Source of the DNA: Bacteroidales bacterium | GTDB taxonomy: Bacteria; Bacteroidota; Bacteroidia; Bacteroidales; UBA4181 | Reading direction: 5' to 3' | NCBI GenBank assembly: GCA_031264715.1 | Contig: JAISDP010000231.1 | Coordinates: 1 to 35,870 of the forward strand | DNA length: 35,870 nucleotides | Shown: in pieces, positions 1 to 35,870 of the stretch | Numbering within the stretch: the stretch's first letter is position 1 | How the letters are laid out: each line of letters starts with the position of its first letter | Made by a program: the position numbers and the translations under genes | Notes under the pieces: generated by a model | Told to the model about the DNA's origin: nothing | Seen by the model: only the letters and a program-made list of their open reading frames with translations | Database searches by the model: none

Positions 1-70
1 AATTTCATTGTGTTCAATAATTATTGCAAAAAAAATAATCAATCAGTACGCTTAGTATAAATATTATTAC

Positions 71-78
71 TATCTTTG
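71..78 (+). promoter_or_regulatory. Bacteroidetes-type -7 promoter box candidate (TATCTTTG = TAnnTTTG)
   Basis: Exact match to the TAnnTTTG -7 consensus, about 40 nt upstream of the ATG at 119. No well-spaced -33 TTTG was seen. Confidence 0.4.
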
Positions 79-118
79 CGCCGATAATTTATTGTCTTAT
101 TAAATAAAAAATAAACGT

Positions 119-538
119 ATGTGGAGTAAATCTCATTCAATCGTAACCAAAGAAGTTACAAAAGAACAGATGTGGAAATTGTTTGCCGATGTAAATAATT
201 GGCATACATGGGACAAGGGTATTGAATTTGCCCGGTTTGAAGGCAAATTCGAGGAAGGCAACCTTATCACATTGCGTCCTCAAGGCGGACCGAATGTGAA
301 GATAGAGTTGCCCGTGGTCATTGAAAATGAAAGGTTTCTTAGTGTTACCAAATTCCCGCTCGCTAAGATGTACGACGACCACCTGTTTGAAGAAACCGGC
401 GGCGGATTAAAAATCACGATCACCATCTCGGTCAAAGGATTGCTAAGCTTCCTGTGGGTAAAACTCGTCGCCCGAAAAAATGCGGAAGCCTTGCCCGCCG
501 ATATGCAGGAACAGATTAAAGCGGCACGCAACTATTGA
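119..538 (+). CDS. SRPBCC (START/Bet v1-like, polyketide cyclase/dehydrase-type) family protein
   Basis: 139-aa ORF with ATG start. The N-terminal pattern ...VTKEQMWKLFADVNNWHTWDKGIE... is typical of small SRPBCC ligand-binding proteins. Its stop overlaps the next gene's start (TGATG). Confidence 0.6.
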   Translation: MWSKSHSIVTKEVTKEQMWKLFADVNNWHTWDKGIEFARFEGKFEEGNLITLRPQGGPNVKIELPVVIENERFLSVTKFPLAKMYDDHLFEETGGGLKITITISVKGLLSFLWVKLVARKNAEALPADMQEQIKAARNY

Positions 539-999
539 TGGAAAACAGGGATAATACGTTCAGCGTAGCGAAAGCCGAAGACAGCTCCGGCTTTCTGCTG
601 TGGCAGGTTACCTCGCTCTGGCAGCGAAGAATCAGGGATGCACTGGTGCAGTACGACCTGACTCATTCGCAATATGTGCTGATGGCAAGCCTGCACTGGC
701 TGACGCTGCATAACAGGGAAGTTACGCAGATTGTCCTGTCCCGGCACTCAAAAATAGACCCGATGACGACATCCTCGGTGCTGAAAACCCTGTTGAAAAA
801 GGGCTGGATTCGCAGGCAGGAACACGCTACCGACACAAGGGCAAAAACGATTGACATCACGGACGAAGGAAAGGAAACTGTCAAAAAGGCTGTTGTAACG
901 GTGGAGACTATCGACAGGGAGTTTTTTGCCTTGCTGAATGATAGGCTCACCGTGTTTAACGAATGTTTGTCCGCTTTAATAGAAGAGAATCGGGAATAG
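538..999 (+). CDS. MarR-family winged-helix transcriptional regulator
   Basis: MarR-like pattern: LLWQVTSLWQRRIRDAL...LTHSQYVLMASL...DPMTTSSVLKTLLKKGWIRRQEHATDTRAKTIDITDEG. The ORF track starts at TTG 535. ATG at 538 is preferred and shares one nt with the upstream TGA. Confidence 0.85.
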   Translation: MENRDNTFSVAKAEDSSGFLLWQVTSLWQRRIRDALVQYDLTHSQYVLMASLHWLTLHNREVTQIVLSRHSKIDPMTTSSVLKTLLKKGWIRRQEHATDTRAKTIDITDEGKETVKKAVVTVETIDREFFALLNDRLTVFNECLSALIEENRE

Positions 1000-2846
1000 A
1001 AGTTAAAAGACAGACATTGGGCGCGCTTCCCGTTATTCAGGGATGTAAAGAATCTGTGCCCGACAAGCTTCCGAACATTCTTTGGATCACTACCGAGGAC
1101 AACAGTCCGTTTTTGGGGTGTTACGGCGATTCGTTCGCCACATCGCCCAACCTGGACAAGCTGGCGTCCCAGGGATTTTTGTATACGCATGCTTATGCCA
1201 ACGCTCCCGTGAGTGCGCCGACCCGCAATACCATCCTTACAGGAATTTATGCCTGTTCGGGCGGTCATCACCACATGCGCAGCCGATACGACAAGTCGGA
1301 CGTGATTCGCTGCTATCCCGAACTTCTGCGGCAAGCGGGATATTATTGCACCAACAACTCCAAGGAAGATTACAATATTAATCCCGAACAAACCAAAGAT
1401 ATTTGGGACGAATCGAGCAAAACGGCGCATTACAGTAATCGCAAACCGGGACAGCCTTTTTTTGCCGTATTCAACAGTACCATATCCCACGAAAGTTCTA
1501 TCCATAAATCGATTCCCACGGAGCAACTCCGCCACGATCCTCAAAAAGTAAAGCTTCCGCCGTACCATCCCGACACGCCCGAAATGCGGCACGACTGGGC
1601 ACAATATTACGATAAGATCGAAGATATGGACGCCTGGGTGGGAACTATTTTGAAAGAACTGGAAGAAAGCGGCGAGGCCGAAAACACGATCGTGATCTAT
1701 TACGGCGACCACGGCGGAGTATTGCCCCGCAGCAAGAGATTTACCTGCGAATCGGGAACGCGCGTGCCCTTCCTCGTCCGTATTCCTGAAAAATACAAGT
1801 ACCTGTATCCCGCCGAACAGCCCGGAACGAAAGTCGATCGACTGGTCAGTTTTGTCGATCTTGCTCCCACACTGTTGAGTATCGTCGGCTCACAAATTCC
1901 CGAATGGATGCAGGGAAATGCTTTCCTGGGAAAGCAAAAATCCGCCGATCCCGGATATGTATTCATGTTCCGCGGACGAATGGACGAGCGTTACGACATG
2001 ACCCGCTCGCTGCGCGATAAGCAGTATCGTTATATCCGCAATTACATGCCGCATCGCATATACGGGCAACACAACAACTATCAGTGGCAGGCGCCTTCGA
2101 TGCAGTCGTGGGAGCGCGCTTTCCTTGCGGGACAATGCAACGAGGTGCAGTCGATCTTTTGGAATCCCAAACCTGCCGAAGAATTGTACGATACGGAAAA
2201 TGATCCGTGGGAAGTACGCAATTTGGCCGGTAATCCGGCATATCGCGAAACGCTTGAACGGATGCGCGCAGCCCTTGATGCTCAGGTAAACGAGATTCTC
2301 GACACCGGCTTCATTCCCGAAGGCGAGTTTCACATTCGTTCCAAAGACATGCCGCTCTACGATTACATGCGTTCGGTAAAATTACCGTTTACGGAAATCG
2401 TGGAAACCGCAAACCTCGCATCGGACGGCGACAGGAAAAATCTTGGCCGGTTGACCGAACTGTTGGAAAGCGACGAAAGTATCATCCGCTATTGGGCGGC
2501 AACCGGATTGCTGATTTTGAAAGGCGATGCGAAAAGCGCAATACCGCAACTGGAAAAGGCGCTCGACGACCCGTCGCCCGATGTAGCCGTTGTGGCAGCC
2601 GAAGCGCTTTACAACCTGGGCGAAAAGGAAATAGGGATTGACGCCATTCTGAAAACCCTGGAGTGCCCCGACATCTTCGTCAGGAATCATGCACTGAACG
2701 CGCTCGAAAATACCGGCGAAAAAAGCCCGAAAGTGCAACAGGCCGTGATCTCTTTGGACGAGGGTTCGAAAGGCGACAAAAATCCGATGCGCTACGATTT
2801 GCGGATGACTTCCTGGCTAAAAGAAAAGTGGGGAATTAAACAATAA
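963..2846 (+). CDS. Ser-type sulfatase (formylglycine-dependent S1 family) with C-terminal HEAT-repeat domain
   Basis: N-terminal LPNILWITTEDNSPFLGCYGD and sulfatase signature P-V-S-A-P-T-R-N-T-I-L-T-G, with Ser rather than Cys at the FGly position. The C-terminal ~150 aa have HEAT/PBS-lyase-like repeats (IRYWAATGLL..., DVAVVAAEALYNLG..., FVRNHALNALENTG). The start overlaps the MarR 3' end by 37 nt. No convincing signal peptide. Confidence 0.85.
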   Translation: MFVRFNRRESGIEVKRQTLGALPVIQGCKESVPDKLPNILWITTEDNSPFLGCYGDSFATSPNLDKLASQGFLYTHAYANAPVSAPTRNTILTGIYACSGGHHHMRSRYDKSDVIRCYPELLRQAGYYCTNNSKEDYNINPEQTKDIWDESSKTAHYSNRKPGQPFFAVFNSTISHESSIHKSIPTEQLRHDPQKVKLPPYHPDTPEMRHDWAQYYDKIEDMDAWVGTILKELEESGEAENTIVIYYGDHGGVLPRSKRFTCESGTRVPFLVRIPEKYKYLYPAEQPGTKVDRLVSFVDLAPTLLSIVGSQIPEWMQGNAFLGKQKSADPGYVFMFRGRMDERYDMTRSLRDKQYRYIRNYMPHRIYGQHNNYQWQAPSMQSWERAFLAGQCNEVQSIFWNPKPAEELYDTENDPWEVRNLAGNPAYRETLERMRAALDAQVNEILDTGFIPEGEFHIRSKDMPLYDYMRSVKLPFTEIVETANLASDGDRKNLGRLTELLESDESIIRYWAATGLLILKGDAKSAIPQLEKALDDPSPDVAVVAAEALYNLGEKEIGIDAILKTLECPDIFVRNHALNALENTGEKSPKVQQAVISLDEGSKGDKNPMRYDLRMTSWLKEKWGIKQ

Positions 2847-3034
2847 ATTACAAGATGAAAGATCAGGTTCTACGACCTTTTCTAAGCATGGAAAGAGTTT
2901 AAAATAGCGGCTTTAAACTAATTGACATATTACCGAAACGAAATAATAAGACTCGTTATGTTATGTCAACGATGCCAAATTTTTGGTATCAGTTTTGTTG
3001 GAAGAATGATATCGAATTTTAAAAAAATACATGC

Positions 3035-3754
3035 ATGAAAAGTATTATTTTAACCATTGTTTTTGTTTTTGTTTGTTGCAGTTGTCAAACGCAGGGAATA
3101 AAAAGCCTTTGGGACAGTGTAAACAGCGCTGCATCAAGCGGCTCATTGACCGGTAGCGAGGTTATTGCCGGGCTGAAAGAAGCGCTGACTATTGGCGCGA
3201 AGGAATCGGCGACGGCAGCATCGGCGGTTGACGGTTTCTACAGGAATCGGAAAATCTCCATACCGTGGCCTGCCGAAGCGCAGAGGATGAAAGACGTGCT
3301 GGTAAAAACCGGTTTCAGCAAACAGGTAACGGCATTTGAGGAATCGATGAACCGGGCAGCCGAAGAAGCTGCCAAGGGAGCATATGACATATTTGCCGGC
3401 GCCGTGAAAGAGATGACCATCCGGGACGGTTTTGCCATCCTGAACGGAACCGATACGGCCGCAACGCATTACCTGCGCGAGAAGACAACGATACCATTGA
3501 AAAGGAAGTTTTCGCCCGTCGTGAAGGATGCCATCGGAAAAGTGAATGTTACCTCGTACTGGAGCCCATTGGTAACCGCTTACAACAAAATCCCAGGCGT
3601 TGCCAGACAAAACCCGAACCTGGAGGACTATATCACCGGCAGGGCGATTGACGGATTGATGACGCTGATTGCCGAACAGGAAGTCAAAATCAGGAAAGAC
3701 CCCGCGGCACAAGTCACTTCACTGCTGAAAAAGGTTTTTGGCAGTAAAACCTGA
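3035..3754 (+). CDS. DUF4197-family protein, probable lipoprotein
   Basis: Signal/lipobox-like N-terminus MKSIILTIVFVFVCCSCQ. The body (LTGSEVIAGLKEALTIGAKESA..., ...YITGRAIDGLMTLIAEQEVKIRKDP) matches my recollection of the DUF4197 family. No function can be assigned. Confidence 0.65.
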   Translation: MKSIILTIVFVFVCCSCQTQGIKSLWDSVNSAASSGSLTGSEVIAGLKEALTIGAKESATAASAVDGFYRNRKISIPWPAEAQRMKDVLVKTGFSKQVTAFEESMNRAAEEAAKGAYDIFAGAVKEMTIRDGFAILNGTDTAATHYLREKTTIPLKRKFSPVVKDAIGKVNVTSYWSPLVTAYNKIPGVARQNPNLEDYITGRAIDGLMTLIAEQEVKIRKDPAAQVTSLLKKVFGSKT

Positions 3755-3867
3755 CAATCATCCTGTAATAAACGCTCGTTTTGACCTTATCAATTAGTTT
3801 GTTTCTCGGGAGAAACTAACCTGTTTCATACTTGAAACTAACCGGCTTTCGCGTGTGTTTTATTATT

Positions 3868-3947
3868 GTGACCTACGTCACAGCTATGTGTGACCTACGT
3901 CACGATATGTTGTGATGTAGGTCACATTGTGTTATGATGTAGGTCAC
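3868..3947. repeat. Four copies of a 14-bp motif (GTGACCTACGTCAC): two direct, then two inverted, forming a long imperfect hairpin between convergent genes
   Basis: Copies at 3868-3881 and 3890-3903 are forward and identical. Copies at 3912-3925 (GTGATGTAGGTCAC) and 3934-3947 (ATGATGTAGGTCAC) are reverse. The arm mismatches would be G-U pairs in RNA. The element lies between the 3' ends of the 3035..3754 (+) and 4120..5733 (-) genes. Confidence 0.85.
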
Positions 3948-4055
3948 AAATATAATACTCGATTTGAAATAATTACTTTGCAGTGTACTTTTATCTAAAT
4001 GATACGGTCGGAAGATATTGTTGCACTCGTGAAACTGCTGACAGGGTTGGAACCT

Positions 4056-4089
4056 TTTCCCGTTAAGGGAAAGCATATCAATAGAAAAA
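4056..4089 (+). repeat. Diverged member of the 'mini-hairpin + CATATYRRTAG' repeat family
   Basis: TTTCCC-GTTAA-GGGAAA hairpin followed by GCATATCAATAGAAAAA. The segment is near-identical to 28584-28617 (TTTTCTCGTCAGGGAAAGCAGATCAATAGAAAAA). Confidence 0.7.
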
Positions 4090-4119
4090 TGTAGCCGTCT
4101 CCCAGGCCAAAACCCCGCG

Positions 4120-5733
4120 TTATTTTGCAAGGAGATGTCTCGCAAAGTTTACATTCAGCATTTCGAGCCGTTTGCTGTGTTCGCGCAAGCGATTCAGGAA
4201 CAGGTTGTATGATTTCCGGTCAGCCGGGCTCCAGGTGACTTCACTGAGGGCACATGCGCGTGGATATGCCATATATTCAACCTGCCGTTCATCGGCGATG
4301 TATTCCGTCCACAGGTTTCCCTGCGCTCCCATGATAAATTGCTTTTGATCGCCGGTTAATTCCTTGGGGATGGGATCATACATGTACACCATACTCAAAG
4401 GCAGGTAGCTGCCTGCAGCCAAAGGTTCCTCGTTACGGTTGCGCCATTGATAGTAATCGAAATAGCAATAACGGTGCGGCGTCATAATCACACGGTTGCC
4501 TTTCCGGGCTGCTGCAACGCCTCCCTGTTCTCCCCGCCACGACATGATGACAGCGCCGGGAATATTGCCGCCGTCAAGCAGTTCGTCCCAGCCGATTACT
4601 TGGCGTCCGTACGATTGCACATATCGGGCTATTCGGCGCATGAACCAGGTTTGTAACTGCTCGTCTGTCTGCAAGTCGTTTTGTATTTTCATATTATGAC
4701 AAAATTCCGACTTTTGCCATTGTTCTTTCGGGCACTCATCGCCGCCAATGTGGATATATTTGTCCGGGAAAATATTCATTACTTCGAACAGGATATGCTC
4801 AAGAAACAGGAAAGTATCCTCCTTCGGGCACAGTAGATTCGGGAAAATACCCCAATCCCGGGCTACTTCGAAATAGCTGCCCGAACAGGCCAATTCGGGA
4901 TGGGCGGCCAGTAAAGCGGTAGCATGTCCAGGCATTTCAATCTCGGGAACGATGGCGACATGCCGGTCGGCTGCATACCGCACCAGCTCCTTCAGTTCCG
5001 CCTGCGTGTAATATCCTCCGTAACGGGCTCCATCATAACGGTGGGGCTCATCGTTCAAATGCCCGATTAACGTTTCCTTACGCCATGCGCTGATGCTTTG
5101 CAGTTCAGGATAACCGGGTATTTCGATACGCCAGCCCTGGTCGTCGGTAAGGTGCAGGTGCAGGTAATTGAACTTGTGCATGGCCATCAGGTCGATATAA
5201 CGTTTGATGTCATTAACAGGGAAGAAATGGCGCACGACATCGAGCATCAGGCCCCGGTATGGAAATCGGGGAGCGTCGTTGATTTCCGCTGCCGGAATTT
5301 TCCATGAATCATGAGCAACCATGGTCCGGCTCTCGATCATCGGGGGAAGCATTTGCCGCAATGTCTGGAATGCATAGAAAATACCTGCCGGCGTTTGCGC
5401 CCGGATGGTAACATCCCTGGGGGTGACTTTCAGTTGGTAACCTTCGGGATTAGTGATCAGCGAGTCGAGTTCAACAACAATGGGAAAAGCAGACGACGGT
5501 GCATAACCGATGTCCAAGCCTGTGCTGGGATTGACCAGCGCGAGGAAAAGGTCGCATGCTTTCCGGACTCCGGCCGATTCGGTTTTCACCACGATTTTAG
5601 TCGCGGATGTGAGTGTAAACGATCCCACGCCCGGTTTTATTTCAGCCGGAAGAGGTATCACCGGCAATGATTGCGCCGACGCTCCCAACAGGCCAACATA
5701 TAATGCTATGATAGATGTGAGAATATACCGCAT
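4120..5733 (-). CDS. Secreted beta-N-acetylhexosaminidase (GH20)
   Basis: 537 aa with Sec signal MRYILTSIIALYVGLLGASAQS. GH20 hallmarks are present: RFPYRGLMLDVVRHFF, LHLHLTDDQGWRIE and the catalytic HIGGDE motif. Confidence 0.92.
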   Translation of the reverse strand: MRYILTSIIALYVGLLGASAQSLPVIPLPAEIKPGVGSFTLTSATKIVVKTESAGVRKACDLFLALVNPSTGLDIGYAPSSAFPIVVELDSLITNPEGYQLKVTPRDVTIRAQTPAGIFYAFQTLRQMLPPMIESRTMVAHDSWKIPAAEINDAPRFPYRGLMLDVVRHFFPVNDIKRYIDLMAMHKFNYLHLHLTDDQGWRIEIPGYPELQSISAWRKETLIGHLNDEPHRYDGARYGGYYTQAELKELVRYAADRHVAIVPEIEMPGHATALLAAHPELACSGSYFEVARDWGIFPNLLCPKEDTFLFLEHILFEVMNIFPDKYIHIGGDECPKEQWQKSEFCHNMKIQNDLQTDEQLQTWFMRRIARYVQSYGRQVIGWDELLDGGNIPGAVIMSWRGEQGGVAAARKGNRVIMTPHRYCYFDYYQWRNRNEEPLAAGSYLPLSMVYMYDPIPKELTGDQKQFIMGAQGNLWTEYIADERQVEYMAYPRACALSEVTWSPADRKSYNLFLNRLREHSKRLEMLNVNFARHLLAK

Positions 5734-5856
5734 GGACTATAACTAAAACGTAAAAAGAGATAACAAAATATATTTCAAAAAGTTTGCCAATCCGGACTTA
5801 TTTTAATCCGTCTAAAACCACACATTTCAGTTTTTATCGGTGCAATTCAAGATAAA

Positions 5857-7305
5857 TTATTGGTCGCCAAGCGACCATCCTTGCCGGTATGTATGCCGGA
5901 TGTATTCTTCGGCTGCCTGCTTGGCGTTCAATGTTACCTGGCGCGGCTCCTGCTTGGGTATGCCGTTGGCTACCCTGATGACTTCCGAATCCGCCAGGTT
6001 GGTGATCCGCATATTGGGGCTATCCCACGCAAGCTTTTTATTCAGGCTTTTCAACCTCACTGCCAGGTTACCCATCACAACCATTTCATTGAGCGGGCCG
6101 GAATATTCAAAATTCGACAACGGTAGCACGCGATTATCAGGCGATTCCTTACAAGCGCGCACCCAGTCCATTTCGTGGCTCATCTCCACGCGGCGTAGGC
6201 GTGCGGCAGGCTTGGCCATATCAGCAAACTTACTTTCAGGCAATAACTGGTAATTTTCACCATAGTTTCCACAAACCAGTACCCCTTTTGAACCGTGGAA
6301 GATCACGCCGTTGGCGCCTGTGCCAAGTTCTTTACCATCGGGTAACCCTTCGGGGCGGCGCGGCAACAAACCGCCATCATACCAATATACCGTAACGGCA
6401 GGCATGTTGATTTTCCCTTCCTTGGCCCTTGCCGGGAAGTCGTATTGAATGGTGGAGGCTACAGGGGCGCTTTCGGTATTGATGGCTGTCGAAGATGCTT
6501 CTACGGACACCGGACGCTCCAGTTTCATGGCTGCAAACGCAACATCGAGCACGTGGCAGGCCATATCGCCAAGGGCGCCTGTACCGAAGTCCCACCATCC
6601 GCGCCAGTCCCACGGGTGATATGCACGGTGGTACGGACGCATGGGCGCCGGCCCGATAAACAAATCCCAGTCAATGTGATCGGGCGTCTGCATATCCTGT
6701 TCGGGACGGGTCAATCCCTGCGGCCAAATCGGTCGGTTGGTCCAGGCGTCCACACGGGTAACCTCGCCGATGGCGCCGCTCCATATCCATTCACAAACTT
6801 CGCTCACTGTGTCTCTACTGTGGCCTTCGTTGCCCATCTGCGTTACCACCTTGTAACGGCGCGAGGCTTCGAGCAGCGCCCGTGATTCATATACGGAATG
6901 TGTCAGGGGTTTCTGCACATACACATGCTTGCCCAATTGCATGGCAGCCATGGCACATACGGCGTGGGTGTGGTCGGGCGTAGCAATCATCACCGCATCG
7001 ATGCTTTTGGCCATTTCGTCGAACATCTTGCGATAATCCACGTACTGCCTGGCTTCTGGAAAACTGTCGAAACAGCGCCTGGCGTATTGCCGGTCGATAT
7101 CGCACAATGCAACTATGTTTTCCGACTTCATGTTGTTGAGGTTTACATTGCCCTTGCCTCCCACGCCGATACCGGCAATATGGAGCTTGTCGCTTGGGGC
7201 GATGTGCCCAAGGCCGCTCACGGCATAACTCGGGACGATGGTGAACATTCCGGCAGTTGTAGCCGTCAGGCCGATAAAACGGCGCCGCGAAATATGTTTA
7301 TTCAT
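5857..7305 (-). CDS. Tat-exported Gfo/Idh/MocA-family NAD(P)-dependent oxidoreductase
   Basis: Twin-arginine motif SRRRFIGLTATTAGMF. Rossmann segment LHIAGIGVGGKGNVNL...IVALCDID...DAVMIATPDHTHA...GKHVYVQKPL. Confidence 0.85.
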   Translation of the reverse strand: MNKHISRRRFIGLTATTAGMFTIVPSYAVSGLGHIAPSDKLHIAGIGVGGKGNVNLNNMKSENIVALCDIDRQYARRCFDSFPEARQYVDYRKMFDEMAKSIDAVMIATPDHTHAVCAMAAMQLGKHVYVQKPLTHSVYESRALLEASRRYKVVTQMGNEGHSRDTVSEVCEWIWSGAIGEVTRVDAWTNRPIWPQGLTRPEQDMQTPDHIDWDLFIGPAPMRPYHRAYHPWDWRGWWDFGTGALGDMACHVLDVAFAAMKLERPVSVEASSTAINTESAPVASTIQYDFPARAKEGKINMPAVTVYWYDGGLLPRRPEGLPDGKELGTGANGVIFHGSKGVLVCGNYGENYQLLPESKFADMAKPAARLRRVEMSHEMDWVRACKESPDNRVLPLSNFEYSGPLNEMVVMGNLAVRLKSLNKKLAWDSPNMRITNLADSEVIRVANGIPKQEPRQVTLNAKQAAEEYIRHTYRQGWSLGDQ

Positions 7306-7512
7306 ATTGTAGATTTTTTGAGGTTTTTAGGATTATGAATATATATTTCTCATCAATAATCTGCCGGTAAAGTTAATAATTTTTCAATGAGATTCGAATT
7401 TTTGAATTTTTTGAATGATGATTGCATCACACATACTCCTCATTTATTCATTGGATTATTGCATCAGTTCGTGTTTAGTGGGGTATATACATAAAACCGA
7501 TACTTATATTTT

Positions 7513-7544
7513 TTTGCTTTTATTAATATAATATTTTAATTTTG
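7513..7544 (+). promoter_or_regulatory. Candidate Bacteroidetes promoter (TTTG-N20-TAATTTTG)
   Basis: -33-like TTTG at 7513-7516 and -7-like TAATTTTG at 7537-7544, separated by 20 nt. This fits the TTTG-N19-21-TAnnTTTG architecture, about 60 nt upstream of the ATG at 7605. Confidence 0.5.
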
Positions 7545-7604
7545 TACACCAAAAAAACAACCAAAAAGCACCAAAAAATAACCATCAAAAATTAAATTAA
7601 TCGC

Positions 7605-8963
7605 ATGAAAGAACAATTTAAATCAAGTCGACGGTCTTTCTTCAAGACATCAGCTTTGGGAGCAATAGGGACAATGAGCGTTCCGGCGTTATTGGGAAGC
7701 TGTTCCGGTTCTGCTTCAAAAGAAGAGAAATTAAAAGATGTAGTAGTACCCGAAATCCTGCAAGCAGCCCCTGACGGGAAACCGCTTAAAGCTGGCCTCG
7801 TGGGATGCGGCGGACGCGGAACAGGCGCTGCCGAGGATTTTATCAATGCAGGCAATGGATTGCAGGTAACTGCGATAGGCGATATTTTCAAGGACAAACT
7901 GGACTCGTGCCGCGAAACCCTGAAAGCCAAAGGCCAGAATATTCCCGATGAAAATTGTTTTTTGGGATTCGACGCTTACCAGAAAGTGATCGACTCCGAT
8001 GTAGATGTGGTGTTATTGTGTACACCGCCTGTGTTCCGCCCCATGCATTTCGAATATGCCATCAAGAAAGGGAAACATTGCTTCATCGAAAAACCTTGTG
8101 CAGTGGATCCTGTTGGCGCCAGGCAAATGTTGGTATTGGGCAAGCAGGCTTTCCAGCAGGGACTTTCGGTGATCAGTGGTACTATCCGCCGTTCGCAAAA
8201 GGATTGTATCGAGACTTATCGGCGCGTAGCCGGTGGCGCCATCGGTGAAATTATATCGGCTCATGTATCGCGTCTGGGTGGCGCTTTGTGGTTCAGGCAA
8301 CGCGAAAAAGGCTGGGACGATATGGAGTACATGATGCGCAACTGGGTGAATTTCTGCTGGACGTCCGGCGACCTGGTGGTGGAACAGTTCATTCATGAAA
8401 TCGACATGATGTCGTGGTTCATGGGCGATAAGAAACCCTTGAGGGCCGAAGCTACCGGTGGACGTCAATGCCGCGTGACCGGTGATATGTATGACTTTTT
8501 CAGTATCGAGTATGTGTATGACAACGGTCATCGTGCGCTTTGTACTTCGCGCCAGATCGGTGGATGCGACAGCAACCACTTAGTGATGATATATGGTACA
8601 AAAGGATATACCAACTGTTTTGATACGATTTTCAACCACGATGGTACGGTTGCCTGGAAGTATCCGCATCCGGGGCCGGAAGATGCCGACCGGTCGATGG
8701 AGGTTCCCAACCCGTACGTACAGGAGCATATCCGTTTGGTAACAGCCATCCGTACCAACAAAACCATGAGTGATGTGGAACAGCACGTACAGTCCACATT
8801 GATGGCTATTATGGGACGCGAATCAGCGTACACGGGCAAATTCGTTACCTGGGACCAGGTGATGGCTTCGACTCAGAAGCTGGGTCCCGAAACGTATCAA
8901 TTCGGCCCCGTTCCCGGCATTAAAGAAGAGGTTCCAGTGGCCGGCGTTGCGCCTAAAGTTTAA
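7605..8963 (+). CDS. Tat-exported Gfo/Idh/MocA-family oxidoreductase, probable lipoprotein
   Basis: SRRSFFKTSALGAIG Tat motif followed by lipobox-like LLGSC. Rossmann segment LKAGLVGCGGRGTGAA...VVLLCTPPVFRPMHF...GKHCFIEKP. Confidence 0.85.
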   Translation: MKEQFKSSRRSFFKTSALGAIGTMSVPALLGSCSGSASKEEKLKDVVVPEILQAAPDGKPLKAGLVGCGGRGTGAAEDFINAGNGLQVTAIGDIFKDKLDSCRETLKAKGQNIPDENCFLGFDAYQKVIDSDVDVVLLCTPPVFRPMHFEYAIKKGKHCFIEKPCAVDPVGARQMLVLGKQAFQQGLSVISGTIRRSQKDCIETYRRVAGGAIGEIISAHVSRLGGALWFRQREKGWDDMEYMMRNWVNFCWTSGDLVVEQFIHEIDMMSWFMGDKKPLRAEATGGRQCRVTGDMYDFFSIEYVYDNGHRALCTSRQIGGCDSNHLVMIYGTKGYTNCFDTIFNHDGTVAWKYPHPGPEDADRSMEVPNPYVQEHIRLVTAIRTNKTMSDVEQHVQSTLMAIMGRESAYTGKFVTWDQVMASTQKLGPETYQFGPVPGIKEEVPVAGVAPKV

Positions 8964-8971
8964 AACATGCC

Positions 8972-9880
8972 ATGATGCAAAGACGCAATTTTATTAAAAA
9001 CACGATACTGGCTACCGGCGCGTTCTCATTGGCCGGCAACTGCGCATTTGCCGGTGGCGTGTCCAAGACACAGCCGGCAAATGCCGGCTTCAAGAAATCG
9101 ATCATGTGGGGAACCGTCGGTATCGAAGGCTCCGTACTCGACAAATGCAAGGCGGTGAAGGAAGCAGGGTTTCAGGGAATCGAACCCAACAGCCACATGG
9201 ATCGCAAGGAAGTGATAGATGCTGCAAAAGCCACCGGGTTGGCAATTACCGACGTGTGTTGTTCCACGCATTGGGGCAAACCGCTCTCGCACCCCGACGC
9301 CACTGTACGCCAAGAGGGTATCGACGGGGCGATCGTTGCCCTTGAGGACGCCAAAGCCTACGGAACCGATGCCATATTATTGGTGCCCGGCACAGTGAAC
9401 GACACCGTAGCCTACGACGAATGTTGGAACCGTTCCACCGAAGGTATCAAGAAACTGCTCCCGGTTGCCGAGAAAATGAAGGTAAAAATATGTATCGAAA
9501 ATGTCTGGAATAACTTTCTCCTGAGTCCGATGGAAGCATGCCGCTTTGTTGACCAGTTCAACAGCCAGTACGTGAAGTTTTACTTCGACTGCGGGAACAT
9601 CCTGGTATATGGCTGGCCCGAACAGTGGGTCAGTATCCTGGGCGACCGTATCGGGCGTATCCACATCAAGGAGTTTAGCAAACAGATAGCAGACAGGCAG
9701 GGCCGTGGAGCCGGTTTCGGCGCACCGCTTACCGAAGGAGATGTCAACTGGGCAAAGGTGATGGAAGCTTTGCGTAAAAGCTATAAAAACGTGTGGCTTG
9801 CTACCGAACAGGGCGGCAACAAAACGCTCGAGGAGTTGAAAGATTTAAGCAAGCGGTTCGATAAGATACTAAGCATGTAG
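8972..9880 (+). CDS. Tat-exported xylose-isomerase-like TIM-barrel protein (sugar phosphate isomerase/epimerase family)
   Basis: QRRNFIKNTILATGAF Tat motif. The body (GFQGIEPN..., ILLVPG..., KICIENVWNNFL..., YFDCGNI..., IHIKEF) is typical of the AP endonuclease 2/xylose-isomerase-like TIM fold. It starts 9 nt after the preceding oxidoreductase gene ends. Confidence 0.8.
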   Translation: MMQRRNFIKNTILATGAFSLAGNCAFAGGVSKTQPANAGFKKSIMWGTVGIEGSVLDKCKAVKEAGFQGIEPNSHMDRKEVIDAAKATGLAITDVCCSTHWGKPLSHPDATVRQEGIDGAIVALEDAKAYGTDAILLVPGTVNDTVAYDECWNRSTEGIKKLLPVAEKMKVKICIENVWNNFLLSPMEACRFVDQFNSQYVKFYFDCGNILVYGWPEQWVSILGDRIGRIHIKEFSKQIADRQGRGAGFGAPLTEGDVNWAKVMEALRKSYKNVWLATEQGGNKTLEELKDLSKRFDKILSM

Positions 9881-10097
9881 AAACCGCACAGGCGCCAAAG
9901 AGAACAAAGGGCACACAGCATGATGTTTCTTTTCCTGATATGATCAAAATGTTGGGAAAACATATCATCTCAAAATAGAAATGCAAAATCCGGTCATGGT
10001 GAATTACCGTTGTACCGGGAAGTTCCGCCAGGCCGAAGATATTCGGTCATATCCTGAGAGTACTGCAAAAGGATGTAGTGTCTTGCCAAATTTCAAA

Positions 10098-10166
10098 TGA
10101 CCCTGTCAGCAGCTTTGCAGCCTGATAGGTCGTTTATTGCAGTGACCTGACAGGCCTGACAGGGTT
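10098..10166. repeat. Cluster of CCTGAYAGG motifs (3 forward, 1 inverted) giving a 10-bp stem followed by TTTTT
   Basis: ACCCTGTCAG at 10100-10109 is the exact reverse complement of CTGACAGGGT at 10157-10166, which is followed by TTTTTA. Additional CCTGATAGG (10121-10129) and CCTGACAGG (10146-10154) copies lie between the arms. Confidence 0.6.
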
Positions 10167-10243
10167 TTTAGACCCCAGGGTCAAACCAACATTATATCGT
10201 TGACACGGCAGTAGATTACAATCTTTTATAAACATCCTTTGAA

Positions 10244-10807
10244 GTGAAGCATAGCGAAAACACCGATTTCGAACAATTGTTCCGGCAGTATTATTCCACG
10301 CTTTGTGGAATTGCAAGGGGCTACATCCGTGATATGGTTATTGCAGAAGAGCTTGTCGGCGATGTTTTTGTCAGGTATTGGAATAACAGGCCGCATACAA
10401 TAATCCGGACATCATTGAAAGATTACCTGTTCACATCCGTCAAAAATGCCTGCATCGACTACATACGGACAGAACAGAAACGCCAGCGTAAACTTTCATA
10501 CATTGACGATGACCACAATATCGTGTGTACCATGCTGGCTGATTTGGGAGAAAATCCGCTCGACTACCTGATTTCTGCCGAAACAGAACAGCAGATAATC
10601 AATGCTATTAACGAACTTCCCGGGCGTTACCGGCAGACGTTCGTCCTGTGCCGGCTGGACGGAATGAGCTATGATGAGGCCGCTCAAGCTATGGGAATCT
10701 CCAGGAATACGATCAAGTCGAATTTACGGGAAGCATTGACGCTTTTATATAAAAAGTTAGATAATATAAGACTCATATTATTAATATTTTATCGTTCATT
10801 GTCATAA
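10244..10807 (+). CDS. ECF-type RNA polymerase sigma-70 factor
   Basis: GTG start. Region 2 is FEQLFRQYYSTLCGIARGYIRD...AEELVGDVFVRYWN. Region 4 HTH is LPGRYRQTFVLCRLDGMSYDEAAQAMGISRNTIKSNLREAL. No adjacent FecR-like anti-sigma gene. Confidence 0.88.
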   Translation: MKHSENTDFEQLFRQYYSTLCGIARGYIRDMVIAEELVGDVFVRYWNNRPHTIIRTSLKDYLFTSVKNACIDYIRTEQKRQRKLSYIDDDHNIVCTMLADLGENPLDYLISAETEQQIINAINELPGRYRQTFVLCRLDGMSYDEAAQAMGISRNTIKSNLREALTLLYKKLDNIRLILLIFYRSLS

Positions 10808-10864
10808 AATTTTTCCCATTACCGTTCGGTAAAAAGTACAAGAGAGGATTGGGAGGAACTATTC

Positions 10865-11887
10865 CTAAAACAGCAATTCCGGGTCTTTATAGCGGCTGAT
10901 TCCGAGATTGGTATATGCAATAGCTGTTACTTCGCGGCCGCGCGGCGTTCGTTTCAGGTAACCTTCCTTGATCAGGAACGGTTCGTACACTTCCTCAATG
11001 GTTCCGGGGTCTTCGCCCACTGCAGTGGCAATGGTTGTCAGTCCCACGGGGCCGCCGCGGAATTTTTCGATCATGGTACGCAGTATCCGGTTGTCCATTT
11101 CATCCAGGCCGTGGCGGTCGATGTTCAGGGCATCCAATGCGTAACGCGTGATTTCCAGGTTAATAGTTCCGTCGCCTTTCACCTGGGCAAAATCGCGTAC
11201 GCGGCGCAGCAATGCATTGGCGATACGTGGCGTACCACGGCTGCGCGAAGCCACTTCTGTTGCGGCTTCCGGTTCAATCGGGGTTTTCAGGATACGGGCT
11301 GCACGTGTTACAATGTGCGTGAGAACGTCCGTATTGTAGTATTGCAGGTGACAGGTGATGCCGAACCGCGCCCGCAAAGGACTGGTGAGCAGACCCGACC
11401 GGGTGGTGGCGCCTACGAGTGTGAAAGGATTAAGCGTGAGTTGTATCGATCGGGCGCTGGGACCTTTATCAATCAATATGTCGATAGTGTAATCTTCCAT
11501 GGCTGAGTAGAGGTATTCCTCCACTACGGGGCTGAGCCGGTGTATCTCGTCGATAAACAGCACATCGTTCCTCTCAAGGTTGGTGAGAATACCTGCCAGG
11601 TCGCCGGGTTTGTCGAGCACCGGCCCCGACGATAATTTCAGGTTGACGCCCAGTTCATTGGCAACGATATTGGCCAGCGTGGTTTTTCCCAAACCCGGAG
11701 GACCGTGCAGCAACACATGGTCGAGCGCTTCGCCCCGCATCCTGGCTGCTTGCACAAATACACGGAGGTTATCCACTACCTTAGGCTGCCCGCTGAATTC
11801 AACGAAACCGGCAGGCCGCAACGAGCGGTCGAGTTCTTTGTCCTCCTTGTCCCAATTACTGGTGCGAAATTCTACAGTATCCGGCAT
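10865..11887 (-). CDS. ruvB: Holliday junction branch migration DNA helicase RuvB
   Basis: [15 protein letters not shown], Walker [12 protein letters not shown], Walker [11 protein letters not shown], sensor [18 protein letters not shown] and C-terminal winged helix ([17 protein letters not shown]). Confidence 0.97.
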
Positions 11888-11906
11888 GAAAATATTTTTC
11901 AGATGC

Positions 11907-11914
11907 CAAAGATA
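11907..11914 (-). promoter_or_regulatory. -7 promoter box candidate for ruvB (TATCTTTG on the minus strand)
   Basis: The plus strand reads CAAAGATA, the reverse complement of TATCTTTG, about 20 nt upstream of the ruvB ATG (11887). Confidence 0.4.
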
Positions 11915-12202
11915 GTAATTGAAAGTTGAAAATTGAAAGGTAAAAGTTGAAAATTAGTACAATGTGCTTATTTTCAATCGAATCATTGGCAACTTCGGGC
12001 ACAGGGCAATCTTTAGTCCGTCCGGGTCAACTTTTCCCTGCCTCAATGGTTAACATTATCGCAAGGGATACGTTTTTATTTTAACCCACCTCGTTTCAAA
12101 AATGTGTAACAAAAATGTTTTTTTTCCGTATAAAAGAGATAAATATCAGGTTAAAACCCTCTCGAGGTGGATTTTGTGGATGTGTTTTATGGAGAATCAA
12201 GA

Positions 12203-14815
12203 ATGACAACCCGACAAAGATATAGTTTCATATTGAAACAGAGTTTGATACTGTTATTCTGTTTGTTTGCAAGTATTTCTCTGCTATCGGCGAATATTAT
12301 TGTCACACAGCCGGTAAGCCAGACGATATGCAAATCACAGGGATCTGCTACATTTTCCGTTACTGTGTCCGGTAGCCAGACTTCCTATACTTACCAATGG
12401 TATAAATTGGTTAATGGAAACTGGAACATGTTGCCCACCCAGGATGCCAAAGGACCCGGCTACACCACCCAGAATGAAGGCACCTACCGTTGTGTCGTTA
12501 CGCTATTTGGCACCACTACATCGGAGACCTCCCAACCTGCCAGCCTGATCATTCACGATGTCCCCTTCATCACAGGTATTATCGCCTCGGAAGTATGCAG
12601 CGGCGGTAACCTTGTAGCGGCGGTCGACCGCATCACTACCAATGGCAGCGATTTGCAGTCGTACGAGTGGAAATTGGAAGGCGCCACGGTTGAAAGCGGA
12701 ACGGTATCCAATAACACGGTTCCCGATCTGGTGTATCCCGTAACCGACGCAAAAAGCGGAAAGCCTCTTTGGGTAGAGATTCGAAACAGTTGTGGAACAA
12801 CGGCGTCTTCATCCATACCCATCATCGTATGGTCGCCCCCGTTGCCTCCTACGCCTGTTACAAGCAACTATTGCGAAGGAGATGCGGCTACACCCCTGAC
12901 TATCATTGAGAGTAATACAGCCGTATGGTATGATGCTGACACAGGAGGCTCAATCATACCGGCGCCTGTCCCGGATACGTCAATACCCGGTACGCAAACA
13001 TGGTGGGTGTCGCAAAAGGTAGCGTATTCTTCCGGCCCGGCTTGCGAAAGCAGCCGTACACCTGCCTCCGTGACCGTGCGCCCATTGTCTGATATACCCA
13101 GTTTTGCAGCGAATATCGATTTGTGTCTCAACGATCCTGATACAACATTGAAAGCCGTCGGTACGGACATTAAATGGTACGACCAACAAAAGAAACCGTT
13201 GCCGACTGCCCCCCAGATCAACACAAGTACGGCGGGCGAACAGACATATTACGTCACCCAAACCAAACCCGGAGAATGTGAAAGCCCGATAGACAACGGG
13301 AAAATTACCGTCCTGGTCAGGAGCCGGGCTAATGTGGACGCCGTGGAGCTTTCATATGCGTCCGAATTGTGTCCCAACAACAGCACCGTGATCGAAGCTG
13401 TTTCGCAGGTATCCAATTCCACGTTCAGGTGGTATGCTCACGATAATAAAACCGGATTGATTCATACCGGATCAACCTTTACGACCCCTGTGCTGATGCA
13501 CGACACGACATATTACGTCACGGTGCAGTATCTGGATATGTGTGAAAGCAGTTATCCCAAATCAGCGATGATAAACGTAAGGGATAATACGCTGCCCAGA
13601 ATTACCGCTCCGCCAAGCCTGGTCGTCAGTACGGGCGACGGGGTCTGTTATGCCGCCAATGTCGATATCGGCCAACCCCTTGTGTCGGACAACTGTACCG
13701 ATATGAGCAATCTCCTGGTATACACCGATCCCGTGGCGCCGGTCACTTATCATTTGGGCGACACGACCCTGACATGGTGGGTCATGGACGAAGCAGGCAA
13801 TAAAGATTATGCACTGCAAACGATCTCGGTGAGGGACAGGGAAAAGCCCAAAGGCACGTGCCCGGAAGATATCATCATAGAACTGGATGAAGATGAAAAT
13901 TCTGCCGTAGTGACCTACAATTTGAACTATACCGATAATTGCAGCCCGGTAAAATATGTAATGAAAACAACGGGAACGGCTTCGGGGTCGGTATTCAATT
14001 TGGGCACAACCCCTGTAAAATACGAGATCACCGATTCTGTCGGAAATACTGAAACCTGCGAATTTAATGTCATCGTACGTCATCCCTACCGCCCGATGGA
14101 AGTAGCCCTAAGGGTGAACGCTTACGAGGTTTGCCCGGGTGGAAAAGTCGTCGTCACCACGGTAATCAGCGGCGGAAGCGGGACGTATGTTTATTCGTGG
14201 AAACCGCGCGTATGGAACGAAGCCGTGCTCAGTGACTATCCTCTGGCAAGCACTGTATACGAAGTAACCGTGAGCGACGGCATCACCACCCAGACCAAAG
14301 ATGTCCAGGTTACGGTACTGGAAATCCAGCAGGTGGCGCTGACGCTCGAAGGTCGCCCCATGGACGAAATATTCGAAGGCAACGAAGTATTGGTAACAGC
14401 TACGCCCGGTTTTGCAAGTTACGAACTGTTGCTTGAAAATAAGGTGGTGCAGAAGGCGGGGTTGAATAACTCGGTGAGTTTCCAGGCCGAACTGGGAACA
14501 TACCGTGTGCGGGTATTTGCCACCGACGTCAATTTCTGCGTTTCGCAGGATCAGTTGCAAATTGATGTAACCAGTAGGAAATTGCCCAATATTTTCACAC
14601 CGAACAAGGACGGTAAAAATGATATATTCCTCGAAGGTTTCGACCTTCAGGTATTCAGCCGGGCCGGCGAACTGCTCTATAAGGGCGTCAACGGGTGGGA
14701 TGGCGTATACAAAGGCAAGCTGTTGCCCCAGGGCACATACCTGTACGTGGTAAGGCGCACCATGAACAATGGCGAACAGCGGCTTTTCAAGGGAACCGTA
14801 ACCTTAAAACGATGA
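12203..14815 (+). CDS. T9SS type-B sorting-domain cargo protein with Ig-like/HYR repeats (putative surface adhesin)
   Basis: The C-terminus LPNIFTPNKDGKNDIFLEGFDLQVFSRAGELLY...GTYLYVV matches the gliding-motility-associated C-terminal domain (type-B CTD). Two HYR-like modules are present (VSDNCTD..., YTDNCSP...). Signal peptide after MTTRQRYSFILKQSLILLFCLFASISLLSA. The ORF track starts at GTG 12167; ATG 12203 is preferred. Confidence 0.85.
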   Translation: MTTRQRYSFILKQSLILLFCLFASISLLSANIIVTQPVSQTICKSQGSATFSVTVSGSQTSYTYQWYKLVNGNWNMLPTQDAKGPGYTTQNEGTYRCVVTLFGTTTSETSQPASLIIHDVPFITGIIASEVCSGGNLVAAVDRITTNGSDLQSYEWKLEGATVESGTVSNNTVPDLVYPVTDAKSGKPLWVEIRNSCGTTASSSIPIIVWSPPLPPTPVTSNYCEGDAATPLTIIESNTAVWYDADTGGSIIPAPVPDTSIPGTQTWWVSQKVAYSSGPACESSRTPASVTVRPLSDIPSFAANIDLCLNDPDTTLKAVGTDIKWYDQQKKPLPTAPQINTSTAGEQTYYVTQTKPGECESPIDNGKITVLVRSRANVDAVELSYASELCPNNSTVIEAVSQVSNSTFRWYAHDNKTGLIHTGSTFTTPVLMHDTTYYVTVQYLDMCESSYPKSAMINVRDNTLPRITAPPSLVVSTGDGVCYAANVDIGQPLVSDNCTDMSNLLVYTDPVAPVTYHLGDTTLTWWVMDEAGNKDYALQTISVRDREKPKGTCPEDIIIELDEDENSAVVTYNLNYTDNCSPVKYVMKTTGTASGSVFNLGTTPVKYEITDSVGNTETCEFNVIVRHPYRPMEVALRVNAYEVCPGGKVVVTTVISGGSGTYVYSWKPRVWNEAVLSDYPLASTVYEVTVSDGITTQTKDVQVTVLEIQQVALTLEGRPMDEIFEGNEVLVTATPGFASYELLLENKVVQKAGLNNSVSFQAELGTYRVRVFATDVNFCVSQDQLQIDVTSRKLPNIFTPNKDGKNDIFLEGFDLQVFSRAGELLYKGVNGWDGVYKGKLLPQGTYLYVVRRTMNNGEQRLFKGTVTLKR

Positions 14816-15744
14816 TGCGGCAACAAATGAAGAGATTCCTCTACATATGTGTCCTTACATTTGGCGTAGTTGGCATATCCCTTGCGCAAACCGACCCGAT
14901 GTTCTTCCAGCAGGCCAGTAACCGCGGACTGATCAACCCGGCGACTACGGGAAAAGGCGGCGATATGAACGCTGCTTATACCATGCGCCAGCAATGGGTC
15001 GGCTTTCCGGGACCAACAACGCAGGCCATATATGGCCATGGTTTTGTAAAGCAGATACGTTCGGGTTTTGGATTATCATGGATCAACAATAAGTTCGGAC
15101 CGCAACGGACCAACAATATCAAACTGGATTATGCCTATTTCGTCCCGTTCGAGGAAATCGCTTTTCTTTCGTTCGGACTGGGGATGGGGATCATGAGTAA
15201 TACTTACGACGAATCGAACTTATTTAATTATGACGACAACGACGAATTGATCACCAAGGGTAAAAAGTCGAAAACCCTGCCCGATTTTGATTTCGGATTT
15301 GAATTCAATACACGGTATTGGGAAGTCGGCGCTTCGGTGACTCATATCACCTATATGTACGACGACCAGAGTCTTGTGCGCCCGATGAGGAATATTTATG
15401 CGTATACACGTGTCAAACTGGCGATGAACAAGTATTGGGATTTCATACCGGGCATCACCTGGCACAATACCCGCAAAATGAATACCTGCGAGGTAAATGC
15501 AGCATTTCGCTACAACAATAACATCTGTGTGAACCTGATATACCGGAATCCTGTGGATTGCGGTATAGCGCTTGGAATCGATGTTTACGGCGGAATCCGT
15601 GTAACTTATTCATACGATTACGGTTTTGACAATCTGAACGGCTACAACAGCGGTTCGCATGAAATAACCCTTTCATACAACATCCCTGTGAACACCACTT
15701 ATGTGAGGAGCAAACTGCGGTTCTTCAGGTGGAAGATGTTTTGA
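14812..15744 (+). CDS. PorP/SprF-family type IX secretion system membrane protein
   Basis: MMRQQMKRFLYICVLTFGVVGISLAQTDPMFFQQASNRGLINPATTG is the characteristic PorP/SprF N-terminus. The body is beta-barrel-like and ends in an aromatic residue. ATG 14812 overlaps the cargo gene's TGA (ATGA). The longer track ORF from 14695 lies inside the upstream gene. Confidence 0.85.
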   Translation: MMRQQMKRFLYICVLTFGVVGISLAQTDPMFFQQASNRGLINPATTGKGGDMNAAYTMRQQWVGFPGPTTQAIYGHGFVKQIRSGFGLSWINNKFGPQRTNNIKLDYAYFVPFEEIAFLSFGLGMGIMSNTYDESNLFNYDDNDELITKGKKSKTLPDFDFGFEFNTRYWEVGASVTHITYMYDDQSLVRPMRNIYAYTRVKLAMNKYWDFIPGITWHNTRKMNTCEVNAAFRYNNNICVNLIYRNPVDCGIALGIDVYGGIRVTYSYDYGFDNLNGYNSGSHEITLSYNIPVNTTYVRSKLRFFRWKMF

Positions 15745-15847
15745 TCGTTTCCTGAAATTTTTTGTGGGAAGTATATTTCCCGTCACAAGGCGGCGTTTTA
15801 AATCCTTGACGATACCCTGACAGGATAATTTTTAATTTTTTGTAACT

Positions 15848-15855
15848 TATTTTTG
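15848..15855 (+). promoter_or_regulatory. -7 promoter box candidate (TATTTTTG) upstream of the polysaccharide export genes
   Basis: Matches TAnnTTTG, about 180 nt upstream of the wza-like ATG. No properly spaced -33 element. Confidence 0.3.
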
Positions 15856-15881
15856 CGGTGTTCGTATAATAATTCGTATGG

Positions 15882-15913
15882 TTGTGCATCCGGCTCTTCA
15901 TCCGGATGCACAA
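15882..15913 (+). promoter_or_regulatory. Perfect 12-bp stem / 8-nt loop hairpin in the putative leader of the polysaccharide locus
   Basis: TTGTGCATCCGG (15882-15893) and CCGGATGCACAA (15902-15913) are exact reverse complements. No U-tract follows, so this is not a canonical intrinsic terminator. Confidence 0.6.
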
Positions 15914-16036
15914 GCCTCGGAAAAGGTTCATACAGGTTACGTCAGGCACAATTGGATGTGACTGACGGTAGCGGAGCTGTAACAAGTCTAAAATTTTCTC
16001 ATATATTGTAAAAACAGGTAAATTATAAAATTACAT

Positions 16037-16816
16037 ATGAACTGCAAAATCATCATTTTATTGTGTCTTGTATTGGCGTCATGCCACAGTGAAAAGAAAA
16101 TTGCATATATGCAGGATGTGGCAAATGAAGCCGTCAGAACAATAGAAGTGAATGCGGGCATTGTAATCCAGGCCAAGGATGTGCTTTCCATTGTTGTATC
16201 CAGCAAAAATCCCGAACTGGTCATGGCTTTTAATCTCCCGTTATTAACCTATCAGGCGGGAAGTACACAGTCTGCTTCCAGTTATTCGCAACGATTGCTT
16301 GGTTACACAGTAGATTTGGAGGGAAATATTGATTTCCCGGTATTGGGGAAATTAAAAGTAGCGGGGCTGACTCGCGATCAATTGTCTGAAATGATCAAGC
16401 AAAGGTTGATTCAGGAAAATTTGATTAAGGATCCCATCATAGTCACCGATTTCATGAATTTTAAAATTTATGTTTTGGGGGAAGTGAAAACTCCGGGGGC
16501 GTTTGCCCTGGACGGTGACAGGATTACGATACTCGAAGCGCTCGGCAAAGCCGGAGACCTGACCATTTACGGCAAACGCGACAATGTTTTGGTTCGTCGT
16601 GAAAAAGACGGTGTCGTTAATCTTTATCGAGTGGACCTGCGTTCCGAAGCATTGCTCCGTTCGCCGGTTTATTACCTGCAACAGAATGATGTAGTGTATG
16701 TTGAACCCAATAAGACCCGGGCCGGACAGTCAAGAATCAACGAAAACAGGTCCATGGGCGTGTGGATTTCCCTGGCATCGCTTTTAACATCAATGGCTGT
16801 GCTGATTTTTAAATAA
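16037..16816 (+). CDS. wza: Outer-membrane polysaccharide export protein (Wza/BexD/CtrA family, short Bacteroidetes type)
   Basis: Lipoprotein signal LLCLVLASCHSE. Poly_export/SLBB-like motifs IQAKDVLSIVVSS, FPVLGKLKVAGLTRDQL, VLGEVKTPGAF, ILEALGKAGDLT. C-terminal hydrophobic helix. Confidence 0.88.
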   Translation: MNCKIIILLCLVLASCHSEKKIAYMQDVANEAVRTIEVNAGIVIQAKDVLSIVVSSKNPELVMAFNLPLLTYQAGSTQSASSYSQRLLGYTVDLEGNIDFPVLGKLKVAGLTRDQLSEMIKQRLIQENLIKDPIIVTDFMNFKIYVLGEVKTPGAFALDGDRITILEALGKAGDLTIYGKRDNVLVRREKDGVVNLYRVDLRSEALLRSPVYYLQQNDVVYVEPNKTRAGQSRINENRSMGVWISLASLLTSMAVLIFK

Positions 16817-16860
16817 AACTTGAAACATGTTCTTCATTCTTTACTTTTAAAAATATCCAC

Positions 16861-19260
16861 ATGGAAAATCAAAATATTTCCCAGAACGACGAATTTCTGA
16901 TTAACAATCTGTGGAATAAATATATCAAATATTGGCCATGGTTTGTACTGTCTGTTTTGTTGTGCTGCGGACTGGCAGTCGTGTATATCAAATCGACCTC
17001 CAAAACATATAAGCGAACTGCCACCGTCCTGGTCAGGGAGGATAACCGCCAGGACATCACGGCGGCTTTCAGCAACGATCATAGACAATGGGGGGAGAAA
17101 AATGTCAATGTGAATAATGAAATAGAGGCGTTCAAATCACCGGAATTGATTCAGGAGGTGGTACAGCGCTTGAAATTGAACATTGGTTACGTAATGAAAG
17201 ACGGATTGAAACAAGTGGACTTGTACGCTCAATCGCCTGTCATAGCCGAATTTCCCAATTCCCGCGAAGGAGAATCATTTAGTTTTCAAATAGAACTGTT
17301 ACCCGACAGTGTCGTTGTTCTTTCCAATTTTGTTCAAAAGACATCTACAAACAGGAAAGTTGAAATAAAGCAAGACATTAAAACCAAATTTAACGAAGAA
17401 ACATCGACTCCCATAGGTAATGTTATCATTTCTCCATCGTTATATTATTCATCCGGGCAGTTTCAGGTACCCGTGGTGGTGACTAAAGGCAGCGTCAAAA
17501 ACGTTGCCCTGTGGTATGCAAAGTATTTGACTGTTTCTCTTTCGAGTAAGCAGAATACGATCATTGTTCTGGATATGGAAGATGTATCCATTCAAAGGGC
17601 AGAGGATTTTTTGAATACTTTGATGAGCGTTTACAATGAAAGCAGTCTGGCCGAGAAAAACAGGGAAACCAAATCAACCCTGGAATTTCTCAACGAACGG
17701 ATTCCGCTCATCGAACAGGAATTGAAGACTATTGACGACAGGCTAGCCCAATACAAAAGCACATACAAGGTTACCGATACCCGTGTAGCCGGATCAATGG
17801 ACATGTCGCAATCCAGGGAATATTCAAGTAAAGCGCTGGAGGTAAACACCCAGATCAACATCGCTGGATTTATCAGGGATCATCTGGCCAAAAACTCTAA
17901 AACTGCTGAAATGATACCGGAGCTGGGATTGAAAAACCCTGCAATTGAATCCTACATCAGCCAGTACAACGCCAAACTTTTTGACCGGAACAAACTGATC
18001 ACCAATGGCGGCGAGAATAACCCGGCGATTGTAACCCTGAACAGCGAATTGCAGTCTTTGCGGCAATCCCTGATCCATACGGTCGACAACCTGATAACAA
18101 CCCTCAACATGCAAATGTCGGATTTCCGGTCGCAGGAGGACAGGATGACCAGCCGGATAGCATCCAATCCCGTGCAGGAAAAACAATTGTTATCTATTGA
18201 GCGCGAGCAGAATCTCAAGGCTGACCTGCTTCTTTATTTATTGCAAAAACGTTCGGAAAACGAAATGGCGCTGACGGTCAATACAACCAATTCGCGTGTG
18301 ATTAGCCGGCCTTCGGGCGGTATGAGTCCTGTGAAACCGAATAAATACATAGCATTGCTGATCGCTTTTTTTGTTGGGGTTGGCGTGCCCGGAGGCGTCA
18401 TCTGGGGGCGCGACAGCATCAATACGTCCATTCGCGACAAAAAAGACGTTGAAAGTTTGCCTGTTCCGCTTTTGGGTGTCATCCCCGAATCGAAAAAGCG
18501 CGGAATGCTTCTTGTCCGGGATGATGGGAAAGACGCCGTGAACGAGGCGTTCCGCATCCTCCGTACTAACTTGGGGCTCATCGGGATGAAGGACGCAAAG
18601 GTGATTCATTTTACTTCCCTGGAATCCGGAACCGGAAAAACATTCATGGCTTTAAACCTGGCCATGACTTTTGCCGTTGCCGGTAAAAGAGTCATACTTT
18701 TAGACCTGGATTTGAGAAGGGCGACCTTGAGCAGGATGACCGGATGCAAGCCCATAGGCATTTCACAGTTGCTGGAGCAACAATTAAATGAAGACCTGTT
18801 TATCGAAAATAATTATATCCATGCCGGTTTTGATATCCTGCCCGCAGGCGATAAGCCCTCAAAGCCCTCCGAATTGCTGATGAGCGAGCATTTAAAACTG
18901 CTGATAGCTAAATTGAAAGCTAAATACGATTATGTTTTTCTCGACAGCACCCCGGCAAATATACTGGCCGATGCAACTATTACCGCCCAACTTGCCGACC
19001 TTTCCATATTTGTAGTGCGCGAAAAATTCACCGACAGGCGAAAAATTGCCGAAATCAAGAATTTGTATCGCGGCGGAAAATTCAGGAATATGCACATTGT
19101 ATTGAATGGTTCCGTTACTGAAAACACCTCCGACAAGTATCATGAATACGATGACAAAAACAGCAAAAATGTACCCCTGATACCCAAAGCATCATTCCAT
19201 GAATTGAAAATGTCGGAATTTTTGCTTCACGACAAAAACCACGAGGAAAACGACGGATAA
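16861..19260 (+). CDS. wzc: Polysaccharide co-polymerase / tyrosine autokinase (Wzc/GumC-like, PCP-2a)
   Basis: N-terminal Wzz-type TM (YWPWFVLSVLLCCGLAVVYI), a long coiled periplasmic region and a second TM (YIALLIAFFVGVGVPGG). C-terminal P-loop kinase with Walker A SLESGTGKTF, DLDLRR and Walker B YVFLDSTP. Confidence 0.9.
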   Translation: MENQNISQNDEFLINNLWNKYIKYWPWFVLSVLLCCGLAVVYIKSTSKTYKRTATVLVREDNRQDITAAFSNDHRQWGEKNVNVNNEIEAFKSPELIQEVVQRLKLNIGYVMKDGLKQVDLYAQSPVIAEFPNSREGESFSFQIELLPDSVVVLSNFVQKTSTNRKVEIKQDIKTKFNEETSTPIGNVIISPSLYYSSGQFQVPVVVTKGSVKNVALWYAKYLTVSLSSKQNTIIVLDMEDVSIQRAEDFLNTLMSVYNESSLAEKNRETKSTLEFLNERIPLIEQELKTIDDRLAQYKSTYKVTDTRVAGSMDMSQSREYSSKALEVNTQINIAGFIRDHLAKNSKTAEMIPELGLKNPAIESYISQYNAKLFDRNKLITNGGENNPAIVTLNSELQSLRQSLIHTVDNLITTLNMQMSDFRSQEDRMTSRIASNPVQEKQLLSIEREQNLKADLLLYLLQKRSENEMALTVNTTNSRVISRPSGGMSPVKPNKYIALLIAFFVGVGVPGGVIWGRDSINTSIRDKKDVESLPVPLLGVIPESKKRGMLLVRDDGKDAVNEAFRILRTNLGLIGMKDAKVIHFTSLESGTGKTFMALNLAMTFAVAGKRVILLDLDLRRATLSRMTGCKPIGISQLLEQQLNEDLFIENNYIHAGFDILPAGDKPSKPSELLMSEHLKLLIAKLKAKYDYVFLDSTPANILADATITAQLADLSIFVVREKFTDRRKIAEIKNLYRGGKFRNMHIVLNGSVTENTSDKYHEYDDKNSKNVPLIPKASFHELKMSEFLLHDKNHEENDG

Positions 19261-19264
19261 TAAT

Positions 19265-19298
19265 AAATTAAGAATTAAAAATTAAGAATTAAAAATTA
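19265..19298. repeat. AT-rich element with a perfect 14-bp tandem duplication (ATTAAGAATTAAAA x2)
   Basis: Units at 19267-19280 and 19281-19294 are identical. The same AATTAAGAATTAA-type sequence recurs in inverted orientation at 25757-25791. Confidence 0.8.
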
Positions 19299-19360
19299 TA
19301 TAGGCTCTATAACGAATTGTATGGGTAAAAAGGAGAGATACGCGGTATCAGTTTGCATTA

Positions 19361-19436
19361 ATGACTTGAAAAGTCATCATTTCCATAACCGGAGGTCGTT
19401 GACCTGCGGTTACGAAAATTGAATCCTTTCAGGATT
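19361..19436 (+). other. Three consecutive short hairpins in the wzc-acyltransferase spacer
   Basis: 19361-19377 is ATGACTT-GAA-AAGTCAT. 19386-19412 is TAACCG-G-AGGTC-GTT-GACCT-G-CGGTTA. 19422-19436 is AATCCT-TTC-AGGATT followed by TTGA. Function unknown (weak terminator or processing site, or a REP-like repeat). Confidence 0.55.
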
Positions 19437-19505
19437 TTGAATTACCCACACAAAACGTTATAGAACCATTATATATATAACCACATATAACCCGTTAACC
19501 TTTTT

Positions 19506-20597
19506 ATGACCAACGAAGAATTACAGTCCAAAACCATCAACTGGTTGAGGTTTCCGCTGATTGCCATGGTCGTGTTAGCGCATACTGTCACTGATGACGA
19601 TACATTACGCGAATATGTTTCACTCATTGATTATAAACATCTATCCGGCATGGATGTTAGCAATTTAACCCGTTTCCTTTTGTCAGCCGTTGTTCCCTAC
19701 GTTATAGTTCCCTGTTTTTTTATGTTTTCGGGATTCCTGTTCTTTTATAAGACTAAGAATGTATGGAACAGAAATATTTATCTCGGAAAAATCAAAAGCA
19801 GAATAAAGACATTACTGATTCCATACCTGCTGTGGAATATCATTCCGGTGGCTCTGGTGGCGCTGCTTGCTTTCATGAAGTTTGACGGCAGTTTGCGATC
19901 TATAATGAATGAATTGCAGGAAAAGGGGATATTGAAAATATTCTGGAATTATTATCATGAGGCCTTTGTTTCATATCCATATAACGCTCCTTTATGGTAT
20001 GTGAGGGATTTGATCATTGTTGCCCTTTGCTCTCCGCTGGTCTATTATTTTGTAAAATACACAAAGCTTTTGGGTACCGTCATTTTGGGTATCCTTTTTT
20101 TCGTGGGAAATGCAAGGTTTCCGGTCGTCGCGTTCTTTTTCACTTTTGGCGCATATTTTGCCGTTCATGGCAGGAACATGATCATGGAATTACGGAAAGG
20201 CCGGTGGATTTGGCTGTGTTCTACCGTCATTACCTTGATTTTATCCGTATATTATACAGGGAGCGATAAATATATTTATCCTTTCATCCTGTTCAATATA
20301 TTCGGTTGTTTCGTAACTATCAATATTGCATCCCGATTGATAGAACGCGGCTATGTTACCATCAATCGGTCTTCCTTTCTGTCCCGGACGGGTTTCTTTA
20401 TTTATGCGGCGCACGGAATGATATTGAGAACATGTATTAAATTGCTGAATATCACATTCAATTCAACCGGCGCCCTTATCCTGGGCGTGAAATTTTTTCT
20501 TGCGCCGGCTGTTTGTGTATCTGTTTGTGTGGCGCTATACTGGATTGCTGATAAAACAGTTCCCAAATTGTTGGGCATATTGACAGGCAGCAGATAA
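19506..20597 (+). CDS. Acyltransferase family 3 membrane protein (putative polysaccharide O-acyltransferase), paralog 1
   Basis: 363 aa and polytopic. N-terminal LRFPLIAMVVLAHT plus multiple hydrophobic helices is typical of the Acyl_transf_3 family. Confidence 0.8.
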   Translation: MTNEELQSKTINWLRFPLIAMVVLAHTVTDDDTLREYVSLIDYKHLSGMDVSNLTRFLLSAVVPYVIVPCFFMFSGFLFFYKTKNVWNRNIYLGKIKSRIKTLLIPYLLWNIIPVALVALLAFMKFDGSLRSIMNELQEKGILKIFWNYYHEAFVSYPYNAPLWYVRDLIIVALCSPLVYYFVKYTKLLGTVILGILFFVGNARFPVVAFFFTFGAYFAVHGRNMIMELRKGRWIWLCSTVITLILSVYYTGSDKYIYPFILFNIFGCFVTINIASRLIERGYVTINRSSFLSRTGFFIYAAHGMILRTCIKLLNITFNSTGALILGVKFFLAPAVCVSVCVALYWIADKTVPKLLGILTGSR

Positions 20598-20624
20598 GCA
20601 TCGAAATATTTTACAGTTTTTTAC

Positions 20625-21719
20625 ATGACCAGCGAAGAATTGCAATCCAAAACCATCAATTGTTTGAGGTTTCCGCTGACTGCCGGCGTCGTATTAGCGC
20701 ATACCGTCAGCGACAGAGATTGGTTAAAGGAGTATATTCCACACATTGACTATACACTCCTGTCCGGTACGGATATTTACAATTTAATGCGTATTCTTTT
20801 GTCGGACTTTATTCCCCGCGCTGTAACAGTCCCCTGTTTTTTTGTATTTTCCGGATTTTTATTTTTCTATAAGGGTAAAGTATGGAATAGGAATATCTAT
20901 TTCGGAAAAATCAAAAGCAGGACAAAGACATTGGTGATTCCATACCTGCTGTGGAACATCATTCCGTTGGCTCTGGCGGCCTTGTTTGCTTTCATGAGGT
21001 TTGACGGCAGTTTATCGGAATTGATGAGTAAATTGCAGGAAAACGGGATATTCACAATATTCTGGAATTATTCTTGTGACGGCTCTGTTTCATATCCATA
21101 TAATATTCCCATGTGGTATGTGAGAGATCTGATCGTTGCTGCCTTTTGTTCGCCACTGGTCTATTATTTTGTAAAATACGCAAAACTGATAGGTGTCGTC
21201 ATATTGGGCGTCTCTTATGTTTTATTGACGGGTATGGGTATATGGTTTCCGCTCGTCATGTTCTTTTTCACCCTTGGCGCCTGGTTGGCTGTTCATGGCA
21301 AGAACATGGTCGTGGAATCGCGGAAGGGTAAATGGTTTTGGTTCTGTTGTCTGATCGTTACATTGATTTTATCCGTGTATTGCCTGGGAACTGACAAATT
21401 TGGTTATATTTTTGCTTTGTGTAATGTCTCCGGCAGTATCACAATGATCAATATAGCATCCCGATTAATAGAACGCGGTCGTGTTGCCATTCATCCTTTT
21501 CTCACCCAGACAAGTTTCTTTATTTATGCGGTGCACGGAGGAATATTATGGAAATGTAATCAAGCGCTGAATATCCTGTTCGATTCAACCGGCATCCCTG
21601 TTTTGACCCTGAAATATTTTCTTGCGCCGGCTGTTTGCGTGTGTATATGTGTGGGAGTGTACTGGGTTGCCGGCAAAACAGTCCCCAAATTATTGAGTAT
21701 ATTGACCGGCAGTAGATAA
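20625..21719 (+). CDS. Acyltransferase family 3 membrane protein, paralog 2 (tandem duplicate)
   Basis: 364 aa and colinear with the preceding gene over its full length (MT[NS]EELQSKTIN.LRFPL..., ...KTVPKLL[GS]ILTGSR). Roughly two-thirds of residues are identical by eye. Confidence 0.8.
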   Translation: MTSEELQSKTINCLRFPLTAGVVLAHTVSDRDWLKEYIPHIDYTLLSGTDIYNLMRILLSDFIPRAVTVPCFFVFSGFLFFYKGKVWNRNIYFGKIKSRTKTLVIPYLLWNIIPLALAALFAFMRFDGSLSELMSKLQENGIFTIFWNYSCDGSVSYPYNIPMWYVRDLIVAAFCSPLVYYFVKYAKLIGVVILGVSYVLLTGMGIWFPLVMFFFTLGAWLAVHGKNMVVESRKGKWFWFCCLIVTLILSVYCLGTDKFGYIFALCNVSGSITMINIASRLIERGRVAIHPFLTQTSFFIYAVHGGILWKCNQALNILFDSTGIPVLTLKYFLAPAVCVCICVGVYWVAGKTVPKLLSILTGSR

Positions 21720-22910
21720 ATGATGTATTTGTTATTTATATTTGTCATAGTAATTAACCTGTTTTTTAATACTATGATACCGGCATCGTTTGGATTTGGA
21801 GGCCTCAAGATGCTGGTTTTTTTACCCGTTTTGGCGTATTTCGCCGTGAAGGTATTTCTCAAAGAAATACGATATAACAAAGATGCTGTATATGTCATTT
21901 TACTTGCTGTTATCATCATTATTTTCAAAATGGCCCTCGGACAGAGTTATATTTCCGAAGCGGTTCAGCTTTTGATCACTCCCATGCTCATAGCCATGAG
22001 TTTTGAGACCTTGACAGGGAAAGAATTAAATCTTCTTCGCCGGGTAATGATTGGTTTTTTTATCGTCGAATGTGGCTTGTCAATAGTGGAATGGACATTG
22101 AACCGTGCCTTCTTTCTCAACCCCAATTTGCCCAATGAGTTTCTTGACTGGTTTGCAATCTCCGGATTCTTCAGGAGTACGTCGCTTTTGGGACATCCGC
22201 TGGCTAACGCGCAGGTTGTGGCTGTGTTTATGACATTCATCGCTATTTCCGACTTCAAGAAAAAGTACGTACAGATTTTTTTGTTTTTTCTGGGATATCT
22301 GTCGCTGTTCTGTTTCAACGCCCGTGGAGCTACCCTGGTTATAACCGCTTTCGTAGCTCCGTATTTTATATGGAAAGTCAACAGGACAACCCCGCAAAAC
22401 AGGAAATGGATCATCAAACTGGGTGTCTTTTGCGTGGTTTTAGGCATAGGTTACATGGTCACGCAAACGTCTTTCGGTGGACGGCTGATGAATATGGAAC
22501 TCATGGATAGTAGCGGCCAGACGCGGTTGGAAGTTTGGGATTTTTACAGGCACTACGACCGTCAGGAAAATTTTATATGGGGACATCCCGGTAATTACCT
22601 GTTCATGATGGACAAATTGGGAGCGGCTGGAGTTGAAAACGGAGTTGTATGTTTGATCCTGGATTGGGGTATTGTTTTTACGATACCTGTCCTGTTATTG
22701 CTTTTCAGGTTTCAGTATCACAGATTGTCCGTATTCTCAAAATTTGACAAATGGCTCCTGCTTGCGGTATTTTACATCATTGGCTTCATGAATCCGAATT
22801 TGGCGGCTCCTCTTCAGTGGACGCTGTGGATTTATGCTTATTATGTATTCCGGCCCCAAGCGCTTCTTCCGCAAACCGAAACTGTTTTTTCAATAGAAAT
22901 TGATGAATAA
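21720..22910 (+). CDS. wzy: O-antigen polymerase/ligase-like (Wzy-type) polytopic membrane protein
   Basis: 396 aa with about 10 predicted hydrophobic helices and a larger loop (RSTSLLGHPLANAQ...). The start abuts the upstream stop (TAAATG). Its position between the acyltransferases and the flippase fits Wzy. Confidence 0.65.
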   Translation: MMYLLFIFVIVINLFFNTMIPASFGFGGLKMLVFLPVLAYFAVKVFLKEIRYNKDAVYVILLAVIIIIFKMALGQSYISEAVQLLITPMLIAMSFETLTGKELNLLRRVMIGFFIVECGLSIVEWTLNRAFFLNPNLPNEFLDWFAISGFFRSTSLLGHPLANAQVVAVFMTFIAISDFKKKYVQIFLFFLGYLSLFCFNARGATLVITAFVAPYFIWKVNRTTPQNRKWIIKLGVFCVVLGIGYMVTQTSFGGRLMNMELMDSSGQTRLEVWDFYRHYDRQENFIWGHPGNYLFMMDKLGAAGVENGVVCLILDWGIVFTIPVLLLLFRFQYHRLSVFSKFDKWLLLAVFYIIGFMNPNLAAPLQWTLWIYAYYVFRPQALLPQTETVFSIEIDE

Positions 22911-24402
22911 CCGTATAGCAAAAAACACACTGTATCTCTATCTTCGAATGTTGTTTTCGATGGGGATCACTTTTTATACGACCCGCGTTGTCCTGGCCAC
23001 ATTGGGATTTGATGATTTCGGCATTTACAACGTAGTTGGCAGTGTATTAGCGATGTTTGCCGTTTTAAAGGCATCAATGAGCACCTCAACCTCGCGGTTT
23101 CTGACTTTTGCTTTGGGCCGGGAAGATAAGGAAGAGTTTCGAAAAACGTTTTCGGCTGCTCTTACCATTCATGTTTTAATAGCATTTCTTTTCCTTGTAT
23201 TGGCCGAAACCGCAGGACTGTGGTATCTGGAGAATATCATGGAAATACCCCCGGATAGAATGAATGCGGCGCGTGCTGTTTATCAACTGTCTATCGTAAG
23301 CGCAATGGTAACGATCATACAGGTACCGTATAATGCAGCCATTATTTCGCACGAGCGGATGAATATTTATGCGTATATCGAAATATTGAACGTTTGTTTG
23401 AAACTGGGTATTGTATATTTATTATCCATTGGCCATTGGGATCAGTTGATTTTCTATGCCGTGCTGATGCTGCTTGTTTCCTGCCTCATCACAGGCGTTT
23501 ACAGGCTGTACTGCGTCAAACGGTTTAAAGAGTGTACATACAAATTTGAATGGGACAGGAAAGTAATATATCCTATGCTGACTTTCTCGGGATGGGATAC
23601 GCTGGGCAACGGAGCGGTTATTGGAGCAACGCAGGGAGTCAATCTCCTCTTAAACTCATTTTTCGGCATTTTAGTAAACACCGCATACGGAGTTTGCTAT
23701 CAGATCAACAATGCAGCCATAAATTTTGTGCGTAATTTTCAAATGGCTGTAAATCCTCAAATAGTAAAAAATTATGCTGCCGGAAAGTTAGATGATTTAC
23801 GCAGTTTGATACTTCAAAATGCGAAAATTTCCTTTGTTTTAATGTGGTTGTTATTTCTTCCCATATCATTGAACCTGGAACTTATCCTTCAATTCTGGTT
23901 GGGCGAAGTCCCCGAATACGCAGCAACGTTCTGCCGCCTGGTATTGATACAGTCTTTAATATCCTGTGTGCAGCGGCCTTTTGTGATGACCATCCATGCC
24001 ACGGGAAGAATGAAAGTATTCCAGCTGACCACCGGAACCGTGTTATTATCGGTTTTGCCCGCATCCTGGTTTTTCCTGAAAGCAGGAGGGGCGCCGCATA
24101 TACCTTTCCTGGTTTATATTGCCGCTTCCGCAATAGAGCTGTGTGTTGAACTGTATTTGGTGGGAAAATGGATAAAATTATCTCATATTTCCCTGTTCAA
24201 AAAAGTGTTTGTTCCCATACTTCTCATCATTGCCTGCACGTTGCCCGTTTCGGCATTGGCAGCTTATTATCTGCCGTTTCTGCTGGCTGTCGCAGTTTCG
24301 GGATTATCAGTCTGCGTTTCTGCTTTTTACATTGCTTTTGATAAGGAAACAAGATCAAAAGTATTACAATACGCAAAAAATATACTTTGTCATACCAAGT
24401 AA
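22900..24402 (+). CDS. wzx: Oligosaccharide flippase (Wzx, MOP/polysaccharide biosynthesis protein family)
   Basis: 500 aa. The N-terminus IAKNTLYLYLRMLFSMGITFYTTRVVLATLGFDDFGIYNVVGSVL is typical of Bacteroidetes Wzx-like flippases. About 12-14 hydrophobic segments. It overlaps wzy by 11 nt. Confidence 0.8.
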   Translation: MMNNRIAKNTLYLYLRMLFSMGITFYTTRVVLATLGFDDFGIYNVVGSVLAMFAVLKASMSTSTSRFLTFALGREDKEEFRKTFSAALTIHVLIAFLFLVLAETAGLWYLENIMEIPPDRMNAARAVYQLSIVSAMVTIIQVPYNAAIISHERMNIYAYIEILNVCLKLGIVYLLSIGHWDQLIFYAVLMLLVSCLITGVYRLYCVKRFKECTYKFEWDRKVIYPMLTFSGWDTLGNGAVIGATQGVNLLLNSFFGILVNTAYGVCYQINNAAINFVRNFQMAVNPQIVKNYAAGKLDDLRSLILQNAKISFVLMWLLFLPISLNLELILQFWLGEVPEYAATFCRLVLIQSLISCVQRPFVMTIHATGRMKVFQLTTGTVLLSVLPASWFFLKAGGAPHIPFLVYIAASAIELCVELYLVGKWIKLSHISLFKKVFVPILLIIACTLPVSALAAYYLPFLLAVAVSGLSVCVSAFYIAFDKETRSKVLQYAKNILCHTK

Positions 24403-24418
24403 AAAACATCAAAAGGAA

Positions 24419-25303
24419 ATGATACGGTTTTCAGTCGTCATACCGCTGTACAACAAGGCCAACTTTGTTAAAAAAACGGTTGAGAGCATACTGGCTCAAA
24501 CCTGTAAGGAGTTTGAGATTGTTATCGTCAATGACGGCTCTACCGATAACAGTCTGGCAGTCGTAAGCGAAATAAACGACCCGCGCATTCGTATTTTTAC
24601 CAAACCGAACGGCGGTGTTTCCGATGCGAGAAATTACGGAATTGAAAAAGCGCAATACGGATATATCGCGTTTCTTGATGCCGACGATTTATGGTTGCCC
24701 GACTACCTGGAAACCCAGAAGGGAATGATAGAGCAGTACCCGCAGGCAGGAGTATATGCAACAGGATACACGATTATCTACCGAGCGGGCGACAACTGCG
24801 ACAGAGTGAACGTGAACTTACCCAAAGGTACAGTCCTGTTGATTGACGATTACTGCAAAGCGTTAATAAAAAATGAAATAACGCACCCATGGACAGGGAC
24901 AATTTGTGTAAAAAGGGAGTTATTTAATTGCGTTGATGGATTTATGAAGGGTGTTAAACGGGGTGAGGATGTAGATATGTGGTTGAGATTAAGTCTCATT
25001 TCGCCAGTCGTATGGAAAAATGAAACGAAAGCAATATACAACCTGGTAACCGAAAACAATGCTACCTTTCATTACGATTCATATAAAAACGAGTTTCCGT
25101 ATTGGAAATGGTATAAGTACGATTCTTCCATTTATCTGAAAATGTACACTAACCGTACTATTAAACGACTTTTGACGCATCTCAAATTTAGAGATAAAAT
25201 ATCTGTTTTATCTAAAGTCAATTGGTATTATGTGTGGTTACATGCACTTTATCATCTCGGTTATACAAAAGACCTTAGCCCTGAAAGGCCTGAAAGGGCG
25301 TAA
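24419..25303 (+). CDS. Family 2 glycosyltransferase
   Basis: FSVVIPLYNKANFVKKTVESILAQT...EIVIVNDGSTDNS plus the DxD motif FLDADDLW. The track ORF begins at 24209 inside wzx; ATG 24419 is preferred. Confidence 0.88.
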   Translation: MIRFSVVIPLYNKANFVKKTVESILAQTCKEFEIVIVNDGSTDNSLAVVSEINDPRIRIFTKPNGGVSDARNYGIEKAQYGYIAFLDADDLWLPDYLETQKGMIEQYPQAGVYATGYTIIYRAGDNCDRVNVNLPKGTVLLIDDYCKALIKNEITHPWTGTICVKRELFNCVDGFMKGVKRGEDVDMWLRLSLISPVVWKNETKAIYNLVTENNATFHYDSYKNEFPYWKWYKYDSSIYLKMYTNRTIKRLLTHLKFRDKISVLSKVNWYYVWLHALYHLGYTKDLSPERPERA

Positions 25304-25359
25304 GCCGCGATACAACAGGATATAATTCAAATAAAGCGTTCTTTGACACATTGGTTTAC

Positions 25360-25449
25360 ACGTTTTTAATCAGGAATTGTTTTATATCTTTGCACGACGG
25401 CATATCGGTAGACCCCGTCAGGGGCGGCATATCGGTAGACTTTTCAAGT
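25360..25449 (+). repeat. Repeat element 'A' (paralog of 35655-35716), with an internal promoter-like box and duplicated hairpin/CATATCGGTAG unit
   Basis: 25360-25411 matches 35655-35706 with 3 mismatches in 52 nt (ACGTT[T/C]TTAATCAGGAATTGTTTTATATCTT[T/C]GCACGACGGCATAT[C/T]GGTAG). This copy carries an extra 27-nt duplication (ACCCCGTCAGGGGCGGCATATCGGTAG). TATCTTTG at 25385-25392 matches the -7 consensus; the paralog has TATCTTCG. Confidence 0.85.
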
Positions 25450-25717
25450 GTAAATGGCGTTCCAACGCGTGTAAATGACGTTTCAACGAATGTAAATGGC
25501 GTGCTGCACGCATGTAAATGGCGTTCCAACGCATGTAAATGACGTTCCAACGCGTGTAAATGACGTTCCAACGCGTGTAAATGACGTTCCAACGAATGTA
25601 AATGACGTTCCAACGAATGTAAATGACGTTCCAACGAATGTAAATGGCGTTCCAACGCGTGTAAATGATGTTCCAACGAATGTAAATTGCGTTCCAACGC
25701 GTGTAAATGAGACGAAT
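25450..25717 (+). repeat. 21-bp tandem repeat array, 12 full units plus 1 truncated unit (consensus GTAAATGRCGTTCCAACGMRT)
   Basis: Head-to-tail units start at 25450, 25471, 25492 (22 nt), 25514, 25535, 25556, 25577, 25598, 25619, 25640, 25661 and 25682. A truncated unit sits at 25703-25717. There are no spacers. Each unit contains the mini-palindrome CGTT-CC-AACG. Confidence 0.95.
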
Positions 25718-25756
25718 GTTTTTGTAAATAATAAATAATCAGTAATAATCTTTATA

Positions 25757-25791
25757 AATTCTTAATTCTTAATCTTTAATTCTTAATTTTT
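25757..25791. repeat. AT-rich AATTCTTAATTCTTAA element (inverted copy of 19265-19298)
   Basis: The reverse complement reads AAAAATTAAGAATTAAAGATTAAGAATTAAGAATT. Compare AAATTAAGAATTAAAAATTAAGAATTAAAAATTA at 19265-19298. Confidence 0.7.
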
Positions 25792-25805
25792 AAAATCAAC
25801 TCATC

Positions 25806-26489
25806 ATGAATGATCGTCAGGAATCTAAATTAACCATGTATCAAAAAGTATTGGATGCGTGCAGGAAGTACGCTTCCGTATATACGGGCGTACCTGCCTT
25901 CGGGCAGGCTGTAGCGCAGTTGGACGGCAACATCGCCGACATCGTCCGGAAGGCGCAGGAACAGTCGGGCGCCCTCTCGAAGGGGGTTACCGTGGAAAAA
26001 GGAAACGCTTTCGACCGGATGGTGCAGCTCACCGTCATGACGGCAAAGGCCGTCTGCGTCTATGCCTTCAAAACGGGCAACGCGGAGCTGCTGTCCAGGG
26101 CGGGGCTCAGCAAAAGTACGCTCTATAACGGACATGTCATGGATGCGGTCATTACCGCAAAGAATATCGCAGAGGAAGCGGCAGCCCGTGCCGCCGACCT
26201 GCAACCCTACGGCATCGACGAACAGCAACGCAACGCCCTGTCGGAAAGCATCGCGCAGTGCGAGCTCCTGCGGAATAAACCTGCGGAAACAAGAGACGAA
26301 CGCAAACTGCACACCGGCAACCTCAAGCAACTGTTCGCCGCCGCCGATTCCACCCTCTTCGACGAACTGGATCCGCTCATCGACCTGTTCCGGGACACCG
26401 ATCCCGACTTTTTCACGCTTTACAAAACGTCGCGCAACGTGATCTATCCCACTGGCGGACGGAAAAAACAAGATAAACAAGATAAATAA
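25806..26489 (+). CDS. Hypothetical protein (227 aa, predicted mostly helical, GC-rich orphan gene)
   Basis: ATG-initiated ORF with balanced amino-acid composition. It ends in a KQDKQDK tail encoded by a direct ACAAGATAAA repeat. I recognise no family. An equally long antisense ORF exists but is Arg/Gly-rich, as expected for the antisense of a GC-rich gene. Confidence 0.6.
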   Translation: MNDRQESKLTMYQKVLDACRKYASVYTGVPAFGQAVAQLDGNIADIVRKAQEQSGALSKGVTVEKGNAFDRMVQLTVMTAKAVCVYAFKTGNAELLSRAGLSKSTLYNGHVMDAVITAKNIAEEAAARAADLQPYGIDEQQRNALSESIAQCELLRNKPAETRDERKLHTGNLKQLFAAADSTLFDELDPLIDLFRDTDPDFFTLYKTSRNVIYPTGGRKKQDKQDK

Positions 26490-26568
26490 GATGTAGCAGT
26501 TTTTCAGATGCATGGACTGACAGCATTAGCGCCGTTGAGCGGACAGGGGGAGGTTGATCCCCGACAAG

Positions 26569-26651
26569 ATCCCGTAGGCGACGGTATATCTGTAGTCCTG
26601 TAGGGACGGCATATCGATCGTCTTCTACCAATATGTCGCCCCTAATGGGGC
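26569..26651. repeat. Three mini-hairpin + CATATYRRTAG-type units (two forward, one inverted)
   Basis: 26569-26595 is ATCCCGTAGGCGACGGTATATCTGTAG. 26595-26620 is GTCCTGTAGGGACGGCATATCGATCG. 26625-26651 is CTACCAATATGTCGCCCCTAATGGGGC (reverse orientation). Confidence 0.75.
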
Positions 26652-26682
26652 TACCAACAGACGGTGCTTTAGCCGGACGGTG

Positions 26683-26855
26683 AAATCCCGTCAGGGATGT
26701 AATATTTGGTAGAAAACGACAATTCAAAATTCATAATTCATAATTCAAAAAAATCCCGTCAGGGACGGCATATTGGTAGAAAACGACAATTCAAAATTCA
26801 TAATTCAAAATTCAAAATTCAAAAAAATCCCGTCAGGGATGGCATATTGGTAGTA
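26683..26855 (+). repeat. 68-74 bp tandem repeat, about 2.4 copies (hairpin + GGCATATTGGTAG + AAAACGACAATTCAAAATTCATAATTCA microsatellite)
   Basis: Units start at about 26683, 26751 and 26825. Each opens with AAATCCCGTCAGGGA[YG]G..ATATTGGTAG. The first two continue with AAAACGACAATTCAAAATTCATAATTCA... and A-runs. Confidence 0.9.
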
Positions 26856-26904
26856 AAGCATGATAGCACGAATTTTCAAGGCATTAAAATTACGGTGGGT
26901 ACAG

Positions 26905-27582
26905 ATGAGTAATGAGCGTTATGTTGATTACTTGCGGAAACAACATATCAAGATAGGCAATAATGTTTTTTTCCGTAATCCCAAAACAGTGTACATTGAT
27001 CCAACACGACCTTCTCTTATAGAAATTGGTGATAACGTTCGTTTTTTAGACGGGTTTACTTTATTAACCCATGACTTTATAACGAAAGTTTTTATGAATT
27101 TGTATGATGAATTTGTGCCGAGTTCAGGCAAGGTGGTTATTGGGAATAATGTTTACTTTACCCGGAAATGTACGGTTCTGAAAGGTGTAACTATTGGCGA
27201 TAACTGTATATTTGGTTATGGATCAACAATTACCAGAGATATCCCGGCAAATTCCGTTGCCATTGGTTCTCCGGCCAAAGTGATCTGTACCGTGGAGGAA
27301 TATTATCAAAAACGGTGTAAAAAATCAATAGAAGAAGCGTTTGTTTACGCAAGGAGTATCAAGGAACAGTATGGAAGAATGCCTGTAATAGAAGATTTCT
27401 GGGAAGAGTTTCCTCTGTTTGTGAGCGGCAGTGAAATGGACAAATATCCTGCGCATTTTGTCCATACCATGGAAATACAGTTGGATAGCGCCCTGATGAA
27501 CTGGAAGAAAAACCATAAAGCGGTTTTCCGGGATTTTGACGAATTTATCGAACGTGCATTTGCGGATACTCCAAACTCCTGA
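26905..27582 (+). CDS. Left-handed beta-helix (hexapeptide-repeat) acetyltransferase
   Basis: Hexapeptide-type repeats IGNNVFF..., IEIGDNVRF..., VVIGNNVYF..., VTIGDNCIFGYGSTI..., VAIGSPAKV. ATG 26905 (MSNERYVDYLRKQ...) is preferred. The alternative upstream ATG at 26860 lies at the edge of the repeat. Confidence 0.8.
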   Translation: MSNERYVDYLRKQHIKIGNNVFFRNPKTVYIDPTRPSLIEIGDNVRFLDGFTLLTHDFITKVFMNLYDEFVPSSGKVVIGNNVYFTRKCTVLKGVTIGDNCIFGYGSTITRDIPANSVAIGSPAKVICTVEEYYQKRCKKSIEEAFVYARSIKEQYGRMPVIEDFWEEFPLFVSGSEMDKYPAHFVHTMEIQLDSALMNWKKNHKAVFRDFDEFIERAFADTPNS

Positions 27583-27727
27583 CTGCGACCGTCCGGTTTT
27601 AAGGGGATGATGGAATGGTCTTTGTGGGGTGCAATTCTCCAGCACATACGGAAAAAATATTATTTTTCTAACGTCAACCATTTCTTGTAAGATTTTGCAA
27701 TTTCATTATACTTTTTGCAATTTTTAT

Positions 27728-27735
27728 TACCTTTG
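27728..27735 (+). promoter_or_regulatory. -7 promoter box candidate (TACCTTTG) upstream of higB
   Basis: Matches TAnnTTTG, about 50 nt upstream of the higB ATG. It is followed by the hairpin CCCTTG-GATCAGT-CAAGGG. Confidence 0.35.
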
Positions 27736-27783
27736 CCCCTTGGATCAGTCAAGGGACAAATATTAAACAAATAATTGACAATC

Positions 27784-28080
27784 ATGTTAATTATGAATCC
27801 TGAAATTTTAGATGAGCTTACGCGCAAACATGCCATCACATTAAAACCGATCACAAGATGGGTTGATATTGTCAAGGCTGCAAATTGGCAGTCAATTCAC
27901 GATGTTTGGCGGTGTTTTGCAGATGCAGACGACGTTGGCAACAGACACATCGTTTTCAATATCAAAGGCAATAACTACCGTATTGTTGCTATCGTTCTTT
28001 TTGTTGGCGGTGTCATTAACATCCGATGGGCGGGAACTCATGAAGAATATGACAGGATTCCCGATTGTTCCGTATTGTAA
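27784..28080 (+). CDS. higB: Type II toxin-antitoxin system toxin, HigB family (ribosome-dependent mRNA interferase)
   Basis: IVFNIKGNNYRIVAIVLFVGGVINIRWAGTHEEYD parallels the E. coli HigB core (YVFNVGGNELRVVAMVFF...IREVMTHKEYD). The track start TTG 27775 was replaced by ATG 27784; ATG 27793 is also possible. Confidence 0.85.
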   Translation: MLIMNPEILDELTRKHAITLKPITRWVDIVKAANWQSIHDVWRCFADADDVGNRHIVFNIKGNNYRIVAIVLFVGGVINIRWAGTHEEYDRIPDCSVL

Positions 28081-28116
28081 CAAAATAGTATAAATATAGT
28101 AATTAAAACACTCGTA

Positions 28117-28527
28117 ATGAAAAAGATACTTGAAAATGTTACCCGTTTAACGACAAAAGTCGAATATGAACTGTTATCGGCTCACCTTGAAAATTTAATA
28201 CAGGAAGCAACCAAAGGCGGCTATTTGGCCGACCCCGACGAAAATGATTATACCCGCGAAATCGCGCGGTTATCTATCCTGGGCGCTCAATATGCCGACG
28301 AATTTATGTCATTTTCATTCAGTCAACCAAAATCCCCGCTTGTTTTAAGCATACAGCGTGCAATGGTGGAAAGGGGTATGAAACAGAAAGAAGCCGCCCG
28401 GTTTTTGGGAATTCAGGAACCCACGTTTTCCCGGTTTATGTGCGGTAAAAGTAAAATGTCCTACGATCTGGCCAAGCGGTTATACACAAAATTTCACATC
28501 AAACCTGAACTGATTTTTGAAGCGTAA
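28117..28527 (+). CDS. higA: HigA-family antitoxin with C-terminal XRE-type HTH
   Basis: It lies 36 nt downstream of higB. The C-terminal HTH is GMKQKEAARFLGIQEPTFSRFMCGKSKMSYDLAKRLYTKFHI. The toxin-first gene order is characteristic of higBA. Confidence 0.8.
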   Translation: MKKILENVTRLTTKVEYELLSAHLENLIQEATKGGYLADPDENDYTREIARLSILGAQYADEFMSFSFSQPKSPLVLSIQRAMVERGMKQKEAARFLGIQEPTFSRFMCGKSKMSYDLAKRLYTKFHIKPELIFEA

Positions 28528-28583
28528 CACAATTCTGTATGGCGCTGCCGATGTCGCATGGAATGTTTCGCTCTTATAATCTG

Positions 28584-28722
28584 TTTTCTCGTCAGGGAAA
28601 GCAGATCAATAGAAAAAAACAGCCACCCCAGACCATATGAGGTTTCACATGATGAATCTCCTGCGGAGATTTGTCGATGTTTTCCGCATTGATTCTATTG
28701 ATATGAATGCCCTGACGGGCAA
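28584..28722. repeat. Composite repeat: hairpin/CAGATCAATAG unit (28584-28617) plus 82-bp element 'B' (28641-28722, inverted copy of 35544-35625)
   Basis: 28641-28722 equals the reverse complement of 35544-35625 with 4 mismatches in 82 nt. Element B contains the palindrome AATCTCC-TGC-GGAGATT and a reverse hairpin/CATATCAATAG unit. Confidence 0.9.
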
Positions 28723-28869
28723 AGCGTGCACGGAATGTTTCACGCTTGCGATCGGATGCCGGAAGGCATCCAACGTTGATAGCCCCGTGTTGCGCTTCGC
28801 TTACATGGGGTACGGAGGACAGCGCTCCCGCAACCCTGTAGCGAAACGAAACACATTATATTCACCAAG

Positions 28870-28893
28870 CCCTGTAAGGCCGGCCTTACAGGG
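28870..28893. repeat. Perfect 24-nt palindrome CCCTGTAAGGCC|GGCCTTACAGGG
   Basis: Exact self-complementarity with no loop, read directly from the sequence. It is preceded by a second hairpin, CCCCGTG...CATGGGG, at about 28784-28811. Confidence 0.9.
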
Positions 28894-28965
28894 CGAAATC
28901 ATGTTATGGAGTGAATATTTTTGATGATTTGTTGCAATATCGGCTGACCGGCTAATTTTTTGTAC

Positions 28966-28973
28966 TATCTTTG
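28966..28973 (+). promoter_or_regulatory. -7 promoter box candidate (TATCTTTG) upstream of the second glycosyltransferase module
   Basis: Matches TAnnTTTG, about 190 nt upstream of the ATG at 29165. No correctly spaced -33 TTTG. Confidence 0.35.
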
Positions 28974-29164
28974 CCCATCGTTGTAATCTTTGTTGATGCA
29001 ATTACAAGTTGTAACTTTTCGGGCGACTGTAACGAGTCGCCTGTTTTTTGGAATGTTTTTTCAGTCGGTCGGTAGTGGCAAATAATATAAAAATAGGAGC
29101 GGGAGTTGTTGTTCATTCTTTTTTGGAGGAAGGAATTGCGCCTGCACGAAAACCGGAATAAAAG

Positions 29165-30202
29165 ATGATGCAACCGAAAGTAAGTATTATTGTACCGATA
29201 TACAATGTGGAAAAGTATTTGAACTGTTGTGTGGATTCGCTGTTGAATCAGACATTGACGGAGTTGGAAATTATTTTGGTGGATGACGGGTCGCCCGATC
29301 ATTGTCCTGAAATATGCGACGAATATGCAAAACAGGATCACAGGGTAAAGGTCGTTCACAAAAAAAACGGAGGGCAGGGATATGCACGGAATTCAGGCAT
29401 TGAAACGGCTACAGGAGAATACATCGCATTTGTGGATTCCGACGATTATGTAGATGCGGATACATACCAAAAGTTGTACTCCATTGCGACGGATACAAAA
29501 GCAGATGGCGTATATTTTACCTACCAGCGCTTTAATGACCGGGGAGATACCTGGGGTGGGACAACGATCCGCAAAAAAACTCTGTATCATACAGAGGAGG
29601 ATATACGACGACTCATGCTCGATATGATTGCCAGTCCGCCTGAAACAAAATCGGACAGGGATATCGAATGTTCATCGTGCTGCGCGCTATATCGCACTGA
29701 CATCATCAAAAGGCATGGACTTGGATTCAAAAGCGAAAGGGAATTACATAGCGAAGACTTGCTGTTTAACCTGGATTTTCTTACACATGCCGCTTCCATC
29801 GCTTTCATTCCGGACGCTCTGTACCATTACAGGGAAAACCCTTCTTCGTTCTGTCATACGATAAGGGCGGACGTTGTGGAGCGAGAAAGGTTCTATTATC
29901 AATATTTAAAGGACTGGCTCTCTGCCAATAAATTCGGGCTTGACGGCTATTTACGGGCGACAAGGCATTTCATCGGGGATTCGAGAAGCAGCATCCGTCA
30001 ATATATTCAATCGCCGCTCCCCGGAAAAGAAAAGAAGCAATGGCTGAAAGAGACTGTTAATCACAGTTGTTGGAAAGAAATAGCGTCTTCGTATCCATAC
30101 AGGCAATTACCCTTGAAGTATGCACTGTATTTTTATTTGCTGCACAAGGGCTGCCATCGTTTGTTGTATCATCTGTCGGCAACGGGGCGAGTCCGTTATT
30201 GA
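29165..30202 (+). CDS. Family 2 glycosyltransferase
   Basis: VSIIVPIYNVEKYLNCCVDSLLNQT...EIILVDDGSPD and the DxD motif FVDSDDYV. Confidence 0.9.
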   Translation: MMQPKVSIIVPIYNVEKYLNCCVDSLLNQTLTELEIILVDDGSPDHCPEICDEYAKQDHRVKVVHKKNGGQGYARNSGIETATGEYIAFVDSDDYVDADTYQKLYSIATDTKADGVYFTYQRFNDRGDTWGGTTIRKKTLYHTEEDIRRLMLDMIASPPETKSDRDIECSSCCALYRTDIIKRHGLGFKSERELHSEDLLFNLDFLTHAASIAFIPDALYHYRENPSSFCHTIRADVVERERFYYQYLKDWLSANKFGLDGYLRATRHFIGDSRSSIRQYIQSPLPGKEKKQWLKETVNHSCWKEIASSYPYRQLPLKYALYFYLLHKGCHRLLYHLSATGRVRY

Positions 30203-30251
30203 TTGAATCGCAACCAAAAAGCAAAAATGCCTTCACTGAACAACATTTTAT

Positions 30252-31352
30252 ATGTTAAAGAGTATGACCATAAAAGCAAAGTACATCAATAAGGAGTTAT
30301 CACAAAAAATCCTGACGCTTGGCATATCCATAACTGCTTTTGGCGGAGTGGCCGCCGTTTTGAGTTCATATGAAAAATACTTTGACGGATTTCGCATGAT
30401 TCCCACTTTCCGGCATCGGGTAGATACAAAGTTCATAAAGGCATGGTACGCTTTTCAGGCTGTTGTCCGATGTTTTCTCTTACTTTTGTTCGACTGGCGA
30501 ATTAAAATTGTCCACATTCACGGCGCGGCATACGCCTCTTTTCACCGCAAGGCGGTTTTTATTGGAATAGCGAAGATGTTTCATAAAAAAATTGTTTACC
30601 ATCAACATGCCGGTGAATTTCAAGACTTTTATGACAAAAGCGACAACAAAAAATGGATTGTCGATACCGTCAATCGTTGCGACAAGCTGATAGTTCTGTC
30701 TCAATCGTGGAAACGGTATTATTCGAGTATCGGTGTCGACGAACAAAAAATTGTTGTACTGAACAATATCGTGATACCGCCTGCTTCCATATTGCCCCGG
30801 CAGGCGGACGGGAAATTGCACCTGCTTTACCTGGGCGAAATAAAGGAGAAGAAAGGCAGTTATGATTTGCTGAAGGTGTTGAAAACAAGTAAAGAACTTT
30901 TCAAGGATAAACTTCTCCTGCATGTTGGCGGAATTGTGATGGATGGCGATTTCAATGCGATTATTGCTGAAAGCGGCCTGTCGTCGCTTGTCCGGTATGA
31001 AGGCTGGGTAACGGGAGCAAAAAAGAACGAATGTCTGGAGCGCGCAGACGTGTTTATTTTGCCTTCGTATTTCGAGGGTTTGCCAATAACCATACTGGAG
31101 GCGATGAGTTACTCGCACCCCGTTATTGCAACCAGCGTAGGCGGTATTCCCGAAATTGTACATTCGCATAAAAACGGTATTTTGGTAGAGCCCGGAAATT
31201 TGGAGCAGATAAAAAATGCAATCCTGTTTTTTATTGAAAATACCGGAAAGATTTCGGAATATGGTGAAAATGCGTATCAAACCGTACAGCCCTTTTTCCC
31301 CGAAACAGTGCTTGGTAAATTAAAAAAAATTTATATTGATTTATTGAAATAA
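30252..31352 (+). CDS. Family 4 (GT-B) glycosyltransferase
   Basis: The C-terminal domain has the E-x7-E region FILPSYFEGLPITILEAMSYSHPVIATSVGGIPEIV. The exact start (30252 vs 30264) is uncertain. Confidence 0.88.
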   Translation: MLKSMTIKAKYINKELSQKILTLGISITAFGGVAAVLSSYEKYFDGFRMIPTFRHRVDTKFIKAWYAFQAVVRCFLLLLFDWRIKIVHIHGAAYASFHRKAVFIGIAKMFHKKIVYHQHAGEFQDFYDKSDNKKWIVDTVNRCDKLIVLSQSWKRYYSSIGVDEQKIVVLNNIVIPPASILPRQADGKLHLLYLGEIKEKKGSYDLLKVLKTSKELFKDKLLLHVGGIVMDGDFNAIIAESGLSSLVRYEGWVTGAKKNECLERADVFILPSYFEGLPITILEAMSYSHPVIATSVGGIPEIVHSHKNGILVEPGNLEQIKNAILFFIENTGKISEYGENAYQTVQPFFPETVLGKLKKIYIDLLK

Positions 31353-31527
31353 AATAGCTTGTTTTGTATGCTTGATAAACAAGGGGGCGAAACAAACGGG
31401 ATATAACAGTTTTATGATGCGCTGCAGGCAATGTGGCAAATCCTGACGGATGCAAGGCGTTGAACATTTGTATGTTATTTATATTAATATAATATATTAT
31501 CATTTCTAAAATAATTTTTATCGAATA

Positions 31528-32598
31528 ATGAAACAAAAAGCATATTTATTGGCGGTTATGACCGCATCGCTCATGCTGTTCCCCTGTGATTTCTATGGGA
31601 AATCCTTTGAAATAAAGAGTGGAATCAACATCAGTCACTGGCTTTCGCAAAGCATTCAGCGTGGGGAAAAGCGCAAAGCGTATTTTACCCGCGCTGATGT
31701 GGAATACATAGCCGGTTTGGGCTACGACCACATTCGCATACCCGTTGACGAAGAACAAATGTTCAAAGAAGACGGTCAAAAAGAAACGGAAGCATTCGCT
31801 CTGCTGCACAACGCGCTGGGCTGGTGCGCCGAATTTAATTTACGCGCAGTGGTTGACCTGCACATATTGCGTTCGCATCATTTTGATGCGGAAGAAAAAC
31901 TTTTGTTTACGGATGTCAAGGCGCAGGAGAGGTTTTATGAATGTTGGCGTAAAATTTCAGGGGAACTGAAAAAATATTCCATCGACAGGGTGGCATACGA
32001 ACTTATGAACGAACCGGTTGCGGACGATCCCGAAATATGGAACGTCATTGTAAACCGTTGCGTGGCCGTCATTCGCCAATTGGAACCGGAGAGGACAGTT
32101 GTGATGGGTTCAAACCAGTGGCAGAATTTTGCAACCGTAAAAGACTTGCGAATACCCGAAAATGACCCCAATATCATCATCAGCTTTCATTATTACGCAC
32201 CGTTTTTGCTGACGCACTACAAAGCGTCGTGGACCTTTGTAAAGGACATTACGGTACCGGTTCATTATCCGGGACAGATCATCGCGAAGGCCGATCTGGC
32301 TTCGGCTGAAAATTACGCGAAAAGCGGGAAGCAAGTTTATAACATGGATGTAATCGAAAGTGATTTTTTGCAGGTGGTTAAAGTGGCTAAAAAATACAAT
32401 TTGAAAGTATATTGCGGTGAATACGGCTGTATCAGCAGCGCTCCGGAACAGGACAAGATACGCTGGCTGAAGGATTTGCATACTCTTTTTGAACGACATG
32501 GAATAGCGCGCGCAAATTGGGATTATAAAGGCAATTTTGGAATTATCAGTCGAGGCGAGCCGCAAACGGATATGATAAACGCAATTTCAGGAAGATAG
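31528..32598 (+). CDS. Secreted glycoside hydrolase family 5 (endoglucanase/cellulase-like)
   Basis: Signal peptide MKQKAYLLAVMTASLMLFPC. GH5 motifs are GYDHIRIP, the acid/base motif YELMNEP and the nucleophile region VYCGEYGC. Confidence 0.85.
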   Translation: MKQKAYLLAVMTASLMLFPCDFYGKSFEIKSGINISHWLSQSIQRGEKRKAYFTRADVEYIAGLGYDHIRIPVDEEQMFKEDGQKETEAFALLHNALGWCAEFNLRAVVDLHILRSHHFDAEEKLLFTDVKAQERFYECWRKISGELKKYSIDRVAYELMNEPVADDPEIWNVIVNRCVAVIRQLEPERTVVMGSNQWQNFATVKDLRIPENDPNIIISFHYYAPFLLTHYKASWTFVKDITVPVHYPGQIIAKADLASAENYAKSGKQVYNMDVIESDFLQVVKVAKKYNLKVYCGEYGCISSAPEQDKIRWLKDLHTLFERHGIARANWDYKGNFGIISRGEPQTDMINAISGR

Positions 32599-32603
32599 CG
32601 GTT

Positions 32604-33362
32604 ATGAAGACCGGCTTTTACAATATCAGGATTGATCTTTGGGGGCAGGACGAGGCTTTGTCGTGCATCAGAAATGTTTTATTGCAGGACGCTCATAAAA
32701 CAGTTTTTTTCCTGAATGCGCACTGCTTTAACTTGGCTCAGAAAAATCCCGCATATTTTAATGCCCTTCAGTCCTCCGACTATCTTTTGAATGATGGAAT
32801 CGGAATTTCATTGGGAGGATGGTTAAAAGGCATAAAATTCCCGGATAATTTAAATGGAACGGATTTTATCCCCTTGATCATCAATGAGGGGTATATTGCT
32901 AGTAAAACCTTTTATTTCCTTGGGACAAAAGATTATGTATTGGAGAAAGCGAAAGCTAAAATGGAAGAAAAATTTCCGGGTATAAAGATTGTTGGAATGC
33001 ATAACGGCTTTTTCCCGGCAACGGACAGTAAGGATATAGTCCATGAAATAAACCGGTTAAAGGCCGATATTGTCATTGTTGGAATGGGCGTCCCGCGACA
33101 GGAAATATGGATTCATGAAAATAAAAATGAACTGCCCGGTGTGAAATTATTCATTGCCGGAGGCGCAGTTCTTGATTTTTTGTCGGGCACGATTTCCAGG
33201 GCTCCTTTATGGATGCGCCAGCTAAGAATCGAATGGATATACAGGTTGTGCCTGGAGCCCAAACGAATGTGGAGAAGGTACATTATTGGAAATGTCCTGT
33301 TCTTTTACAATATACACGTCAGCCGAAAACAAAAAAATAAAAATAACATTTCATCCAGGTGA
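32604..33362 (+). CDS. WecB/TagA/CpsF-family (GT26) glycosyltransferase
   Basis: FLNAHCFNLA..., NDGIGI..., GTDFIP..., FFLGTKD..., IVIVGMGVPRQEIWI..., GGAVLDFLSG... are characteristic GT26 blocks. Confidence 0.85.
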   Translation: MKTGFYNIRIDLWGQDEALSCIRNVLLQDAHKTVFFLNAHCFNLAQKNPAYFNALQSSDYLLNDGIGISLGGWLKGIKFPDNLNGTDFIPLIINEGYIASKTFYFLGTKDYVLEKAKAKMEEKFPGIKIVGMHNGFFPATDSKDIVHEINRLKADIVIVGMGVPRQEIWIHENKNELPGVKLFIAGGAVLDFLSGTISRAPLWMRQLRIEWIYRLCLEPKRMWRRYIIGNVLFFYNIHVSRKQKNKNNISSR

Positions 33363-34444
33363 AAGAATATTATTCGCCCGCAGACTTCGACGGAGCGCCC
33401 AAGTATGACGCCCATATACACTATCATACATTCGACGGCCTGTTTGTACGCAAGGCGGCAAAAGCCGGCCTGCATCTTTTAACCGTCAACACGAATTTTG
33501 ACATCCTGCCGATAGATGTGCAGTTTGAAATCAGCCGGTCTCTTCACCTGCGCCATCCGCAAACATTCAATTTCCTCGGCGCTTTTGACGCGACAAATTT
33601 CGCTTCTGAAACATTTGCGGATGACTCCGTAAGGCAGATTAAAAAATGCAGGGCTGCAGGAGCAAGAGGTATTAAGATATGGAAAAATGCAGGAATGGTC
33701 TTGAAAAATGAGGCCGGACAGTATCTCATGGCCGATGATCCCCTGTTCGACCCGATATACGCATTCCTCGAAAAAGAAAAAATACCGCTGCTGGCCCATT
33801 TGGGCGAGCCCCGCAATTGCTGGTTACCGCTCGAACGGATGACGACCCATTCCGATCGACAGTATTACAGCAAAAATCCCCAATTTCACATGTACCTGCA
33901 TCCCGAAACGCCATCCTGCGAACAGCAGATCGCGGCGCGGGACCGCATACTGGAGCGTTACCCCGGATTGATATTCGTCGGCGCCCATTTGGGAAGTATG
34001 GAATGGAGTCTGGAGGAGCTGGCAAATCGATTTGACAGGTTCCCCAATTTTTACGTTGACCTTTCGGGACGTATTACTCATATCTTTGAGCAGACGTTTC
34101 GAAACAGGAATGGTGTGATTGATTTTTTTCAAACTTACCGGGACAGGGTAATGTACGGCCTGGATTACTTTGTGTCTCCAAATGGCAGCCGGAACTGGAT
34201 GCGCCCCGTGTGTAAATGTTTTCCCCGCGTGTATATGAACTGGCTGTTTGGACACTTATACGGGGAAATCGAAAAACACTGGCTGTTTTTCGCTACCGAT
34301 CAGGTGATCAAAACGGGAAAGGTACTTAACACGCCCTTATCGCCCAGGTATATCAAAGGAATCAGATTGCCGAAAGATACAGTAGACCGTATCTTTTATG
34401 AGAATGTGCGTCGCGTTTATTTGAATTCGAATTTAAATGGCTAA
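33359..34444 (+). CDS. Amidohydrolase-superfamily metal-dependent hydrolase (amidohydrolase-2-like)
   Basis: The GTG start overlaps the GT26 stop (GTGA). N-terminal metal-ligand motif DAHIHYH, with later VGAHLG and YVDLSG blocks consistent with a TIM-barrel amidohydrolase. The 3' end overlaps the next gene by 8 nt. Confidence 0.7.
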   Translation: MKEYYSPADFDGAPKYDAHIHYHTFDGLFVRKAAKAGLHLLTVNTNFDILPIDVQFEISRSLHLRHPQTFNFLGAFDATNFASETFADDSVRQIKKCRAAGARGIKIWKNAGMVLKNEAGQYLMADDPLFDPIYAFLEKEKIPLLAHLGEPRNCWLPLERMTTHSDRQYYSKNPQFHMYLHPETPSCEQQIAARDRILERYPGLIFVGAHLGSMEWSLEELANRFDRFPNFYVDLSGRITHIFEQTFRNRNGVIDFFQTYRDRVMYGLDYFVSPNGSRNWMRPVCKCFPRVYMNWLFGHLYGEIEKHWLFFATDQVIKTGKVLNTPLSPRYIKGIRLPKDTVDRIFYENVRRVYLNSNLNG

Positions 34445-35498
34445 AGAGAGGATATATACGATTGATATTGCCAGGGCAATATCAATTATGCTGGTGGTTG
34501 CCGGACACTTTAAGCCGGATGGCAGTCCCGACTGGTGGATGTCAATTTACCATGTGCTTCATACGTTCAGGATGCCGCTTTTCCTGGCGGTAAGCGGCTA
34601 CACCTACATATATCTGGAGCGGGAAAGAGCGGACAAGCGCAGGAGTTATGGGAAGTTTGTACTGCATAAATTTCAACGCTTGATGATCCCGTATTTTTTC
34701 ATTTCTGTTTTTGTGATTGGTACCAAGCTGCTTCTCGGTTCCGGCGCTACTGACAATCCGGTTTCATGGGCGTCTTTCCATGAAATGTTTTATTATCCGG
34801 CGGCAGCCCCGTTCGTATGGTTTGTATATGTGCTGTTCTTTATATTTTTGGTGGTTCCCCTTTTCAAAACGCGCAAGGGATTGGCGGTTCTTTTTGTAGC
34901 GGCGCTCATATTGCATTTCGCGCCCGTTCATTTGCCGGACAAATTTTTGTATGTATCCTACATCAAAAACATGCTGGTGTTTTTTGTTGCGGGATGCCTG
35001 TTCCACGAGTTGCGTAATGTCCGGGCTTTCGTCATGAATATGAATTTCCTCGTTTTTGTTGTGCTTTTTGTTTTATTTTACATGGCAAAACAAAAACAAT
35101 GGGACATGGAGGATATGCCGGTATGTTCCTTCATGGCTTCACTGACCGGCGCGGCCCTGATCATCAAAATAGCCAAATTCATTTCAGAGACCGGAAAAGT
35201 ACAACAGGTATTTTTATCGGTATCGGCCTGTTCATATACGATATACCTGTTTCACACAACTTTTGAAGGCTTTACCAAAGCGGTGTTCGCAAAATTGCCG
35301 CTGCAACTGTATATCGGAGATACGGCCGCATTTGTGATCGAAGCGGTAACAGTGATTTCAGCCGGCATCATTTTACCCATGATCTTGCACTACGTCATTA
35401 CCCGGAAAAGCAAAATAGTATCCTACCTGATAGGGGCAAAGTATAAAAAACAATCACTGCTGTCCGGTAAAATTTTATGTGGGGAGCAATTCAAATAA
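34437..35498 (+). CDS. Acyltransferase family 3 membrane protein (third copy, not a close paralog of the first two)
   Basis: N-terminal IYTIDIARAISIMLVVAGHF motif and about 10 hydrophobic helices. Confidence 0.8.
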   Translation: MAKERIYTIDIARAISIMLVVAGHFKPDGSPDWWMSIYHVLHTFRMPLFLAVSGYTYIYLERERADKRRSYGKFVLHKFQRLMIPYFFISVFVIGTKLLLGSGATDNPVSWASFHEMFYYPAAAPFVWFVYVLFFIFLVVPLFKTRKGLAVLFVAALILHFAPVHLPDKFLYVSYIKNMLVFFVAGCLFHELRNVRAFVMNMNFLVFVVLFVLFYMAKQKQWDMEDMPVCSFMASLTGAALIIKIAKFISETGKVQQVFLSVSACSYTIYLFHTTFEGFTKAVFAKLPLQLYIGDTAAFVIEAVTVISAGIILPMILHYVITRKSKIVSYLIGAKYKKQSLLSGKILCGEQFK

Positions 35499-35543
35499 TT
35501 TGAATTGCTCCCGGTGCAGGTGCATTCGTTGCAATACAGGGTG

Positions 35544-35625
35544 TTGCCCGTCAGGGTATTCATATCAATAGCATCCATGCGGAAAACATCAACAAATCTC
35601 CGCAGGAGATTCATCATGTGAAACC
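35544..35625. repeat. 82-bp element 'B' (inverted partner of 28641-28722)
   Basis: See 28584-28722. It contains CCCGTCAGGGTATTCATATCAATAG (35547-35571) and the palindrome AATCTCC-GCA-GGAGATT. Confidence 0.9.
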
Positions 35626-35654
35626 CTGTATCCTCAACGCGACAATTCCTGGAA

Positions 35655-35758
35655 ACGTTCTTAATCAGGAATTGTTTTATATCTTCGCACGACGGCATAT
35701 TGGTAGCCCTTTCAAGTGTAAATTACGTTCCAACGTGTATAAATTGCACTCCCGGTAG
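35655..35758 (+). repeat. Repeat element A' (paralog of 25360-25470) with only about 1-2 copies of the 21-bp unit
   Basis: ACGTTCTTAATCAGGAATTGTTTTATATCTTCGCACGACGGCATATTGGTAG...TTTCAAGT, then GTAAATTACGTTCCAACGTGT (35717-35737) and a degenerate ATAAATTGCACTCCCGGTAGC (35738-35758). Confidence 0.85.
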
Positions 35759-35870
35759 CAAATAATTTTTTATTTTTGAACAAAAACCATTTATATTTGC
35801 CGTCGGTTTTTTGATTCAAAAACATCTTGGTCATGTCAAAATCCCTGGACAATTTGTTGCCAATAATGTT

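Follow-up and report, generated by a model that had tools for sequence, protein, structure and literature searches.

The operators of the LytTR and AraC regulator families contain direct repeats at a centre-to-centre spacing of 21 bp upstream of the promoter. Direct-repeat arrays are also located in the promoters of their own genes in the StbA-stbS, pSK1 Par and TubR-tubC systems (10.1101/2022.04.29.490116). In type III toxin-antitoxin systems, the antitoxin repeats are 31-62 nt in size, occur in 1.9-5.6 copies and are followed by a terminator before the toxin gene (PMC3401426). Here we describe a tandem array of 21-bp units that precedes an uncharacterised gene in a contig of 35,870 nt, the whole of which is referred to as the window. 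The direct-repeat centromere and operator arrays of StbA-stbS, pSK1 Par and TubR-tubC would, by analogy, be its closest described counterparts. The literature searched held no account of the array-gene module or of the protein family encoded by the gene, and nothing relevant was found there on such arrays in Bacteroidota or on the GGCATATTGGTAG element described below.

The 21-bp array and its flanks

The window is a Bacteroidota contig with T9SS-type CHU_C and PorP/SprF proteins, and the array is flanked on both sides by genes for Wza/Wzc, acyltransferases, flippases and glycosyltransferases. Tandem Repeats Finder placed one strong tandem array at positions 25449-25710 (period 21, 12.4 copies, 86% matches, score 368). 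Parsing on GTAAAT yielded unit starts at 25450, 25471, 25492, 25514 and onwards to a last one at 25703, with 12 canonical 21-bp units of the form GTAAATG-RCGTTCCAACG-MRT on the plus strand (25450-25702). Unit 3 (25492-25513) is 22 nt long and has a divergent core, GTGCTGCACG. Beyond the canonical units the array fades into an AT-rich region through two degenerate, AT-rich units on the same strand that keep the 21-bp register (25703-25744), namely unit 13 (25703-25723, GTAAATGAGACGAATGTTTTT) and unit 14 (25724-25744). Matches to the 18-mer consensus GTAAATGRCGTTCCAACG with at most 3 mismatches numbered 12 in the window as compared to 0.07 expected, and the sole match outside the array in the whole window, at 35718, is inside a paralogous element. 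There was no enrichment of TGTAAATG in the rest of the window.

Repeat finding, unit parsing and consensus counts all agree with the preliminary description of this DNA in that the array is real. Its thirteenth unit, which had been taken to be truncated, is a full 21 nt although degenerate, and is followed by the fourteenth. Identical copies are clustered, with units 5-6 the same and units 7-9 the same, in line with the recent unit turnover proposed for these runs. The mini-palindrome CGTT-CC-AACG that had been ascribed to each unit is present in 10 of the 12 canonical units but missing from the homologous arrays of related loci. The units are arranged head-to-tail with no spacers between them, which excludes a CRISPR array, as had been stated, and scans of the window with Rfam at gathering thresholds and for tRNAs gave no matches.

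Upstream of the array is a dispersed promoter cassette on the plus strand (…TTAATCAGGAATTGTTTTATATCTTTG, 25326-25394), which also aligns with window positions 35630-35706 and has a 91.5% match in a related locus, L002 (6727-6796). The cassette carries a -7 box, TATCTTTG, at 25385-25392, which leaves 57 nt between the box and the array. The copy in L002 is located downstream of the homologous gene and directly ahead of the next gene, and hence the TATCTTTG box represents a separate dispersed cassette outside the conserved module. The box had been noted previously as promoter-like, and it is indeed present; as a promoter of the array it is not supported, since it belongs to this cassette and the relatives have a -7 box of Bacteroidetes type between the array and the ATG. 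The left junction of the module (25395-25449, plus strand) consists of GGCATATCGGTAG (25399-25411), a hairpin CCCCGTCAGGGG, a second GGCATATCGGTAG (25426-25438) and ACTTTTCAAGT. The left-junction motif had 12 matches as compared to 1.3 expected, and the junction GACGGCATATTGGTAGCCCTTTCAAGTGTAAATG is common to the window array, to L002, to a further locus with an array, L152, and to window positions 35690-35724.

The last of these is part of the paralogous minimal element (35655-35778, plus strand), in which the cassette, GGCATATTGGTAG (35694-35706) and the same junction are followed by a single good unit at 35718-35738, a single degenerate one at 35739-35759 and the -7 box TATTTTTG at 35771-35778. 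The ORF that comes after it differs from the gene next to the array, and the segment 35655-35758 resembles a minimal copy or a remnant placed ahead of another gene. On the other side of the array, an AT-rich spacer or 5' leader extends to the start codon (25745-25805, plus strand). The segment 25703-25805 is 83% AT and the equivalent stretch in the relatives is 77-84% AT, a richness that is also normal for promoter regions in Bacteroidota. The right flank contains a REP-like nest in both orientations (26583-26857), built of a small hairpin and GGCATATYGGTAG and including a 74-bp unit in 2.5 copies. The ends of the module showed neither terminal inverted repeats nor target duplications, and no integrase, relaxase or other mobile-element gene was found near it in the window.

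The gene family and its association with arrays

The gene next to the array (25806-26489, plus strand, ATG at 25806) encodes an all-helical protein of 227 aa that belongs to an uncharacterised family; an ORF on the minus strand (25830-26513) was rejected as its shadow. The protein has 18 close homologues, mainly in Bacteroidales and Prevotellaceae MAGs, every one of which is called hypothetical. A profile search of 1.84 billion representatives recovered 4,289 clusters at E <= 1e-3 and 2,227 at 1e-10, and the members sampled from this search were unnamed or hypothetical. Family members of ~300 aa have an additional C-terminal CarboxypepD_reg or fn3 domain. Searches of Pfam, NCBIfam, PHROGs and PADLOC gave no match for the 227-aa protein and no consistent match across 86 family members, and a family-wide Pfam match was absent even at E = 0.5. 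Sequence searches of the PDB with two profiles found no relative. An AlphaFold2 model based on the 86-sequence alignment (pLDDT 95.1, pTM 0.79) consists of long helices. The best Foldseek hit of this confident model in the PDB had an E-value of only 0.2 and a TM-score of 0.41, and two AlphaFold2 models searched against the PDB and BFVD gave nothing below E = 0.04. Neither the domain searches nor Foldseek detected an HTH, RHH or Rep domain or fold, and the median pI of the family, 6.6, is close to neutral. As modelled, the gene product shows no positive sign of DNA binding, and a new DNA-binding fold is conceivable.

No homologue of two family members was found with tblastn in 72,556 plasmids (PLSDB) and 50,697 phages (INPHARED). 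A protein-pattern scan of metagenome contigs with one family alignment (A1) produced no confirmed family locus, a second alignment (A2) being too diverse for locus scans. The GC content of the gene is 55%, as compared to 49% in the housekeeping section of the window and 42-43% in the polysaccharide genes, while the homologous genes in the relatives have the same GC content as their flanks. A reading of the gene as a GC-rich foreign island was dropped, since the polysaccharide locus is itself AT-rich and the genes of the relatives do not deviate from their surroundings.

In four contigs that encode proteins with 80-90% identity, the gene is located in wholly different surroundings: next to ClpX, ClpP and trigger factor, next to SusC/D, next to SusD and a contig end, and next to a rhamnosidase and T9SS cargo. 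All four contain a 21-bp array that is followed by 80-115 bp of AT-rich sequence and the ATG, and the block shared between the window (25448-26474) and L002 (5674-6668) is 90% identical by blastn. Since the module recurs in unrelated contexts, the array belongs to the gene and not to the polysaccharide locus, and its earlier designation as a capsule-locus element is not upheld. Several loci have neighbours of the kind usually seen in defence or addiction islands (ParDE, HigA-like HTH, KAP NTPase, nSTAND, YhcG).

Including the degenerate terminal units, the arrays of Bacteroidales type contain 14, 14, 13, 14, 14, 14 and 13 units, and 21 in L004, so that 7 of 8 have 13-14 units. What had been described as a locus-specific expansion is therefore the usual state of the module in the relatives. 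The modules of L001 and L003 are 96% identical and both have 14 units, and they differ in how the unit variants are ordered and in where the 22-nt unit is located, which points to fast internal turnover under a maintained length.

The comparison as a whole rests on about a dozen loci, retrieved in two ways. Protein searches retrieved the window clade and L240, which have the GTAAATG core in common and differ in their spacers; L240, which encodes a homologue with 49% identity, has at least 12.7 units of CTTTCGCGCGGATGTAAATGC. L144, L196, L207, L325 and L152 were found with the GTAAATG/21-bp pattern, and the conservation of GTAAATG in these is partly due to ascertainment, the presence of a family gene being the only unbiased evidence that they provide. 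L144 is a Prevotellaceae MAG with 14 units and a family gene of 39% identity. A family gene also adjoins the array in L196, a Hymenobacteraceae MAG, in L207, the cultured Sphingobacteriaceae isolate Rubrolithibacter danxiaensis, and in L325, a metagenome contig. The family genes at L144, L196 and L207 had profile E-values from 1e-24 to 1e-72. These three came from a scan of one genome per species that revealed at least three such loci, the matches listed being mostly noise. Likewise, the matches listed from loose DNA scans of genome, viral and metagenome collections were mostly unrelated 21-bp satellites, some of them eukaryote-like, or coding VN-heptad repeats, and the five loci named above were the only informative ones among the pattern matches listed. 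Because the family is otherwise rare, the adjacency of array and gene in L144, L196, L207 and L325 is not due to chance. With respect to the gene, the arrays of L207 and L325 are in inverted orientation.

A clade with ~25% protein identity, in genomes with a GC content of 54-56%, has, ~250-300 bp upstream of the gene, a degenerate array with a 21/42-bp repeat that is unrelated in sequence (GAGCGGAGCGG..CTCAA), and the arrays in four assemblies of this clade are identical. The array is absent in three of the six lineages retrieved by protein (L239, L363, L364/365); that is, the association between array and gene is frequent but not universal. Arrays were also found without the gene. The array in L152 is clearly homologous, with 14 units and the same left junction and terminal unit, whereas the relation of those in L132, L193, L210 and L220 to the module is uncertain. 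No common theme is apparent among the neighbours of such solo arrays, which are ordinary housekeeping genes.

Unit anatomy and promoter placement

With nine family-associated arrays aligned in register, four of them retrieved with GTAAATG, positions 1-7 (GTAAATG) agree in all nine, position 18 (G) in nine and position 21 (T) in eight, and positions 8, 12 and 17 are mostly kept. Positions 9-16 vary between loci and are homogeneous inside each array. Judged from this alignment, the conserved element is a DNA block of ~13 bp, CGnnT-GTAAATG-R, with the other 8 bp varying freely between loci. Substitutions between the orthologous arrays of L235 and L242 are concentrated at unit phases 10-12.

The canonical -7 box in Bacteroidetes is TAnnTTTG. 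The junction of units 13 and 14 in the window forms a variant of this box, TGTTTTTG (25717-25724), which is also present at the unit junction in L002 and L004. The terminal unit of the window array, GTAAATGAG[AG]CGAATGTTTTT, recurs in L002 and L152. The final units of these three arrays and of L004 end in AAT[GA]TTTTT and, with the G that follows, create T[GA]TTTTTG at the junction. L001 and L003 have a canonical -7 box, TATTTTTG, at the equivalent junction, and L144 has TTTG…TATCTTTG between the array and the ATG; TAnnTTTG boxes are present in this interval in all three. The -7-like boxes at the unit junctions suggest that the 21-bp lattice of the window clade contains the gene's own promoter. 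Upstream of the array, no canonical promoter was found in L001, L003 or L144.

Candidate functions

The array could be a heptad repeat within a protein, 21 bp corresponding to the seven residues VNDVPTR, and one plus frame (VNDVPTR) and three minus frames through it are indeed open. Gene callers put ORFs over the arrays in related contigs. A GTAAATG 21-bp repeat in L165 is truly coding, with VNDINGS heptads in the linker of an AlbA_2/HATPase_c_4/wHTH protein, from which it follows that the GTAAATG/21-bp pattern alone is not diagnostic. Against a coding function, frame-breaking units of 22 or 20 nt are present in 5 of 12 arrays (window, L001, L003, L152 and L207) and in L207 and L210 the V-N frame is interrupted by stop codons. 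Synonymous variation is absent from GTA-AAT, with AAC in just 3 units, while the other codons change freely, and the mismatches between L235 and L242 amount to 17, 16 and 22 at the three codon positions, with no third-position bias. Together with the inversion in two loci, this bears out the earlier view of the array as probably non-coding and makes a coding repeat extremely improbable. The spurious ORFs of 60-180 aa called over these arrays represent an annotation trap that is hereby corrected.

We consider it very unlikely that the repeat acts at the RNA level, as unit-length RNAs that bind the protein in the manner of type III toxin-antitoxin systems or as a repetitive leader. The order of promoter, tandem repeats and solitary gene in the window and the neighbours of defence or addiction type in several loci speak for it. 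However, the array comprises 13-21 units of 21 nt, as compared to 1.9-5.6 repeats of 31-62 nt in type III systems, and no terminator-like hairpin was found on the plus strand between 25703 and 25806. L001, L003 and L144 lack a canonical promoter ahead of the array, and PADLOC gave no match to ToxN, AbiQ or any other system. Array and gene are on the same strand in the window clade and inverted in L207 and L325. The repetitive leader RNA of the preliminary description is contradicted by these inversions and by the folding of the array and leader, which was no better than for shuffled sequences (z-score +0.98).

Copy-number phase variation, in which the gain or loss of units would alter the distance between cassette and gene and thereby switch expression, is another quite unlikely function. 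It could draw on the runs of identical units, on the position of the cassette 57 nt upstream of the array in the window and on the 21 units of L004 as compared to 13-14 elsewhere. It is opposed by the 13-14 units in seven of the eight Bacteroidales-type arrays, by the identical arrays in the four assemblies of the distant clade and by the location of the upstream cassette outside the conserved module. Moreover, a unit equals two full helical turns and is outside the spacing of the promoter hexamers, which implies that changes in unit number would not re-phase promoter elements. The suggestion of a copy-number-variable phase switch is accordingly at odds with the nearly constant unit number.

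It is distinctly doubtful that the array is an iteron- or centromere-like maintenance site of a small selfish element, with the gene product as its initiator or centromere-binding protein. The two-turn direct repeats are followed by an 83% AT stretch and then by a gene of ~230 aa, the module occurs in many genomic contexts, and known single-protein systems place direct-repeat arrays in the promoter of their own gene (10.1101/2022.04.29.490116). On the other hand, no Rep, HTH or RHH domain or fold was recognised, the DnaA box TTATCCACA was not found with up to one mismatch in any of nine family loci, the plasmid and phage collections held no homologue, and the module has neither mobile-element genes nearby in the window nor terminal repeats or target duplications. 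A functionless satellite or VNTR, created by slippage and unequal exchange in AT-rich intergenic DNA and hitch-hiking with the gene, is also unlikely. It would account for the runs of identical units, the internal reshuffling between L001 and L003 and the solo arrays in L152, L193, L210 and L220, and many unrelated 21-bp GTAAATG satellites were among the matches listed from metagenomes. Yet the tie to the same rare gene family holds at 49%, 39% and ~20-25% protein identity, the period stays at 21 bp even in arrays with an unrelated unit sequence, conserved blocks take turns with variable spacers, and unit number is near-constant.

The explanation that we favour, tentatively and at slightly less than an even chance, is that the array is a phased protein-binding array of operator/UAS type, iteron-like, that acts on the gene's own promoter. 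The multimeric binding platform mentioned previously would be the most plausible of the suggested roles, given the two-turn phasing of the 21-bp units. The module would comprise the array as its cis-acting half, an AT-rich promoter and the gene for an uncharacterised helical-bundle protein, and the array would work as DNA and not as RNA or protein. The reading at the DNA level follows from the contrast between conserved block and spacer, the lack of codon bias, the inversion and the absence of RNA structure. As far as sequence comparison goes, the array is under constraint at the DNA level, has a conserved period and has been inherited together with the gene family over deep divergences; it is found in either orientation relative to the gene, upstream of a putative promoter box. 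With 13 bp of conserved block and 8 bp of spacer per unit, all sites would be exposed on one face of the helix at a two-turn spacing. A protein, whose binding we infer, would occupy the ~14 sites cooperatively and create a nucleoprotein complex just upstream of the gene's promoter, in register with that promoter in the window clade. Transcription of the gene would be set by this complex, with a sign of effect that we likewise infer. The candidate binders would be the gene product and a Bacteroidota host factor. The GTAAATG core adjoins family genes with a mutual identity of just ~20-25%, and a clade that is just as distant has another core, a distribution that would also fit a host factor.

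Several points count against the operator reading, including the near-neutral pI and the helical bundle with no HTH or PDB relative. The same applies to the C-terminal CarboxypepD_reg or fn3 domains in some members, the 3 of 6 lineages without an array and the arrays without the gene. In a more far-reaching version, which we regard as somewhat unlikely, array and helical-bundle protein would constitute an undescribed, self-contained and widespread system of ~4,300 clusters. Here a protein with no known structural relative would polymerise on ~14 phased 21-bp sites, as a new class of repeat-reading DNA-binding protein or as a nucleoprotein filament, and the module would move from one chromosomal site to another as an autonomous unit of regulation, maintenance or defence/addiction. 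Should the array be a phased platform that co-evolves with the family, it would provide a handle on a large unannotated family that has a confident fold with no solved relative. It would also be a natural 14-site, two-turn-phased DNA scaffold in Bacteroidota, in which promoter-upstream regulation is poorly understood, with a tractable test system in the cultured carrier Rubrolithibacter danxiaensis.

Among the known systems, contingency-locus VNTRs resemble the array in that their repeats are head-to-tail, with identical units in runs and traces of unequal exchange. They differ from it in that the unit number of the module is near-constant, the unit is long (two turns) and the array is outside the ORF and the promoter spacer, being located upstream of the -7 box. 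Type III toxin-antitoxin systems (ToxIN, CptIN, TenpIN) also have short tandem direct repeats right upstream of a solitary gene, often in surroundings like defence islands. Unlike these, the array of the module has 13-21 units of 21 nt, no terminator and can be inverted, and its all-alpha protein has no match to ToxN/AbiQ, CptN or TenpN in PADLOC or Pfam. Operators of LytTR and AraC regulators have two or three repeats and not 14, and no such regulator is linked to the module. Iteron plasmid origins have direct repeats of ~20 bp, in a range of about 17-22 bp, phased at two helical turns, an AT-rich stretch and a gene of ~230 aa in common with it; however, they contain 3-7 copies together with a Rep_3/RepA winged-helix protein and DnaA boxes, whereas the module has 13-21 copies and none of these. 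They are also plasmid-borne, while the module has no plasmid relatives and is flanked by polysaccharide genes in the window.

The StbA-stbS system of R388, pSK1 Par, TubR-tubC and ParR-parC share with the module many short direct repeats in the promoter region upstream of a co-travelling gene. Their arrays support the assembly of a protein filament as well as autoregulation (10.1101/2022.04.29.490116). The repeats in these systems are 9-12 bp in size, are spaced at about one turn, occur in sets of 5-10 on plasmids and are bound by an HTH, RHH or PadR-like protein. By contrast, the module has ~14 units of 21 bp, is chromosomal in varied contexts and encodes a protein with no recognisable DNA-binding fold. 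The chromosomal location, the other unit geometry and the lack of such a fold do not support membership in the StbA, Par or TubR families. The module would instead be described as a direct-repeat binding array coupled to a gene, with a small but real possibility that it represents a new repeat-reading system.

Repeats and promoter elements bordering the array module

In the window, a nest of REP-like elements in both orientations (26583-26857) separates the orphan gene from the acetyltransferase gene. Each element consists of a small hairpin (ATCCCGTCAGGGAT) together with GGCATATYGGTAG, and the nest also contains 2.5 copies of a 74-bp unit with AATTCAA heptamers, as well as an inverted pair (26618-26649 and 26755-26786) of 32 nt with 84% complementarity. 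Across the window the REP-like motif has 12 matches where 1.3 would be expected; it borders the array module in the window, in L002 and in L152, a locus with the array but not the gene. Read from the minus strand, the hairpin and its T-run have the form of an intrinsic terminator.

A dispersed promoter cassette, GTTCTTTGACAYATTGGTTTACACGTTTTTAATCAGGAATTGTTTTATATCTTTG, which includes a -7 box of the Bacteroidetes type, was located at 25326-25394 and 35655-35690 in the window and at 6727-6796 in L002. It precedes different genes at its several sites and is independent of the array module.

Arrays without the family gene and reading frames across the repeats

Among the matches listed for genome contigs, long intergenic GTAAATG 21-bp arrays of 8-26 units were present in four loci (L132, L193, L210 and L220) from other Bacteroidota, namely Sunxiuqinia rutila and Prevotellaceae, Bacteroidales and Dysgonomonadaceae MAGs. 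These arrays are flanked by ordinary housekeeping genes, and no family gene was found near any of the four.

In one locus, L165 (1283-1415), the GTAAATG repeat is coding, and its VNDINGS/VNDIDGS heptads lie in the linker of an AlbA_2/HATPase_c_4/winged-helix protein. The frame that encodes them is the same as the open one in the window array. Four mechanically called ORFs in the window (63-227 aa) were rejected as artefacts: those at 25351-25542 (+), 25356-25697 (-) and 25496-25738 (+) reflect stop-free repeat units, and that at 25830-26513 (-) stems from the GC-rich strand opposite the real gene. The public contigs L001-L004, L235 and L242 have similar ORFs, annotated as genes across their arrays.

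Upstream regions and a neighbouring gene in other family members

In the distant clade, L235 carries a near-perfect inverted repeat of about 30 bp (4766-4797 and 4941-4975) between its GC-type array and the family gene. The repeat encloses about 145 bp and might represent either an invertible promoter segment or a large hairpin. In the same place, L242 shows a long hairpin of different arrangement. Array-less family members share, in place of the array, a conserved upstream segment of about 150 nt (L239 1850-2028, L364 200-353 and L365 740-893), in which a TAccTTTG -7 box is followed by a hairpin (GCCTGGA…TTCAGGC), and which may represent a conserved 5' leader.

In the lineage with 49% identity, a second uncharacterised gene of 224 aa (L240 1054-1728, L241 817-1491), with no match in Pfam or PADLOC, overlaps the stop of the family gene by 8 nt and is followed downstream by a ParD/ParE pair.

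CRP/FNR-type palindromes elsewhere in the window

Four palindromes (3866-3950), two in direct and two in opposite orientation, are spaced at about 22 bp in the interval that separates the DUF4197 gene from the divergently oriented gene for a GH20 hexosaminidase. Their sequence, TGTGACCTACGTCACA, is of the CRP/FNR type (TGTGA-N6-TCACA), and the group looks like a putative operator cluster.
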